64,000 nucleotides of DNA from Nitrospirota bacterium (GTDB taxonomy: Bacteria; Nitrospirota; Nitrospiria; SBBL01; JAADHI01): positions 92,235-156,234 of the forward strand of contig JAJDBX010000074.1 in the NCBI GenBank assembly GCA_029261135.1, in the 5' to 3' direction. Position numbers and translations under genes: made by a program. This document shows positions 1 to 64,000 of the stretch, one piece after another (the stretch's first letter is position 1; every line of letters starts with the position of its first letter). The notes under the pieces are model-generated. The model had not been told where the DNA came from, searched no databases, and saw nothing but the letters and a program-made list of their open reading frames with translations.

Positions 1-812
1 TCAACATTAAAAGAGGCCATCGTGCTGCCATAAATGACCGCTTGTCGGATCGCGGCATCATCCATTTCACCACATTTTGCGAGATAGCCCATGAACCCAC
101 CGGCAAAGGAGTCTCCCGCTCCGGTTGGATCAAACACCGATTCAAGTGGAAAAGCTGGCGCTGAAAACATCGTTTCCTCATTAAACATTAAAGCCCCATA
201 TTCGCCCTGCTTGACGACCAAAATTTTTGGACCAAAAGACATGATCTTTCTCGCCGCTTTGACAAGATTGACTTCATTGGCTAACTCACGTGCTTCACCA
301 TCATTAATGAGCAAAATATCGACAGAGGCCAAGGTCTTAATCAACTCTCCCAACTTTCCTTCGATCCAAAAATTCATTGTATCGCAAGCAACAAGTCTTG
401 GACTTTTGACCTGCCTTAAGACATCAAGCTGTAATACCGGATCAATATTTGCTAAAAAAACAACTGGTGCATCACGATAGGACTCGGGAAGGTTTGGATG
501 GAATGTTTCAAAGACGTTGAGTTCCGTTTCAAGTGTTTTCGCTTCATTGAGTTGATAACTGTACTCTCCCTTCCAGCGGAAGGTTCGACCGGCACTTCGC
601 TCTAGCCCATCGATATTAATGCCACGTTCTTTTAAAAACGTCAGGTGGGCTTCAGGGAAATCATCCCCCACAACAGCGACCAAACTCACATCGGTAAAAT
701 AACTGGCTGCGGTTGAAAAATAGGTTGCTGACCCGCCCAAGACTTCTTCAACTTCACCGAAAGGGGTTTTTACAGAATCAAAGGCAACCGAACCCACAAC
801 CAATAAACTCAT
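1..812 (-). CDS. PfkB-family carbohydrate/nucleoside kinase; C-terminal end lies beyond the window
   Basis: Not in the ORF track because there is no stop inside the window. My reverse translation from the ATG at 812-810 gives MSLLVVGSVAFDSVKTPFGEVEEVLGGSATYF. Near the window edge it gives VFDPTGAGDSFAGGFMGYLA, the PfkB DxTGAGD signature. Confidence 0.8.
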   Translation of the reverse strand, partial: MSLLVVGSVAFDSVKTPFGEVEEVLGGSATYFSTAASYFTDVSLVAVVGDDFPEAHLTFLKERGINIDGLERSAGRTFRWKGEYSYQLNEAKTLETELNVFETFHPNLPESYRDAPVVFLANIDPVLQLDVLRQVKSPRLVACDTMNFWIEGKLGELIKTLASVDILLINDGEARELANEVNLVKAARKIMSFGPKILVVKQGEYGALMFNEETMFSAPAFPLESVFDPTGAGDSFAGGFMGYLAKCGEMDDAAIRQAVIYGSTMASFNV

Positions 813-858
813 TTTTCCTCCATATCCTAATTGAGCGTCTTTAAATAACTGAGCAAAC

Positions 859-1626
859 CTAACACCCTTTCACTGGCGGGCTTGAAGGATTTGCGATTTC
901 CGACATCGCTCGATCCATCTCAGCGACCAGATTTCGAGTGAGCGCCGTGAAAAGATCTTCAACTCTCACACGTTCTAGTTTACCAGGTTCCAAACTTTGC
1001 GCATGGCTAATACCCTTCCAAACAATTTTTCCACAGCGCGCATCCCAAACTTCTCCTCTAAGCACGATGTCTTTCTCTACCGCGTAGGAAATAGGAGACG
1101 GCCCTGAAGAAAAAACATGGACCTTCCCGGCAACACCATCTTCCCCATACTGCAGCCTTTTTGTATGAGTGTGTTTCTCATTTTTGGGCACCTGGGCGAT
1201 AAAGAAATAACGTACGCCTTCGATGACACGCCACTCTCTTAAAGCTTCTTGATCTATGACGCGCCGTTCTTGATACTCCTTCAATAGTTGATTGAGGGTC
1301 TTAAAGCGACCCGAATTTCTGGCGCGTTGAATCACATCCTTTCGAGGGACAATCCGCGCAGAAGGAAATTTGGCGCGTAAACCCTGAAACAATTCGAAAG
1401 CCGCATTCTGTCGGAGTCCATCCGGCCCCCCTTTCAAAACACCCAGAATGGCCATTCCCTCTTCATTCACCGTTTCATTGGAAAAACTAGAACGATAAAG
1501 TGTTGTCTTCACATTTTCTGTGATTGGCGGGAAAGGTTGTCTGAAAGCTTCTTCTGAAGGTACGGTAAAGTATGTCGCACAACCCGATAAGAAAACAAAA
1601 AGTATCATAAAATATTGTCTTTTCAT
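859..1626 (-). CDS. putative lipoprotein, unknown function
   Basis: 255-aa ORF. The N-terminus MKRQYFMILFVFLSGCATY is a signal peptide plus lipobox. The ATG overlaps the mtnP stop (1623-1626). Confidence 0.6.
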   Translation of the reverse strand: MKRQYFMILFVFLSGCATYFTVPSEEAFRQPFPPITENVKTTLYRSSFSNETVNEEGMAILGVLKGGPDGLRQNAAFELFQGLRAKFPSARIVPRKDVIQRARNSGRFKTLNQLLKEYQERRVIDQEALREWRVIEGVRYFFIAQVPKNEKHTHTKRLQYGEDGVAGKVHVFSSGPSPISYAVEKDIVLRGEVWDARCGKIVWKGISHAQSLEPGKLERVRVEDLFTALTRNLVAEMDRAMSEIANPSSPPVKGC

Positions 1627-2492
1627 GAGATATATGCCCCGATCAAAGGTTTCAATTTTTGTTTCAGGTCTTTAGAAATGGCTGTGGCAGGCGTCACAAT
1701 CGCGTTTTTAAGTGCGGCAGAACAAGTACAAGCACGGTCTCCATCTACTTTTTGGACAACGGATTGGAGCAATCTTTTTGAAAAAGTGACGTTCGCACTT
1801 AAAACCTCAAGAATCATTTCAACCGTCACAGGCTCCTCCGAGATATGCCAGCAGTCATAGTCTGTCGAAAGGGCAATCGTGACATAACAGATCTCTGCTT
1901 CACGTGCGAGCTTGGCTTCAGTGGCATTGGTCATCCCAATGACAGACACCCCCCAAGTCCGGTGAATTCCTGATTCACCACGGGTCGAAAATTGAGGCCC
2001 CTCCATACAGAGATAACATCCCCCACGATGCACCATCCCCCCGATCTCTTCAGTCATATTAGCAACTGTTTCCATCATTTCCAGGCAAACAGGATTGGCC
2101 ATACTCACATGCGCCACAAGCCCTTCACCAAAAAAAGTACTCTTCCGTCCCTTCGTCAGATCATAAAATTGGTCTGGGATCACAATATGACCGGGTTCAA
2201 TTTCCTCCTTCATACTGCCGACTGCGCTAACAGAGAGAATGCGCTGTACCCCCAATTTTTTCATCGCAAAAATGTTTGCACGGTAGTTAATCTCAGAAGG
2301 CAAAATCGTATGGTTTTGGCCGTGTCGGGATAAAAATGCCACAGGAACCCCTTCGAGTTTTCCTAAAATAAAATCCCCGGAAGGTAAACCGAAGGGCGTT
2401 TCAATAGAGACAGCCTCAGGTGCTTTGAGTGCCTCCATTTGATAAAGCCCGCTTCCTCCGATAATCCCAATTCTCGCCTTTTGCATATTCAA
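1623..2492 (-). CDS. mtnP: S-methyl-5'-thioadenosine phosphorylase
   Basis: 289 aa. Contains RIGIIGGSGLY, HGQNHTILPSEINYRANI and VIGMTNATEAKLAREAEICY, blocks typical of the MTAP/PNP family. Confidence 0.85.
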   Translation of the reverse strand: MNMQKARIGIIGGSGLYQMEALKAPEAVSIETPFGLPSGDFILGKLEGVPVAFLSRHGQNHTILPSEINYRANIFAMKKLGVQRILSVSAVGSMKEEIEPGHIVIPDQFYDLTKGRKSTFFGEGLVAHVSMANPVCLEMMETVANMTEEIGGMVHRGGCYLCMEGPQFSTRGESGIHRTWGVSVIGMTNATEAKLAREAEICYVTIALSTDYDCWHISEEPVTVEMILEVLSANVTFSKRLLQSVVQKVDGDRACTCSAALKNAIVTPATAISKDLKQKLKPLIGAYIS

Positions 2493-2555
2493 CTTTACTC
2501 CGTTTTTTCTTTCCCGTAGATGGAACGAGATCCTTGCGCAGATAATCAGACGGGA

Positions 2556-3518
2556 TTATATCACACTCAATTCTTTCTTCAAGCGCATTATCCGGTCTGC
2601 ACATTGCTCCGTAGACTCCTCTTCGTCCAGGTCAATCCAGTGAATATTCGGGTCTGAACGAAACCAAGTCATCTGGCGTTTTGAAAAACGTCGTGTATCA
2701 CGCTTTAAGATTGCAATGGCCTCGTCAAGACCCTGCTCTCCCATGAGATGAGGAATCATCTGTCGATATCCCAAGCCACGCATCGCAGGAAGATCGACCG
2801 TGAACCCGGAGGCCAAAAGCCCTTCGACTTCTTCTACAAGGCCCGATTTGATGTAGTACTCCACACGCGTGTTGATCCGCTGATAAAGATCATCCCGATC
2901 CCGTCTTAAGCCAATGATCGTGTGGGCCGTCTTCGCACTCACCTTCATTTCAGCGTCTTCGGAATGGATTTCCGAAAGAAGTCTCCCAGTAAGATGCTTG
3001 ACTTCAAGCGCTCGAATAATCTTTTGTAAATCTTTGGTGTGGATCTTTTCAGCTAAAATAGGATCTACTGTAAGCAGATCACGGTGGAGTCTGCCTTCTC
3101 CTTCTGATTTTTCCCGTTCCCTTAAGCTCTCACGATATTCCCAATCTGCCGGAGGCCCTTCCCAAAGACCGTACAAGAGGGCTTTAATATAAAGGCCGCT
3201 TCCGCCTTCAATCAGAATATTGTTCCCTGTTTGCTCTAAGCGGCCAATCACTCTTTCTGCTGCCCTTTTGTAGGATCCGGCAGAATAAAATTGATCCGGC
3301 GGAATCAAGTCGATGAGGTGACGCTTGACGCGTTTTCTTGCATCGAGACTCGGCTTCCCTGTCCCGATTTCTAACTTTTGGTAAATCTGCCTTGAGTCGG
3401 CAATAATGATATCGGTCTGAAATTGCGCTGCTAAGATCTCTGCCACTGCGCTTTTACCCACAGCAGTCGGACCAACAAGAATCAGCCAGGGTTTCACAGG
3501 GCGTATTTCATCTTCCAT
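2556..3518 (-). CDS. miaA: tRNA dimethylallyltransferase
   Basis: 320 aa. P-loop GPTAVGKSAVA and IIADSRQIYQKLEIGTGKP. Lies directly downstream of mutL, as in the classical mutL-miaA arrangement. Confidence 0.9.
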   Translation of the reverse strand: MEDEIRPVKPWLILVGPTAVGKSAVAEILAAQFQTDIIIADSRQIYQKLEIGTGKPSLDARKRVKRHLIDLIPPDQFYSAGSYKRAAERVIGRLEQTGNNILIEGGSGLYIKALLYGLWEGPPADWEYRESLREREKSEGEGRLHRDLLTVDPILAEKIHTKDLQKIIRALEVKHLTGRLLSEIHSEDAEMKVSAKTAHTIIGLRRDRDDLYQRINTRVEYYIKSGLVEEVEGLLASGFTVDLPAMRGLGYRQMIPHLMGEQGLDEAIAILKRDTRRFSKRQMTWFRSDPNIHWIDLDEEESTEQCADRIMRLKKELSVI

Positions 3519-3543
3519 TCACCGCTCCAGAAAAAACATAGGC

Positions 3544-5403
3544 TCATTTTCTTCGGAAGAGTTTTTCGAGTTCTAATAAAGAATAGCGAATGACAATAGG
3601 ACGTCCATGCGGACAGGTCGGCGGGGTCTTTCGTTCATAATACTTTTGAAGCAGCGCTGTAATCTCAGGGAATGACAGGCTTTGATGCGCCCGAACAGCA
3701 CCGTGACAAGCCATTGAGGCCAAGACGGTACGAATGGATTGATCGATTTTTCCGCTTACGCCAAGATCAATCAAATCGTCTGTGACTTCATTAAGAAAAG
3801 AGTCAATATTCATTTTTGAAATTAAGACCGGGAGTTCCCGAACCAAAAAGGTCGTCTCTCCAAAAGGTTCGATCCGGCATCCAATGGCTTCAAATTGATC
3901 AATATTTTCTTTCAATACTGCACTTTGAGCCAAACTCAGATCAATCTGTTGGGGGATGAGCAAGGCTTGAATCTCAAGTTGATCCCCTTGAGCCACATCG
4001 GTGTTTTCCCACGCGGAAAGCAGTTCTTCATAAATCACCCGTTCGTGGGCCGTATGTTGATCCACAATCGCCAAATCGCCATTAATTTCAGCCAAAAGAA
4101 AAGTGCCATACACTTGCGCCAAAGGCCGAATCAAGGGGATCTCTGTTTCCATCGTGGCATTCAAAACCTTCGCTTTAAAAAGAGAGGAAGGTAGAAATGA
4201 GGGGTCGCGCTCATTTCTACTTCGCTCACGATAGTGACTTCTTTCTTCCTTGAAAATACCGAAATGACCCTCCGGTTTCGATGCATCGGGCCAGCCAAGC
4301 CCTGGGGAGGCCGACGAAGGGGTCTCCCCAGGAAGGGGAGAGAAAGCAGGGCTGCCGTTTTCGTCTTCAAGTTGATGGTTTTCCTCTTGCTGTAAAAGAC
4401 CGATTCCAGCAGAGGAAAGGGTATCTCGGATCGCGTTTCGAATTACTTGATGCACTTGAGACCTGTTTTGAAAACGGACTTCCCGTTTTGCGGGATGGAC
4501 ATTCACATCCACCCCGTTGGGATCAACACTTAGAAAAAGAATAAAAAAAGGCTCCTCTCCCTTCATAAGATAACTCTTGTAGGCTTCATAAACCGCATGC
4601 GTTAAGAGCGCACTCTTGATCGGGCGAAGATTTACAAAAAGGTATTGATCTTTTTTGAAGTTTCGCTTCAAAGGGGGCCGCGAAAAAATAGCATGAAGCG
4701 AAAGTCCTTCCTGTATTTGAAAAGACTCGACTCTCTCCATTGCCCCTGAAATCACCTTCTCGCCTAAAAGCTGAAATGCGCGGGCTTTAAACGAATCACA
4801 GGCAGGCACATCAAAAATAGATCGTGCACCATGCCTTAAACGAAAATGGATTTCAGGGTGAGCGAGTGCCAAATGAAAAAGGGTACGGTTGATGTGTCCC
4901 ATTTCAGTCTGTTGTGACTTTAAAAACTTTTTTCTTGCTGGAACATTATAAAAAAGATCCTTGATTTCAAAAGTCGAACCACTGGGACAACCCACCTTTT
5001 TGACAGACTGAACCGACCCCCCTTCTATTGAGATTTCAATCCCCTCGGATTCCTTCGATGTTCTCGTCACCAAAGACACCTTTGAAACCGAAGCAATACT
5101 AGGCAATGCTTCTCCACGAAAACCCAGTGTTGTGATGGCATCCAGATCCGGCGCTTCATAAATTTTACTGGTGGCGTGACGCTGAAAAGCAAGCGAGGCT
5201 TCTTCATGGGACATGCCTTCTCCATCATCGCTCACTTGAATTAAACGACTTCCACCTTCTAAAATCGAAACAAAGATGCGGCGGCTCTTGGCATCAATGG
5301 CATTCTCAACCAGCTCCTTCACCACAGAAGCGGGACGCTCCACCACCTCGCCCGCGGCGATCTGATTTGATAACGCGACTGAGAGGATTTTAATTTTGCT
5401 CAT
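3544..5403 (-). CDS. mutL: DNA mismatch repair protein MutL
   Basis: 619 aa. N-terminal GHKL motifs IAAGEVVERPASVVKELVENAIDA and DDGEGM. C-terminal part ends in CPHGRP. Confidence 0.9.
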   Translation of the reverse strand: MSKIKILSVALSNQIAAGEVVERPASVVKELVENAIDAKSRRIFVSILEGGSRLIQVSDDGEGMSHEEASLAFQRHATSKIYEAPDLDAITTLGFRGEALPSIASVSKVSLVTRTSKESEGIEISIEGGSVQSVKKVGCPSGSTFEIKDLFYNVPARKKFLKSQQTEMGHINRTLFHLALAHPEIHFRLRHGARSIFDVPACDSFKARAFQLLGEKVISGAMERVESFQIQEGLSLHAIFSRPPLKRNFKKDQYLFVNLRPIKSALLTHAVYEAYKSYLMKGEEPFFILFLSVDPNGVDVNVHPAKREVRFQNRSQVHQVIRNAIRDTLSSAGIGLLQQEENHQLEDENGSPAFSPLPGETPSSASPGLGWPDASKPEGHFGIFKEERSHYRERSRNERDPSFLPSSLFKAKVLNATMETEIPLIRPLAQVYGTFLLAEINGDLAIVDQHTAHERVIYEELLSAWENTDVAQGDQLEIQALLIPQQIDLSLAQSAVLKENIDQFEAIGCRIEPFGETTFLVRELPVLISKMNIDSFLNEVTDDLIDLGVSGKIDQSIRTVLASMACHGAVRAHQSLSFPEITALLQKYYERKTPPTCPHGRPIVIRYSLLELEKLFRRK

Positions 5404-5486
5404 ACAGGATCTTCGCTCACTTTAGGCAGTATTTTAGTCGCTCTTCACGGAGAATACGAGAACAAAAGACAAGAAATTGGGATAAC

Positions 5487-6329
5487 TTACGGGGTTGATA
5501 AGCTTAGGCTATTCAATGCGTCTCTGGCGAGGGCAGCCTCATTAGAATTTGGAAATTGGTTGATGACTTTTTCTAAGAAAAATCTCCCCTCTTTCGGCTT
5601 CTTGAGTTCAAGATAAGAAAACCCCATTTTCAACAAAGATTTAGAAACCTTTTCACTTGCAGGGTAGTGATCAACAACTCTTTTAAAAAAGACAACCGCT
5701 AAGGCGTAAGACGCTTTCGCATAATGACTTTCACCTTGCCAATAAACCGCTTGTGGAACGAGCCGATTACTCGAGTATTGTTTGATAAATGCATCAAAGG
5801 CCAAAATAGCGACACCGTAGTTTCCCTTGACGTAGTCATTATAGGCCAAATTAAAAGCATCGCGCGGTCCGAAGAATTTTTTTTCAGAACCCCCCAAAGA
5901 CAAAGGTGTTTTCTCTTTGGAGGCTTTCTTCCCTGTTTCAAGGACCGATATCCGCTGAGCGAGCGCGTCTAATCGACTCATTAATTCTTTTGTACGAAAG
6001 GACTCTGTTTCAAGTTGGGTTTCAAGCTTTGATAGCTGATGCTGAGATTCGCTCACCTGCCCAGAAAATTCCCGGACATCCACTTCAATGACGCCCAGTT
6101 GAGCGACCAAATCAGCTGAGAGTGCCCGTTGATTTTTTACGATAAGAGAAGGCATGTTCTGATCTCTTTCAAGATTTTCGATCCTCCTTTGGAGTTGGAG
6201 CTGATGGTTTCTCAGCCGTAGGCTAGTGTCTTCAATATCCACCATACTCGACTGAAGGGCACAGCCTGAAACCAAAAGGGAGAACAGCAGTCCCTTCAAA
6301 ATAAAGGCATGAACCTTCGGTTTACGCAC
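5487..6329 (-). CDS. cpoB: Tol-Pal system protein CpoB/YbgF (coiled coil plus TPR)
   Basis: 280 aa. Signal/lipobox LLVSGCA, an N-terminal heptad-rich region and a C-terminal TPR-like block (AFNLAYNDYVKGNYGVAILAFDAFIKQY...). It is the last gene of the Tol-Pal cluster. Confidence 0.8.
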   Translation of the reverse strand: MRKPKVHAFILKGLLFSLLVSGCALQSSMVDIEDTSLRLRNHQLQLQRRIENLERDQNMPSLIVKNQRALSADLVAQLGVIEVDVREFSGQVSESQHQLSKLETQLETESFRTKELMSRLDALAQRISVLETGKKASKEKTPLSLGGSEKKFFGPRDAFNLAYNDYVKGNYGVAILAFDAFIKQYSSNRLVPQAVYWQGESHYAKASYALAVVFFKRVVDHYPASEKVSKSLLKMGFSYLELKKPKEGRFFLEKVINQFPNSNEAALARDALNSLSLSTP

Positions 6330-6344
6330 AAGACCCTCTCAACT

Positions 6345-6968
6345 CTAAGGTTTCGTGATGAAATGGACACGCCGATTCTGCTTCCAGCAGCTTTCGACAG
6401 CTTCTCGGCAAAAGGGTTTCTCTTCTCCAAAACTGGTGGTTTGAATACGATCCTCTTCTACCCCTAAGGCGGCTAAAAATCGTCGAACCGTTTGTGCCCG
6501 ACGCGCACCTAAGGCAAGGTTATACTCATTACTCCCCCGTGAATCGGTATGCCCTTCAATCTGGATCTTCGTGTTGGGGTGAAGGATCAACTTTCTTGCA
6601 TTTTCTTGAAGCACCTCTTTTGAGCCTTTTCGCAAAGTCGCTCGGTCATAATCAAAATAGACATCAAACAAATCTTTCACGGATTCAAGCGTGTTAGATC
6701 CCAAACCTGTCTCAGAAAGGGAACCCCTTTCGACCGGCTCTTCTTCCATTCGACCCGAACCATCAGTCAATCCCAGCGGTTCTTCGCGTACTTCACCAGA
6801 ATCGATGCTCAGGGTATTTCCATCATCCAGTGATTGACTTTCCTGTACATCACTCAGGCCTGCCGAACCGCTTACAGGAAGCGCTTTTTTTGAACAGCTG
6901 GCTTGGAACAATACAAACATTGCAAGAACTGCAATGGCTATCCTTCGTTTATTCATCATCACAATCAC
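6345..6968 (-). CDS. pal: peptidoglycan-associated lipoprotein Pal (OmpA_C domain)
   Basis: 207 aa. Lipobox FQASCS. C-terminal VYFDYDRATL...IQIEGHTDSRGSNEYNLALGARRA is the OmpA/Pal peptidoglycan-binding motif. Confidence 0.85.
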   Translation of the reverse strand: MIVMMNKRRIAIAVLAMFVLFQASCSKKALPVSGSAGLSDVQESQSLDDGNTLSIDSGEVREEPLGLTDGSGRMEEEPVERGSLSETGLGSNTLESVKDLFDVYFDYDRATLRKGSKEVLQENARKLILHPNTKIQIEGHTDSRGSNEYNLALGARRAQTVRRFLAALGVEEDRIQTTSFGEEKPFCREAVESCWKQNRRVHFITKP

Positions 6969-7036
6969 CTCCTTAGATCGTATTATGTAGTTTTATTTAT
7001 GTATAGATGGACTCACTGGCGCAATGAAAGACATTT

Positions 7037-7957
7037 TCACTGAGCCTTCGGGTCCTCTGAGGGTTTTCCTGCCTCAAGACGCTTTATCCGCTTATTTGTT
7101 GTTTTCAGCAAACTCTGTTGTTTATCGACTTGAGAGGTGAGTGTATTCCCAAGCATCTCAAGTGACTGCCGCTGGACATCAATCGCCTCAGTTAAGTCAC
7201 TCAAACGCTTATTCAGCCCCTGAACGTCAATTTGCTCACCCAATTTTTTGACCTGCCACTCGAGATCATCCAGACGGCTTGCAAGTCCGTTGACTGCAGG
7301 GAGCACTTTTTCAACCAACTGAGAGACTTGATCAGAAACCGCTTGAACTGTTTTTTGTTGATCAATTTCCGATTGCTTCAAGCGCGTATTTTCTGCTTGA
7401 ACCCTGTCAATCTGCTTCTGAAGCATTTTGCTCTTCGTGCCATGTTCTAAAAGCTCTTTTCTAAGTAATTCTAATTCTTTCAGGGTAAAGAGATTAATCC
7501 GTGAGACCGCTTCTTTATTCCGATTGGCTTCCTCGTCGATTCTTCCGTGAATTAATCGGCGTTGAATTTCTATTTCGGAAAACCGTTCATCAATATCTGC
7601 GGCTTTTTGTTTGGATTGGATCGCGGCCTGCCCCAAACCTTCATTGGCTTTACCAATACGACCCACGTTCATACGAATCGAGGAAATCTCATCCGCGTGT
7701 TCTTTACGAAGATCAAAAATCGCAACCCGATGATCCGCTTTCATTTTCCGTATATCGCGACGGATCACCATGATGGGATCTTCTTTTTCTGGATCACCAA
7801 TCCGCTTCAGCTCAAGGGTATATCCACAACTCACCATCAGCATCATGGTCGCAAATAAAAAAAGGGAGAGTTGTCGCTTCAAATTGAAGTGATCGGCTTG
7901 AATTCTCAAATATCCAAACTCTGGGCGATGAGAGAAATGGTCATCCCCCGCGATCAC
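7037..7957 (-). CDS. coiled-coil lipoprotein inserted in the Tol-Pal cluster, unknown function
   Basis: 306-aa ORF. A GTG at 7957 overlaps the upstream stop (GTGA). An internal TTG at 7882 would give MKRQLSLFLFATMMLMVSCGYT, a clean lipoprotein signal. The rest is long Q/E/K/L-rich heptad sequence. Confidence 0.55.
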   Translation of the reverse strand: MIAGDDHFSHRPEFGYLRIQADHFNLKRQLSLFLFATMMLMVSCGYTLELKRIGDPEKEDPIMVIRRDIRKMKADHRVAIFDLRKEHADEISSIRMNVGRIGKANEGLGQAAIQSKQKAADIDERFSEIEIQRRLIHGRIDEEANRNKEAVSRINLFTLKELELLRKELLEHGTKSKMLQKQIDRVQAENTRLKQSEIDQQKTVQAVSDQVSQLVEKVLPAVNGLASRLDDLEWQVKKLGEQIDVQGLNKRLSDLTEAIDVQRQSLEMLGNTLTSQVDKQQSLLKTTNKRIKRLEAGKPSEDPKAQ

Positions 7958-8598
7958 TTAACAATAAAATGCGCACGGCGGTTCTTCTGAAAGCAAGGCT
8001 CAACTTGTTCACTACAGATATTCTTTTCTTCACCAAAGCTGATGAATGAAATCCGTGAAGGTGAAACACCCAGGTTGGCCAGATACCGCTTGGTCGACCG
8101 CGCACGTCTTTCCCCTAGTGCCAGGTTGTATTCACTTGTTCCCCGTGCATCACCATGACCTTCAATTTGAATTTTGGCCCTTGAATTCGCCACGAGCCAT
8201 CGTGCATTTTCTGTTAAAATATCCTTTGCGTCACTACGGATTTTCCACGCATCAAAATCAAAATAGACATTTTTAGAAAATGAAGTGGCCCCAGGCGTAG
8301 TCATGCCCGATCCACTTCCAGACGAAGCCATGTTATTGCCGGATTTTGAAATTCCGCTTCCACCAGAGGACGCCATATCTTCACTCCGGCCACTAGAACC
8401 CATTTTACGATCAGAACCATCCTGTGGCGAGGCACTGTCCGAGGCAGCACTTTGTGATGAAGATTGTCCTCCTTGTGCAAGCCCCTCAGATCCTGCTACT
8501 GGAGATACCTTCTTCGCACACCCGATGACGGTCAATGATGAAACAATCACGACCAGTGAAGCAAAGGCCGTTTTAAAATGTGAACTCCGATTAAGCAT
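7954..8598 (-). CDS. second OmpA/Pal-like lipoprotein
   Basis: 214 aa. Lipobox LTVIGCA, an S/G-rich linker, then VYFDFDAWKI...IQIEGHGDARGTSEYNLALGERRA. Confidence 0.8.
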   Translation of the reverse strand: MLNRSSHFKTAFASLVVIVSSLTVIGCAKKVSPVAGSEGLAQGGQSSSQSAASDSASPQDGSDRKMGSSGRSEDMASSGGSGISKSGNNMASSGSGSGMTTPGATSFSKNVYFDFDAWKIRSDAKDILTENARWLVANSRAKIQIEGHGDARGTSEYNLALGERRARSTKRYLANLGVSPSRISFISFGEEKNICSEQVEPCFQKNRRAHFIVK

Positions 8599-8799
8599 TT
8601 GTTTATTCCTCCCCTGATTATTGCTCTATTTATTTCAATGTAGCTAAAAATCTTCACGCGACAACAAACTCTCAAAAAGTAGTATACTCGATCATAAAAT
8701 GGAACCAGACATTTTCGCTGATCATTCTGACAAAAACAAGCACCCGAATCAAGGCGGACAGCTTATTTTTTGATTAATATTCGATTTTTACCTTTTTTT

Positions 8800-10125
8800 T
8801 TAACGAAGAGACCATGACGGGCTGGTATTGTTTGCAGGGTTTGATGTTAATTTACGCATATGGGTTCCATCCAAGTGAATCGAAAAAATCTGACTTTTCC
8901 CCAATCGGTTTGATGAAAAAACCAACTCTCTCCCATTTTGAGCCCACGATGGAGATTCGTCGTCCCAGCGCCCACTTTCAGTAATCGCAATCGATTGTGT
9001 CCCATCGGCACGGTCCGCACAAATCTTCAGTCGCCGGTCTTTATTGCGACAGGCATAGGCAATCCAATCACCTTTGGGCGACCATGTTGGAGATGTATTA
9101 TAGCTCCCATCAAAAGTCAAGCGGTTCACATTTGCACCGTCCACATCCATAATATAAATCTGAGGCCCTCCGCCACGGTCGGATGTAAATGCAATTTGCT
9201 TCCCTGTCGGAGACCATGTCGGAGAAAGATCATCTGCTGAATTGAATGTCAGTCGCTTGAGCCCGGTTCCGTCTCCATGCACTAGGTAAATCTCCGCATT
9301 CCCATCTTTGGTCGTCGCAAAGGCAAGTCGATCTCCGGCAGGAGACCAGGAAGCAGAGAAATTCAAACCGGGATACGACGCAATTTCATTTTTTGATCCT
9401 GTTTTTAAATCAAGAATATAGAGATTCGGGTTACCATTTCGATAAGAGGTATATGATATTTTTTCTCTGTCCGGAGACCACCTCGGAGAAATGGCAATAC
9501 TATTGTCTCTGGTAAAACGAAATTTATTTGCGCCGTCATAATCCATAATATAGACTTCTTTTTTTCCTGAAAGGTCTGAGATATATGTAATTTTTGTCTG
9601 AGCAACTCCTTTTTCTCCCGTAAAATGAAGCGCTAATTTATCAGAAAAACGATGGGCCAAATGACGCAGCTTATTCATTCCACCAAAAATTTTAACCCCA
9701 ACAACCTGATCCCCATTCGCCGTCTCATAGGCATAACTTTCAAGCATCCAGCCATTTTCTTGGGATTCAAGCTTCGCCCAAAGAATCGCCTGTACTCCTG
9801 CTTTTAAAGCCTTCGTTTTCATCGCCATACTCGGGGTTTCGTTGGAATCTACCGACAAACCGATGTCCCTCGTTTCAATGAGCTCAAAAAAATGAGAACG
9901 CTTCAGGTCAGAACGAAGTACATTTTCTACGATCGAAACTTCTTCTTTATTCTCAGGGGTGCTTTGGAAGGGCATAATCATGACAGGAATTTTGCTAAAA
10001 CCCCTACGTTGCATTTTCATAAATACTTCGGCTTCATCCTGTTCGGCTGCATTGATGTCTGCACTATTGATGACTGCACCGGCCAATAAAACAAATATAA
10101 ACATAAAACCCCGTCTTCGGAACAA
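8800..10125 (-). CDS. tolB: Tol-Pal system beta-propeller protein TolB
   Basis: 441 aa. Signal peptide, then repeated PxWSPDG-type blades (PRWSPDREKISY, ASWSPAGDRLAF, PTWSPTGKQIAF, PTWSPKGDWIAY). Confidence 0.9.
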   Translation of the reverse strand: MFRRRGFMFIFVLLAGAVINSADINAAEQDEAEVFMKMQRRGFSKIPVMIMPFQSTPENKEEVSIVENVLRSDLKRSHFFELIETRDIGLSVDSNETPSMAMKTKALKAGVQAILWAKLESQENGWMLESYAYETANGDQVVGVKIFGGMNKLRHLAHRFSDKLALHFTGEKGVAQTKITYISDLSGKKEVYIMDYDGANKFRFTRDNSIAISPRWSPDREKISYTSYRNGNPNLYILDLKTGSKNEIASYPGLNFSASWSPAGDRLAFATTKDGNAEIYLVHGDGTGLKRLTFNSADDLSPTWSPTGKQIAFTSDRGGGPQIYIMDVDGANVNRLTFDGSYNTSPTWSPKGDWIAYACRNKDRRLKICADRADGTQSIAITESGRWDDESPSWAQNGRELVFSSNRLGKSQIFSIHLDGTHMRKLTSNPANNTSPSWSLR

Positions 10126-10127
10126 AT

Positions 10128-11171
10128 CTACATCTCCTCCGTCACAACAAAATTCATATAAACCGTGAGCATTCCACCACCATAAGCCTTTGGAAGCGGA
10201 GGAAGCGGGTGTGCGGCATAAACGGCGCGCATGGCTGATTGATCAAAAAAGTGATTGCCTGAGCTTTCTTCAATCGAGACCGAGGATTTATCAATACTGC
10301 CGTCTTTCTTCACAACAAAACGAATCACCAGCTTATCCCCACTAGAAGCCACAGGGGGAGGCGCCCACTGCCATCGAATTTTCTGATCGACCTTCTGTAA
10401 ATAATTGGGGAAGAAAAAAGATGTGCCGCCACTTAAAACGCCAACACCTTTAATCCCAGGAGAGACGCTGGCTTTCATCGAATGGGTGCTACCTTCCGAA
10501 TCAGAAGAACCCGATAAGGGAGCCTTCTCTTCCCCTGAATCCACTTTCGATGGGGATTGTTCTAACGAATCTTTCGATTGCGGATTTTGCACAGCTTGTT
10601 GTGGTTCTGTTGCTTTTCCAGGTAAAGGGCTTGAGACAAGCGAGTGCTTTTGAATATCAATTTTGGCTGTCCTCGTTTTCTTAACAGAACCCTTCTTTGG
10701 CTTTGTGATGGATTTTGATTCTGGAACTGCCAGCATTTTTTTCTGTTTTTTCCACCACTCTTGAAGCCGCTCAGGATCATCTTCTTCTTTAGGCATTGCC
10801 TTAACTGAAGTTCTCGGCGCTCGAGTGACAGAGGGTAGTTTTATCGTTTTAGCGGAAGTCGGTTTTTTAAGCGAGGCAAGCGTTTTGGCCCGTTTTGACT
10901 TTGAAGTGGAAGGCAGCGATTTCACTTTAGATCGGCTTATTTTTTTTGACGCAGTACCACTCTCCCCCAAACTCGACACTCTTGATTCCGGTATAATGAG
11001 GGTGACTTGAAATCCTTGGAAAGATCTGGGCTGTGAAGCAAAAAAGACCTGATTAACGACCATGAAGAGAAATAAAAAAACGTGCAGTAAGACAGAGAAA
11101 CCCATCATCCTCGACAGCCCTTGATGACGGCGTTCAAATAAAGGTCCCCAGGCTGCACGCAAAACACTCAC
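10128..11171 (-). CDS. TolA/TonB-family energy-transducer protein
   Basis: 347 aa. One N-terminal TM segment (FSVLLHVFLFLFMVV), a long K/S/P-rich linker and a C-terminal TonB_C-like block (YLQKVDQKIRWQW...GDKLVIRFVVKKDGSI). Sits between tolR and tolB. Confidence 0.65.
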   Translation of the reverse strand: MSVLRAAWGPLFERRHQGLSRMMGFSVLLHVFLFLFMVVNQVFFASQPRSFQGFQVTLIIPESRVSSLGESGTASKKISRSKVKSLPSTSKSKRAKTLASLKKPTSAKTIKLPSVTRAPRTSVKAMPKEEDDPERLQEWWKKQKKMLAVPESKSITKPKKGSVKKTRTAKIDIQKHSLVSSPLPGKATEPQQAVQNPQSKDSLEQSPSKVDSGEEKAPLSGSSDSEGSTHSMKASVSPGIKGVGVLSGGTSFFFPNYLQKVDQKIRWQWAPPPVASSGDKLVIRFVVKKDGSIDKSSVSIEESSGNHFFDQSAMRAVYAAHPLPPLPKAYGGGMLTVYMNFVVTEEM

Positions 11172-11351
11172 CGTTTCTTCCCCTTACATTAAAGGAATGA
11201 TCATATTAACAATCACCCAATACTTTATCAGTTTACCACGTTCATCCGCAGTTTCTATGCCTCTGACGGGTTAAAGCATTGATGTGTTTTATGAGGCAAG
11301 AGACGAGAACTAACGAACAATCATAGAAGGGGTTTCACTCGAGAAAATCAA

Positions 11352-11765
11352 TTACAACTTTTTTTTAGGCGCCGGTTCTGTGACAATCCCCAGCTTTACA
11401 ATCCCCGCCCGTTTTATCAAATCCATCACATGAACCACAGTCCCATAAGGCACATCACGATCTGCTCGCAGATAGAGCGAAACCTCTGGAGAATCTCCTT
11501 TTAAAATACGAAGACGTTCCTCCAAACGGGCCAAACCAATTTCTTCTTTATCGAGATAAACGGCTTGATCTTTACCTACAGTTAAGACTTTTCTTTCGGT
11601 GGGCTTAATACTGTTTGTCGTTGCCTTTGGCAGTTTGATATCCATGCCACGATAGAGAAGCGGTGCCGTAATCATAAAAACGATCAATAAAACCAACATC
11701 ACATCAACAAGAGGAATAATGTTGATCTCAGACATCATTTCACGATGTTTTCCAGAAGACATCAT
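11352..11765 (-). CDS. tolR: TolR/ExbD-family protein
   Basis: 137 aa. SEINIIPLVDVMLVLLIVFMITAP is the ExbD/TolR TM motif. Confidence 0.85.
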   Translation of the reverse strand: MMSSGKHREMMSEINIIPLVDVMLVLLIVFMITAPLLYRGMDIKLPKATTNSIKPTERKVLTVGKDQAVYLDKEEIGLARLEERLRILKGDSPEVSLYLRADRDVPYGTVVHVMDLIKRAGIVKLGIVTEPAPKKKL

Positions 11766-11784
11766 TTTATAACAAGCTCACCCA

Positions 11785-12498
11785 TTACTCAGAAGATTCA
11801 AGAATCAATTTTTCCTCAACCAAGGAGACAACCTCTGAAGAAAAGACTTCAAGCTGTGTATGCATTTTTCGAATACGGCTGATGTATAAATTATAAGCGA
11901 TTGCCGCAGGAATCGCCACAAAAAGGCCGGCGGCCGTATTCACCAGCGCCTCTGCCACACCTGGCGCAACAACGGCAATATTCGCAGAACCTTGACGTCC
12001 AATTTCCTGAAAAGAACCCATGATGCCCCAAACAGTCCCGAAGAGGCCGACAAATGGCGCGGTATTTCCTATCGTGGCCAGAAGATGGAGGTAGCGTTCC
12101 TGGTAGGTAATTTCATCTTGAAGCGCGCCCTGAAGTGTCCGCTCGACAACAGACAAGCGCATGGCGTTTGCGCCAGCATCCTGAATACTTTTCTGAGAAA
12201 CTTTCCCTCTAAAAAGTAATGCGTCAAATTTTGGAAGCACTGCATCAAGGATGACGGCCAAAGAACCCCTGTTACGCTTAAGCACCTTAGATGAGATATC
12301 TTCTAAATCATCCGCCTTTGAAAATAAAATCAAGAACCGACGATTTTCAGCATCGACCTTCCGAAAGGACACCCATTTGTTGAAAATGATGGCCCAAGAA
12401 GAAATCGAGCCGAAGAGCAGTGTAAAAAGCACGAGCTTCGCGACAATGCCGGCAGCAAGAAATGAATCAATGATGGAGGAATCTATCGAAGCATCCAA
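11785..12498 (-). CDS. tolQ: TolQ/ExbB-family proton channel
   Basis: 237 aa with a TTG start. The MotA/TolQ/ExbB block is [24 protein letters not shown]. Confidence 0.85.
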
Positions 12499-12574
12499 AT
12501 GGTTGTATCTCTTTTTACCTAAATATCTCTAAAGTAATCTTAAAAGTGATGAAAAAGTCAGAATCAAAAAAAAT

Positions 12575-12651
<77 letters not shown>

Positions 12652-12685
12652 GCAAACTTTATTATCGAAAATACTCTCCCACCAC

Positions 12686-12761
12686 TGGTAGGCGGAACAG
12701 GGCTCGAACCTGTGACCCTCGGCTTGTAAGGCCGACGCTCTCCCAACTGAGCTACCCGCCC
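12686..12761 (-). tRNA. tRNA-Val (TAC)
   Basis: The reverse complement GGGCGGGTAGCTCAGTTGGGAGAGCGTCGGCCTTACAAGCCGAGGGTCACAGGTTCGAGCCCTGTTCCGCCTACCA folds as a cloverleaf. Anticodon is TAC, and CCA is encoded. Confidence 0.9.
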
Positions 12762-12823
12762 GTCAATTGCTTGAAAAGCAATATATCGACGTGTACAATA
12801 CTACCTACTTCTGGGTTTGTCAA

Positions 12824-13930
12824 TTGCGAAACGTTCTTTTTTCCTCTGTAATATTAGTGTTTTACCTTGTCGGATGCGCTCAAATACCGCTTCCGCTGAC
12901 CACACCGGCACACAAAAAAAAACCGCCCCGATTTATTAATTTTGAAACCGGGGCCAATATCAAAAGTCTCGCATTTGAAGGACGATTTCTCTGGCTAGGA
13001 CTCTCTACCGGGATTATTCGCTATGACACGCACACCCAAGACCAGTATGAGATCCATACAAACCGTTCAAGCAAGGGTCTGCTCGCGAGAGGAATTTACA
13101 AGATTGCCATCGATCAACAAGGTACCAAATGGATCGGCACTTATGGAGGCGGACTCTCTCAGTTTGACGGAAAACAATGGCAAATTTTTACGCCTTATGG
13201 TGCAGGAAAAACAAGCTACGATGCATCTTGGACCATTTACCCGGCAGGATCTGGTCTGGGGGATCTTTGGGTCTACGACATCCTTTTTGACAGTGACAAT
13301 ACGGCCTGGATTGCAACCTGGAAAGGCGTCAGCCACTATGATGGCAAATCGTTTAAAACTTATACCGTTGAAGCCGGACTGCTCAACAAATGGGTTTACG
13401 CCATAGCAAAAGACCTTGATGGAATTTTATGGTTTGGAACTGAAGGAGGTCTAAACAGCTTTGATGGCCAAAATTGGGCCGGTTACACCCATGAAGATGG
13501 ATTAGGCGCGAAAATTGAACTTACTGCCAACGATGCGGGCACAGATACAGGGCACCACCGGCGTCATCAAAAAGAAAACCGCATGGGCAATCCCAATTAT
13601 GTTCTCGACATCGCCATTGATCACAATAATATCAAATGGATCGGCACCTGGGGCGCAGGGCTTTCAAGGTTCGACGGAAAACAATGGAAAACGTTCACTG
13701 CAGGAAACGGAACGATTGGGGGAAACTTTGTTCACGCGCTTGAAATTGATTCAGAAGGAACACTTTGGGCCGGCACGGATCAAGGGGTCAGCCGATTTGA
13801 CGGAAAACAATGGACAACCTACACCACACAGGACGGATTATTGGATAACAACGTCTTTTCCATCGCATTTGGCCCGACCGGAAATAAATGGTTTGGCACC
13901 TGGAGCGGACTCAGTAAGATGGTTGATTAA
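12824..13930 (+). CDS. lipoprotein with Reg_prop-type (two-component regulator propeller) beta-propeller repeats
   Basis: The ORF track starts at 12767, only 5 nt after tRNA-Val. An in-frame TTG at 12824 gives MRNVLFSSVILVFYLVGCAQ, a lipoprotein signal. The body has repeated W(I/F)GT.GGL..FDG(K/Q).W blocks. Confidence 0.7.
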   Translation: MRNVLFSSVILVFYLVGCAQIPLPLTTPAHKKKPPRFINFETGANIKSLAFEGRFLWLGLSTGIIRYDTHTQDQYEIHTNRSSKGLLARGIYKIAIDQQGTKWIGTYGGGLSQFDGKQWQIFTPYGAGKTSYDASWTIYPAGSGLGDLWVYDILFDSDNTAWIATWKGVSHYDGKSFKTYTVEAGLLNKWVYAIAKDLDGILWFGTEGGLNSFDGQNWAGYTHEDGLGAKIELTANDAGTDTGHHRRHQKENRMGNPNYVLDIAIDHNNIKWIGTWGAGLSRFDGKQWKTFTAGNGTIGGNFVHALEIDSEGTLWAGTDQGVSRFDGKQWTTYTTQDGLLDNNVFSIAFGPTGNKWFGTWSGLSKMVD

Positions 13931-14201
13931 TTGACCCAAAAAAAATCTGCTTCACCTCTTTACTAAAATACGGAGTAAAGCGTGTTCAAAATTCAGCACT
14001 CAGTTTGTCACAAATAACATATTTCTTGTCAACCCAGTGGGATGACCGCTGATTCTATTTTTTCATAACAATGTTTTCAAAACCGTTTCATCTCGAATAC
14101 CCCCAAAACCCTGCAACCCACACTAAAAATTCGTACAATTTATGACCTCTTAACCTCAGTCAGCAAGGTGAGCGAATTGATCCTCTTTATGGTAAGCTTT
14201 C

Positions 14202-14231
14202 TTGACAGATATCCTTGAAAACAGTTATATT
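14202..14231 (+). promoter_or_regulatory. candidate sigma70-type promoter of moaD-moaE
   Basis: TTGACA (14202-14207), an 18-nt spacer, then TATATT (14226-14231). This lies 30 nt upstream of the moaD ATG, which has a GGGAGGAG Shine-Dalgarno (SD) sequence. Confidence 0.4.
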
Positions 14232-14260
14232 TTTGATCGAATTTAGGGAGGAGTCTTCAT

Positions 14261-14509
14261 ATGGTAAAAGTCAGGTTCTTTGCAGTACTTAAAAGTCTTG
14301 TTGGAAAAGAAGAGGTTTCGCTTGATGTCGAGGAAGGGACAACCTTAGCTCAGTTGCTTGAAAAGCTCAAAATGGATCTTCCCCCCTTAGACGATATCTT
14401 ACAAAAGGGAGGGGTCTTGATTTCAGTCAACCAAGAAGTAGTTGATAGAGAAGCGCCAATTCAAGATGGAGACGAAATCGCTTTCCTGCCTCCATTCGCA
14501 GGTGGATAA
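14261..14509 (+). CDS. moaD: molybdopterin synthase sulfur-carrier subunit MoaD
   Basis: 82 aa, ubiquitin-like size, C-terminal ...FLPPFAGG (Gly-Gly end). Immediately upstream of moaE. Confidence 0.8.
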   Translation: MVKVRFFAVLKSLVGKEEVSLDVEEGTTLAQLLEKLKMDLPPLDDILQKGGVLISVNQEVVDREAPIQDGDEIAFLPPFAGG

Positions 14510-14550
14510 CCCACTTTTCCAACCATATCATTTACTGAAAGGGTATAAAA

Positions 14551-14979
14551 ATGGATCAAGATCGTATTCGGGTTCAGACAGAAGATTTCAGTACTGAAGA
14601 AGAAACAGACAAAATTAAGGCATGCTCAAAAAGAATTGGCGGCATCGTAAATTTTCTGGGAACCGCACGTGATTTCTCAAAGGGTCAGGAGATCAATCAT
14701 ATGTTCTTTGATCACTATCCAGGAATGGCTGAAAAACGTCTTGCCGAGATTAGAGAGCACGCCTTAAAAGATTATGACATCATCGAAGTCACCATCATCC
14801 ACCGGGTCGGTGAAATTGCAATTGGAGACAATATCGTCTTGATTATTGTCGGCGCTGAACACCGGAAAGATGCATTTCGCGCCTGTTCATGGTGCATTGA
14901 TGAACTGAAACGGATCACGCCCATTTGGAAAAAGGAAACCACCCCTGAAGGCATTGTTTGGGTCGAAGAACACCCTTAA
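14551..14979 (+). CDS. moaE: molybdopterin synthase catalytic subunit MoaE
   Basis: 142 aa. Contains GGIVNFLGTAR, IIHRVGEIAIGDNIVLIIVGAEHRKDAF and ITPIWKKE. Confidence 0.85.
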   Translation: MDQDRIRVQTEDFSTEEETDKIKACSKRIGGIVNFLGTARDFSKGQEINHMFFDHYPGMAEKRLAEIREHALKDYDIIEVTIIHRVGEIAIGDNIVLIIVGAEHRKDAFRACSWCIDELKRITPIWKKETTPEGIVWVEEHP

Positions 14980-15097
14980 ATCAATCTACTCCTGCTAGAG
15001 CGGATATATCTCAAAAAAATTTATGCGGGCACCAACCCTAAAAAAATACTGAATTACAGTTTTTTAGAACCATGGGGAAAGCAATCCCCTTAGTGGC

Positions 15098-16006
15098 TTA
15101 GTGGCTGATCGTTATAAATTTTTTGACCCGTTTTTTCCAAAGAAACTGTTTGAGGGGCTTAATTGCCGCATGCGCAGCTTCCTCCCCTTTTTGGATGGCT
15201 TCTTCAAAGCGCCAAAAATCAGACCAGTGGATGCCTGAAATAGCAGGGGTAATTGAAAAATCAACCCCATTTAATTGCCGATTGGATAATATGCAGCGTG
15301 TAATCTCATTGGCTCGGAGCACCACATCCAGTCCGCTATCAAAAACTTCCGCCGTTTCTGCATCTTCTGAGATATTGACCGCAATGACAACATCAATCCC
15401 TTGATCCTGTAAAGGAGAAACGGGAACCTGGTTGACCCATCCACCATCAATAAGCTGATGGCCATTAATATGAATTGGGGGGAGTACACCGGGAATGGCA
15501 CAACTCGCGGCCACGGCTTTTCGAACAGATCCTTCAGTGAGCAGAACCTCTTCTCCACTGGTTAAGTCTGTTGCGACCGCAACAAAAGGGATCACACAGT
15601 CTTCTATGTCCTTATCCTCCAAAAGAAGACCCATTTGGGATAAAAAAACTTTTTCAGAAATGAAAGAGGTGCGCTGTAAAGAAATCCCCCAAAAGATACC
15701 TTTTTGTAGATAGGTTTTTAAATTGGTCATGAAGGATTTTGTTTTTTTCTCTTCATAATGCCGCTTGATGAAGAAAATCTTTGTCCGGCGAAAGTCTTCA
15801 CTTTTTAAAAAAGCAAGAACACGTTCTTTCAGTTGATCAATCTTTGGATTTTGCGCATACATCGCACCTACGATCGAACCGAAACTGGTCCCCGAAATCA
15901 TGTGAAGTGGGATGCCTTCCGATTCAAGCACCTTCAGAACACCGATGTGTGCAAGTCCTCTGGCACCGCCTCCCCCCAACGCCAATCCAACTTTTAATGA
16001 TGTCAT
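15098..16006 (-). CDS. patatin-like phospholipase
   Basis: 302 aa. Oxyanion GGGGARG, nucleophile elbow GTSFGS and a catalytic DGG (LIDGGWVNQVP). Confidence 0.85.
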   Translation of the reverse strand: MTSLKVGLALGGGGARGLAHIGVLKVLESEGIPLHMISGTSFGSIVGAMYAQNPKIDQLKERVLAFLKSEDFRRTKIFFIKRHYEEKKTKSFMTNLKTYLQKGIFWGISLQRTSFISEKVFLSQMGLLLEDKDIEDCVIPFVAVATDLTSGEEVLLTEGSVRKAVAASCAIPGVLPPIHINGHQLIDGGWVNQVPVSPLQDQGIDVVIAVNISEDAETAEVFDSGLDVVLRANEITRCILSNRQLNGVDFSITPAISGIHWSDFWRFEEAIQKGEEAAHAAIKPLKQFLWKKRVKKFITISH

Positions 16007-16221
16007 TCAGAAACAGCCTTCTCCTGTTTTTTTTCTTTCTTTGAAACAAGGGATGCCGTTTTTTTAACCAACAGATTTTTCTTTCGTTCTATTCTTTTTA
16101 AGCGTTTTTTTAAGCCCCGGATCGCAATTAAATCGACCTCTTTTCCATGGGCTTCACCCACTTTTAATTTTAAATCTTTGATTTGTGCCTCAAGCTCTTT
16201 AAGCGCCACGTTTCCTCCCAT
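16003..16221 (-). CDS. small lysine-rich coiled-coil protein, unknown function
   Basis: 72-aa ORF. Its stop overlaps the patatin ATG (16003-16006). No family recognised. Confidence 0.35.
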   Translation of the reverse strand: MGGNVALKELEAQIKDLKLKVGEAHGKEVDLIAIRGLKKRLKRIERKKNLLVKKTASLVSKKEKKQEKAVSE

Positions 16222-16250
16222 TTGTTTAATTTTTGCAGTGTCTGTGAATA

Positions 16251-17168
16251 TTATAATTCTTTAAAGTATGCAACAGTGTTTTCCAAACCTTCTCTGAGCA
16301 ATACGGTCGGTTCCCATTCGGCATCCTTATAAATTTTCTTGGTATTGAGACAACTTCTTTTCTGCTCTCCCATTTTCTCAGGACCGTGAATTTCTTTTAA
16401 ATCAGAGGCCGTAATCTCAAGTAAATGTTTATAAAGCTGGTTTACAGTGGTCTCAATCCCGGTTCCGACATTAAATGTATCATTGGCCTTCATATTAATA
16501 ACCGCCATGTTCGCTTCGACCACATCTTTGACATAGACGTAATCTCTTGTCTGCATCCCATTCCCATTAATCGTCGCTTGCTCACCTTTGAGTAATTTTT
16601 CGGCGAAAATTGCCACAACACCCGCCTCACCGTGAGGATCTTGGCGTGGCCCATACACATTCCCGTATCGAAGGGTCGCACACTCCAATCCACAGATTTT
16701 TTGATAATAATAAAGATAGTGTTCACCGGACAACTTACTGATGCCATATGGAGAGAGGGGATGTGTAGAATGATCCTCTGAGGCCGGAAATGTGACCTGT
16801 TCTCCATAAATCGCGCCTCCTGAAGAGGCAAAAACAATGCGTCTTGTGCCATTTTTTACGGCACATTCAACCAGGTTGATGAGTCCGAGTATGTTACTCT
16901 TGGCATCAAAAGCGGGATCATCGACTGATTTTCGGACATCCATTTGCGCGGCGTGGTGGCTGATAATTTCAGGTCTTTCTTTCTGGATAATCCGGTGTAA
17001 ACGACTACTCTGAATATCGACTTTATAAAAAATGGCCTCTTTATTCAGATTTTTCTTTTTTCCTGTTGAAAGGTCATCCACAACAACAACGTCATGGCCT
17101 TCTTCAATGAAACGGTCAACAAGGTGAGATCCAATAAAACCCGCGCCTCCGGTTACCATCACCTTCAT
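16251..17168 (-). CDS. NAD-dependent epimerase/dehydratase (UDP-glucose 4-epimerase-like)
   Basis: 305 aa. Rossmann motif VTGGAGFIGSHL and an SDR catalytic YxxxK (SPYGISK). Confidence 0.8.
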   Translation of the reverse strand: MKVMVTGGAGFIGSHLVDRFIEEGHDVVVVDDLSTGKKKNLNKEAIFYKVDIQSSRLHRIIQKERPEIISHHAAQMDVRKSVDDPAFDAKSNILGLINLVECAVKNGTRRIVFASSGGAIYGEQVTFPASEDHSTHPLSPYGISKLSGEHYLYYYQKICGLECATLRYGNVYGPRQDPHGEAGVVAIFAEKLLKGEQATINGNGMQTRDYVYVKDVVEANMAVINMKANDTFNVGTGIETTVNQLYKHLLEITASDLKEIHGPEKMGEQKRSCLNTKKIYKDAEWEPTVLLREGLENTVAYFKEL

Positions 17169-17229
17169 TACATTCTCCTCCTATGTCCCACAATAACCTG
17201 AAAATATCCCGTTTTTCTCAAAATAGTTC

Positions 17230-18030
17230 TCATGAAGGTTCCAAGATCTGCTCTGTTTCCGGTTGAGATCGCAAGTTCTTAAAATACACAAGAAATTCAA
17301 TATTCCCTTTTTGGCCTTCAATCGGGGAAGGGATTGAACCCAATATTTGAAGCCCCCAAAGTACTCCCATTCCACAGATGCGGGTAACAACCGCTTGGCG
17401 ATTTTCAGGGTTTCGGACAATACCGCCTTTCCCGACTTGGCCTTTTCCCACTTCAAATTGAGGTTTAATCAGGGCGATCAATGCCCCTCCCTTTTTGATC
17501 CAGGGCAACACGGCAGGAATGACTTTTTCAAGTGATATAAATGAAACATCAATCGTCACCAGGTCAACCTGTTCCGGGATCAAATCCTCTGAAATGGCAC
17601 GAATATTTTGACGTTCTATTACAACAACACGCTGATCTTGGCGTAGGGGCCAGGCAAGTTGCCCATAACCCACATCAACAGCATAAACCCGGGCGGCACC
17701 ACGTTTTAATAGACAATCAGTGAAACCACCCGTGGAGGCACCCACGTCCATGACAACAAAATCAGTCACATTTAAGCTAAAAACGGATAAGGCCTCTTCC
17801 AACTTAAGACCACCACGACTCACAAAAGGATGAGAAGTTCCGATCAGTTCAATCTCGGCATCAGCTTTAACCAATGACCCTGCTTTATCAACCTTGTTTC
17901 CGTTGACAATCACGCCACCGCTCAAAATCAAAGCCTTGGCACGTTCTCGACTTTCAGAGAGTCCTCGAAGAAAAATAAGTCGGTCTAAACGGTCTTTCGG
18001 TATTTTTTCATTCGTTTGGGATGGCCTCAA
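17230..18030 (-). CDS. tlyA: TlyA-family rRNA 2'-O-methyltransferase
   Basis: 266 aa. N-terminal S4-like RLDRLIFLRGLSESRERAKALI, then an FtsJ-type SAM motif VMDVGASTGGFTDCLL. Sits next to dxs-ispA-xseB. Confidence 0.8.
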   Translation of the reverse strand: MRPSQTNEKIPKDRLDRLIFLRGLSESRERAKALILSGGVIVNGNKVDKAGSLVKADAEIELIGTSHPFVSRGGLKLEEALSVFSLNVTDFVVMDVGASTGGFTDCLLKRGAARVYAVDVGYGQLAWPLRQDQRVVVIERQNIRAISEDLIPEQVDLVTIDVSFISLEKVIPAVLPWIKKGGALIALIKPQFEVGKGQVGKGGIVRNPENRQAVVTRICGMGVLWGLQILGSIPSPIEGQKGNIEFLVYFKNLRSQPETEQILEPS

Positions 18031-18062
18031 AAATATAACGTCACAATAAGGGACTGAGATTA

Positions 18063-20030
18063 TTAAACAATCTTAACACGCGTTGGTTTCGCCACGATCG
18101 TCTTTGACAGAAGGCGTTTGCTTTCGGATGAGGGTTCTGCAAATCGAGTGACAAATTGAGCAATTCCTGCGGCGTCGAGCCCAAAATCTTGTCTTAAACG
18201 CTTTTGAGACCCATGCTCAATAAATACATCAGGCAAGCCCAATCGGCGAACCAAAACAGAAGGAATATTTCCCGAATTTTGCTCTTCTTCCAATATCGAA
18301 ATCACCGATTCTCCGAAGCCTCCGGATAAAGCATGCTCCTCCAAAGTGACTATTTTTTTACAGTGCTTAGCGATTGAGACCAAGAGTTTTCGATCAATCG
18401 GCTTGGCAAAACGGGCATTCACAACCCCTGCGGCCAATCCCTTTTCTTTCAATGCCAAGGCAGCTGCCTGTGCGGGGTAAACCATATGCCCAATGGCAAT
18501 CATGGCCACGTCCCATTTTTTCTCTAGATCCCCCATAACAATTTCACCCTGACCGATTGGAAGTGTTTTCAACTCTTGATCGAGAGAAACGCCAATACCC
18601 GCTCCTCTTGGGTAGCGGATGGCCACAGGTTGATTGAGCTGAAGCGCTGTCGCCAACATAAGCTGAAGTTCATTTTCATCTTTGGGCGACATGAGAATCA
18701 TATTCGGGATGCCTTTTAAATAGGCGATATCAAAGACACCTGCGTGTGTGGCCCCATCTTCACCCACGAGCCCGGCCCGGTCCAAGCAAAAAACTACTGG
18801 CAGCTTCTGCAAAGCGACATCGTGAACAATCTGGTCAAAACCACGTTGTAAAAAAGTAGAATAGATAGCCACCACCGGACGAAGTCCATCCGCAGCCATT
18901 CCAGCGGCCATCGTAACGGCATGTTGCTCGGATATCCCTACATCATAAAAACGCTCTGGAAATACCTCAGCAAATTTATTTAACCCTGTTCCTGCTGGCA
19001 TCGCTGCTGTGATCGCGACAATATTTTTGTCTTTTTTGGCCAATTGGATCAAGCTTTTTGAAAAAACAGCGGTATAGGCTGGAGGGTTCTTTCCTGATTT
19101 TTTCTTGGCCTGACCGGTAGAAAGATCAAAAGCAGGTGTGCCATGATATGAAGCAGGATCGGCCTCGGCTGGGGCATATCCTTTTCCTTTTTTGGTCACA
19201 ACATGGAGTAAGATGGGGCCATTAAGGTTTTTTATATTATCAAAAGTGGTCAGCAAGTGATCAATTCGGTGCCCATCGATGGGTCCAAAATACTGAAAAC
19301 CCAGTTCCTCAAAAAGAAGCCCTGGCACGATCATGCCTTTGACAGACTCTTCTGCCCGTAAGGCAACCTTCAGCACAGAATCACCAATTTTGGGGATATT
19401 TTTCAGGAGTGTGGCCGTTTCGTTCCTCACTTTTGTATACAGTCGTCCGCTTAGAATCCTATTTAAATAAGCGGAAAAAGCGCCGACATTTTCAGAAATC
19501 GACATATCATTGTCGTTTAAAATCACAATGAGATTACGTTTGAGCGCCCCTGCATGATTCAAGGCCTCATAGGCCATGCCCGCCGTCATTGAGCCATCTC
19601 CAATGATGGCTATAACATGGTGCTTCTCTTTTTTTTGATCTCGCGCCTCAACCATACCGAGTGCAGCAGAAATGGATGTGCCTGCATGTCCCGCCCCAAA
19701 AGTATCGTAGGGGCTTTCACTGCGAGAAAGGAAACCGCTGATCCCTCCATGCTGGCGTAAGGTCGAAAAGACATCTCTTCGACCCGTTAAAATCTTATGA
19801 GGATAGGCCTGATGCCCCGTATCCCAGACCAATCTATCTCGGGGCGCATCAAAACAGGTATGTAATGCAATGGTCAATTCAACGGTTCCTAGGCTTGCAC
19901 CCAGATGCCCACCTTTTTCAGACACCGTTTTGAGAATAAACTCACGAATTTCTTCAGCCAAACCGGGAAGAGTTTTACGGGGAATTTTTTTTAAATCTCC
20001 GGGTGAATTAATCTGTTCTAGTAAAGACAT
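18063..20030 (-). CDS. dxs: 1-deoxy-D-xylulose-5-phosphate synthase
   Basis: 655 aa. Contains GGHLGASLGTVELTIALH, the TPP motif GDGSMTAGMAYEALN and a transketolase-like C-terminus. Confidence 0.95.
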   Translation of the reverse strand: MSLLEQINSPGDLKKIPRKTLPGLAEEIREFILKTVSEKGGHLGASLGTVELTIALHTCFDAPRDRLVWDTGHQAYPHKILTGRRDVFSTLRQHGGISGFLSRSESPYDTFGAGHAGTSISAALGMVEARDQKKEKHHVIAIIGDGSMTAGMAYEALNHAGALKRNLIVILNDNDMSISENVGAFSAYLNRILSGRLYTKVRNETATLLKNIPKIGDSVLKVALRAEESVKGMIVPGLLFEELGFQYFGPIDGHRIDHLLTTFDNIKNLNGPILLHVVTKKGKGYAPAEADPASYHGTPAFDLSTGQAKKKSGKNPPAYTAVFSKSLIQLAKKDKNIVAITAAMPAGTGLNKFAEVFPERFYDVGISEQHAVTMAAGMAADGLRPVVAIYSTFLQRGFDQIVHDVALQKLPVVFCLDRAGLVGEDGATHAGVFDIAYLKGIPNMILMSPKDENELQLMLATALQLNQPVAIRYPRGAGIGVSLDQELKTLPIGQGEIVMGDLEKKWDVAMIAIGHMVYPAQAAALALKEKGLAAGVVNARFAKPIDRKLLVSIAKHCKKIVTLEEHALSGGFGESVISILEEEQNSGNIPSVLVRRLGLPDVFIEHGSQKRLRQDFGLDAAGIAQFVTRFAEPSSESKRLLSKTIVAKPTRVKIV

Positions 20031-20044
20031 CCTACTCCTTCTGG

Positions 20045-20947
20045 TTACTTCTCCCGGTCAATGATAAACAGCGCAATCTGACGAATGGGATCTGCTTCTG
20101 GCCCAAACGATTTAATTTCTGTCAAAGCTTCCTCAACCAAAACAATCGCTTCTTTCTTTGCACGTGAAACACCCATCAGCGCCGGGTAAGTGCATCTTCC
20201 TTTGGATTCATCCTGGCCGACAGGTTTTCCCAGTTTCTTTTCTTCTCCTTCGACATCAAGGACATCATCGGCAATTTGAAACGCCAAGCCGATTTTTTCT
20301 CCAAAACAAGTGAGCTGAGAGCGTTTTTTGGGTCCTGCCCCACCTAGGATACCACCAATGCGAACAGATGCTCGAATCAATACGCCTGTTTTGTGGGTAT
20401 GAATTCGTTTTAGTTTCTCAAGGGTCAGATCTTCCTTGCCTTGTGCCTCAATGTCATTGAGTTGTCCGCCCACCATACCTGTACTTCCTGAAGCCGATCC
20501 CAATTCCAACATGACCCGGAGTATTTTTTTAGGTGAGATAGTACTTGCAAGGCCTTTTTCTGCCATCATCGTAAAGGCCGCCGTTAAAAGGGCATCCCCT
20601 ACGAGGATCGCGGTACTTTCCCCAAACATTTTATGATTGGTTAATTTACCTCGGCGGTAGGCATCATCATCCATCGCGGGCAGGTCATCATGCACCAAAG
20701 AGTAGGTATGAATGAGTTCGATAGCCGATGCAAAGGGAAGTGCAAGCACACTTCTTCCACCGACAGCCTCGCAAGAAGCGATGCAGAGTATAGGACGAAT
20801 CCGCTTCCCACCGGCAAAAAGCGAATAACGCATGGCCTCATGAAGCAGGGGAGGATCACTTTTTGGGCCGGGAAGATAGGAATGCAAAAGCCGGTCTACT
20901 TCTAAGCGACGTTCAGATAAATAGGTAAGCAAGCCTGCATTATCCAT
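20045..20947 (-). CDS. ispA: farnesyl/geranyl diphosphate synthase
   Basis: 300 aa. First DDxxD is LVHDDLPAMDDDAYRRGK; second is FQIADDVLD. Confidence 0.9.
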   Translation of the reverse strand: MDNAGLLTYLSERRLEVDRLLHSYLPGPKSDPPLLHEAMRYSLFAGGKRIRPILCIASCEAVGGRSVLALPFASAIELIHTYSLVHDDLPAMDDDAYRRGKLTNHKMFGESTAILVGDALLTAAFTMMAEKGLASTISPKKILRVMLELGSASGSTGMVGGQLNDIEAQGKEDLTLEKLKRIHTHKTGVLIRASVRIGGILGGAGPKKRSQLTCFGEKIGLAFQIADDVLDVEGEEKKLGKPVGQDESKGRCTYPALMGVSRAKKEAIVLVEEALTEIKSFGPEADPIRQIALFIIDREK

Positions 20948-21200
20948 GGGAAGGTTCCCGATCCGAAACTTTTGCGCTCTTGGGATTAAAGGGGCGTGTC
21001 AGTTTTTTAGCACCCTTCTCTTCGATCAAGATTTCCACCTTCTTTTCCGCTTCCGACAGGGTCTTCATGCAGATTTTTGACAGATGAACCCCCTCTTCAA
21101 ATACTTTTAAAGCTTTTTCGAGTGGAAGATCCCCTTTTTCTAGGGATTCGACAGTCTCTTCTAAGCGTGAGAGCGCTTTCTCAAATTTTAATTGTGGCAC
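20940..21200 (-). CDS. xseB: exodeoxyribonuclease VII small subunit
   Basis: 86 aa. Contains FEKALSRLEETVESLEKGDLPLEKALKVFEEG. The xseB-ispA-dxs order is conserved. Confidence 0.85.
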   Translation of the reverse strand: MPQLKFEKALSRLEETVESLEKGDLPLEKALKVFEEGVHLSKICMKTLSEAEKKVEILIEEKGAKKLTRPFNPKSAKVSDREPSHG

Positions 21201-21283
21201 AAAAACTCCTGAAGAAAAGTGGTTTCTTCCTGTTCAATCATTATACAAAAGACTACCCGCAGGTCAAGATCTAAGTCTGATGA

Positions 21284-22087
21284 TTACCTTTTTAAACCCT
21301 GTTTAAGTGCACGTTCCGTAAAATCATGTTCTTGAAGACCAATATTGACTTCGAGATCGCTAACTTCAAAAATAGTCCGATGACCATTTTGAAAATTCTT
21401 GACCTGTGTCTGCTTCCAAACACTCAAACTCCGAACCTCTTGCCAATCTATCGTCTGCCGTTTCAGTAATTTCTGATCAAGACCGTAATAATCAATCTTT
21501 AGAATGGTCCAGTCCTCTTTTGAAACCCAGGACACTTTTTTGCTATAGATCGTTTCCTTCTCTTTAGGGCTACTTTGGACAAAGTAGCACATCACACCGC
21601 GATAGCCTTCTTCCCCTAAGGACACATGCTCATCCTCATCTAAACGCCGTTGTCCCATATCTCCAAAGGTCAAGTCAGATCCAAGGAAAGCATCATTCAG
21701 GTCTTGGCCTGAAATACGTCGTACCATGCGGAGCGCTGGAAGATATAACCAAAGGTCATCTGCTTCACCTTCCTTGGCATAATCCCAAATCAAAAAAGAA
21801 ACCCCCCGTGAATCTTCTGGAAACTCGGTAATCAAGAGCATTTTACTGTCGATTCCGCCTTCACCCCGATAGTTCTTCCAATAGCGAGAGGCCACAATCC
21901 GTTTCATTGCACCGCCCCGCTCAATGAGTTTGAGCGTCACAGTATTCTTCTGATCTTGGATTTGGAACGCATGGGCACGAGATTTTTGGATAATTTCTGC
22001 ACCCGATAAGGGCGCTTCTTGAGCGAAGCCCACCGTACTTTGCGTGAAGAGGAATCCGAACATAAAAATCGTGTATTTTATATTCAT
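21284..22087 (-). CDS. LolA-like outer-membrane lipoprotein-sorting family protein
   Basis: 267 aa with a signal peptide. The size and the TVTLKLIERGG...WLYLPALRMVRRISG pattern resemble the LolA_like family often found beside MMPL exporters. Confidence 0.5.
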   Translation of the reverse strand: MNIKYTIFMFGFLFTQSTVGFAQEAPLSGAEIIQKSRAHAFQIQDQKNTVTLKLIERGGAMKRIVASRYWKNYRGEGGIDSKMLLITEFPEDSRGVSFLIWDYAKEGEADDLWLYLPALRMVRRISGQDLNDAFLGSDLTFGDMGQRRLDEDEHVSLGEEGYRGVMCYFVQSSPKEKETIYSKKVSWVSKEDWTILKIDYYGLDQKLLKRQTIDWQEVRSLSVWKQTQVKNFQNGHRTIFEVSDLEVNIGLQEHDFTERALKQGLKR

Positions 22088-22195
22088 CTGACGTAAGCCT
22101 TACCATCAAAGAAAATAGCAAGATAACAGTCGGCGTTGACAGGCGCGGGATTTGCGTATGTCAACGCGTGCAACTTGTAGCCAGCCAACAATGGG

Positions 22196-22663
22196 TTAGG
22201 TGAGCGATTTGGACATTTCATGTCGAGTGTATCGAAATCCCAATTCTTCGTAGAAAGCCAAGGCACTCCGGTTCTCAGACCAAATATTGAATTCGACTTG
22301 CTTCAGTCCACGGTTGCTCGCCCAACCTTCGATATTCGCCATGAGTTTACGAGCCAGTCCTTGTCCTCGGCTATTCTTGGTAACGCAAATTTCTCGAACG
22401 AAAGCGACGGGCATCGGTATCGCCTGGCCTCCCTCATGTTTTCTTTCAGCGAGCCAAGCAGCGCCAAGTATGAGACCGTTTTCTTCGATAACAAGCAACT
22501 CTTGTTTCGGATCTTCGAGTATTTTTAGGAACTCTGTTCTGGGTAGATAGATTTCGACCTCTTTTATCAGTTCCGGTTCAAGTTTGACATGATATTTGTT
22601 TAACTCAATCCAAAGATTCTCTATGTTAGAGTAGTCACTCGGTAATGCTTGGCGTACTTGCAT
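22196..22663 (-). CDS. GNAT-family N-acetyltransferase
   Basis: 155 aa. Acetyl-CoA motif A is VTKNSRGQGLARKLM. Confidence 0.8.
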   Translation of the reverse strand: MQVRQALPSDYSNIENLWIELNKYHVKLEPELIKEVEIYLPRTEFLKILEDPKQELLVIEENGLILGAAWLAERKHEGGQAIPMPVAFVREICVTKNSRGQGLARKLMANIEGWASNRGLKQVEFNIWSENRSALAFYEELGFRYTRHEMSKSLT

Positions 22664-22735
22664 AGATTGCCTGACAGTTGTCTCCCCCAGAGTTCTAGCA
22701 ATAAATATCCTGGTAAGAAAAAAGTAAAGTTGATC

Positions 22736-23818
22736 TTATTTCTTGGGCTTTTCCCCCATCAAAACGACAAAAGGACTCGGTTCTGAAAGTTTGACTGTTT
22801 TGACCTTTTTAAATCCCGCTTTTGTCATCCATTCTGAAACCTCTTTTTCAGAATAAGCTGCTCCGCCCGGCGTATGAATGAGTTGATTCACCCCAATCAA
22901 AGCAGAAAGCGCCGGGCCGGTTTTTTGGCGATTCAGCATCTGATCCTGCACCAAGACCATGCCACCCGGATCGAGTGCATTTAATGATTTTTTGAGTATC
23001 TTAGCCACCACCTGCGGTGATTCCTGATTAAACATTGATGAAAGCAAAACGGCGTCATAGCCTTTCCCAAAGGAGCTATCGCTTAAATAATTTCCGGGAC
23101 GACAAGTAATGCGCTTTTCCAATCCAAAAGAGGTCACGATTTCCGTTGTAATTTCGAGCGTCTGCGGAAGATCGAGCACGGTCGCCGATAAACCTTTGTT
23201 CTTCATGCAAAACTTCATATCAAAGGTGCCTGGGCCACCGGCAATATCCAGCAGGTGTTTTCTGCCTGAAAAATCAATATCTCGCGCTAAAATATCACCC
23301 TGAGCCAAAGCCCGATAATGCATGCCATAGATATAATTTTTCAGGGCTTCTTTCCCTTGGTCATGCGGTTTCCCCACAACGGGTTTCCCTTTGACCACGG
23401 CATCTTCTAAATCACCCCAGGCGCTGTACCAACTGTCGAACATCGAAACAATGCCCCCTTGAAACTTTTTGCTGTCTTTCACCAAAAAGGTCTTTGAAAG
23501 CGGGGTATTGCGATACTTACCTCCTGTTTGATTCAACAAGCCTAAGGAGGTTGCGGCAACCAATAGAATCTCTAAACCACGTTTGTTCGCCTTGCAGCGT
23601 GTTGCCAGTTGAGCCACGGTTAATGGGCCATCTTTCAAACGCGTAAAAACATCCAGCCGGACTGCCGTGTGCAAGACTTTCGACTGCCAATAAGAAGAGG
23701 CAATCTGCATTACCTTCATGGGATCAAGTCCGCCTCCAGATGCTGATTTTGGTGTGACTTTTTTCACCGATGTCGTCTTTTTTACGACCTGTTTTGTTTT
23801 GCTCTTCATTTTTTTCAT
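22736..23818 (-). CDS. class I SAM-dependent O-methyltransferase (dimerisation domain plus Methyltransf_2-like)
   Basis: 360 aa. K-rich N-terminal tail, a wHTH-like dimerisation segment and the SAM motif LLDIAGGPGTF. Confidence 0.7.
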   Translation of the reverse strand: MKKMKSKTKQVVKKTTSVKKVTPKSASGGGLDPMKVMQIASSYWQSKVLHTAVRLDVFTRLKDGPLTVAQLATRCKANKRGLEILLVAATSLGLLNQTGGKYRNTPLSKTFLVKDSKKFQGGIVSMFDSWYSAWGDLEDAVVKGKPVVGKPHDQGKEALKNYIYGMHYRALAQGDILARDIDFSGRKHLLDIAGGPGTFDMKFCMKNKGLSATVLDLPQTLEITTEIVTSFGLEKRITCRPGNYLSDSSFGKGYDAVLLSSMFNQESPQVVAKILKKSLNALDPGGMVLVQDQMLNRQKTGPALSALIGVNQLIHTPGGAAYSEKEVSEWMTKAGFKKVKTVKLSEPSPFVVLMGEKPKK

Positions 23819-24468
23819 TAGGTCTCCCCTTTATTAGTCCTTGGAATAAAAGAAAAGGCATGTAGATTGGGCCATAGATCTGTATATTCGATTTTGGTCA
23901 TCGAAGCATGTCCGATGACCAAACGTTTGAAGTTGTGTAAGGGCATTTCAAGTGCGTCCGAAACGATCATCCGAATGGCACCCGCATGGGTCACGACCAG
24001 AAAAGTCTGCTCTGGATGACACGTAACGAGTTCGGCCACCGTTTGATTGACCCGTTTTGAAAATTGACTTAAGGATTCCCCTCCAGAAGGGGCAAAGTGA
24101 AGCATATCTTTTCGCCATGCACGCCATTCTTCCGGATATTTTTTTTTAATTTCATCCGTAGTCAAGCCGCCCCAGGATCCAAACCGCCACTCCTGAAGAC
24201 CCTCAACCGTCTCATGTTTTAAGCCGAGACTTTCAGTCGCGATCTTCGCAGTCTCTTGTGTTCTTCGGGATGGGCTCACATAAACCGCTTGAATAGGCCT
24301 CGTATTGTTTTCAAAATATCTTGGCCACACATGGGCTTGTTTCAGTCCCGATGTATTCAAAGCAGGGTCTTCAATGGCATCGTCATAATAACGATTTTTG
24401 GGGTAATCAGTTTGACCATGACGCAGAAAAAGCACTGTCGTAGATTTTCTCTCAGAATCACCATGCAT
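23818..24468 (-). CDS. histidine phosphatase family protein (phosphoglycerate-mutase-like)
   Basis: 216 aa. RHG motif LFLRHGQTDY and a later VVTHAGAIR. Confidence 0.8.
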   Translation of the reverse strand: MHGDSERKSTTVLFLRHGQTDYPKNRYYDDAIEDPALNTSGLKQAHVWPRYFENNTRPIQAVYVSPSRRTQETAKIATESLGLKHETVEGLQEWRFGSWGGLTTDEIKKKYPEEWRAWRKDMLHFAPSGGESLSQFSKRVNQTVAELVTCHPEQTFLVVTHAGAIRMIVSDALEMPLHNFKRLVIGHASMTKIEYTDLWPNLHAFSFIPRTNKGET

Positions 24469-24472
24469 GGGC

Positions 24473-25234
24473 TTATTCCGCCTTTTGAAAAGTCATCACT
24501 GCAAAAAAAACAGAGAGCCCTGCAAAAAAGAACAGGATACCCATACTTGTCCAAAAGGATTGAACAAAAACACCCTCATAACAGGCTCGAACCGCCTCGA
24601 CACCATAAGTCACTGGGTTAAACCGGCTCGCAACCTGCATCCATTTTGGCATAAAATCTGCCGGAACAAGGGCCGGTGAAAAGAAAAGCAAAGGGAGCGT
24701 CAGCATGTTTCCGATGACGACCAATGGCTCTTCTTCCTTTAAAAACATCGCCAAGGCATTCGAAATAGCTGAAAAACCGACGGCTAAAAGGAGGATAATG
24801 ACCCAGACCCAAAAAAGCCCTTGTCCCCTGGGAAGGCCTGCACCAATCAAGGCTGCGACAATAACCAGCATAAAAACTTGAATCACAACGGTAAAGCCAT
24901 TATGCAGCAAACGGCTGAACACAATGGAAGAGCGGATAATCGGGGCGACCAAGAGTTTTTCCATCACGCCATGCCGCAAGTCCCGAAGCAAACTCACCCC
25001 GGACCAGGATGCACCGAATAGTACGGTCATGATAATGACCCCGGGAGTTAAAAATTGCACATAGTCCTTGGTCGGGAATTTGGGCAGCATCGACAGACCT
25101 TTAAAAAGTTGACCATAAATAAGAAGCCAGATCAGAGGTTGGATTAATCCAAAAAACGTCCACATGGGCATGCGCCATGTGAGTTTTAAATATTTAAGGA
25201 AAAGATAATATGTATCAGAAAAAAAGTTGAGCAT
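24473..25234 (-). CDS. ABC-2 type transporter permease
   Basis: 253 aa with about 6 hydrophobic segments. Lies immediately downstream of the ABC ATPase. Confidence 0.75.
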   Translation of the reverse strand: MLNFFSDTYYLFLKYLKLTWRMPMWTFFGLIQPLIWLLIYGQLFKGLSMLPKFPTKDYVQFLTPGVIIMTVLFGASWSGVSLLRDLRHGVMEKLLVAPIIRSSIVFSRLLHNGFTVVIQVFMLVIVAALIGAGLPRGQGLFWVWVIILLLAVGFSAISNALAMFLKEEEPLVVIGNMLTLPLLFFSPALVPADFMPKWMQVASRFNPVTYGVEAVRACYEGVFVQSFWTSMGILFFFAGLSVFFAVMTFQKAE

Positions 25235-25251
25235 CAGCAGGGTTACTCGCT

Positions 25252-26571
25252 TTAATTTTTACCAGAAGGTTTGTCTTTTTGCCCGTCCGCTTTGGAAGTT
25301 TCATCCGATTCTGGCCATTTTTGATCAGATCCTTTTTCATCAGAGGCAGCCCACTCTGTGTTGGCCTGATCCCCCCATTTTTTCCAAGGCTGATCTTCAT
25401 TGTCTGGAGACTGGATTGAGTTGGCTGAGGCATCTTCAGTCTGAACGGCCTTGCTTTTTTGTTCATCAGATCCAGTGCTGTCTTCTTGCCCAGCCCACTT
25501 TTTCCAATCCTCACCGTTACCGCCGCCCCCTTCCCAATCACTTCCCGATTCAGATTCGGAGGTATCGCCTTTCTTTTTCCACTTTTGCGCCCATTTATTA
25601 TTGCCCCATTCGTCCTCAGCCGTTTCGCCCGCAAGCAACCAGTTTTTACCTGTATATTTTAGATAAACATCATCAAATGTCGGTCGCGCAAGAAGAACTG
25701 ATTTTGCGGAAAGACCAAGCTCCGTCAGCCACTGGATCACTTTTGAAAGATATTCCTGACCCTTCTCCAAATAAAGCCGAATTTCTTCTCCATGTTGAAT
25801 GACTTCTTTAAACCACTCTTTTTCACGAAAAGTTGAAAGCATCTTGTTGTCAATTGCCACAGTAAGCTTCAGGTGAATCGCATCATGCCCGAGACTGTCT
25901 TTTAATTCATCCGGAGTCCCGATCACGCGGATGCGTCCACTATCAAGTATGCCTACACGGTCTGCCAATTGATCCACTTCTTCAAGGTGGTGCGTCGTGA
26001 GAAAAAGCGTCATGCCTTCTTCTTTATTCAAGCGCCTCAGATAGGCCCATAAATCCGAGCGGCTTTTTGGATCTAACCCGGTTGTGGGTTCATCAAGGAT
26101 GAGGAGCTTGGGCTCATGAATCAAGGCCGTGACAATATCGAGCCGACGCTTCAAGCCCCCGGATAAAGAACCCACCCATTGTCCACCGCGGCCCTGCATA
26201 TCAAAAAGTTGGAGCAGGGTCTCGATTCGTTCTTCTATCTTTTTTTTGGGGAGATGATACAGGCGGCCCTGAAGCATCATATTTTCTGACACGGTCAGCG
26301 CCGGATCGACCCCGCTCTGCTGGCCGATATACCCGAAGGACATTCTTACGCCAAGTGGATCATCCGTGACATTGTAACCTGCAACAGTGACTTCCCCCAT
26401 CGTGGGCTGAAGCAGGGTCGTTAAAATTTTAATCGTGGTTGTTTTGCCCGCACCGTTTGGGCCAAGAAAACCAAAGACCTCTCCCTGACTGACATTGAAG
26501 GAGATGTCATCAATTGCACGAATACCGCTACCTGGATCAAATTCTTTTATCAGATGATCGATTTGGATCAT
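25252..26571 (-). CDS. ABC transporter ATP-binding protein (DrrA-like) with a long acidic W-rich C-terminal tail
   Basis: 439 aa. Walker [10 protein letters not shown], signature LSGGLKRRL and Walker [13 protein letters not shown]. The last ~120 aa are low-complexity with repeated WKKW-type motifs. Confidence 0.85.
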
Positions 26572-27071
26572 GGAAGAGGCTCAGGACGCGTATAGATTCC
26601 CGATTTTCCACCACTTTTTTTAAGCAAGCCGATCTTGCCAAAGCTAATGCCTTTATCGATGGCTTTGCACATATCGTAGATGGTCAATGCAGCCACACTC
26701 ACTGCAGTCACCGCTTCCATCTCGACACCCGTTTGACCTGATGTTTTGGCTGTACCCCTAATTTCAATAGCTGCGATATTGTTCTCATCAGGGGGGATCA
26801 CATTAAAATGAATATCAACACTTGTAATCAAGAGAGGGTGGCACATCGGAATCAAGTTCGGGGTACTTTTTGCACCCATGATCCCTGCAACTTGTGCAAC
26901 AGCCAAGACATCCCCTTTTGCAATCTGGCCATCCTCGATTCTTTTCAGTGTCTCCGGTTTCATGTAAACGGTTCCCGTTGCGGTTGCTTCCCTGTGGGTG
27001 TCCTTTTTAGCCGAAACATCCACCATCCTCGCCCGGCCTTCTACATTAAAATGTGTTAGTTCATCAGACAT
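26568..27071 (-). CDS. moaC: cyclic pyranopterin monophosphate synthase MoaC
   Basis: 167 aa. Contains [28 protein letters not shown] and TGVEMEA. Confidence 0.9.
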
Positions 27072-27196
27072 GCTTTCCCTCCAAATTTTGCAGAAAAGCT
27101 TATCATAGGGGCTCAGAAAGTGTCAACGGAGTGGGGTCTGATTGAGAATGGAGATATTCAGTCTTTGCAGCGATGAGACGGGAAACAGGACCATCA

Positions 27197-27248
27197 TTCT
27201 GAAAAGGCGATAAACCCGGCAGGACAGGAGTCCTGCCGGGTTTATCGC
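27197..27248 (-). terminator. intrinsic terminator downstream of the DUF481 gene
   Basis: Perfect 19-bp inverted repeat GCGATAAACCCGGCAGGAC / GTCCTGCCGGGTTTATCGC (27207-27225 and 27230-27248) with a 4-nt loop. On the minus strand it is followed by CUUUUC. Confidence 0.6.
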
Positions 27249-27258
27249 TATGGAAGGC

Positions 27259-28017
27259 CTAGAAATTAACCAGCAAAGACACGCCAAGGATCGTGTCAGT
27301 CTTTTTATTGAGTCTTGCTCCGACAGGTTCGTTATCGTACTTGACCTCGTAACTTGATTTGAGTGAAAAGTTTTGACTCAAAACGGTCACCAAGGCTGAA
27401 ACAGAATTTACATTGTAGTTGTCACCATTATCAAGATCGTGAAGATATTCGACAGCCTGTGAAAATCTGTTGATTTCTGTAAAATGAAATTCATATGCAA
27501 CAAAAGCACGCCCCCTGAGATAATCACTGTCTGTATTGTTGGTGTATTCTTCAGTCACATAGTCCAAACCGGCTTCTGTGACCAGGAAATGTTTTGGCCC
27601 AGCATATATTTTATAACCCACAACAGGCCCTACAGAATATATTGCATCAATCCCGGCAAACTTGTCCTTCAACCAACCCGCAATAACACCCGCATAGAGA
27701 CGTTCGGAGATAAGATAATCGCCACGAAGTTCTGAAGCATAACGCTCTGCAGACTTCACGCCCTCACTTTTACTACTCAGAACAGATGCCTTCCAGCTTC
27801 CTTCAACATTTTCACTGAATTTATATTTTAATAGATTTCTCGCAGAAAAGGTCGAGACATTGGTATTCCCGCCGGTATTCACGGATGAAAGCTCCCCCTC
27901 ATCATTCCATTTCTTTTCCGCTGCATCAACGGTAACCACCGCCAGCATTAACAATAAGAAAAACAGGGGGATCACCTTTTGTCTCTTCATATTTCCTCCA
28001 CTTCCATGTTGAACCAT
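27259..28017 (-). CDS. DUF481-like outer-membrane beta-barrel protein
   Basis: 252 aa with a signal peptide, alternating beta-strand pattern and a terminal ...LGVSLLVNF aromatic end typical of OM barrels. Confidence 0.55.
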   Translation of the reverse strand: MVQHGSGGNMKRQKVIPLFFLLLMLAVVTVDAAEKKWNDEGELSSVNTGGNTNVSTFSARNLLKYKFSENVEGSWKASVLSSKSEGVKSAERYASELRGDYLISERLYAGVIAGWLKDKFAGIDAIYSVGPVVGYKIYAGPKHFLVTEAGLDYVTEEYTNNTDSDYLRGRAFVAYEFHFTEINRFSQAVEYLHDLDNGDNYNVNSVSALVTVLSQNFSLKSSYEVKYDNEPVGARLNKKTDTILGVSLLVNF

Positions 28018-28316
28018 TCCGTCTCATATTTCGAGCAGAGCTATTTATACAATGGCGAATATCTGGGATCAAGGGCCTAAAAAGAAATCTATTATCAATG
28101 AAAAGCGGCATCTTTATTTTCTTGAAGATGTCTCTTTTTTGATTCTCCTCTCTCTATGTTGACTGTATGCTTCTTCGCTATGCAACACGCTGCTGGTTTG
28201 TCCTTAAGCTCCATCTTTATCCTTTAGAAATCCGGTTCATTCGGATCTAAATACTTTACTGGCCCCTTCTTGGCTTGATTTTTTTTTGATTTTCGGTAGA
28301 CTGTCATCTGCCTCTT

Positions 28317-30860
28317 ATGAAAACCTTTGTCGAAAAAATCGTACGTTTTCCTTATCTTGTTATTTTTTCCATCCTTCTGATTACCGGTTTTTTCCTTTCT
28401 CAATTTTTTAACATTGAGATGAAATTTGACCCGAAGGCAATCCTCCCTCAAGACGACCCTTATGTTCAGTTAAACAATAGAATCGAAGAAACCTTTGGGG
28501 GGGCCCGAGTCATCGTGATCGGCATTCACAATAAAAATGGTGATATTTTCAACAAAAAAACACTGACTAAAATCAAAGAAATCAACGAAGCCGTCAAAGA
28601 AATTCCTGGAATTAAAGAAGAAAATGTCATCAGTCTTGCCGATCGAAAGATCAAGTATGTGCTGGGGAGAGAAGGGGAAATCGATATTACGCAACTGATG
28701 CCTGAAGTACCATCAGATGCAAAGGGTTTGGCCGCGCTAAAAAAACGACTTTTTTCAAACGACCTTTTCCTGGACGGTCTCGTTTCAAGAGACGGTTCTG
28801 CGGCAGCGATTGTGCTCGATTTTTCAAATAATGTACCTAAGGAAAGCTATACGGATTCTGATTTACCGGAAGGCGCATTTGATGACTTTTCTCCAACTGA
28901 CGATGGGCAGAGCAGTGTCGAAGCAGACTCGGAGAAATCGCAAAACCCATCCGATGCTGAGATGGCTTCATCCGAAGATGAAATGGACTGGAAAAAGTGG
29001 CAGAATGCCCTAGCCAATTCCCATTGCGAACCCTGGCAAGTGAGCCTTCCTGGAGAAGCGCTACGGGATTCTTACATCCTTTGCCAAATCCAAGATATTA
29101 TTGGAACGCACATGGACGACGAACATGCCTTCTATCTCGGCGGCTTGCCCGTTGTACTCACCTATTTTGAAGCAGATGCCTTTCAGATGCTGACCGTCCT
29201 TTTCCCCATTTCAGTACTCATAATCGGTATTTTACATTATCTCGCATTTAAAACTTGGCAAGGCCTGGTCATTCCCTTGGTGACCTCCATTTTGGCTGTC
29301 ATTTGGGCCATGGGCATCATGGGACTGACCCGGACCCCGCTCGACCCCTGGAATGCCATGACGCCAATATTAATTCTTGCCATTGCTGCGGGTCACTCTG
29401 TCCAGATTTTAAAAAGGTATTACGAAGAATATGAAAAATTAGGGGACAACAAAGCAGCTGTAATTGAATCGACATCAAAAGTCGGGCTGGCCATGATCAC
29501 CGCCGGATTAATCGCATCAGCAAGTTTTGCATCCTTAATCACCTTTCAACTCAAAACCTTCCAAGCCTTTGGACTGTTCACCGCCTTTGGTATATTAAGT
29601 GCCCTTTTTTTAGAGCTTACCTTCATACCGGCGCTCCGCTCTGTCTTAAAGCCTTCATTAAAGAAAAAAATAAAACAAAGGCGTCCGGACATACTGGATC
29701 GATTTTTAAGCCGCCTCGCCCATGCCATCAATGGAAATGGCAGGAAGAAAATTTTGATTGGCGGCCTTCTCTTTTTCGTGATCTCTATATTTGGAGCGTC
29801 GCTCTTGAAAGTCAGTAATAGTAATCGCTCTCAATTTTTTGATTCGACCACCCTACGCCAAGATGAGAAGGTCTTAAATGAAAAATTTGGCGGCACATCC
29901 ACCTTCTATATCATGTTAGAGGAGACAAGGCTTGGGGGTTTAAAAGAACCCGCCGTTGTTTCTGCCATCGACAAACTTCAACGGAGATTGGAGGAGGTGC
30001 AGGCCGTCGGGAAAACCGAATCCTATGTCGATTATGTGAAAGTCATGAACCAGAATATTAACGGCGGGAATCCTAGTTTTCTTCGGGTGCCGGATAAAAA
30101 AGATGAAATCTCACAATATCTTTTTCTGTATTCGATTTCTGGAAATCCTGCAGACTTTGCCCGCCTGATGCGACCGCAACAAGATCAAGCCGTGGTTTGG
30201 GTCTTCATGAGATCCGATGATACGCGCTTGGCAGAAGAACTGATTGGGATTGTAGACGAAGCCAAAAACACTGATTTTAATCAGCTTGGCATCAACATCG
30301 GTGTTGCCGGAAGCACCCCGGTTGTGCTTGCGCTCAATAAAGAAATGGTGCGAGGAAAAGCACAGAATATGCTTCAAATTACCGCAATTACTTTTTTGAT
30401 GACCTCATTTTTTAGACGTTCCTTCCTGGGCGGGCTCTTTGTCATTATTCCTCTGGCGCTTTCAGTGTTAATCAATTTTGGTGTGATGGGCTTGACGGGA
30501 ATTCCTTTAGGCATCGGGACAGCCGCAATCTCTGCTATGGCCGTGGGGATTGGGGCAGATTACGAAATTTACCTCATCTTTCGGTTACGAGAGGAAGTTC
30601 AAAAAGGTGGCAACCTCGACGAAGCGGTGCGTACCACACTACTCACCTCTGGCAAGGCCATCATCTTTGTTGCGCTCGCAGTCTCATGCGGCTACGGCTT
30701 ACTTGCCTTCACGGGCTATTATCTTCACATGGAAGGTATTCTGGTGCCACTCGCCATGCTCACCAGTTGTCTGGGCGCTTTGGCCATCCTTCCGAGTCTC
30801 GTGCTTGTCTTTAGACCTAAATTTGTTTTTGGAAATATCGAGAAAAATCGCATGGCTTAA
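28317..30860 (+). CDS. MMPL/RND-superfamily exporter
   Basis: 847 aa. Two 6-TM bundles, each preceded by a large soluble loop. The sterol-sensing/MMPL-like block is ILILAIAAGHSVQILKRY. Confidence 0.8.
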   Translation: MKTFVEKIVRFPYLVIFSILLITGFFLSQFFNIEMKFDPKAILPQDDPYVQLNNRIEETFGGARVIVIGIHNKNGDIFNKKTLTKIKEINEAVKEIPGIKEENVISLADRKIKYVLGREGEIDITQLMPEVPSDAKGLAALKKRLFSNDLFLDGLVSRDGSAAAIVLDFSNNVPKESYTDSDLPEGAFDDFSPTDDGQSSVEADSEKSQNPSDAEMASSEDEMDWKKWQNALANSHCEPWQVSLPGEALRDSYILCQIQDIIGTHMDDEHAFYLGGLPVVLTYFEADAFQMLTVLFPISVLIIGILHYLAFKTWQGLVIPLVTSILAVIWAMGIMGLTRTPLDPWNAMTPILILAIAAGHSVQILKRYYEEYEKLGDNKAAVIESTSKVGLAMITAGLIASASFASLITFQLKTFQAFGLFTAFGILSALFLELTFIPALRSVLKPSLKKKIKQRRPDILDRFLSRLAHAINGNGRKKILIGGLLFFVISIFGASLLKVSNSNRSQFFDSTTLRQDEKVLNEKFGGTSTFYIMLEETRLGGLKEPAVVSAIDKLQRRLEEVQAVGKTESYVDYVKVMNQNINGGNPSFLRVPDKKDEISQYLFLYSISGNPADFARLMRPQQDQAVVWVFMRSDDTRLAEELIGIVDEAKNTDFNQLGINIGVAGSTPVVLALNKEMVRGKAQNMLQITAITFLMTSFFRRSFLGGLFVIIPLALSVLINFGVMGLTGIPLGIGTAAISAMAVGIGADYEIYLIFRLREEVQKGGNLDEAVRTTLLTSGKAIIFVALAVSCGYGLLAFTGYYLHMEGILVPLAMLTSCLGALAILPSLVLVFRPKFVFGNIEKNRMA

Positions 30861-30873
30861 GTTTCTTCAGATA

Positions 30874-31908
30874 TTGGATACCCTGTTGGATAAGAAAAAT
30901 CTCAACGAGAAAATTAATGCCCTCATCGAATCGGTTGCGCCGGGCACTGCGCACGCGGAAGCCATTCGTGAGATTATGCTGACGGCACTTCGTCTTTCGG
31001 ACGACTATATGACGAAGAGTGATGCCCATGTGATGCATACCGCTTTAAAAGAAATCCGCTACGGGGTTAAATTTTTTTCAGCATACAAAAATGTTCGCAA
31101 GGTCAGTGTTTTCGGCTCTGCGCGCACGCAGCCCAGCGAAGAAGTTTACCAGTATTCCTCTGAATTTTCACAACAGATCGCTTCAAAGGGATTTATGGTC
31201 ATTACCGGCGCGGGCGATGGCATTATGCGCGCAGCACAAGAGGGTGCAGGGCGTGAAAAAAGTTTTGGCATCAACATTCTGCTTCCCTTCGAGCAGTCGG
31301 CCAATGAGTTTATTCAAGATGATCCGAAATTAATGACCTTTAATTTCTTCTTTACACGAAAACTTTTTTTTGTAAAAGAGGCCGATGCCATCGCCCTTTT
31401 TCCAGGGGGATTTGGAACACATGATGAAGGATACGAGTCGCTAACGCTACTACAGACCGGAAAAACAGATCCAATGCCGATTGTATTTGTCGATGTGCCG
31501 GGGAGCAGCTATTGGGAATCGTGGCTTGACTATATTAACGATGAGCTTGTCGAACGTGGACTCATTTCACCGGATGATCTCAATCTCTTTAAGGTCACGC
31601 ATGACATCGAACTCGCAGCAGATGAAATTTCAGATTTTTATCGGAATTATCATTCAAGCTGTTATGTCGATGGGAAACTGATCCTTCGGGTGAAGGATCC
31701 CATAACACATCTGCACCTCGAACAACTCAATGACCACTTTTCAGATATTGTCGTCACAGGCCAAATTGAAACAAGTGAACCATCGCCCAAAGAGACTGAA
31801 GCCCTTTCTCCATCAACACTTTATCGTATTCGCTTTCATTTTAACCAAAAGAATTTTGGACGCCTTCGCAAAATGATCGACATGATTAATCAGTTAGATG
31901 AGAGATAA
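30874..31908 (+). CDS. LOG-family (TIGR00730-type) nucleotide-binding protein
   Basis: The track ORF starts at 30550, inside the RND gene in another frame. The first plausible start after the RND stop is an in-frame TTG at 30874. Motifs are VSVFGSAR, ITGAGDGIMRAAQEGA and FPGGFGTHDE. Confidence 0.7.
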   Translation: MDTLLDKKNLNEKINALIESVAPGTAHAEAIREIMLTALRLSDDYMTKSDAHVMHTALKEIRYGVKFFSAYKNVRKVSVFGSARTQPSEEVYQYSSEFSQQIASKGFMVITGAGDGIMRAAQEGAGREKSFGINILLPFEQSANEFIQDDPKLMTFNFFFTRKLFFVKEADAIALFPGGFGTHDEGYESLTLLQTGKTDPMPIVFVDVPGSSYWESWLDYINDELVERGLISPDDLNLFKVTHDIELAADEISDFYRNYHSSCYVDGKLILRVKDPITHLHLEQLNDHFSDIVVTGQIETSEPSPKETEALSPSTLYRIRFHFNQKNFGRLRKMIDMINQLDER

Positions 31909-31959
31909 GCCCTCTAAAACATTATTTAACTTACTAACTCACCACAAAATGGAAGATCA

Positions 31960-32892
31960 ATGAAAAACAGCGTGACCGTCTTTACTCCTGCTTCCGTCGG
32001 CAACATCGGTCCCGGATTTGACGTACTCGGGATGGCGCTTTCCGGCATGGGAGACACCCTACGCGCTGATCGCCATCCAGACCCTGGCGTGATCATCAAA
32101 ACAATTACGGGAGATCAGGGGCAGCTACCCAAAGAAGCGAAAGAAAACACAGCAGGCATTGCCGCGCAAGCGGTCTTGGCCCACCTCAAGATTAAAGAGG
32201 GTGTGAGTCTCTCTTTGCATAAAGAAATTCCCGGTACGGGATTAGGTAGCAGCGCTTCCAGCGCCGTTGCAGGGGCTTATGCCACCAATCTTTTATTTGG
32301 GAAACCCTTATCAAAAGCTGAATTAATCCCGTTTGCGGCTATTGCTGAAGAGAAAGTTAGTGGCGGACTTTTTTTGGATAACGTCGGGCCCTCACTCATG
32401 GGGGGCGTCACCTGGAATAACCCTAAGACAAAAGAAGTCGTTTCACTGGGCTATATTGAAGCGGCCGTCATCATTACAGCCACGCCGGATTTTCGCGTGC
32501 TCACAAAAGATGCGCGAAGTGCATTGCCTAAATCAGTTCCAATGTCTGATTTTATTTCTAATATCGCAAACACGGCCATGATATCATGGGCCGTTGCCAA
32601 ACAAGACGTGCTGCGATTCGGGCAGTCCATTCAAGACTGTATGGCCGAACCGGCGCGAGCGCCCCTCATCAAAGGCTTTGATGAGGTTAAAAAAACGGCG
32701 CTCGCAACAGGGGCATTGGGATGCTCCATTTCCGGTGCGGGTTCTACCGTCTTTGCTGTTTCGGATGATAAGGCTCTTGGAGAAAAAATTGGCTCAGCAA
32801 TGAAAGCGTGTTTTTTAGACCATGGGGTGCATGCAGAAATCCGTGTGACCACAATGGATCCAGCGGGAGCGCGGGAAATACTCCCGGCCTGA
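31960..32892 (+). CDS. thrB: homoserine kinase
   Basis: 310 aa. Contains PASVGNIGPGFDVLG and the GHMP motif GTGLGSSASSAVA. Confidence 0.9.
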   Translation: MKNSVTVFTPASVGNIGPGFDVLGMALSGMGDTLRADRHPDPGVIIKTITGDQGQLPKEAKENTAGIAAQAVLAHLKIKEGVSLSLHKEIPGTGLGSSASSAVAGAYATNLLFGKPLSKAELIPFAAIAEEKVSGGLFLDNVGPSLMGGVTWNNPKTKEVVSLGYIEAAVIITATPDFRVLTKDARSALPKSVPMSDFISNIANTAMISWAVAKQDVLRFGQSIQDCMAEPARAPLIKGFDEVKKTALATGALGCSISGAGSTVFAVSDDKALGEKIGSAMKACFLDHGVHAEIRVTTMDPAGAREILPA

Positions 32893-32973
32893 AATGAATT
32901 AAAAAGTGACGTCTCATTTAAGGTCTAAATCACAAACACATTTCTTGGCCCTCACTGATTAAGGAGTTATCGA

Positions 32974-33945
32974 ATGGAATTGGGCACCACACTCACACGG
33001 TTTTTAATTGAACAGCAACGTAAATCGGGGGCTTCCGGTGATTTCACAGGACTCCTCTCAGAAATTGCGACGGCGGGCAAAATTATTTCACGCGAAGTCA
33101 ATAAAGCAGGACTCATTGATCTTCTAGGTTACAAAGGGAAGAAAAACGTTCATGGGGAGGATGTTCAAAAACTCGATGATTTTGCCAACGAAGTCTTTAT
33201 CAATACCTTGTCTCACACAGGACATCTGATCGGCATGGCCTCAGAGGAAATGGAAGGCATTTATCAAATTCCGGAAAATAGCCAAAAGGGGAAATACGTC
33301 TTCCTCATGGATCCGCTGGATGGTTCTTCTAATATCGATGTCAACATCAGTGTCGGCTCCATATTTTCAATTTATCGCAGGAAAAGTACAGGAAAACAGG
33401 CGACGATGGAAGATTTCCTTCAACCGGGGCGCAATCAAGTCTGTGCGGGTTACCTGATCTATGGATCCAGCACGATGCTGGTTTACACGACGGGCCAGGG
33501 GGTTCACGGCTTCACACTGGATCCCAGTATCGGCGTTTTTCTTTTATCCCACGAAATGATTACCACACCTTCGCGTGGTAAGATCTACAGCATTAATGAA
33601 GCTTACGATACGATATGGACTGAAAATATTGGCGCCTACATTGACCAAGCTAAAAAAGAGAAAAAAACCGCGCGCTACCTCGGGTCACTGGTTGCAGACT
33701 TTCATCGCAACCTGCTCAAAGGTGGTATTTTCCTTTATCCGGCTGATCAAAAAAACCCCGAAGGAAAACTTCGCCTGCTTTATGAAGCCGCCCCACTCGC
33801 CTTCGTTGTAGAACAGGCAGCAGGTCGAGCAAGCACGGGCCATGCACCGTTGCTTGATATAAAACCAAAAGAAATCCATCAACGGATCCCGCTGATCATT
33901 GGTAGTGCGGAAGATGTTACCCAAGCAGAAAAATGTTGTTCGTAA
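32974..33945 (+). CDS. fbp: class 1 fructose-1,6-bisphosphatase
   Basis: 323 aa. Contains LTRFLIEQQR, DPLDGSSNIDVNISVGSIFSIY and GKLRLLYEAAPLAF. Confidence 0.9.
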   Translation: MELGTTLTRFLIEQQRKSGASGDFTGLLSEIATAGKIISREVNKAGLIDLLGYKGKKNVHGEDVQKLDDFANEVFINTLSHTGHLIGMASEEMEGIYQIPENSQKGKYVFLMDPLDGSSNIDVNISVGSIFSIYRRKSTGKQATMEDFLQPGRNQVCAGYLIYGSSTMLVYTTGQGVHGFTLDPSIGVFLLSHEMITTPSRGKIYSINEAYDTIWTENIGAYIDQAKKEKKTARYLGSLVADFHRNLLKGGIFLYPADQKNPEGKLRLLYEAAPLAFVVEQAAGRASTGHAPLLDIKPKEIHQRIPLIIGSAEDVTQAEKCCS

Positions 33946-34012
33946 ATTGACAAGCTATTGAAAATGTTTTATCTTTTTGGCTTCTTCTGTAAGGCCATCC
34001 ACGAAAATTTAT

Positions 34013-34088
34013 GGGGCTGTAGCTCAATTGGGAGAGCGCCTGGTTCGCAATCAGGAGGTAGGGGGTTCAATCCCCCCCAGCTCCACCA
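34013..34088 (+). tRNA. tRNA-Ala (CGC)
   Basis: GGGGCTGTAGCTCAATTGGGAGAGCGCCTGGTTCGCAATCAGGAGGTAGGGGGTTCAATCCCCCCCAGCTCCACCA. G3:U70 identity pair, anticodon loop TT-CGC-AA, CCA encoded. Confidence 0.9.
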
Positions 34089-34226
34089 GTAAGGTCGGGG
34101 GGTTCTGATGTGCTTCTCTATTTCTAGTAAAACATTCCTACTACAAATACAACCCGAACATGAAACACCCGATTGATCCTGAGAAAGAATCGGAAAAAGT
34201 CCGGTTGATTTTAGACCGTTAGAGGC

Positions 34227-34391
34227 ACCCCCCTTCTCTTTAAATACTCTTTTTGTAGCATACATCTTCTTGTCGGCCAGACCGATGAGTCCCTCGGGAT
34301 CAACATAAACCTGCGGCCCAGTCTCAACAATGCCAATACTCAAGGTTAAGTCTTTCAGACCTTGCTTAATTTCATTATTGAGACGTGACAA
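34227..34391 (-). pseudogene. C-terminal remnant of a GGDEF (diguanylate cyclase) domain
   Basis: The first ~55 codons of track ORF 33969..34391 read ...LTLSIGIVETGPQVYVDPEGLIGLADKKMYATKRVFKEKGG, the last strands and helix of a GGDEF domain. The frame is closed by TAG three codons upstream, and the rest of the ORF runs antisense through tRNA-Ala. Confidence 0.55.
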
Positions 34392-34438
34392 GTAATATTC
34401 CTAGGCCTGTTCTTTACAGAAATTTGACAAAATAATGA

Positions 34439-34661
34439 GAACTCGTCACCACCATCAAGATAAACATGCAGATTGACTTGGTTATTTTAGATATCCTAAT
34501 GCCTCGAATGAATCGCCTAGAAATGCTCCCGGCGGTCAAGAAGAAGTTAAAAAAACACCACTTGACTATGCTTGGTTTAACTGCAGAAGAGAGCCCTCCC
34601 TATCATTAAACCCTTTGATCCTCACAAACTCATTTCCGCTATTCTGTGTCTAACTGGCTGA
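34439..34661 (+). pseudogene. frameshifted remnant of a response-regulator receiver (REC) domain
   Basis: My translation gives ELVTTIKINMQIDLVILDILMPRMNRLEMLPAVKKKLKKHHLTMLGLTAEE, then TAA at 34607. In the +1 frame it continues KPFDPHKLISAILCLTG*. There is no start codon, and the phospho-acceptor N-terminal part is missing. Confidence 0.6.
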
Positions 34662-34866
34662 TTTCGCTTTCATCAAAGAGGAAAAAAGCAAGGCCCCTTC
34701 TTCATTTTATACCTTGTACGTCCCTCCTAAAACCTTCGAGACAATATCCAGATTTAATGAGACCGCCCATTTTGGCTGAGGATGGTTCAAGATTCACTGA
34801 AAATCCGCACTTTGATTAAAGCGTGTCCTTCCTTTAAAATAGTCCCCGAATGAGAAAAGAATAGCG

Positions 34867-36318
34867 ATGACAATGATCATGACGACAGCGATTATTACCT
34901 TCATTATTGGAATCGTCTTTGGGGGGCTTTTTATTCGGCTCCTTTTAAAATATCGGTTAGATGAGGCGAGCCATCAATGGCGTTCTGATTATGAACAAAA
35001 TATCGCGGTTTTGAATGAACGACTTGAGACAAAAAATCAAGGCATTCTGGTAACAACTCAAGAAATCAGTGCCTTAAAAAGTGAAAACACCTCATTTCAA
35101 ACAGCCATCACCGCGCTTAAAATTGAACGTTCCTCACTTGAAACCACCCTTCTAAAAGAACAAAAAGCGGCTGATGAAAAGCTCGCCATTCTGGACAAAG
35201 CCAAAACAAACCTTTCAGATGCCTTTAAGGCGCTTTCTGCTGAAGCCTTAAAGAGTAACAATCAAATGTTTCTTGAAGTAGCCAAATCCACGTTTGAAAA
35301 ACTTCGGGGCGAGGCTGACAGCGATCTATTAAAACGACAGGTTGCCATTGATCAACTGGTCAAGCCCGTTCACGAGGGTTTGAATAAATTTGACATAAAG
35401 ATTCAATCCTTGGAAAAAGCACGTATCGGCGCTTATGAAGGCCTCAACCAGCAAGTCAAAAGTCTGATCGACAGCCAACAGCAACTTCGCTCTGAAACAA
35501 GCAACTTGGTCAATGCCTTGCGAACACCACAGGCCCGAGGAAGATGGGGCGAAATTCAGCTCAAACGTGTTGTCGAAATGGCCGGCATGCTGAATCACTG
35601 CGATTTCAAAGAACAGCCTGTTGTTTCAGCAGAAGAATCACGTCTTCGGCCTGACCTCATCGTGAACCTTCCCGGAGGAAAAACGCTGGTCGTGGATGCC
35701 AAGGTTCCACTATCATCTTACCTGGAAAGTATGGAATCCAAAGACGACCTCATCACGCAAACAAAACTGAAAGATCATGCCCGGCGTATCCGGGAACATA
35801 TCACCGAACTCAGTAGAAAATCTTATTGGGAACAGTTTCAACCCTCGCCTGAATTTGTGGTGCTCTTCCTTCCTGGAGAATCTTTTTTCAGCGCTGCACT
35901 GCAAGAAGACCCTTCCCTCATCGAACAAGGTGTGGATCAGAAAGTGATCATTGCGACACCCACCACCCTGATTGCCTTGCTCAAAGCCGTCGCTTATGGA
36001 TGGAAGCAGGAAAACCTTGCAGAAAATGCCAAAAAAATTGGAGAACTGGGGAAAGAACTCTATAAACGTATTTTTGATATGAGCAAACATTTTCGGAATC
36101 TTGGCAGCAATCTCCAAAAATCAGTGGAAAGCTACAACAAATCAATTGGTACGCTCGAATCCCGGGTCTTGGTCAGCGCAAGACGATTTCAAGAACTCAA
36201 TATTGCCAACCCAGATGAAGAAATTCCTCCTCTTTCCTCGATCGATATTGTCACACGGCATTTTCAAGCGCCAGAGATGATCGATCGAAACGAAAAAAAC
36301 AAAGAAAATACGCTTTAA
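34867..36318 (+). CDS. rmuC: DNA recombination protein RmuC
   Basis: 483 aa. N-terminal TM segment, a long coiled coil, then the RmuC nuclease-like block GRWGEIQLKRVVEMAGM...PDLIVNLPGGKTLVVDAKVPL. Confidence 0.85.
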   Translation: MTMIMTTAIITFIIGIVFGGLFIRLLLKYRLDEASHQWRSDYEQNIAVLNERLETKNQGILVTTQEISALKSENTSFQTAITALKIERSSLETTLLKEQKAADEKLAILDKAKTNLSDAFKALSAEALKSNNQMFLEVAKSTFEKLRGEADSDLLKRQVAIDQLVKPVHEGLNKFDIKIQSLEKARIGAYEGLNQQVKSLIDSQQQLRSETSNLVNALRTPQARGRWGEIQLKRVVEMAGMLNHCDFKEQPVVSAEESRLRPDLIVNLPGGKTLVVDAKVPLSSYLESMESKDDLITQTKLKDHARRIREHITELSRKSYWEQFQPSPEFVVLFLPGESFFSAALQEDPSLIEQGVDQKVIIATPTTLIALLKAVAYGWKQENLAENAKKIGELGKELYKRIFDMSKHFRNLGSNLQKSVESYNKSIGTLESRVLVSARRFQELNIANPDEEIPPLSSIDIVTRHFQAPEMIDRNEKNKENTL

Positions 36319-36593
36319 AACCACACAAAGTAGGCCCCGGTTTTATCTCGTTCTCAAATTTCCATCAAGAACGAGAATACACAACATCCATTCCGAAAAT
36401 TATCTGATAAACTTAGATAGGCGAAGACGGATTCTCGGTCTAAAAAAGATTTTATGGCTCAAGTTTTGGAGAGACTCTGTCGATACACAAGTAATGGTGT
36501 CATAAATAAAACAAGCCGATGCAACATAGCACATCTTTATATAAAGGATTATCAACACCGATGGGCAGATAGAGTTAAAGGGAGAAAAAATCC

Positions 36594-38909
36594 ATGAAAA
36601 TAATTCAAAACATGAAGATCAAGCATAAGCTATTGATGTGTAGCCTCGTATTCTTGGTTCCACTCACCCTCGTTATTACTTTGATCGTCAAAGAAATGAA
36701 TATGTCCATCGATTTTGTCCAAAATGAAATCTATGGGATGGAATACCTCAAGTCCCTTAGAGGACTGGTAGAGGATCTGCCACAGCATCGTGGCATGGTA
36801 AATGCTTCTTTAAGTGGGAATCCCTCTTTCAAGAAAAAAATATCGGGTAAAGCATCGGATATTAATGAAAATATTGATCGTATTGATGCCCTTGATCAAC
36901 GACTGGGGCATATACTCGGAACGACGGATACCTGGAACCGCTTCACAGAGGAATGGGATGATTTAAATAATGATACACAGAGTCTCTCTCCCGAAAGAAT
37001 TTTTTTACGGCATACAAATCTCATTAAAACACTCCTAACTTCAATGGCTATGATCAGTGACCATTCAAACCTCACACGTGATTCCGCGGTTGAGCATACA
37101 TATCTAATTGATGCTGTCATTCTTAAAGTTCCACCCATCACGGAACAAGTGAGTCGTTTGCAGGGTCTGGGGGTAGGGATCTCATCACGACAAGAGATCA
37201 CTGAGAAAGACAAGATCGAACTGCTTCTTCTGAGTGGCAGCATAGCGACATTGTCAGAGCGTCTTTCATCTGGCATCGCGATGGGGCTTAATAATGAGTC
37301 AATTCAATCGATCAAAAAGACAGCAGAGAAAGCACTCAAAAAGACACAGGTTTTCCAGGATATTTTTGAGACAATGATCACCAATAAGGGGTCAATTGCT
37401 AATATTAATCCTACTGAATACTTTGCAGCCGGTACAGCTGTGAACAATGCCTTCTTTTCCCTATACGATATCGCATTTCCAGCCTTAAATCATCTTTTAG
37501 AAACACGAATTGAGGGTCTTAAATCTGAAAGAACTTGGGCGATGATCGGAATATTCATCGTATTATCTGTCGGACTTTTTCTGGGTGTTTACAGTATACG
37601 GGCCATCAACAACCCGCTCACAGAAATAACCGAGGCCGTCAATAAAGTTGCACAGGGTGATTTTTCCGTTGAATTTGACACAGAAAGCGAAGACGAAATG
37701 GGACTCTTGTCCAAAGGACTTTCAGACATGATTGCCCACCTCAAAGAGGGAGAAGAACACCAGCCCGACGAGGACAAATTTACAGCTATGGTAGAAAAGA
37801 CGAGTACCAACTTTTTATTTTTAGGTCTGGATCATAAACTGAATTATATGAACGGGGCCTCAAGAAAAACCTTTCAGACCATTGCGCATCTTCTTTCGAG
37901 TCCTCCGGATAAAATGCTCGGAAAATCCATCAATAATTTTTACAAGGTACCGACAGAAATTTCACAAATACTGGATAAACCAAAGTACCTGCCCTACCAT
38001 GACCAGATCAGATTTGGCGATGAAGCCGTGGAGATCACTGCCACCCCCATTCATGATCATCTGAATAATCGGATGGGGACGATGATTGTATGGGGTCTGA
38101 TTGCAAATGTCGGACAAACAAATAGCTCACTGAAAGAAACGACAGAATCTATTGCTTCAGCCTCAGAACGATTGGCGGCAGCAACGAAGGAGATGCAGTT
38201 GAACGCCGAAACATCGACCCAGCAGGCCGAAAGTGCAGCCGAAGTCGGTGAACACACCAGCCATAATGTCGAATCTGTTGCTGCGGCTGCAGAAGAAATG
38301 TCCGTGACCATCAAAGAGATCGCCAGCAATATTCATACAGCAAGCCGGATCACAACACAAGCCGTGACCATGGCAGAGTCGATGAACGAGACCATCTCCA
38401 AACTGGATGCATCCAATAGTGAAATTGATAATGTGGTGAAGGTCATCAGCATGATCGCAGGACAGACCAACCTCCTGGCCTTAAATGCAACAATAGAGGC
38501 GGCACGCGCTGGAGATGCAGGGAAAGGTTTTGCCGTCGTGGCCAACGAAGTCAAAGAACTGGCAAAAGGAACTTCAAAAGCAACGGATGAGATTCGGCAG
38601 CAGATTAGTTCGATTCAATCCAACACAAAAGACGCCATTGACTCTATTGAAAAGATTTCGGATATTATCAAAGAGAACAATTCGATTACCACAACCATCG
38701 CAAGTGCAGTCGAGGAACAATCGATGACCACGAATGAAATCAGCTTAAATATCGCCGAAACAGCCAAAGAGACTAAAGAGGTCGTCAAGAATCTTCAAGA
38801 AATTATCTCCTCCGCCAAAAATACAGCGGCCAGCGCGGGCAGCATCGGAGAGGCCTCTGAAGAGTTGTCAAGGACAGCCAATGAACTTTCCAATTTAGCC
38901 AACGAATAA
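36594..38909 (+). CDS. methyl-accepting chemotaxis protein (NIT-like sensor, HAMP, PAS-like, MA domain)
   Basis: 771 aa. The periplasmic region has [15 protein letters not shown], a NIT/PilJ-like pattern. HAMP is [15 protein letters not shown]. The signalling-domain core is [34 protein letters not shown]. Confidence 0.85.
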
Positions 38910-38985
38910 AACCAAGTGTCGCATTTTTCTCCTCTGATTTTGGTATGCTATACAAGCGCATCTAAAATCGCTACAATCCCTCTTT

Positions 38986-40725
38986 GTGATGAAGACAGCA
39001 GACGAGCTACGAAACACCCTCCATCAAATCGATGGCCAAGGATACAAAGCCTACAAAAAGATCAAAGGGGCTTATACCTTTTCTGACTTTTCCCTCTTCA
39101 TCGACTATGTTCAGGGCGATCCCTTTGCCACACCGAGCCGTTTTCGTCTACATGTTGCCCAAACGGTTGCCCAATTCCCGGAAAGCCTGTGTCAAAATAA
39201 AACCCGACGCATTGCGCTTGCTGACTATTTAACACGCCAATTCCACCTGCAAGCCAGAAAAAAATCAAAAAATCTCGGGATTGGAAAAAGCGGACTCATT
39301 GAAATTGACCGTCCGAGACAGGCGGTATTGGAACGAACGGCTGCGACCATTCATGACGATTATCTCGAAATCCGATTTTTCCTGGGTCTTCCTGCCCGAG
39401 GACGAACGATACTGGGGCAACAAGCCATTGAAATGATTCATGATGCCCTGCCCGCTTTGGTCGAGAAAGCGCTTAAATTTAAAAACCTTGATGCCCCTGC
39501 CGTGCAGGAATTTGTCGAGACCATTGAAGATGCAGAAGTCATTCGTGCGCAACTGAAAGCGCATGCACTGGTCAGCTTTGTCGCAAATGGCGCTATTTTA
39601 CCGAGAAAAAGCGGCATCAATCCGCATCCACTGAAGAACAGCCCTATTTCTTTTCAAACGCCATCCGCTTTTGAAGTGACATTGGAGCGACCCAATGCAG
39701 GGAAAATTACCGGCATGGGCATTCCTCTCGGCGTCACACTCATTGTCGGCGGCGGCTATCATGGGAAATCGACGCTATTAAGAGCCATTGAATTCGGCAT
39801 CTACAACCATCCCCCCGGAGATGGTCGAGAATTTGTGGTCACAGATCTTGATGCCGTAAAGATCCGATCAGAGGACGGGAGAGCGGTCTCCGGGGTGGAT
39901 ATCTCACCCTTTATCAATAACCTCCCTCAGAAGCAAGCGACGCAAGTCTTTTCAACAGAAAACGCAAGTGGCAGTACCTCTCAAGCCGCCAATATTGTTG
40001 AAGCGCTTGAAGTCAAACCTACGCTGTTATTGATTGATGAAGACACAGCGGCTACGAACTTTATGATCCGTGATTATCGGATGCAGGAATTAATTACAAA
40101 AGAACAAGAACCCATTACCCCATTTATCGACAAGGTACGCCAACTCTACATAGCCCATCAGATCTCAACGATTCTGGTCATCGGTGGCAGCGGGGATTAT
40201 TTTGAAACGGCGGATCATGTGATCGCGATGGAAAATTTCAAGCCCTACGATGCGACACAAGCGGCAAAAGACATCGCAGAAAAATATCCCTCAGAACGCA
40301 CACCAGAAGGTGGAGGTCGCTTTGGGGCCATTGGGCAAAGAGTGCCTTTAGCAGAAAGTCTAAACCCAAAAACAGCCACACGAGAGGTATACTTAAAAAC
40401 ACACGACATTGAAACTATCGCTTTTGGTGATGAAACCATCGACCTTTCCGGGATTGAACAACTTGTCGAAAAAAGCCAGGCGCGCGCAATCGGACATGCG
40501 CTCCTGTATGCCAAAAGCCAGCTGATTGACGGAAAACGGACCGTATCTGAAATCACCGATCTGCTGATGGAAGAGATCGAAAAGAAAGGTCTCGACGCAC
40601 TCACCGGCACGCTTTATGGAGATCTGGCGTATTTTCGGCGATTTGAGTGGATTGCCGCTTTAAATCGCCTGCGAACACTGAGGGTTCAAACAATTAGGGC
40701 CGACCAAAACCGGAGTGATCCATGA
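38986..40725 (+). CDS. ABC_ATPase-family (PF09818-like) predicted ATPase
   Basis: 579 aa. Contains LHQIDGQGYKAYKKIKG...FIDYVQGDPFATPSRFRL, P-loop GGGYHGKST and Walker B LLLIDEDTAATN. Confidence 0.7.
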   Translation: MMKTADELRNTLHQIDGQGYKAYKKIKGAYTFSDFSLFIDYVQGDPFATPSRFRLHVAQTVAQFPESLCQNKTRRIALADYLTRQFHLQARKKSKNLGIGKSGLIEIDRPRQAVLERTAATIHDDYLEIRFFLGLPARGRTILGQQAIEMIHDALPALVEKALKFKNLDAPAVQEFVETIEDAEVIRAQLKAHALVSFVANGAILPRKSGINPHPLKNSPISFQTPSAFEVTLERPNAGKITGMGIPLGVTLIVGGGYHGKSTLLRAIEFGIYNHPPGDGREFVVTDLDAVKIRSEDGRAVSGVDISPFINNLPQKQATQVFSTENASGSTSQAANIVEALEVKPTLLLIDEDTAATNFMIRDYRMQELITKEQEPITPFIDKVRQLYIAHQISTILVIGGSGDYFETADHVIAMENFKPYDATQAAKDIAEKYPSERTPEGGGRFGAIGQRVPLAESLNPKTATREVYLKTHDIETIAFGDETIDLSGIEQLVEKSQARAIGHALLYAKSQLIDGKRTVSEITDLLMEEIEKKGLDALTGTLYGDLAYFRRFEWIAALNRLRTLRVQTIRADQNRSDP

Positions 40726-41981
40726 TCCCAAGTTTAAGTCACTGGTTCACCCAGCAAGACATCAATGCCGCGCTCGCAACATTATTGGCGAGAGGCATTG
40801 CAATCGTTGTTGTCGTATTTCTCAGTTTTCTGGCAAACTTTCTTGCCAAACGGATGTTGCTTTCCGGCGTCTCCTACCTCATCTCCCGTACAAAAACGGA
40901 GTGGGATGATGCCTTACTGAAACACCAGTTTTTCGACCACCTTGCGCATTTCACGCCTGCCATCGTCATTACCCTTTTGGCCCCAATGGCACTTGAGGGT
41001 TATCCAAAGGCCATCCTCATTACAACAAATGCACTGAACATTTATATCATTATCATTGGCGTGCTTGCGATCGATGCTCTTTTAAACGCCGTTTCAACGG
41101 TCTACCAAACATTTGAAGTCTCAAAAGACATTCCCATCAAAGCCTTCATGCAAGCCTTGAAAATCATCATCTATTTCCTGGCGTTTATATTTATAATTTC
41201 AGCCCTGCTCAACAAAAGCCCACTCTACTTCTTAAGTGGTCTTGGCGCACTCACAGCGATTTTCATGTTGATCTTCAAAGACGCTATCCTTGGATTTGTT
41301 GCAGGCATCCAACTCACCGCAAACAAAATGGTGATCCCCGGCGATTGGATTGAAATGCCAAACTACGGTGCAGACGGCGCCGTGCTTGAAGTTTCCCTCA
41401 CCACGGTTAAAATCCAAAATTGGGACAAAACCATCACAACAATTCCTACTTATGCACTCATCAGTGAATCGTTTAAAAACTGGCAGGGCATGACGGAGTC
41501 GGGTGGGCGGCGCATTAAAAGGGCGATTCACATCGACATGAATACCATCCGATTTTGCACGGATGAAATAATCGAAAAATTCGCGAAGATTCGGCCGATT
41601 TCAGGCTATATCGAAACAAAAAAGAAGGAACTAACCCTATACAATACCGAACACGGATTAGATGATTCCAGTATTGTCAATCGTCGTCAGCTCACCAATA
41701 TTGGCACCTTCCGGGCTTATGTCCTGGCCTATCTCAAAAATCATCCCCAAATTCACAAAGACATGACCTTTCTCGTTCGTCAACTCGCCCCGACTGAGCA
41801 TGGATTGCCGATAGAAATTTATGTCTTTTGCAGTGACACGGATTGGGCGAATTACGAGGCCATTCAGGCGGATATCTTTGATCATTTGTTTGCGGCCCTG
41901 CCTGAATTCGAACTTAAGGTCTTTCAAAACCCGACAGGAAACGATTTCAGCGTTTTGGCTGAAAATCATGCAAATCGTTGA
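40722..41981 (+). CDS. MscS-family mechanosensitive channel
   Basis: 419 aa. N-terminal TM helices, then the MscS beta-domain pattern PGDWIEMPNYGADGAVLEVSLTTVKIQNWDKTITTIPT. Confidence 0.8.
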   Translation: MIPSLSHWFTQQDINAALATLLARGIAIVVVVFLSFLANFLAKRMLLSGVSYLISRTKTEWDDALLKHQFFDHLAHFTPAIVITLLAPMALEGYPKAILITTNALNIYIIIIGVLAIDALLNAVSTVYQTFEVSKDIPIKAFMQALKIIIYFLAFIFIISALLNKSPLYFLSGLGALTAIFMLIFKDAILGFVAGIQLTANKMVIPGDWIEMPNYGADGAVLEVSLTTVKIQNWDKTITTIPTYALISESFKNWQGMTESGGRRIKRAIHIDMNTIRFCTDEIIEKFAKIRPISGYIETKKKELTLYNTEHGLDDSSIVNRRQLTNIGTFRAYVLAYLKNHPQIHKDMTFLVRQLAPTEHGLPIEIYVFCSDTDWANYEAIQADIFDHLFAALPEFELKVFQNPTGNDFSVLAENHANR

Positions 41982-42026
41982 CAGGCTTTATAAGATCATA
42001 TAAAATCCGCTTCACCTTTCTAGAAC

Positions 42027-42098
42027 GCGGGAATAGCTCAGTGGTAGAGCATCGCCTTGCCAAGGCGGAGGTCGCGGGTTCAAATCCCGTTTCCCGCT
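42027..42098 (+). tRNA. tRNA-Gly (GCC)
   Basis: GCGGGAATAGCTCAGTGGTAGAGCATCGCCTTGCCAAGGCGGAGGTCGCGGGTTCAAATCCCGTTTCCCGCT. Anticodon loop CT-GCC-AA. CCA is not encoded. Confidence 0.9.
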
Positions 42099-42126
42099 CT
42101 AATAAATCAATAACTTACAACTTTTT

Positions 42127-43260
42127 TTAGGTTTTTCTATTTTCTGAGTGCAACCACGGTGCAACGGTAGCCTCAGAAGGAGGCGTTGCATCGTCTGCAA
42201 TTGCTTCGACGGCATCTCGTAAGTAACCAGGTGCGAGGTGGGCATATCGGAGGGTCATCCTCAAATTTGAATGACGTAATAGTAGTTGAGCCGCTTCAAT
42301 TCCTTTTCCTGCCATTACAATTCTTGATGCATAATCGTGACGTAGATCATGATATTTAAGATCCTCAATGCCTGTTTCTTTTAATATCTTTCTCCAGGCT
42401 CTTCCAATATTTGCGCCATCAAGAGCTGTCTTGCTTTCAGACAAAAGCACAAATTTTCCTTCACGGGGTAATTTCCAAAGCATATCTTGAACAACCCTAT
42501 TGATCGGAATAAATTTGACCCTGTCATCTGGTTTCTTTGCTTTTCCGTTATAGATTCTTAACTGGTTCAGCGATAAGTCAACGTCAGACCAGAGAAGGTT
42601 TCGGACTTCCCCTTTTCTTAACCCTGATTCACGAGCAAGAAGGCAAGCCGGATAAAGCCAAGAGGGGCCTTGCTTGGCAGCATCTTTGATCTTTATCCAT
42701 TCATCTCCGACAAGGTAACGCACACGTGGAGGAGCATCATCAAGGCTATCTAAATCGGTTGTAGGGTTTGAAGTAGTCATTCCCCATTTTATGGCTTTAT
42801 AAAAAGCAGACTTGATTACCGTTATTTCTCGTTTTACTGTTGAAGGTTGTACGGTCTTGAGTCGGACGGAGATATAATCATCAATAGTTCCCATGCCTAT
42901 TTGATTAAGTGGTTTGTCACTAATAATCTCCAAAAATTGATTTAAAACCTGGTACTCTCTTTTTCCTTGCTTTGCCAGCCGATAACCGTGACGATTCATA
43001 AACACTTCCACCAGTTTGCTCAACCGGGGTGATTTTTGCGGTTGTGGGGTCTGCACCTCCTTTATTTTTCTGTGGAGGATCTCTGAGATCATGGTCTTGG
43101 TGTGAGTTGCTAGCGAGCCGATGGTACCTCGATATCGTTTTCCTCCGCGTTGTGCGGGATATTGGAAATGGTAAGCCCACAAAAGCCCCTTATCTCTCTT
43201 GGCTTGGCTGACCCTGACGGTCACACCCAGTATCTTCAGACTAAATGGCTGTTTTCTCAT
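42127..43260 (-). CDS. tyrosine-type site-specific recombinase (integrase)
   Basis: The track ORF extends to 43341. The ATG at 43260 (MRKQPFSLKILG) has a GGAGG 8 nt upstream and overlaps the upstream stop (ATGA). The catalytic C-terminus is LARESGLRKGE, HDLRHDYASR and LRYAHL. Confidence 0.85.
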   Translation of the reverse strand: MRKQPFSLKILGVTVRVSQAKRDKGLLWAYHFQYPAQRGGKRYRGTIGSLATHTKTMISEILHRKIKEVQTPQPQKSPRLSKLVEVFMNRHGYRLAKQGKREYQVLNQFLEIISDKPLNQIGMGTIDDYISVRLKTVQPSTVKREITVIKSAFYKAIKWGMTTSNPTTDLDSLDDAPPRVRYLVGDEWIKIKDAAKQGPSWLYPACLLARESGLRKGEVRNLLWSDVDLSLNQLRIYNGKAKKPDDRVKFIPINRVVQDMLWKLPREGKFVLLSESKTALDGANIGRAWRKILKETGIEDLKYHDLRHDYASRIVMAGKGIEAAQLLLRHSNLRMTLRYAHLAPGYLRDAVEAIADDATPPSEATVAPWLHSENRKT

Positions 43261-43418
43261 TCTATTTCCTCCACTCTTACTTTTGATATCTTGAGCTGAT
43301 GACCTTCTATTTTGAGTGATACGAAATCGCCGGAATCCCATTTCAATTGATTGATAAGTTCTGGGGGAATAGTGACAACAAGGGTGCCTGAAACAGTGCG
43401 AAGTTTTCTTATGATCAT
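43257..43418 (-). CDS. AbrB/MazE/SpoVT-type DNA-binding protein (53 aa)
   Basis: Below the ORF-track size cut-off. My translation gives MIIRKLRTVSGTLVVTIPPELINQLKWDSGDFVSLKIEGHQLKISKVRVEEIE*, a looped-hinge-helix pattern. Its TGA overlaps the integrase ATG. Confidence 0.6.
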   Translation of the reverse strand: MIIRKLRTVSGTLVVTIPPELINQLKWDSGDFVSLKIEGHQLKISKVRVEEIE

Positions 43419-43505
43419 TTTTTTACCCGAATGGTTTTGAGGTGAATTCTCTTCTTTGTATTCATAAGAAGCATATGAATCATATACATGTCAGCCAAGA
43501 AAGAA

Positions 43506-43718
43506 TCAACATTTTTTTTGCCTCATATGATTTGAAATGTATGCACATATATCGCTTGGTCGGTAACGGACGGCTCGGCCCATCTTAACGGATGGAATAT
43601 CTCCTTTTGCTGTTTTTGCTTTAATGGTGGTCTCTTTCAGAGATAATACCTCTGCCACTTCTGACCGTTTCATCAGAGTGGATCTCTTAAACAGACTTTC
43701 CATTAGTAGATCTTTCAT
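43506..43718 (-). CDS. excisionase/AlpA-like helix-turn-helix protein
   Basis: Internal start MKDLLMESLF... at 43718 overlaps the methyltransferase stop (ATGA). The HTH pattern is MKRSEVAEVLSLKETTIKAKTAKGDIPSVKMGRAVRYRPSDICAYI. Confidence 0.6.
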   Translation of the reverse strand: MKDLLMESLFKRSTLMKRSEVAEVLSLKETTIKAKTAKGDIPSVKMGRAVRYRPSDICAYISNHMRQKKC

Positions 43719-44902
43719 GATTTCTTCGTTTCCTCGAACTTGTCTTTTTGTTTTAATCTTGCCCTTATTATTTTCACATATTCGAGGTCTTTCTCTATGA
43801 GAATGCAATCTCTTCCGGTTCTTTTACAGGCAACCCCCGTTGTTCCACTTCCTCCAAACGGGTCAAGCACAATACCGCCTGTTGGGGTTTTGGTGAGTTT
43901 ACAGAGGTATTCCATGAGCTTGACCGGTTTTACAGTTGGATGATGATTATGATGATTGGCCGTTCCTGACCCGTAGGAGACACTCTCTTTGCCGGTTTTT
44001 GTTTTACGCACCAGTGTTGTTATTTTTTCCTCATATCCCATATTTCTTTCTGTTTTGCTCGCCTTTGCACAATAAAAGAATCTTGAAGCACCACCCCTAC
44101 TCACCTCACTTTGTTGATCTAATATTTTTGCCGCTTCTTCGTCTAAGATGATGTTGGAAGGGAAGCGGCCCAAGCTCTGTGGATATCCCTTCCCTTTTTT
44201 TCTTTGAGCAACTATCGGGACATCACTCTTTTTGTATTCCCCCTGTGTCTGATCTTTTTCTCTTGTATCTATCCTCCCCCCGTCAATATTCAATCCGGCT
44301 ACCCCATGTTTTAAAGCATTTTGGGCGTATGTTCCTTCATTTGATTTTACGGCGACGATGATCGGTTCATATGCGGGTTTCAGACCGTGAGACTTCCACC
44401 CGTTCCAATGTTGGGCTTGAGGGGATGCCGGAGCGGTGATATCAAATCCTTTTTTCCTTGATTGAGTGCTACCCACTCCACCCTTACCGACCCCCATAGT
44501 CTTTCTTTCCACTCCCGCCATTTTATCCAACTGTTTGCTAATATCTGTCGCTTTGGGGAACCCAGATCCGTAGAGCCACATGATGCAGTCTTTGAGAATC
44601 CAACCGGACTCTTCAATATGTAGTGCCATTTTGTGTTGTGTTCTTGAACCGGCAAAACACAGCAGTGTCGTACCCGGTTTTGCGACGCGCAGCATCTCTT
44701 TAAATATCTCAACGCTTGGAACATCGTAATCCCATTTTTTGCCCATAAACGAGAGGCCATAGGGCGGATCAGTAATGATCGTATCAATCGAGTTTCCCTT
44801 CATCTTCCGCATGACTTCCAGACAGTCGCCGCGGGTGACTGTTATGTGTGTTTTATGGATGCTTTGGAGTTTTTTGATTTTTCTTTTCATGTTCTGTTTC
44901 AT
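43715..44902 (-). CDS. DNA methyltransferase, N6-adenine/N4-cytosine (beta-class, PF01555-like)
   Basis: 395 aa. Catalytic motif IITDPPYG comes first, then the SAM motif VLDPFGGSGTTGVA near the C-terminus. Confidence 0.85.
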   Translation of the reverse strand: MKQNMKRKIKKLQSIHKTHITVTRGDCLEVMRKMKGNSIDTIITDPPYGLSFMGKKWDYDVPSVEIFKEMLRVAKPGTTLLCFAGSRTQHKMALHIEESGWILKDCIMWLYGSGFPKATDISKQLDKMAGVERKTMGVGKGGVGSTQSRKKGFDITAPASPQAQHWNGWKSHGLKPAYEPIIVAVKSNEGTYAQNALKHGVAGLNIDGGRIDTREKDQTQGEYKKSDVPIVAQRKKGKGYPQSLGRFPSNIILDEEAAKILDQQSEVSRGGASRFFYCAKASKTERNMGYEEKITTLVRKTKTGKESVSYGSGTANHHNHHPTVKPVKLMEYLCKLTKTPTGGIVLDPFGGSGTTGVACKRTGRDCILIEKDLEYVKIIRARLKQKDKFEETKKS

Positions 44903-44924
44903 GTTGGATGAATCTTGTAAGGGA

Positions 44925-46076
44925 TCATGTATGCCTTCGTATTTTTTTCATTATTTCCTGAACCACGTTTACCGTTACCGCATTCCCTAAAGCCTTATAC
45001 CTCCGTGAGTCACTGACTCCTTTCGTCCACCCGTCCGGGAATCCTTGCAATCGTTCGCATTCGGTCGGTGTGAGCCGTCGGATTTTGGGCGGTTCACCGA
45101 CAAAATGGACATCGGTCGTGTTGTGGTGTTCCGCTATCACGGTTGGCGCGATAAACGGCTGCCTCATACCTCCCTGCATTGTGTTGAGCGTCGGGCTGAT
45201 TCCGCTTGCCCCATATACTCTGTTGTTTGAATGCTTCGGATGATTCATTTGCGCGACCCCAGAATGAGGTCGTCCACACAGCCTCCGCCTCTTTTCAAGG
45301 CGCTCATCACTTCTTTCTTCCGGTGAAATTTTGCTCTGAACCCGTTGCCGTTGCGTTTGTTTCTCCTGTTGTATTCCATCAGCTTTTTCACTCTGGCTTT
45401 GGAGAGGAAATACTTGGGGTCTGGGTGTTCCTCTAAGATGTCCGACAATGAACACCCGCTCCCTGTTTTGGGGGACGCCGAAATTCTTGCTGTTAAGCAC
45501 CTGCCACCCGAGGTCATACCGAAGTTCATCAAGCGTGGAGATGATTGTGTAGAATGTGGCCCCTTGGTCGTGAGATAGAAGCCCTTTGACGTTTTCAAGC
45601 AGTAAAAGGCGTGGTTGTTTTTCCCTGATAATCCGAGCGATTTCAAAAAACATTGTGCCTCTTGTGTCCGCAAATCCCGCCCTTTTTCCGGCAATGGAAA
45701 ATGATTGACAAGGAAATCCTCCGACCAAGAGATCAAAGTCCGGTAATTCTTTTGCGTTGATTTTTGTGATATCGCCATAGTTTTTGTGTGTGAAGTGCCG
45801 TTCATAGATTTGGATTGCGTATGGGTCGATTTCTGAGTAGCCAATACAAGTGAGTCCGTGTGAACAGATGTCAAAGCATTCGCTACATTGTCTTTTCGTA
45901 TTTCCAATTCCTTGTAACCTTTGTTTCGTGTTCTTAATGCACAGCTCTTCATCTGCTTGCTCAATACCGAGTTCAAAACCACCGATGCCGGAAAACAACG
46001 AGAGGTATTTCATCCCTTGCGAATTGGAGGCGTGGTGATTGCGCTCATAGGCGGTTTTTGGGTTATGACGAGTCAT
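44925..46076 (-). CDS. DNA (cytosine-5)-methyltransferase
   Basis: 383 aa. Motif I LFSGIGGFELG, IV GGFPCQSFSIAGKR, VI ENVKGLLS, VIII QNRERVFIVG, IX RRLTPTECERLQGFPDGW and X GNAVTVNV. The variable region looks abnormal (see findings). Confidence 0.8.
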   Translation of the reverse strand: MTRHNPKTAYERNHHASNSQGMKYLSLFSGIGGFELGIEQADEELCIKNTKQRLQGIGNTKRQCSECFDICSHGLTCIGYSEIDPYAIQIYERHFTHKNYGDITKINAKELPDFDLLVGGFPCQSFSIAGKRAGFADTRGTMFFEIARIIREKQPRLLLLENVKGLLSHDQGATFYTIISTLDELRYDLGWQVLNSKNFGVPQNRERVFIVGHLRGTPRPQVFPLQSQSEKADGIQQEKQTQRQRVQSKISPEERSDERLEKRRRLCGRPHSGVAQMNHPKHSNNRVYGASGISPTLNTMQGGMRQPFIAPTVIAEHHNTTDVHFVGEPPKIRRLTPTECERLQGFPDGWTKGVSDSRRYKALGNAVTVNVVQEIMKKIRRHT

Positions 46077-46110
46077 ATAATTTCACTCAGAAACAACAGA
46101 ACGTATTGAT

Positions 46111-49071
46111 TTATCGAATGAAACGGCAGAAATCATAGACCAGCCCCACGGAGACTTTTTGTCTCTCATTTTCTGGGATTTCCTGCTCAATTCGGTCTTG
46201 AATTTCAGTCATTTTCTTTTCTTCTGTCGTGAGCGTGATGACTCGGTGATATCCTGCGTTGAGGCATTTGATAATATTTTGAAGTTCTTGATTAGCTGAT
46301 GTCGTAACAGAAATTTCAACGGCAATTCGCTTACCCTGCTTTTCTATGCCAAGGTCTACCGACTCGCGTCTGCCGGGAATTTGCTCTTCAATAGTCGCTT
46401 TGAAGCCGTTGCTTTCGGCCTGTACATTAAGCACTGACTGCCAGTACCGGTGAAGTTGTCCGCCTTTTCCGCTTAGCGAAACATGTTGCTGAGGAAGGGC
46501 ATCAAAACCCTTTTTGGTGAGGAATAAATACTTGGCTACCCGTGAACCGATTCCGAGGTGGGTTTCCACCTCGGTGAGTAATCCGTTCTCTTTGAGTTTT
46601 CTTTTGAGTCGGTCGCCCATGTAGGCGCTCAAGCTCTGTGCTTTGTACAGCTTTGTCACGGATAAAGTTGGGTTGTTGAATACACATTCTAGAAATGTTT
46701 TTTCCTGGACCAAAAGTGTTTCTATGGATTGGGTTTTCTTTTTTTTAGTGTTTGTGCCAGAGGCGATAGCCGATGTACTGAGCGCCCGTTCTACTTCTTC
46801 CAGTGGTCGGCAGAAATTCTTTCTGGAATGTTTGATGATTTCATCTTTGTAAGATTTCTGCCGGTGTCTCATCTTATGAAGGGACGCGTTGAAAGAATCA
46901 GTTGCCCGTTCCATGCGGATGATGGCCTGTCCGACCGGTAAGTCTTGAAGGTCTTGTGCGGTAAATTGTCCGAGTTGTTTTTGAAGGTAAAGCGCGTCAT
47001 TGACACCGCACCGCAACACAATCAGTGTCCCGATATTTCCCAACAGAGCTGCTGAGATGTCTCTATGGAGATATTCGGTCATCTGTGTCGCCACCACCAG
47101 TGCTACGCGGTATTTTCTGGCTTCAGAAACCAAGCTCGTAATGTTTGCGACATTTGAGCGGGAACCGGCAAAATTTTGGAACTCATCCACGATAAGAGTG
47201 TAGAGTTTTCTTTTGGCTCTGGGGATGGAAGCGCGTGCCATTGTTGCGATCTGAAATTTCGACAAAAGGAAGGAACCGAGCAAAAAAGCTGCGTCTTCAC
47301 CCAAAGCACCCTTGCTGACGTTGGCAATAACTATTTTCCCAGAATTGATCATCTCAAAAAAATCGAGCTTATTTTTCTGAGCAATGATATTTCTCACAAT
47401 GGGATTGTCCACGAATTTTGAGAGCTTATTAATAATCGGATCAATCGCGCCTTTGGGGAGCGCAGAGAATCGGGTCTCCCAAAATGCTCTGATGTCGGGA
47501 TCATCTACCGTTGCAATCACATTCTGTCGATAGTTCGGGTTTAAGAGAAGTCGGGGTATATCTCGAAGAGTTTTCTCGCCGTCCGAATACAACAGCGTAT
47601 TGGTGCAAGATCTCAAAATCCACTCCATCCTTGGCCCCCATCCATCGGCAAAGAACTTTTCAAACGACACGAGCACGTCCGAGCACAACATCTCTTTTTC
47701 CCGCTGGTCTGAGGCATCCAAAATGTTAAAGGCCGGTGGGAAAGAACGATCCGTGAAATTGCAATAGATGGTGTCAGCAAGCCGGTGTTGTGGAATGAGA
47801 GATAAAAATTCTTCTGCGGCATCTCCATTGGGGTCAATGAAGGCGCATCCGTAGCCATTATTTATGATGTTCAAGAAATGAGAAAGAGCGGTGGTCTTGC
47901 CTGTTCCGGTGCCACCAAAGAGGGCGACGTGGCGGGTCAGCCATTCCTCAGAGATTCCGACTTCGGTTTCCACGCCTCTGTGCTGGTTTGTACCTAAAAT
48001 GACCAGACTGTTTTTTGTCGCACGTTTTGGTGCCGGTGCGGAATGCCGCGCGGTTTCGACTTTTTTGGTTAGCGCATCAGCTCCGGGGATATGGGCGAGT
48101 GCAGAAAGCTCCCCGGCGTTTAAGAGCATCCCCGTGGAGCGGTTTGTTCGGGAACGTATGCTTGAAGATGGGTAGGTTTTTTTGAGTGGTATAAACCCAT
48201 TTTCACTTTCATACAGAGTAAAAAAACTCTCCAGTCTGTCTAAGATTGTGTTGGTGGAACCGAAAAGCCGAAGGGAGACTGCAAAGAATGGCTTACTTAC
48301 TTTATGTTCTGCGATTTTTGGAAGATCGGCTATGTCATAGAAAGGAGAACGAGAATTATCAAACTCGTCGCGGGATGCCAGTGCTATGTTATTTTTCCAA
48401 TTCTCTTTCACCGGTGTGAAGAGCACCTGCATTCCTCCACATGCTCCTGTCGGTACACTTTCCAGCGCTCCAATCAGAGAGCGGAAAGGGTCTGTTTTGA
48501 ATTCCGATGTAATGGGAAAGAAATGGGAAGTTTTGAGGCGGTAGCACCTGACAACAAATGGTGAAATAATTTGTGCTTCTTTTAAAAGGTCGGTTGCTGG
48601 ATATACTTCCGATTGCGGAAAATGAGTGAGAGTTTGAGAGATTGCCCCATGCACGTCTTTTACGGGAACTGACAATTGAAACGATATAGTCTCTCTAAAT
48701 GCGATGACCTCAAAGCTCCATATACCTCGCATGGAGAGGGACGCAAGCCACTGCCCCGAGAGATAGGAAGAACCCTTTTCTTCAGAGCTTGGACAAATCC
48801 TTAATGTCTGGAAGGATTGGAAAGTGGCTTTTTCAATAGAAGGTTTCTTTTCAGATTTGTCAAAAAGAAAGTCAAAGAAATGTGGGTGCTTTACCTCATA
48901 GGTAAAGGCAGAAAAAGGAGGCTCAAGCGCTATGGCATAGGGGTAGATGATGGTTCCTCCTTCTCCCCGTTCCATTTCATAAACAACCTTTTGTCGTTGT
49001 TGTTCAAACATATTCATAGCGTTTTCCGTTAAATTAGGATTGTGGTATCGCATCTGGGGCAGACCATCCAT
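46111..49071 (-). CDS. large TraD/VirD4/TrwB-type P-loop ATPase fused to wHTH-like and nuclease-like C-terminal domains
   Basis: 986 aa. Walker A FGGTGTGKTT, Walker B LYTLIVDEFQNF and RKYRVALVVATQ. The ~380-aa N-terminal region carries no motif I recognise. The C-terminus has LKRKLKENGLLTEVETHLGIGSRVAKYLFLTKKG and an E..D..ExS core (IEEQ...ESVDLGIEK...RIAVEISV). Confidence 0.7.
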   Translation of the reverse strand: MDGLPQMRYHNPNLTENAMNMFEQQRQKVVYEMERGEGGTIIYPYAIALEPPFSAFTYEVKHPHFFDFLFDKSEKKPSIEKATFQSFQTLRICPSSEEKGSSYLSGQWLASLSMRGIWSFEVIAFRETISFQLSVPVKDVHGAISQTLTHFPQSEVYPATDLLKEAQIISPFVVRCYRLKTSHFFPITSEFKTDPFRSLIGALESVPTGACGGMQVLFTPVKENWKNNIALASRDEFDNSRSPFYDIADLPKIAEHKVSKPFFAVSLRLFGSTNTILDRLESFFTLYESENGFIPLKKTYPSSSIRSRTNRSTGMLLNAGELSALAHIPGADALTKKVETARHSAPAPKRATKNSLVILGTNQHRGVETEVGISEEWLTRHVALFGGTGTGKTTALSHFLNIINNGYGCAFIDPNGDAAEEFLSLIPQHRLADTIYCNFTDRSFPPAFNILDASDQREKEMLCSDVLVSFEKFFADGWGPRMEWILRSCTNTLLYSDGEKTLRDIPRLLLNPNYRQNVIATVDDPDIRAFWETRFSALPKGAIDPIINKLSKFVDNPIVRNIIAQKNKLDFFEMINSGKIVIANVSKGALGEDAAFLLGSFLLSKFQIATMARASIPRAKRKLYTLIVDEFQNFAGSRSNVANITSLVSEARKYRVALVVATQMTEYLHRDISAALLGNIGTLIVLRCGVNDALYLQKQLGQFTAQDLQDLPVGQAIIRMERATDSFNASLHKMRHRQKSYKDEIIKHSRKNFCRPLEEVERALSTSAIASGTNTKKKKTQSIETLLVQEKTFLECVFNNPTLSVTKLYKAQSLSAYMGDRLKRKLKENGLLTEVETHLGIGSRVAKYLFLTKKGFDALPQQHVSLSGKGGQLHRYWQSVLNVQAESNGFKATIEEQIPGRRESVDLGIEKQGKRIAVEISVTTSANQELQNIIKCLNAGYHRVITLTTEEKKMTEIQDRIEQEIPENERQKVSVGLVYDFCRFIR

Positions 49072-49442
49072 GAGAATATCTTTCCGCAGTTACTACAGGG
49101 GCTGAAGGCGTGTTTCTCGTAATGCGGATTTATCCCGCATGAACATCTATAACGGCTCCTTAGATTCAAAACAAAACCGCACCCGAGACAATACGCGTCG
49201 GAGATGATTAGCTCTTGTAACCAACGCGAAACAGGTATCAGTCGAAAGGTTAGTACATGGAGAACGAAAAGAAATACCACCGCCTCGGCAAGTTGGTTGT
49301 CCTTGATTCGATTAGCTTCAGATGTCCAGACTATGCAGGTAATGAGAATTGCAAGATGGTAAAAAAAAGTGATGATACGCCGCGCTCCCCGTACACTGAA
49401 TATTTGAGGACTGTAACGAGTGGGTTGTTTTTGATATCTCAT
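49029..49442 (-). CDS. membrane protein with two TM helices and a C-terminal double zinc ribbon
   Basis: 137 aa with a GGAGG SD. Hydrophobic segments are IITFFYHLAILITCIVW and AVVFLFVLHVLTF. The C-terminus is CLGCG...CSCG...CSNCG...CPRC. Confidence 0.6.
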   Translation of the reverse strand: MRYQKQPTRYSPQIFSVRGARRIITFFYHLAILITCIVWTSEANRIKDNQLAEAVVFLFVLHVLTFRLIPVSRWLQELIISDAYCLGCGFVLNLRSRYRCSCGINPHYEKHAFSPCSNCGKIFSWMVCPRCDTTILI

Positions 49443-49443
49443 G

Positions 49444-49635
49444 CTAACGCCTCCATCTCATGCGTGGTCTTTGAGTCCTACCGCCACCTGATTTTTGACG
49501 AGTTCTTCCCCAAAGCAATAGAGCCAATCTCTTCACGGAAAAAACCATTGTCCTGTATGCAAGAGGACTCATTTTTTTCAAAACCGTAAGCGGGATGAAC
49601 AAAAAGACAAGCGCTGCTATACAAGTAACTAACAT
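49444..49635 (-). CDS. small single-pass membrane protein with an Arg-rich tail
   Basis: 63 aa. An AGGAGG lies 7 nt upstream of the ATG, inside the NYN gene end. N-terminal TM is MLVTCIAALVFLFIPLTVL. The stop lies 1 nt before the next ATG. Confidence 0.55.
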   Translation of the reverse strand: MLVTCIAALVFLFIPLTVLKKMSPLAYRTMVFSVKRLALLLWGRTRQKSGGGRTQRPRMRWRR

Positions 49636-50225
49636 CGGATTGCCTCCTTAATAGGTCGGAGGCAGTCAAGACCGATTTCAATGTTTGCAGTGATATGTGG
49701 TGAGGTTTTTGCGTTGAGCCGATACGCTGTTGAACCGGCAAGAGACAAGGTCGCAACCTTGCTTTGTGGCCTGATTCGTAAAATTGCTTCTGCGGTATCA
49801 GAAACGAGGTCTCCATCGCCACTTGCAAGAACAACCACGTCATAGTGGGATGAAATTGTGAGCGCTCCTGCGATGAAGCAGAATAGGTTATCGGCATTGC
49901 TTTTCCGCTCAGTGCCTTTATGGGTCTGTACTGTCTGTATGACTTTTGCGTGGGCCGTCCATCCGAGCTTTGAGAACTGTTCGCATCGTGCCGTTTCACG
50001 GGGCGGGTGAGCGAATATAAGGTAGCGAAATGCAGAACCCGTCGCCATGTCAATGGTCTGTCCTAAGCGTTCCCAGGAAATAGAGAAACCGAGATCTCGT
50101 GCTCCCGCATCAATGTTCTGAGCGTCTGAGATCACCAGCACATACTTGTCTCGTATGATTTCCAATGAGCCTGTTTCTTTTGCTATTTCTACGTTTTGCA
50201 TCCGATATTTTGTTTTGTAATTCAT
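49629..50225 (-). CDS. NYN-domain (LabA/DUF88-like, PIN-related) predicted ribonuclease
   Basis: 198 aa. Contains KYVLVISDAQNIDAG and NADNLFCFIAGALTISSHYDVVVLASGDGDLVSDTAEAI, the NYN acidic pattern. Confidence 0.7.
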   Translation of the reverse strand: MNYKTKYRMQNVEIAKETGSLEIIRDKYVLVISDAQNIDAGARDLGFSISWERLGQTIDMATGSAFRYLIFAHPPRETARCEQFSKLGWTAHAKVIQTVQTHKGTERKSNADNLFCFIAGALTISSHYDVVVLASGDGDLVSDTAEAILRIRPQSKVATLSLAGSTAYRLNAKTSPHITANIEIGLDCLRPIKEAIRC

Positions 50226-50268
50226 TGTTGTTCCTTTCTTTTCTTTGTTCTGTGAGGATTTATATAAA

Positions 50269-50298
50269 GGGAGAAGGGTTCTTTCGTTCCCTTCTCCC
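50269..50298 (-). terminator. hairpin plus U-tract between the vWA and NYN genes (terminator or attenuator)
   Basis: GGGAGAAGGG (50269-50278) and CCCTTCTCCC (50289-50298) form a perfect 10-bp stem with a 10-nt loop. The minus-strand transcript continues UUUAUAUAAAU. Confidence 0.45.
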
Positions 50299-50307
50299 TT
50301 CCAGCAT

Positions 50308-50949
50308 TCAACTGAACATCTTCTGTTTCATGAGAAGAAGATGGAGGATGGCTTCCTCAACGACCTGAACCTTGGTTTTATTTCCCATTGCCCATCCCAT
50401 TGAGGCAGAGAGGTCAATTACAAGCACGGTGGTTTCGGAGCGATGATGGAAACCGTTTGAGTTCCCGTTAGAGGAGAAGTGGGTAAGTGTATTGGTGAGT
50501 TCGCGGAGAGATTTTACCGGAACGAACTTGCCTCTATGTGTGGAAGCTGAAATTTTGCGGAGAGTTGATTCATCGAAGCTGTTCCCAAACCCGATGGTAT
50601 TGATATTAATATGGGATTTGTAAGCACGCTGAACCATAGGCCAAATTCCGCCAGGATTGACATTTGCTTCCCCATCTGAAAGAAGCCAGATCCTCCGCAA
50701 GATTCCACGTGGTGTTTTTTTGCACATCTCAATTCCAACGCGGAGTCCATCGGCGATATTTGTGCGACCCTTAACGTGTTTGTGGAGCCGTTGAGAACGT
50801 TCTTGCAGCCAATGCGCATGAGGCTCGGCAGGAAGAGCGATTTGAAATCCTTCTTCATTGAATCCAACGATGCTAATACGATCCGGTGCATGTACAACGT
50901 ACCGATGGTGTTGATTTGTTTTTTTGTTTTTAAATTTCAATCCAAACAT
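50308..50949 (-). CDS. von Willebrand factor A (vWA/MIDAS) domain protein with apparently permuted element order
   Basis: The track ORF runs to 51234. The ATG at 50949 (MFGLKF) has AAAGGAG 7 nt upstream. The middle of the domain is GRTNIADGLRVG, RRIWLLSDGEANV and ININTIGFG. The DxSxS start motif TTVLVIDLSASMG...KTKVQVVEEAILHLL lies at the extreme C-terminus. Confidence 0.7.
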   Translation of the reverse strand: MFGLKFKNKKTNQHHRYVVHAPDRISIVGFNEEGFQIALPAEPHAHWLQERSQRLHKHVKGRTNIADGLRVGIEMCKKTPRGILRRIWLLSDGEANVNPGGIWPMVQRAYKSHININTIGFGNSFDESTLRKISASTHRGKFVPVKSLRELTNTLTHFSSNGNSNGFHHRSETTVLVIDLSASMGWAMGNKTKVQVVEEAILHLLLMKQKMFS

Positions 50950-50968
50950 GATGTTCTCCTTTTTTGTG

Positions 50969-51011
50969 GAGTGAAGCAGAAACGGGCAGAAACCCCGTCT
51001 CTGCTTCACTC
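50969..51011 (-). promoter_or_regulatory. 18-bp RNA hairpin in the 71-nt spacer between the 88-aa gene and the vWA gene
   Basis: GAGTGAAGCAGAAACGGG (50969-50986) pairs with CCCGTCTCTGCTTCACTC (50994-51011) around a 7-nt loop. The single mismatch becomes a G-U pair only in the minus-strand transcript. No U-tract follows. Confidence 0.45.
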
Positions 51012-51020
51012 GGGAAATTG

Positions 51021-51287
51021 TTAATGATTGGTTCGAACGCCCCGCCACAGCTGAAATGGTCGTCTGTTTTGCCCGACGATCATCCCTTGACGGATGTTGC
51101 AGGCCCCGTGCGGACATGCGTAAATGAAGAGAAAGCCATACCTCTGGTGAGGTACCGTCCCAATGTGCATCATCCGACACGGGAGCAGGTGCTTCATCCC
51201 GTTGTTGCAGAGGAGGGAAAGGCTTTCCATCCACCTTGGTTTATTTATGTTTCTTTGGTACCCATTTTGTTTTTTGAATAGAGCCAT
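51021..51287 (-). CDS. small basic Cys/His-containing protein, unknown function
   Basis: 88 aa. Near-ideal SD AAAGGAGGTAATC-ATG. C27, C37, C58 and C63 plus several His residues. First gene of the minus-strand operon. Confidence 0.5.
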   Translation of the reverse strand: MALFKKQNGYQRNINKPRWMESLSLLCNNGMKHLLPCRMMHIGTVPHQRYGFLFIYACPHGACNIRQGMIVGQNRRPFQLWRGVRTNH

Positions 51288-51448
51288 GATTACCTCCTTT
51301 TTGGTTTTCAGATGATCTCGTTATCATCTTGTCCGAGCATAATCTGGTTCGTCTTATATTCTCAATTTGAATAAATTCATCTAAAATAATATCCATATGA
51401 AGGATTACTTTTAGAAAAAAATCCTGAGAAAGATATAAGAAGAAAATG

Positions 51449-51476
51449 TTTCAGGTGGAAATATTTCCACCTGAAA
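51449..51476. promoter_or_regulatory. perfect 28-bp palindrome in a divergent intergenic region (candidate operator)
   Basis: TTTCAGGTGGAAAT|ATTTCCACCTGAAA is a 14+14 palindrome with no spacer. It lies 80 nt upstream of the ECF S-component ATG and 162 nt upstream of the 88-aa gene ATG. Confidence 0.45.
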
Positions 51477-51555
51477 TGGTTCCAATTGCTCACCCGGGTA
51501 TTTGTTTTGTAAAGTAAGTTAAAAGGATTGCTGAGATATATTTCACATAGGAGGA

Positions 51556-52146
51556 ATGATCATGAAAAGTAACAAGAAAATGTCAACCGCTGTCGTTGTA
51601 TTGATCCCGATTGCGGTGGGGATTAACCTGATTGGGGGAGTTATCGTCAATGCCTTAAAATTGCCAATCTTTCTGGACTCAATCGGCACTCTCATTGTAG
51701 GGATACTTGCTGGACCGTGGATAGGGGCACTTACGGGAATATTGTTTAACTTTGCTGGCGCGGTGATTATTGACCCGGTCTGGGCGTGGTACGCACCGAC
51801 TTCAGCCGTGCTTGGATTTTTAGGCGGATTTTTGGCGTCAAAAGGATTTTTCAAACGAAAATTATATATAGTTGCGCTTGGCGGCGTGTTGGCAGCGGTG
51901 CTTGCAACCATAGTTTCCGCGCCGATTTCGGTGTATGTTTTTGGCGGTGTGGCAGCTCAGGGGCAAGGAGTTATTACAACGTTTCTTGTGGGCATAGGAA
52001 AAAACCTCATGGAAGCGGTTCTGACCGCAGGCATAGTTTCCAACTTGGCGGATAAGGTTATTGTTTACGCGCTGGTCGGAGCACTTTTTGCCAATATTCC
52101 CAAACGTTTCGTTTCTCTTTTTCCTTATGCTAAGAAAACACTTTAG
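51556..52146 (+). CDS. ECF transporter S (substrate-capture) component, substrate unknown
   Basis: 196 aa with a GGAGG SD. About 6 G/A/V/I-rich TM helices. First in an S-T-A-A' gene order. Confidence 0.65.
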   Translation: MIMKSNKKMSTAVVVLIPIAVGINLIGGVIVNALKLPIFLDSIGTLIVGILAGPWIGALTGILFNFAGAVIIDPVWAWYAPTSAVLGFLGGFLASKGFFKRKLYIVALGGVLAAVLATIVSAPISVYVFGGVAAQGQGVITTFLVGIGKNLMEAVLTAGIVSNLADKVIVYALVGALFANIPKRFVSLFPYAKKTL

Positions 52147-52163
52147 TGAGGATAGGGTAACAA

Positions 52164-52940
52164 ATGCAAAAAGGGTTTTATCAAAAAAAGGAAGGTATGC
52201 TGCACAAAATTCATCCGTTTACCAAAGCGGCTGTGGTTTTGTGGCTTGTTTTTACTTCTTTGCTTGTTGATCATCCTGTTTTTTCTATTGCCCTGTTTCT
52301 TGTATTTCTCCTTCCGTTAAGTGTTTTCTCTCGTATTGGTGGACTGCTTCTTAAATATTCTTTTGCTGTTACCATCCCTTTCTTTTTACTCCTTACGGTG
52401 CTGAACGGGTTTTTGTATCGTGGTGATGTGATATTGGAAGTCGGAAATTGGGTGCTGACTGAAGAAGGAGTTTTCGTTTCCCTTCGAATAGCGTCACGCA
52501 TCCTTATCTTCATCTCTGCCTTCCTACTCTACCTTATGAGTACTTCCGTATCTGCGCAGACTCAGGCAATTTTAGAAAAGGGGTTTTCACCAAAAATTGC
52601 CTACGTCCTGTCTGCAATTATTCTTTTTCTCCCCCTCATGCAGGAGAAAGTGGATATGATTTTGATAGCTCAACGGTCGCGCGGGGCAAAAATGGAAGGA
52701 ACGATATTAGAAAAATTGAAAGTCCTACCTTCTATTTTCACCCCTTTACTCCTCCAGTCCTTACTTGAGGTTGGAGAAAGGACGTTTGCGCTTGAAGTGA
52801 GGGGGTTTGACCGCGCGGAACCTCGTACCTTTATTTCAGACCTCAAAGACAGTGCCTTCCAACATTTACTCAGAACATTCTTGATATTTCTTGTTATTGT
52901 GGAGATAGGGTTATGGCTTTTCTTTCGATTCAAAACTTAA
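52164..52940 (+). CDS. ECF transporter transmembrane T component (EcfT/CbiQ family)
   Basis: 258 aa, polytopic. Conserved C-terminal AQRSRG...ALEVRGF coupling-helix motifs. Confidence 0.75.
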   Translation: MQKGFYQKKEGMLHKIHPFTKAAVVLWLVFTSLLVDHPVFSIALFLVFLLPLSVFSRIGGLLLKYSFAVTIPFFLLLTVLNGFLYRGDVILEVGNWVLTEEGVFVSLRIASRILIFISAFLLYLMSTSVSAQTQAILEKGFSPKIAYVLSAIILFLPLMQEKVDMILIAQRSRGAKMEGTILEKLKVLPSIFTPLLLQSLLEVGERTFALEVRGFDRAEPRTFISDLKDSAFQHLLRTFLIFLVIVEIGLWLFFRFKT

Positions 52941-53755
52941 GCTACAGCTACCAGGACGGGTCATGTGCCTTGAGAAATATTGATATGGCTTTAGAAAAAG
53001 GAAAGTTTTATCTGCTAACCGGACCAACAGGTGCGGGAAAAACCACGTTGTGTTTAGTGCTTTCTGGCATCATCCCTCATATTCTTTCGGGCGAAATGGA
53101 AGGCGAACTTCGTCTTGATTCACTTGGGTCATTCTCTCAACGCTTACCCTCTGAATTGATGGGGCATATCGGAATAGTTTTTGATAAGCCCATTACTCAA
53201 TTGTCGGGAATTGAAGAAACGGTGTTTGAGGAGATTGCGTTTGGTTTGGAAAATCTCGGTGTGCCTCAAAAACAGATGCACGAACGTATCGAATCAATAC
53301 TCACCGACTTACGTTTGCAATCACTTAAAGAGCGCTCCCCGTTTTCTTTATCAGGAGGCGAACAACAGAAAGTGGCGATTGCATCAATTCTCGTTATGAA
53401 CCCAAAAGTGCTTATCTTGGATGAGCCGATATCACAATTAGATCCTCGCGGAAGAAGAGAGATTCTACACCTTTTGGGAACACTGAAAGAAAGAGGAGTA
53501 ACCATTCTTTGCGTGGAACACAAAATTGAAGAGGTCAGTGAATATGCCGACTATGTTTTTGTAATGGATAAAGGACAAGTCATTCTTGAGGGAGTCCCAC
53601 AAGAAGTGTTTGCAAGTGATGTTTTAGATGAATATCAAATCGGGACATCCATATATACCAAAGTCGCAAAAGAAGCGGTGAAAAGCGGTATCGTCCCACT
53701 CGGAGATTCCTATCCTGTTACTTTTAATGAAGCAAAAATATGGTTTGCGAGATAG
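52913..53755 (+). CDS. ECF transporter ATPase (EcfA)
   Basis: 280 aa. Walker A GPTGAGKTT, signature LSGGEQQKVAIA and Walker B LILDEP. Confidence 0.85.
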   Translation: MAFLSIQNLSYSYQDGSCALRNIDMALEKGKFYLLTGPTGAGKTTLCLVLSGIIPHILSGEMEGELRLDSLGSFSQRLPSELMGHIGIVFDKPITQLSGIEETVFEEIAFGLENLGVPQKQMHERIESILTDLRLQSLKERSPFSLSGGEQQKVAIASILVMNPKVLILDEPISQLDPRGRREILHLLGTLKERGVTILCVEHKIEEVSEYADYVFVMDKGQVILEGVPQEVFASDVLDEYQIGTSIYTKVAKEAVKSGIVPLGDSYPVTFNEAKIWFAR

Positions 53756-54564
53756 GTATGGACATAGATATCAAAGATCTGTGGTTTTCATATGACCAAA
53801 GTCGGAATGTACTCAGCAATATCAATGTTCACATACGCAGAGGAGAAAAAGTAGCCATTATGGGAGAAAATGGCGCGGGAAAAACGACTCTGGTAAAGCA
53901 CCTCAACGGCATTTTGAAACCCAAAAAGGGAAGCATCATGATTGGGGATGTGGATGCCATATCATCCAGAGTTTCCATATTGAGCAGGCAGGTAGGGTTT
54001 GCCTTTCAGAACCCCGATTCTCAGCTTTTTGAAAAGTCCGTTTGGGCGGAATTGATATTTGGTCCTCGAAACATCGGCATGGATAAAAAAAAGATCCAAA
54101 GTATTGCCATGGAAATTCTTGACCTGCTTGAATTGAAAGACCAGAAAAACTTCCACCCTCATGATCTAGGGTTGCCTCAAAGGAAACTTCTTTCCATCGG
54201 ATCAGTATTGACTATGGATACGCCCATTGTTGTCTTGGATGAACCAACATTAGGGCAGGATTATCAAGGGAAGCAAGTTGTTTCCCACTTGATTAGGTGG
54301 CTTGAAAAGAAAAACAAAACCATTATTTCCATATCGCATGATATTGATTTCTGTTGTGATTACTTTAATCGTTTCCTCATTATGACGGCAGGTGAGATTG
54401 TTTTTGATGGAAATACAGAGAATTTATTACGCGAAGAAGATCTCCTGACCAAGGCTCATTTATCACTTCCTCACTTAACTCGCCTTAGTAATGCTCTTTG
54501 TTTCAATAAACCTGTTGCGAACATGCAGGCTTTTCTGGTAAATTTCCTGAAAATCAAGAATTAA
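53740..54564 (+). CDS. ECF transporter ATPase (EcfA')
   Basis: 274 aa. Walker A GENGAGKTT and Walker B VVLDEPTLGQD. An alternative ATG at 53758 (MDIDIK) lies 2 nt after the upstream stop. Confidence 0.85.
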   Translation: MVCEIGMDIDIKDLWFSYDQSRNVLSNINVHIRRGEKVAIMGENGAGKTTLVKHLNGILKPKKGSIMIGDVDAISSRVSILSRQVGFAFQNPDSQLFEKSVWAELIFGPRNIGMDKKKIQSIAMEILDLLELKDQKNFHPHDLGLPQRKLLSIGSVLTMDTPIVVLDEPTLGQDYQGKQVVSHLIRWLEKKNKTIISISHDIDFCCDYFNRFLIMTAGEIVFDGNTENLLREEDLLTKAHLSLPHLTRLSNALCFNKPVANMQAFLVNFLKIKN

Positions 54565-54652
54565 CTAATCTAAATCTCTACCTCTTCGTAATATTTTTCC
54601 CATCTCAATCTCCCTATTCTGAGCAGTTTCATATAAACGTGAGGATTTTTAT

Positions 54653-55216
54653 ATGGATAAACTTGTCGATCTTTTATACGAAATAGGGATACTTAAAAGA
54701 GTAAAGCGAAGCGGTTGGTGGATCGCGGGTGTGAAAGATCCCGAAACCGTGGCTGAACATTCATTTCGGGCAACAATTATCGGATATATGTTGGCAATGT
54801 TGGAAGGTATAGATTCTAACAAAGTTGTCAAAATGTGCCTCTTGCATGATATTGAGGAAAGCCGTCTTACTGATATTAACAAAATCACATCCGAATATAT
54901 TGACAAAAAACAGATGAAACAGGAGGCTATATATGACCAGGTTTCTGGTCTCCCTTCTCCTATAAAAGAAGAGTTTCTCAATCTGGTTGAGGAGTTTACC
55001 GAACAAAAGACTTCCGAAGCACAACTTGCCAGAGACGCTGATTTACTTGAATGCGCTATCCAGGCAAAGGAATATATCGAGTCAGGACATGAAAGTGCAC
55101 GGGACTGGATTGTAAATATCCGGGGCCTTCTGAAAAATGAAGTATCAAAAAATATGTTAAAAACCATTGAAGAGACCTCTTCTCAGCAGTGGTGGCAAGG
55201 ACTGAAAAAATTGTAG
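54653..55216 (+). CDS. HD_3-family phosphohydrolase (YfbR-like 5'-deoxynucleotidase family)
   Basis: 187 aa. Contains KRSGWWIAGVKDPETVAEHSFRA, LLHDIEESRLTDI and ARDADLLE. Confidence 0.75.
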   Translation: MDKLVDLLYEIGILKRVKRSGWWIAGVKDPETVAEHSFRATIIGYMLAMLEGIDSNKVVKMCLLHDIEESRLTDINKITSEYIDKKQMKQEAIYDQVSGLPSPIKEEFLNLVEEFTEQKTSEAQLARDADLLECAIQAKEYIESGHESARDWIVNIRGLLKNEVSKNMLKTIEETSSQQWWQGLKKL

Positions 55217-55224
55217 GAATCTTT

Positions 55225-56517
55225 ATGGTGGATACGGTTGTAAGCAAGCATGATAGGGAGGTTATCGATGCATTTTTGAGAAAGTGCTTTCCTGTGCTGT
55301 ATGACAAACTCAGGAATTCATTCGAATACCTTGAATTTAAACAAGGTGATCCACCAATATTATCATCAGGAAAGGAAAGCGATGGTAGCTTATACATTGT
55401 CTTTAAAGGACCGGTAGAGGTAAGGACTGACAAGCTTCATGTCCCTCTACATTGTGGCAATATTTTTGGGGAATTTGAAGAAATAGGAGAGCTGTATGAG
55501 GCTGATGTTATTGCGGGAAATAGCCAAAAAGATCCTGATATTGATTTTTTTCTTGAGTGGAATATACCTGAACTTGGAATAGGGAAAAGTAACAATGTCA
55601 TTGTAATAAAGGCAAGCCCGGATGTAATAAAAAAAATAAAAGAAGACATAATTTTCTGGCGGGAACTTTGTAAATTAAAAAGTCAAAAGATCAAACGCAT
55701 TCAATGGCATTATTTTATTCTTAGAGAGTCTGAAATAAAGGACAAATTAAAGAGCTTAATCAAATATTCCTCCGATTTAGGCGATCATGCTACAGGTATT
55801 ACAGATTGTGGTGATGGATGGAAGTTGGGCATTGGTATAAAAATATTGGCAAAATTTATAGGTGCAAAACACAAAAAAAGAACAGAAAAAATTATAGAAG
55901 ACGAATGGAAAGGTAAAATAGAGAATAGCTCAATTTTTATTCCGAAGGAAGCGATGAATCCTGTACCGGAAGGTTCAGTTATTTTGTCAGGTTCCTATTC
56001 TAGTAATCCATCAGTTTTTTTAAACGTACAACTTACAACACACAAAAATATTAATGCTGATGAAGACAAAATAACTTTTAAAACGCCAAAAATGAATAAA
56101 GATGGCTTTAAAGACCTTAACTGGTATCCAGAAGATATAGTCGCTATCTTTCCAAATGGTGGGTCAGGCTATAAGCCTATTGAATATAAAGGTAAGTGCA
56201 GTTACCTGAAAATACCGAAACATAGGAACGAAATCAGAGAACTTCTCCTGGCAAAAATTGGCATTTCTGGAGAAGTGATATTTTTATATCCCTGCCTTAA
56301 TGATGAGACAAGTTTGTCTGAATACAAGTGTGTAAAGGGCAGTCTTATTGATGAAGCAGAAGTTGAAAGTATGGCAGAGAATAAAAAAAAGAAGACAAAA
56401 AATATTTTCTCCTGGTTTGGAATATCAATAAAAACTTCATCTCAGCACTTTGCCTTTATTAATTTAATGAATGTCGATTATGTCATTTGCGATCAGAAAT
56501 TGTATCGAGCAAGGTAA
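55225..56517 (+). CDS. hypothetical protein with a possible N-terminal cNMP-binding-like barrel
   Basis: The track ORF starts at 55189, inside the HD gene. An ATG at 55225 lies 8 nt after the HD stop. LYIVFKGPVEVRTD...CGNIFGEFEE...ADVIAG weakly resembles a cyclic-nucleotide-binding fold. The rest is unrecognised, and the DNA is very AT-rich. Confidence 0.4.
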   Translation: MVDTVVSKHDREVIDAFLRKCFPVLYDKLRNSFEYLEFKQGDPPILSSGKESDGSLYIVFKGPVEVRTDKLHVPLHCGNIFGEFEEIGELYEADVIAGNSQKDPDIDFFLEWNIPELGIGKSNNVIVIKASPDVIKKIKEDIIFWRELCKLKSQKIKRIQWHYFILRESEIKDKLKSLIKYSSDLGDHATGITDCGDGWKLGIGIKILAKFIGAKHKKRTEKIIEDEWKGKIENSSIFIPKEAMNPVPEGSVILSGSYSSNPSVFLNVQLTTHKNINADEDKITFKTPKMNKDGFKDLNWYPEDIVAIFPNGGSGYKPIEYKGKCSYLKIPKHRNEIRELLLAKIGISGEVIFLYPCLNDETSLSEYKCVKGSLIDEAEVESMAENKKKKTKNIFSWFGISIKTSSQHFAFINLMNVDYVICDQKLYRAR

Positions 56518-56605
56518 GAAATTGAGTTTTTATATTAAAGTTTAAGGATTGATTCATATTCCCATTTCTCAATTAAGAAGACCATTGTCATTATTTAGTT
56601 ATAGT

Positions 56606-56645
56606 GCGAATAAAAAAGGGAGAAGATCAATCTTCTCCCTTTCAA
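56606..56645. terminator. bidirectional intrinsic terminator between convergent genes
   Basis: GGGAGAAGA (56618-56626) and TCTTCTCCC (56631-56639) flank a 4-nt loop. A-run upstream and T-run downstream, so the minus transcript ends UUUUUUAUU. Confidence 0.6.
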
Positions 56646-56664
56646 ATACAAGTAATGGTTTAGT

Positions 56665-57141
56665 TTAGTGTTTCTTTGATTCCGGCTTTGCTTCAAGACA
56701 AATTCTGTGAATATAGGGGACTGTCCTCATATCTATTACATCCTCAGGTTCTCCGTATTTTCTCAAAAAACGTTCGAGTAAAAGTAATCCACCACCACAG
56801 TTTGGTTTGATGATAACGCCATCCCTTCTTAAGCATTTCCTTTTTGTTGTTCTCTCATTAAACTCAATGAGATGATATTTCCCATCCCTCTTACTATCAC
56901 GTTCACCCAAGTATTCACTCTGTTTGAAGGCTAAAATATCAGATGCAAGACGGATACAATCTTTACATTGAGTCAAATGCCGCATCTCTCTTCTGTTAAG
57001 GTGTCGTCTGGATTTGTCATAGAGTATATCCACGATTTCCTCCGGGGAAAGATGAATTCTTACGATTGAGCTGAGAAATTCCTGGCTTTTAAATATTTCT
57101 TTGACATTCTCTTTCGAAAACATATTTTCATCAATAATCAT
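56665..57141 (-). CDS. hypothetical protein with an Hx3Cx2C (zinc anti-sigma-like) motif
   Basis: 158 aa with a GGAGAGG SD. Contains RHLTQCKDC, which fits Hx3Cx2C. No adjacent sigma factor. Confidence 0.4.
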   Translation of the reverse strand: MIIDENMFSKENVKEIFKSQEFLSSIVRIHLSPEEIVDILYDKSRRHLNRREMRHLTQCKDCIRLASDILAFKQSEYLGERDSKRDGKYHLIEFNERTTKRKCLRRDGVIIKPNCGGGLLLLERFLRKYGEPEDVIDMRTVPYIHRICLEAKPESKKH

Positions 57142-57287
57142 GGCACCTCTCCTTGTTAAGGGTTACATCTTCCCAAAAGCTCATTCTTTCGAGAAAATAG
57201 CCCTCAACAAAGAGGCGGTGAGAACATCATGTTTTTGTGAAAGTGCTTGAAGTTTTTTCAGCAAATCCCCTGAATAAATACTCCTAT

Positions 57288-57316
57288 ATAGTATATTAAA
57301 TATCGTATTTTGTCAA
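57288..57316 (-). promoter_or_regulatory. candidate sigma70-type promoter for the 158-aa gene
   Basis: On the minus strand: TTGACA (57316-57311), a 17-nt spacer, then TACTAT (57293-57288). Confidence 0.35.
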
Positions 57317-57332
57317 GTGTGAGTAGGGACAA

Positions 57333-58505
57333 TCATCCAGGTAATGTATCTGCACTGAAGGGTTCTGAGGGCATCCCGTCGATCATTAATTTTAGGTATA
57401 TCCGGTAATTAGGGAGCCGTATGAGGTCTCCGGCTGAAAAAGTCGGGTAGAATTCTTTTTCCAACACTTCCGCATCAGAAAGACCGAGCCGAAACGAAAT
57501 AATCGTTCCGGCATTACCCAAGATCGCATCTCGAATCTGAGGGTCAAGTTGTGAGAGATATTGATGTGCCAATACCATCCCTACCCTGTATTTACGCAGT
57601 TCCGAAAGCATGTTTGCCAGACTGAGCGTTGTGAAACTTTGGAACTCATCCAGGTAGATAAAAAAGTCACGACGGCTCTCTTCCGGCACCTCTGCCCGTT
57701 TGAAGGCGGCAAGACCCAAGCTGGTCACGAGTAGTGATCCGAGAAGGGTTGTCGCATCTTCTCCAATTTTTCCCTTGGATAAATTGACGAGCAATATCTT
57801 TCCTTCATCCATGATCTTTCTCAGATCAAACGAGCTTTTAGGTTGTGACAGGATGCCCGAAAGACGCGGGTTTGCTAGAAACGCCCCTACCTTGTTTTGT
57901 ATTGGCGCGATGGCCTCTTGCCGGAAGCGAGCCGTGTAGCTTTCAAATTCTCGCATCCAGAACCCCCTTACTTGCGGATTACTTACCCTTGCGGCCACAT
58001 TTTTTCTGTAGGCGGCATCTTCCAAAAGTCTCAAGATATCTGACAAGGTCGCTTGGGGCTGTTCAAGCAAAGCCAGAAGCGCATTTCTTAAAATATGTTC
58101 CAGACGCGGCCCCCAAAAATCGGGCCAGAGTTTTTTGAAGGTCTCCAGAAGCCCGGAAGCCGCCAGCGCTATTCGTTCAGGGGGTACACGTTCAAGAGGG
58201 TTAAAAAAGAGCTGTTGTGTGTTATTTGGAATATCAAAATGGATCAGATCCTTTTTCCGATGATCGGGCAGGGTCGTCATGACCTTCTCAATAAGATCCC
58301 CGTGAGGATCAAGGAGCGCAAATCCATTTCCTGATTCAAGATCACGTCGCATCATAGTTTCCATTAAAGTCGATTTTCCTGTGCCTGTTTTTCCAATGAT
58401 GTAGGTATGAGAGTGTCTGTCTATGTGTTTAATCCCAAAAAGCTTTTTCTCTGTGCGGAAGTTTGTCTTGGCAAAATATGTTACAGGGTTGTCGGATCGT
58501 GGCAT
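57333..58505 (-). CDS. stand-alone TraD/VirD4/TrwB-type P-loop ATPase (paralog of the 986-aa protein core)
   Basis: 390 aa. Walker A GKTGTGKST, Walker B FFIYLDEFQSF and RKYRVGMVLAHQ. Colinear with residues ~385-760 of the 986-aa protein (DPxGD, WGPRxExILR, GKIxxxNxSKG, GED). No TM segment. Confidence 0.7.
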   Translation of the reverse strand: MPRSDNPVTYFAKTNFRTEKKLFGIKHIDRHSHTYIIGKTGTGKSTLMETMMRRDLESGNGFALLDPHGDLIEKVMTTLPDHRKKDLIHFDIPNNTQQLFFNPLERVPPERIALAASGLLETFKKLWPDFWGPRLEHILRNALLALLEQPQATLSDILRLLEDAAYRKNVAARVSNPQVRGFWMREFESYTARFRQEAIAPIQNKVGAFLANPRLSGILSQPKSSFDLRKIMDEGKILLVNLSKGKIGEDATTLLGSLLVTSLGLAAFKRAEVPEESRRDFFIYLDEFQSFTTLSLANMLSELRKYRVGMVLAHQYLSQLDPQIRDAILGNAGTIISFRLGLSDAEVLEKEFYPTFSAGDLIRLPNYRIYLKLMIDGMPSEPFSADTLPG

Positions 58506-58652
58506 TTCTTCATGATGAAGGCTTTAGCCTCATGTTCAAAGAACGGTAAGTTGTCCTATAGCCATAGAACCCCTTCCTTTCTGTTTCCACCTGTTCACAT
58601 AAAGTAGACATGTTCTTTAAAAAAACATGAATCCCATAAAAGGAGATCTGCG

Positions 58653-59495
58653 ATGGCACAGCAAGAACTTGAAAGAAAAAAGGACAGAGTTGGAACTCAA
58701 CTCCTGATCATTTCCAAGGTTGGAAATGGGTTCCGGGTTTATTCCCCGGAATCTCCGGGGCAGTCATATATTGTGGGTTGCGGTCATAAAGGGCCGACCT
58801 GCACTTGTCCCGATTTTCAAACCCGCAATGGCGATCCGAAACAGCGATGTAGTCATATCATCGCCGTAAGAGAGCAAGTGGGGGAGTTAGAAGACATCTT
58901 TCCTCAAACGCAAGCGGAGCACCAAACCGGTGAGCAGGTGCAACAAGCCGACTCAACGGTTGCGCATCAGGGAACACAGATGCACATCAAACGAAGCGTC
59001 AGTCCGGATGGACGGATCGACTCGTTTTCGGTTTCCTTTTCCTGTGGCGTGGACATGAAGACAGTGAACGAGCTTGTCATTCATGCCACAAAGATGCTTC
59101 AGATCCAGTCTGTGATTGTCGGAAGCTTCTTGCAGAAAAAAACCAAGGAGAATGGTCAAACGACAACCAAGCCGCAAGAAACAAACGGTGTAGTACCAGC
59201 CAAAATGCTCACCATCGGCGGAATGCCGGGGAAATGGGGACAGATGCTTTTTATTAACGTGAAAGTAGATGGAATTGGCAAAGTCTTAAAGCTCTTCGGG
59301 AGCGTGAAGCAACTTGAAGGCCATTTGAGAGACTCCAACTTTCCACACCTGGCTCCGACGAGCATCAGAGAGGGAACTCGTTTAAATCACCCCTGCCGGG
59401 TCACGACCAAACCGAGCAGTGATGGAAAGTATCTGAATATCATCAAGGTCTTTCCGCTTGAACAACAAAATGGACAGGGGAGGAACGGATCATGA
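58653..59495 (+). CDS. SWIM zinc-finger protein
   Basis: 280 aa with an AGGAG SD. CTCPDFQTRNGDPKQRCSHIIAV fits the CxCxnCxH SWIM signature. The C-terminal ~170 aa are unrecognised. Confidence 0.6.
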   Translation: MAQQELERKKDRVGTQLLIISKVGNGFRVYSPESPGQSYIVGCGHKGPTCTCPDFQTRNGDPKQRCSHIIAVREQVGELEDIFPQTQAEHQTGEQVQQADSTVAHQGTQMHIKRSVSPDGRIDSFSVSFSCGVDMKTVNELVIHATKMLQIQSVIVGSFLQKKTKENGQTTTKPQETNGVVPAKMLTIGGMPGKWGQMLFINVKVDGIGKVLKLFGSVKQLEGHLRDSNFPHLAPTSIREGTRLNHPCRVTTKPSSDGKYLNIIKVFPLEQQNGQGRNGS

Positions 59496-60307
59496 GCGAA
59501 GTCATTACGGAGGAAAGTAAAGAACGGGCGGCAATAAAAAAAAGCCCCCATTACTCATACTCCAGTACGAATAAGTATCTCCTCTGCCCAGAGCAGTACC
59601 GCCTCTATTACATTGAACAACTGAGACCCAAGATTCAATCTGCCAATTTGGTCTTTGGAAAGGTCATACATCGGGTCTTGGAGCATCTCGTCATCACAGG
59701 GATAGATCCGGTGAAGTTCTTTGTGGGTGAGTGGGATAAGCTCAAAGAGGTTCCTTTGCGATACAGCAAAAAGGAGTCATGGGAAAAGCTCAGTGGTATT
59801 GGAGAAGGACTTCTTCGGAAGTTTCAAGAAGAGGCACTTCCCAAGTTAGGGAAGGTTGAGGCGACGGAAAAGCCGTTTGAGTTCAAGGTCACTGGTTTGC
59901 CCCTCCCGTTTATCGGGTTTATGGATCTCATTGCTGAGATCGAAAACAAAAGGACGGTAGTTGACTACAAGACCTCTGCTTCGTCATATGGATACTATGA
60001 GGTGGCTCTCTCAGACCAACTCACCGCCTACCAGCTTGCAGAGCCGGATGTGGAACAGGCGGCATTTTGTGTCTTGGTCAAAACAAAGACACCCAAGATC
60101 GAGTGGCATTTCAGCAGGAGGGAGCCAGAAGCACTGATTGCGTATATCGAAAAGCTTGAGTTTGTTTCTGCGCAGATAGAGGCCGGGAATTTCTACAAGC
60201 GGCCTGGCATGTGGTGCAGTTATTGTGACTACCTAATGGTCTGCATGGGAAACAAGAAAAAAGTACAAGAGACATTGGTGCAGATTAGTCCCAATACCTC
60301 TTCATAG
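59492..60307 (+). CDS. PD-(D/E)xK nuclease of the Cas4/RecB-exonuclease type
   Basis: 271 aa. The ATG overlaps the SWIM gene stop (ATGA). Contains GFMDLIAEIENKRTVVDYKTS (D...DxK), an N-terminal Cys (YLLCPEQY) and a C-terminal CSYCDYLMVC, the Cas4-like Fe-S cysteine pattern. Confidence 0.65.
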   Translation: MSEVITEESKERAAIKKSPHYSYSSTNKYLLCPEQYRLYYIEQLRPKIQSANLVFGKVIHRVLEHLVITGIDPVKFFVGEWDKLKEVPLRYSKKESWEKLSGIGEGLLRKFQEEALPKLGKVEATEKPFEFKVTGLPLPFIGFMDLIAEIENKRTVVDYKTSASSYGYYEVALSDQLTAYQLAEPDVEQAAFCVLVKTKTPKIEWHFSRREPEALIAYIEKLEFVSAQIEAGNFYKRPGMWCSYCDYLMVCMGNKKKVQETLVQISPNTSS

Positions 60308-60314
60308 AAAAACG

Positions 60315-60346
60315 AAGAGTCGGAATATATCCGGCTCTTTTTCTTT
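60315..60346 (+). terminator. intrinsic terminator after the Cas4-like gene
   Basis: AAGAGTCGG (60315-60323) pairs with CCGGCTCTT (60331-60339), with one G-U pair and a 7-nt loop. It is followed by TTTTCTTT. Confidence 0.6.
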
Positions 60347-60500
60347 GCACTACAGGTTTTCTCGACATCTAACATATTGATTTTTATAAGTTTCCTTTGC
60401 AAAGGTTTTGATATAGGAAAAAGGAACCTTTAAACGACAAAAGAAAGAAAAATCCTATCCCCCTGTCAAAAGGGAACCTTCTCTGTAAAATATAAACTGT

Positions 60501-62933
60501 TTAAAGGTTAATTTTATTTAAGCTGTGCGAAAAAACTTCATTTTTCGATTTCTCTAGCAGAATATCTTTTAAACCCTCCCAGTATTCTTTTATAACAGAA
60601 CGGGAAATTTCTGAGAGAATTTCATAGGCAAGCGCTGATTCAAATTTTAACCACTTTTCGCTCATTATTATCTGAGTTCTTGATGAATTTAGATCCAAAT
60701 CCATCGTGCCACAAATATCGACAATCAAAAGAATGGGTAATGGCCAGACCAAACTCACTTGGTTTTTTTGCATAGACCATGATTCAGGGAACAAGCTTGA
60801 AGGGACTTCAATGCCATGTAGGGAAATTCGAGATTTAGAGTGTACAAGGCGGCTGGAAGAATCTGATGAATCAATCCCGCCATCCTCATCAATAGTGATT
60901 GATGTTGTATCTAAACTAATTTCTTTTCCACTTAATCTAATTGCTTTCTCAAGATCATAGTTTTCATCGTCAATGGTAACGGATTTTTTCGTCATAGAAA
61001 TTTGACCTGTAGGGATTCCATGGCTTTCTAAAACAGCTACAACGGCAGAGCCAACGAATCCGACATCAGGATTATTTAACTCAACAGAAAACTCTCGGAT
61101 ATTATCATGTTCATCCCATGAATAATTTTTCAACGATGATGCTTTCAATTCCTTAAAGCTATTTTCGTCTCTAGTTTTCTTCTTAGACTTGCTTTCAATA
61201 GAAATCTTGAATGAAGGATTTGGGACGACATTTTCAACCGACTGAATGAATTGCTCTTCATCCATTTTCTTCCAAGGGTTTTGCTGCACTCTCAAAAAGA
61301 GTTTTGTCGTAGTTCCAGGTGTTTTCCTTTGGCCGGGCTTTATCCAAAAGATACTTTCTTGACCTTCTATGGTCAGGTTCAGTGGATCACTTGACTCATG
61401 AGGTTCATAAACCTTTCGTGTATCGACATCCACCGTGTCAGCAACCATGAAGCATGACAGAATACCAATGCCAAATCTTGACGTTGGCGTAAACTTTGCC
61501 TTAGATTGTGATTTTAGATCATAGAAAGCAGAAGATTTATAAAACGATGATCCAACTTTCGAGTAATAATTATCGATAACGTGTTGATCCATTCCAATCC
61601 CGTTATCCTCAACTTCAAGTATATCCTCATTATCAACAGTGTAATATTTAACTTTAATTTCGGGATCGTAGGAATTCCCCCAGCTCATCTCCATAGCTTT
61701 TCGTAATAAACAGGCATCAATGGAATTCTGTAACAATTCCCGTAACGCAACCTCTGGATCACCATATAATTTTGTACCCATTAGTAAGTCAATAACCTGA
61801 TTTTTACTTAAGTTAAATTGCGTCTCTCTGTACAAAAATTCTGGCTTTCCACCTATCATTTTCTTTGTTTCGATTTTTGAACGATTAACTTTGAAAGGAA
61901 TTTTAATCGTCAAATTGCGGTTAGAATTCTTATTATATTCATTTAGAGTCGAAAAGATGTTATTGCAGGCGCTTAGTTCCTGATCGATAACATCACAAAA
62001 TGCGTTTATGGATGATTGAATTGCAGGATGCGAGCACTTTGCATGAAATTGAATAAGGTTAGGACTGATAGTCCAAGCTTCAACAGATCTATGTTTATTC
62101 CATTCTTGAATAGATATAGGATGCCTTACAAAAAGGTGTGAGAATAGAATAGAGGGGGTTCGTTTGGCATCAAAATCAAGGAGATCAGCTAATCGTAGTA
62201 TAGCTGCGACCATTGGCAAGCATGCGAATGTATCAGGCCCACAAAGATAATTTTGGTCTAATTCAAGTACCTTCAGTGCATCTTCGTTATGACTAAAACA
62301 GATGCTGGCGAATTCAACTGTAAGGTCGGCATCCCTGTAACAAATTTTATTAACCCAGTCTCTCTGTATTACTTCACGCGCTCGGTCTGCATGAGTAATT
62401 CTAATGTAGTCAGAGATAAGATAATTCTTTGCCAATTCTGTTGCGCTGGCATTACCTTGCTGAATATAAGAGTTAATTTGATCTATTTGATCTGGTCGGG
62501 CAGCAGAAAACCGCTGAAATAGTTCAAACTCTTTTTCTTCGCGCTCATTTGTAAATTCAGGTTCTGTATCAAAATATTTTTTCCAAGCCTGAACGTCTGC
62601 TTCATCAGGTGCCATTCCTATGTCATGGAAAAAAGCGCTTAGAATAAGAAGCATAAGTTCAGGAACAGAAAGTTCTTCAATCTGCTCAGGGGATAGCAGC
62701 CGTTCCATTAACGCCAATACACGGAACAGGTGGTCACCATCATGAAGTGTAAACTCCCCCATATGCTTCAGGATAGTTTTTGTCCTTTGGAATGCATAGA
62801 AGGTCGCATCATTTATAAGCGTTAGCACGTGGCTCCCCGCAGGATCATTGTCACATTTCTCTTTTAATACGATAAATATATAGCTTTTTGCTAAGCGCGT
62901 CTGTGTTTCAGCATGCCAGTCGTCGTAAAGCAT
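60501..62933 (-). CDS. HD-domain phosphohydrolase fused to an Hsp90/GHKL-type ATPase
   Basis: 810 aa. The N-terminal HD is GDHLFRVLALMERLL...SAFFHDIGMAPDE. The C-terminal Bergerat fold is ALRELLQNSIDA, EVEDNGIGMD and SRFGIGILSCFMVADTVDVDTR, which resembles HtpG's FGVGFYSAF.VAD block. Confidence 0.7.
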   Translation of the reverse strand: MLYDDWHAETQTRLAKSYIFIVLKEKCDNDPAGSHVLTLINDATFYAFQRTKTILKHMGEFTLHDGDHLFRVLALMERLLSPEQIEELSVPELMLLILSAFFHDIGMAPDEADVQAWKKYFDTEPEFTNEREEKEFELFQRFSAARPDQIDQINSYIQQGNASATELAKNYLISDYIRITHADRAREVIQRDWVNKICYRDADLTVEFASICFSHNEDALKVLELDQNYLCGPDTFACLPMVAAILRLADLLDFDAKRTPSILFSHLFVRHPISIQEWNKHRSVEAWTISPNLIQFHAKCSHPAIQSSINAFCDVIDQELSACNNIFSTLNEYNKNSNRNLTIKIPFKVNRSKIETKKMIGGKPEFLYRETQFNLSKNQVIDLLMGTKLYGDPEVALRELLQNSIDACLLRKAMEMSWGNSYDPEIKVKYYTVDNEDILEVEDNGIGMDQHVIDNYYSKVGSSFYKSSAFYDLKSQSKAKFTPTSRFGIGILSCFMVADTVDVDTRKVYEPHESSDPLNLTIEGQESIFWIKPGQRKTPGTTTKLFLRVQQNPWKKMDEEQFIQSVENVVPNPSFKISIESKSKKKTRDENSFKELKASSLKNYSWDEHDNIREFSVELNNPDVGFVGSAVVAVLESHGIPTGQISMTKKSVTIDDENYDLEKAIRLSGKEISLDTTSITIDEDGGIDSSDSSSRLVHSKSRISLHGIEVPSSLFPESWSMQKNQVSLVWPLPILLIVDICGTMDLDLNSSRTQIIMSEKWLKFESALAYEILSEISRSVIKEYWEGLKDILLEKSKNEVFSHSLNKINL

Positions 62934-62951
62934 TTTATTACTCCTATATTT

Positions 62952-64000
62952 TTACCTCTGACTTAGCGTCCGATACCATTTTCTCTGAGGTGGGTTCTGC
63001 GTATCATCATATTTAAAACACTCAACCAGATCATCGATGGATTGAAGCACACCAAGGAGAACATGGGCAGTGATAGGTGTCCCGCTTCCAGTTTCATAAT
63101 GACTTACATAATTTGCGATGATTGCAGGTGCGTGTCGATTACTAAAGTCCGTCTGTTGTTTCCCATCCAAGACAAGGCTATTAGCCTGAAGATGAAGGTT
63201 CAGAGTGTTTTTGATTGCGTCTAAAGCATTCCCTACGGTTCTATTGTCGCTCTTAATGGCATAGTCAGGTGGCACAAGTATTTTTACCTTGGAAATGATC
63301 TGCGATAACTGAAACTCAAGATATTGCCGTACTAAAGGCGCACCAACATCTATTTGTCCTGAAGATAGGTGGCCGTGTGCTAATGTCCTCAGGCGGAGTG
63401 CGTTTTGCTGATTGGCATACACCCTTCCAGTTGGCGCTGCTCCTTGAAGCTTTTGATGATACCAACCCGGCTCGCCATTAATTCGATCAAAATATTTTTC
63501 TAAAAGGGAGTCGTGGCTCAATACGATGAATTGCAGACCATCAGCATTGGTAGGGCATTGCAGTTTTGTTCTTAGTAATTCCATCAGAGCAAATTGATGG
63601 CCACCGTCAAAACTTGAAGTTATATCGTCAAGGATAACAAAGCGTGCTGAACCTGTTTGTGTTGCTGCAGCCGCAAGAAAGATTGAGGCAGCAACGGCAT
63701 TACGATAGCTTTCAGAAAGAACCGCCCTAGCGGAAATGCCATTTTCACCATAAAAATTTTCAAGATTGAGGTCAACATTTTCACTATTTGCGGCTCGAAC
63801 AAGTTGAGGCTTCATGTCAATGCCACCTCGCATTAGGTCTGTAAATATAGCCTGATAATCAGTCTGTATCTGCGCAATTCTCTGCGCGGACAATGCTCTT
63901 TCAGCTGACCCGACGGCTAACGAAGCACTTGTTATAAAGCTGCGCCAGCGTTCTCGCCAAGCATGATGCACTGATAATTTAGCCAACACTTTTTTGGCTG
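62952..64000 (-). CDS. ABC/SMC-like ATPase, C-terminal half only (N-terminus beyond the window)
   Basis: The frame stays open to the window edge (...AKKVLAKLSV). Signature-like LSESYRNAVAASIFLAAA, Walker B/D-loop ARFVILDDITSSFD and H-loop-like VLSHD. A ~180-aa C-terminal domain follows with RQYLE ... NYVSHYE. Confidence 0.6.
   Translation of the reverse strand, partial: AKKVLAKLSVHHAWRERWRSFITSASLAVGSAERALSAQRIAQIQTDYQAIFTDLMRGGIDMKPQLVRAANSENVDLNLENFYGENGISARAVLSESYRNAVAASIFLAAAATQTGSARFVILDDITSSFDGGHQFALMELLRTKLQCPTNADGLQFIVLSHDSLLEKYFDRINGEPGWYHQKLQGAAPTGRVYANQQNALRLRTLAHGHLSSGQIDVGAPLVRQYLEFQLSQIISKVKILVPPDYAIKSDNRTVGNALDAIKNTLNLHLQANSLVLDGKQQTDFSNRHAPAIIANYVSHYETGSGTPITAHVLLGVLQSIDDLVECFKYDDTQNPPQRKWYRTLSQR

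Follow-up and report, generated by a model that had tools for sequence, protein, structure and literature searches.

The closest described relatives of the gene analysed here are the HD-CE/HSP90 conflict systems of Pfam. The suffix '-CE' stands for 'conflict effector', and such effectors are predicted to target nucleotide pools. The family name and the fusion can be traced to the 2023 work of Nicastro, Burroughs, Iyer and Aravind (NAR 51:11479, doi 10.1093/nar/gkad879), which reportedly predicted immune effectors that degrade nucleotides and are coupled to HSP90-related modules comparable in action to STAND NTPases. We also considered Kaur et al. (eLife 2020) as the source of the HD-CE name, and none of the terms is in that paper. 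Two other predictions of Nicastro et al. (2023), PUA-Cal-HAD and Clover, have been validated as dNTP-depleting defences. The related Pfam families are HD-CE (PF24391), iHD-CE (PF24401) and wHTH-HSP90_Na-assoc (PF24410). In the 64,000-nt stretch of DNA that we analysed as a whole (the window), one gene encodes a protein with the same domain family and the same fusion.

Among other known defences, VcSduA/paraMORC3 (type I-D Shedu) likewise joins a GHKL ATPase and a hydrolytic effector in one polypeptide. VcSduA defends as a single gene and requires its ATPase as well as its nuclease for this. It is a good model of the way in which the fusion would work. However, its GHKL domain is N-terminal (i.e. 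the order is reversed) and of the paraMORC type, and its effector is a DUF4263 PD-(D/E)xK nuclease of another fold. The two proteins have no sequence relation, and the fusion had no Shedu match in PADLOC. A different likeness is found in dGTPase, Clover CloA and PUA-Calcineurin-CE-HAD, where a metal-dependent phosphohydrolase is held off until infection and the output is a collapse of the dNTP pool; for the fusion this behaviour is predicted. Yet HD-CE has no detectable sequence relation to HD domains of the Dgt/SAMHD1/CloA type (no PADLOC dGTPase match, no PDB match). Moreover, the fusion would be regulated by an Hsp90-like ATPase, whereas in the nucleotide-depleting defences this task falls to nucleotide ligands or a PUA domain. 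We tentatively propose, at somewhat less than even confidence, that the fusion is a self-contained single-polypeptide anti-phage or anti-mobile-element conflict module of the HD-CE/HSP90 family.

The fusion gene and its two catalytic halves

The fusion gene is complete and lies near one end of the window, with the following features in and around it:

60457..60477, minus strand: terminator-like hairpin and then a T-run, 24 nt past the fusion stop codon (consensus scan)
60501..62933, minus strand: complete gene for the HD-CE/Hsp90-like GHKL fusion (open reading frame with an ATG start, 810 aa, 100% match to database protein P0001)
60504..61142, minus strand: C-terminal region, aa 598-810, a beta-rich module and then three helices in the secondary structure of the model
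61143..61823, minus strand: Hsp90-like GHKL (Bergerat-fold) ATPase N-domain, aa ~371-597 (NCBIfam HSP90 family at aa 371-597, Pfam HATPase_c_3 and PDB profile matches)
61971..62759, minus strand: HD-CE phosphohydrolase domain, aa 59-321 (Pfam PF24391 match)
62934..62951, minus strand: intergenic spacer of 18 nt, read from the sequence, with the Shine-Dalgarno motif AGGAG at 62941-62945, 7 nt before the ATG
62952..64000, minus strand: 3' part of the gene for a Rad50/SbcC/LmuB-like ABC ATPase, the last 348 codons and the stop codon (translation; identity to P0279)

The gene starts 18 nt after that of the ABC/SMC-like ATPase (the upstream TAA ends at 62952 and the fusion ATG is at 62933), as the earlier note on this DNA had reported. 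The short spacer with its AGGAG suggests that the two genes are co-transcribed, and the fusion is probably expressed together with the Rad50/LmuB-like ATPase. The hairpin is the likely end of the transcription unit, found in a scan that used the consensus only and returned 5 sites where 3.2 were expected. The gene had also been called very AT-rich. The count behind this claim (17 G+C in the 60 nt at 61501-61560) is exact, but the gene as a whole is only moderately AT-rich, with a GC content of 38.0% vs 44.3% for the window (6 points lower).

The N-terminal half is an HD-CE domain. The HD motifs GDHLFRV and FFHDIGM, read earlier from the letters, are both present in the 810-aa translation, and Pfam HD-CE matched aa 59-321 with an E-value of 1.1e-54 and 186.4 bits (cut-off 27), in an alignment that spans positions 2-262 of the 263 in the profile. 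When the N-terminal half was taken alone, it scored 188.8 bits. The match to iHD-CE, the inactive form, was much weaker (45 bits) and covered the C-terminal part only. Judged by its sequence, the protein is a typical ~810-aa member of the family, from which it shows no structural difference. The earlier note had known of no described system built on this fusion. It matches a curated Pfam family, however, and its relatives carry wHTH-HSP90_Na-assoc, so the fusion is not new and belongs to an already named family.

We compared the active-site residues in 87 relatives (58-100% identity) and in 113 distant representatives (30-60% identity). The predicted metal ligands of HD-CE comprise H64/D65/H68, H103-D104 and D250/D253/D255, all of which were invariant in the 87 relatives and at least 93% conserved in the 113 representatives. 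Three further histidines, H181, H215 and H281, were likewise invariant in the former and nearly invariant in the latter. In all, six His and five Asp of the domain are invariant. This histidine-rich site suggests a two-metal phosphodiesterase centre, which would fit cleavage of nucleic acids or cyclic nucleotides as well as nucleotide hydrolysis. The domain was modelled with a pLDDT of 80 and a pTM of 0.81. A sequence search found no PDB relative of it, and a fold search with the model returned only PPX/GppA domain III, PDEs and a dGTPase, all insignificant (E>0.1).

The C-terminal half is an Hsp90-like ATPase. The three boxes described earlier (ELLQNSIDA, DNGIGMD and FGIGILSCFMVADTVDVDTR) are present in the translation, and the likeness to Hsp90/HtpG noted earlier for the last box was borne out by the NCBIfam, PDB and Foldseek matches. 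HATPase_c_3 of Pfam matched aa 393-507 with 33.9 bits vs a cut-off of 25. The best 60 sequence matches in the PDB were all Hsp90, TRAP1, HtpG or GRP94, and the best 50 Foldseek matches of the AlphaFold model were all Hsp90-family chains, with alignments that covered the Hsp90 N+M domains over ~480 columns; this full-length model was only moderately confident (pLDDT 69). The best NCBIfam matches were 'HSP90 family protein' (95.6 bits) and HtpG (81.9 bits). Both were limited to the N-domain (profile positions ~3-215 only) and were far from the equivalog cut-offs of 455 and 371 bits, respectively, and we rejected the label of an HtpG chaperone on these scores. The HtpG/Hsp90 chaperones are the closest to the fusion in the GHKL N-domain motifs and in the N+M domain fold, but only the ATPase core matches: the fusion has no match to the Hsp90 C-terminal domain, contains an extra HD domain and is a mobile gene.

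The residues of GHKL motifs I (E399/N403/D406), II (D443-G445-G447), III (G488-G490) and IV (T541) were invariant in the 87 relatives and nearly so in the 113 representatives. The catalytic centres of both halves are intact and conserved, indicating that the two activities are under selection together. Residues 601-810 had no Pfam match. According to the model, aa 598-810 probably form a part that resembles the Hsp90 middle domain (S5-type) and a dimerisation tail. The DNA homology that the window gene shares with the related loci L006, L017 and L010 does not extend over the final ~46 aa.

Spread of the family and neighbourhoods of the fusion

The HD-CE/Hsp90 family is very abundant, with thousands of sequences in most bacterial phyla; at E<=1e-30 there were at least 1,373 cluster representatives at 50% identity. 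Relatives with 60-90% identity are distributed patchily across phyla (Methylophilus, Nitrosomonas, Acidobacteria, Vibrio, Halomonas, Desulfobacter, Kiritimatiellae and Prosthecochloris), which is a signature of horizontal transfer typical of defence genes. Distant matches numbered 9 in 2.9 million viral contigs and 5 in 72,556 plasmids, and phage records contained one fragment. In PADLOC-DB v2.0.0 (2023), which covers dGTPase, Shedu, Tiamat, the HEC series and the PDC series, the fusion matched 0 families at E<=0.01. As the family is absent from this database, the sole defence catalogue checked, it is missed by PADLOC-DB v2.0.0 in genome surveys. Among the papers that could be searched in full text, none names the HD-CE/Hsp90 fusion or tests it experimentally, and Payne et al. 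(2024), a paper on embedded defences, makes no mention of HATPase, Hsp90 or HD.

A scan of genome contigs with the single protein yielded only 11 loci; an alignment run against metagenomes proved much more useful. The surroundings of the relatives are mostly mobile or defence islands, in agreement with the conflict-system context proposed at first: the neighbours include Old nucleases, PDC-S06 ATPases, type III restriction-modification (RM), SIR2-HerA, reverse transcriptases, integrases and transposases. Outside RM, the only recurrent neighbours of the fusion are ABC ATPases. They were found nearby (Old or PDC-S06/AAA_13 type) in 14 of the 28 well-flanked non-redundant loci, and in 8 of these 14, spread over many fusion clades, the ATPase was on the same strand and at most 250 bp away. 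The other 14 loci had no ABC ATPase within 6 kb, and solo copies of the fusion were present in Methylophilus, Vibrio and Immundisolibacteraceae.

The full-length upstream ATPase has 830 aa (P0279), and the 348 residues encoded in the window are 100% identical to its aa 483-830. This part carries the signature motif LSESY, the Walker B motif FVILDD, the H-loop LSHD and an uncharacterised C-terminal domain of ~180 aa. The ATPase is Rad50-like with a long coiled-coil insert, and its full-length homolog matched AAA_23, SMC_N and AAA_13 in Pfam. A hook-like CPVC motif was seen in the Rad50-like neighbour ATPases. For P0271, an 82% identical homolog, the best PADLOC match was LmuB (E 1.5e-23, profile positions 6-592 of 611), with a modest score; mad3 and PDC-S06 were also matched. 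In Lamassu, the SMC/Rad50-like ATPase LmuB is combined with the effector LmuA, with or without LmuC, and the window likewise contains a Rad50-like ATPase and an adjacent putative effector gene. However, the gene order differs, the window ATPase family also occurs without the fusion and the LmuB match is weak. We rejected the Lamassu label: the fusion had no LmuA or LmuC match in PADLOC (E<=0.01), and neither the window part nor locus L019 contains an LmuC-like gene.

Could the two genes nevertheless form an obligate multi-gene system? In such a system, the Rad50/LmuB-like ATPase and a 74-aa partner, whose gene lies beyond the window end, would sense foreign DNA ends or structures and activate the fusion, their dedicated effector, in the way that LmuB activates LmuA, and Old and PDC-S06 would have the same role elsewhere. 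The 18-nt spacer with its ribosome-binding site and the single downstream terminator suggest one operon, and the pair is kept in all the close relatives found (L019, L020 and six further putative pairs). The frequency of ABC ATPases next to many fusion clades points the same way, as does the similarity of the window-type ATPase both to LmuB and to a profile built from the AAA_13 neighbours (E 1e-14 to 1e-18). On the other hand, no such ATPase is present in 14 of the 28 well-flanked loci, and it is only among close relatives that the fusion and the window-type ATPase stay together. The window-type ATPase is present without the fusion in Agrobacterium and Bradyrhizobium: homologs at 58% and 45% identity are still accompanied by the upstream 74-aa gene, with no HD-CE/Hsp90 gene nearby. 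Furthermore, fusions of 85-86% identity lie behind three unrelated ABC ATPase families, and the DNA homology between the window and loci with other partners begins at the fusion start codon. Finally, Old and PDC-S06 are catalogued as single-gene defence systems or candidates, and the fusion has no LmuA-type match. We therefore consider an obligate system unlikely.

Thus, the partnership with the ATPase is real but facultative, and the two-gene pair put forward in the earlier note is not a fixed system. That note had named a wide spread without the partner in housekeeping contexts, and a match to an already named system, as evidence against its proposal. Both were partly borne out: the match is to a named family, and the spread without the partner was indeed observed, but the contexts are mostly mobile or defence islands and not housekeeping ones.

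Possible function of the fusion

As a self-contained conflict module, our preferred reading, the fusion would act through its C-terminal Hsp90-like GHKL half, an ATP-driven dimeric clamp or switch that would sense an infection cue in place of the STAND NTPases of other immune proteins. The switch would then free the N-terminal HD-CE domain, a metal-dependent phosphohydrolase, which would destroy a phosphoester; its most likely targets are free (d)NTPs or another nucleotide. The loss of nucleotides would starve the replication of the invader and possibly also that of the host, as in abortive infection. The gene itself would be a mobile one-gene cassette that often lands behind an ABC ATPase defence gene, and its product may cooperate with the ATPase. 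Independence from the Rad50/LmuB-like ATPase belongs to this reading and is proposed with the same reserve; with an ABC ATPase near half of the well-flanked loci and one clade in type III RM operons, its autonomy may be less than full. Should the prediction for the family hold, the Hsp90-type ATPase would not help proteins to fold but would be a sensor or switch built into an immune effector, which would parallel the Hsp90 dependence of plant and animal NLR immunity. The window copy itself is an ordinary family member, of value as a lead rather than as a surprise.

The clade in type III RM operons lies between mod and res, with 4-nt gene overlaps and beside an AAA_13 ATPase. PrrC/RloC and paraMORC-HEPN are latent effectors inside RM operons, and the position of this clade resembles that of prrC in type I RM; for GHKL-HEPN fusions, an analogous role as latent effectors in RM operons has been proposed. 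The window copy, in contrast, is not in an RM operon, and the effector chemistry differs. A guard function of the fusion would be a pure analogy to these systems. It is conceivable, but improbable in our view, that the HD-CE/Hsp90 protein serves as a portable effector of a second stage and plugs into several unrelated defences with DNA-sensing ABC ATPases (Old, PDC-S06/AAA_13 and Rad50/LmuB-like) and into type III RM. Its Hsp90-like clamp would monitor the state of these host defence proteins, like a chaperone with its client or like the guard PrrC, and would fire the destruction of nucleotides once the first line is engaged or inhibited. If true, bacteria would have a modular 'ABC-ATPase / RM + Hsp90-guard' architecture that is new, and an Hsp90-like module would for the first time have a mechanistic role as an immune sensor in them. 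The links to Old, PDC-S06, Rad50-like ATPases and type III RM provide concrete constructs for the question of whether the protein acts alone or as an add-on.

The same RM clade bears on a further explanation, to which we assign a low probability: that the target is nucleic acid and not nucleotide pools. The GHKL half would then be a DNA clamp like that of MORC/paraMORC and the HD half a nuclease like Cas3-HD, so that the protein would be a restriction accessory or a stand-alone nuclease on invading DNA or RNA. In addition to the position between the overlapping mod and res genes, the other neighbours are DNA-acting ABC ATPases (the Old nuclease and the Rad50-like type with the hook-like motif), GHKL-nuclease fusions are established in RM or defence (paraMORCs, paraMORC-HEPN and VcSduA), and the invariant His and Asp residues of HD-CE fit a two-metal phosphodiesterase centre. 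Against this, NCBIfam, PDB and Foldseek place the GHKL half closest in sequence and fold to Hsp90 and not to MORC or MutL. Pfam detected no DNA-binding domain in the 810-aa form, the fold search gave no Cas3-HD match and the curators of the family place HD-CE among nucleotide-targeting effectors.

Very improbable, finally, is a role in housekeeping or stress, in which the protein would be a paralog of HtpG without any part in conflict and its HD domain would act in the metabolism of nucleotides or alarmones: some sources label relatives 'molecular chaperone HtpG', a few copies lie amid ordinary metabolic genes (L011 and L111) and weak Pfam and fold hints lead toward PPX/GppA domain III, but the Hsp90 and HtpG scores are far under their cut-offs, the distribution is patchy, the contexts are mostly mobile or defence islands, the composition is atypical and two copies are disrupted (L012 and L074).

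Domains of the fusion protein and spread of its family

All of the motifs quoted in the earlier note, which described a Bergerat ATPase, nearest to Hsp90 and not to histidine kinases or MutL, fused to a classic HD domain, were found in the translated ORF:

60501-62933, (-): fusion gene, ORF with an ATG start, 810 aa

Four comparisons bore out this domain assignment. In Pfam, HD-CE (PF24391) matched aa 59-321 (E 1.1e-54, 186 bits versus a cut-off of 27) and HATPase_c_3/HATPase_c matched aa 393-507, both above cut-off, while the top NCBIfam matches, 'HSP90 family protein' and HtpG, covered the N-terminal ATPase core only. When a profile of 31 homologs was compared with PDB sequences, Hsp90, TRAP1, HtpG and GRP94 filled the best 60 rows, and Foldseek with the AlphaFold model of the full fusion (pLDDT 69) returned only Hsp90-family chains among the best 50, with ~480 columns aligned across the N and middle domains. 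The HD domain modelled alone reached pLDDT 80 and pTM 0.81; the HD half had no relative in the PDB sequence search, and its fold search gave insignificant neighbours only (PPX/GppA domain III, cyclic-nucleotide PDEs and a dGTPase). Its numerous invariant His and Asp residues would be compatible with a two-metal phosphodiesterase.

A word-indexed search retrieved 2,536 relatives, the best 120 of which were all full-length (~810 aa), 63-92% identical and from widely different phyla. An exhaustive search of 50%-identity representatives gave 8,194 hits with E<=0.001, of which at least 1,373 reached E<=1e-30. The family was scarce on plasmids and in phage/viral contigs. Its patchy distribution and high identity between phyla indicate horizontal transfer. 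In both halves, the residues predicted to be catalytic were invariant in 87 relatives and nearly so in 113 listed representatives (>=700 aa), at identities down to 30%, so both predicted enzymatic activities are maintained together. These 113 representatives fell into two main length classes, ~760-830 aa and ~1,000-1,050 aa. In the longer class (P0191, P0197, P0237 and about 50 more representatives) the HD-CE and GHKL core occupies aa ~50-550 and the C-terminal part differs; at least one member, of 1,384 aa, carries five wHTH-HSP90_Na-assoc repeats (PF24410). A disrupted copy with its middle swapped for other ORFs (L012:10001-12923) and a truncated copy leaving a 458-aa remnant (L074:857-2233) are consistent with gain-and-loss dynamics.

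The upstream ATPase and other neighbours of the fusion

The gap of 18 nt to the upstream ATPase gene, whose stop is at 62952, was as the earlier note had it; AGGAG lies in this spacer, 7 nt 5' of the fusion ATG, and a terminator-like hairpin lies 3' of the fusion stop codon.

62952-64000, (-): 3' part of the upstream ATPase gene, its 348 visible residues identical to the C-terminus of the 830-aa database protein P0279, which comes from a contig equal in length to that of the fusion
L019:2782-3006, L106:5774-6001, L108:5780-6004: 74-75-aa gene in related loci, motif ARRDFNQ, overlapping the ATPase start

P0279 has a Walker A (QNGIGKTS), an ABC signature (LSESY), a Walker B (FVILDD) and an H-loop, and at aa ~370-376, in the middle of a long helical insert, a hook-like CPVC motif that resembles the Rad50 zinc hook; its last ~180 aa matched no family. 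An 830-aa homolog from locus L019 matched AAA_23/SMC_N/AAA_13 in Pfam, and the top PADLOC match of P0271, a homolog of 82% identity, was LmuB (E 1.5e-23). Against a profile of the AAA_13-like neighbours described below, the window-type ATPase scored E 1e-14 to 1e-18 and is, by this match, a distant member of that group. Relatives of the ATPase keep the 74-75-aa gene whether or not the fusion is present. Judged from these relatives, the window's own copy must sit just past the window end (>64000), and because the gene is conserved ahead of the ATPase, the unit probably comprises three genes, the first of them outside the window.

Neighbourhoods were sampled from 11 genomic and 80 metagenomic loci, in which ORFs were called and neighbours clustered; 71 loci were left after removal of redundancy, 28 of them with >=3 kb on each side. 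The recurrent neighbours were:

AAA_13-type ABC ATPase, 750-880 aa (PADLOC candidate PDC-S06, E down to 1e-121)
Old-family ATPase-TOPRIM nuclease, ~590 aa (PADLOC Old, E down to 1e-228)
type III Mod and Res

Among the 28 well-flanked loci, an AAA_13-like ATPase lay <=6 kb from the fusion in eight and an Old-family nuclease in six; an ATPase on the same strand and <=250 bp away was found in eight, and 14 had no ABC ATPase within 6 kb. The fusion has a marked but non-obligatory tendency to adjoin ABC ATPase defence genes. DUF2130 proteins (~420-450 aa), which have no PADLOC model, recur beside the AAA_13/PDC-S06 ATPases flanking the fusion (L006:1194-7664, L007:7522-11465, L029:3984-9894), and L006 has a SIR2-HerA pair immediately upstream.

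Could the ABC ATPase and the fusion, as effector, form an obligate system? The exact pairing of the window is preserved in close relatives (L019, L020), in six more fusion/ATPase pairs the two proteins come from contigs of matching length, and blastn homology to L019 runs across both genes. However, the "gene pair" of the earlier note is not fixed. Fusions of 85-86% identity are preceded by another AAA_13 ATPase (L006) or by an Old nuclease (L017), and a 79% relative (L010) has neither. In blastn of the window against these three loci, the shared DNA (60622-62948) begins within 2-15 nt of the fusion start codon and stops short of its stop codon by about 120-140 nt, which implies that recombination broke at the borders of the gene and that the C-terminal tail is variable. 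In Agrobacterium vitis and Bradyrhizobium, ATPase homologs (58% and 45% identity) lack an adjoining fusion and keep the overlapping 74-75-aa upstream gene, and solo fusion copies adjoin integrases and even ordinary metabolic genes. Each gene thus occurs on its own; the fusion acts like a single-gene cassette, and an obligate system is unlikely.

In one clade, whose members share 58-61% identity with the window protein, the fusion is built into type III RM operons, at no fewer than eight distinct loci:

L055:5608-14933; also L057, L065, L068, L070, L087, L088, L090: HTH - PDC-S06/AAA_13 ATPase (~870 aa) - Mod - fusion - Res

Adjacent genes in these operons mostly have a 4-nt overlap, and the arrangement recalls prrC within a type I RM operon. 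Testable constructs follow from the two most interesting by-products of the analysis: this clade, and the optional association of the fusion with Old, PDC-S06 and Rad50-like ATPases.

Prior description and proposed mode of action

The earlier note knew of no described system built on this fusion with this partner. The family matches the Pfam names HD-CE, iHD-CE and wHTH-HSP90_Na-assoc, so the fusion was already curated; the view of it as a conflict-related protein stands, as a member of a computationally predicted family with a predicted defence function. The Nicastro et al. abstract reportedly describes systems in which modules related to HSP90 and HSP70 serve as counterparts of STAND NTPases and GTPases and are linked to nucleotide-destroying effectors. 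CE stands for 'conflict effector', a term that Nicastro, Burroughs, Iyer and Aravind (NAR 2023) coined for phosphoesterase families predicted to act in immune systems by destroying nucleotides; two other predictions from this study, PUA-Calcineurin-CE-HAD and Clover (a dNTPase-NTase pair), were later validated as dNTP-depleting anti-phage systems. No experimental study of the HD-CE/Hsp90 fusion turned up in the literature searched, and no PADLOC v2 model matched the protein.

The best-supported model, which we hold tentatively, is an autonomous single-protein module in which the Hsp90-like part would be an ATP-driven clamp gating the HD-CE phosphohydrolase, which would deplete nucleotides upon infection. 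Mechanistic precedents are VcSduA, a GHKL-nuclease fusion that requires both activities, and the GHKL-HEPN fusions in RM operons, proposed to act like PrrC/RloC. A rival reading, a GHKL-nuclease that acts on nucleic acids, is unlikely. A housekeeping HtpG paralog is very improbable, the NCBIfam HSP90/HtpG scores being far under the equivalog cut-offs.

A putative island around the fusion

The earlier description of the fusion gene as very AT-rich needs tempering: the count of 17/60 G+C at 61501-61560 is exact, but the shift is not extreme (38.0% GC versus 44.3% for the window). The most AT-rich stretch is at 55189-57141 (34-37% GC), with two ORFs (442 aa (+) and 158 aa (-)) that matched nothing in Pfam, NCBIfam or PADLOC. 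At the edge of the AT-rich island, 54653-55216 encodes a separate small HD protein, typed as YfbR/HD_3 5'-deoxynucleotidase (E 1.5e-32), which beyond the HD motif is unrelated to the HD-CE domain: hhalign aligned 8 columns only. Together with 57-64 kb, the AT-rich stretch looks like a composite foreign-DNA island starting after ECF-transporter genes. At 57333-60307 a TrwB/VirD4/HerA-like ATPase (390 aa, (-); top PADLOC match mad8, E 2.5e-19) is adjoined by a 280-aa protein without known family, which has a 4-nt overlap with a Cas4-like PD-(D/E)XK nuclease (271 aa); immediately downstream of the fusion, these genes may form a further module of mobile-element or defence type.
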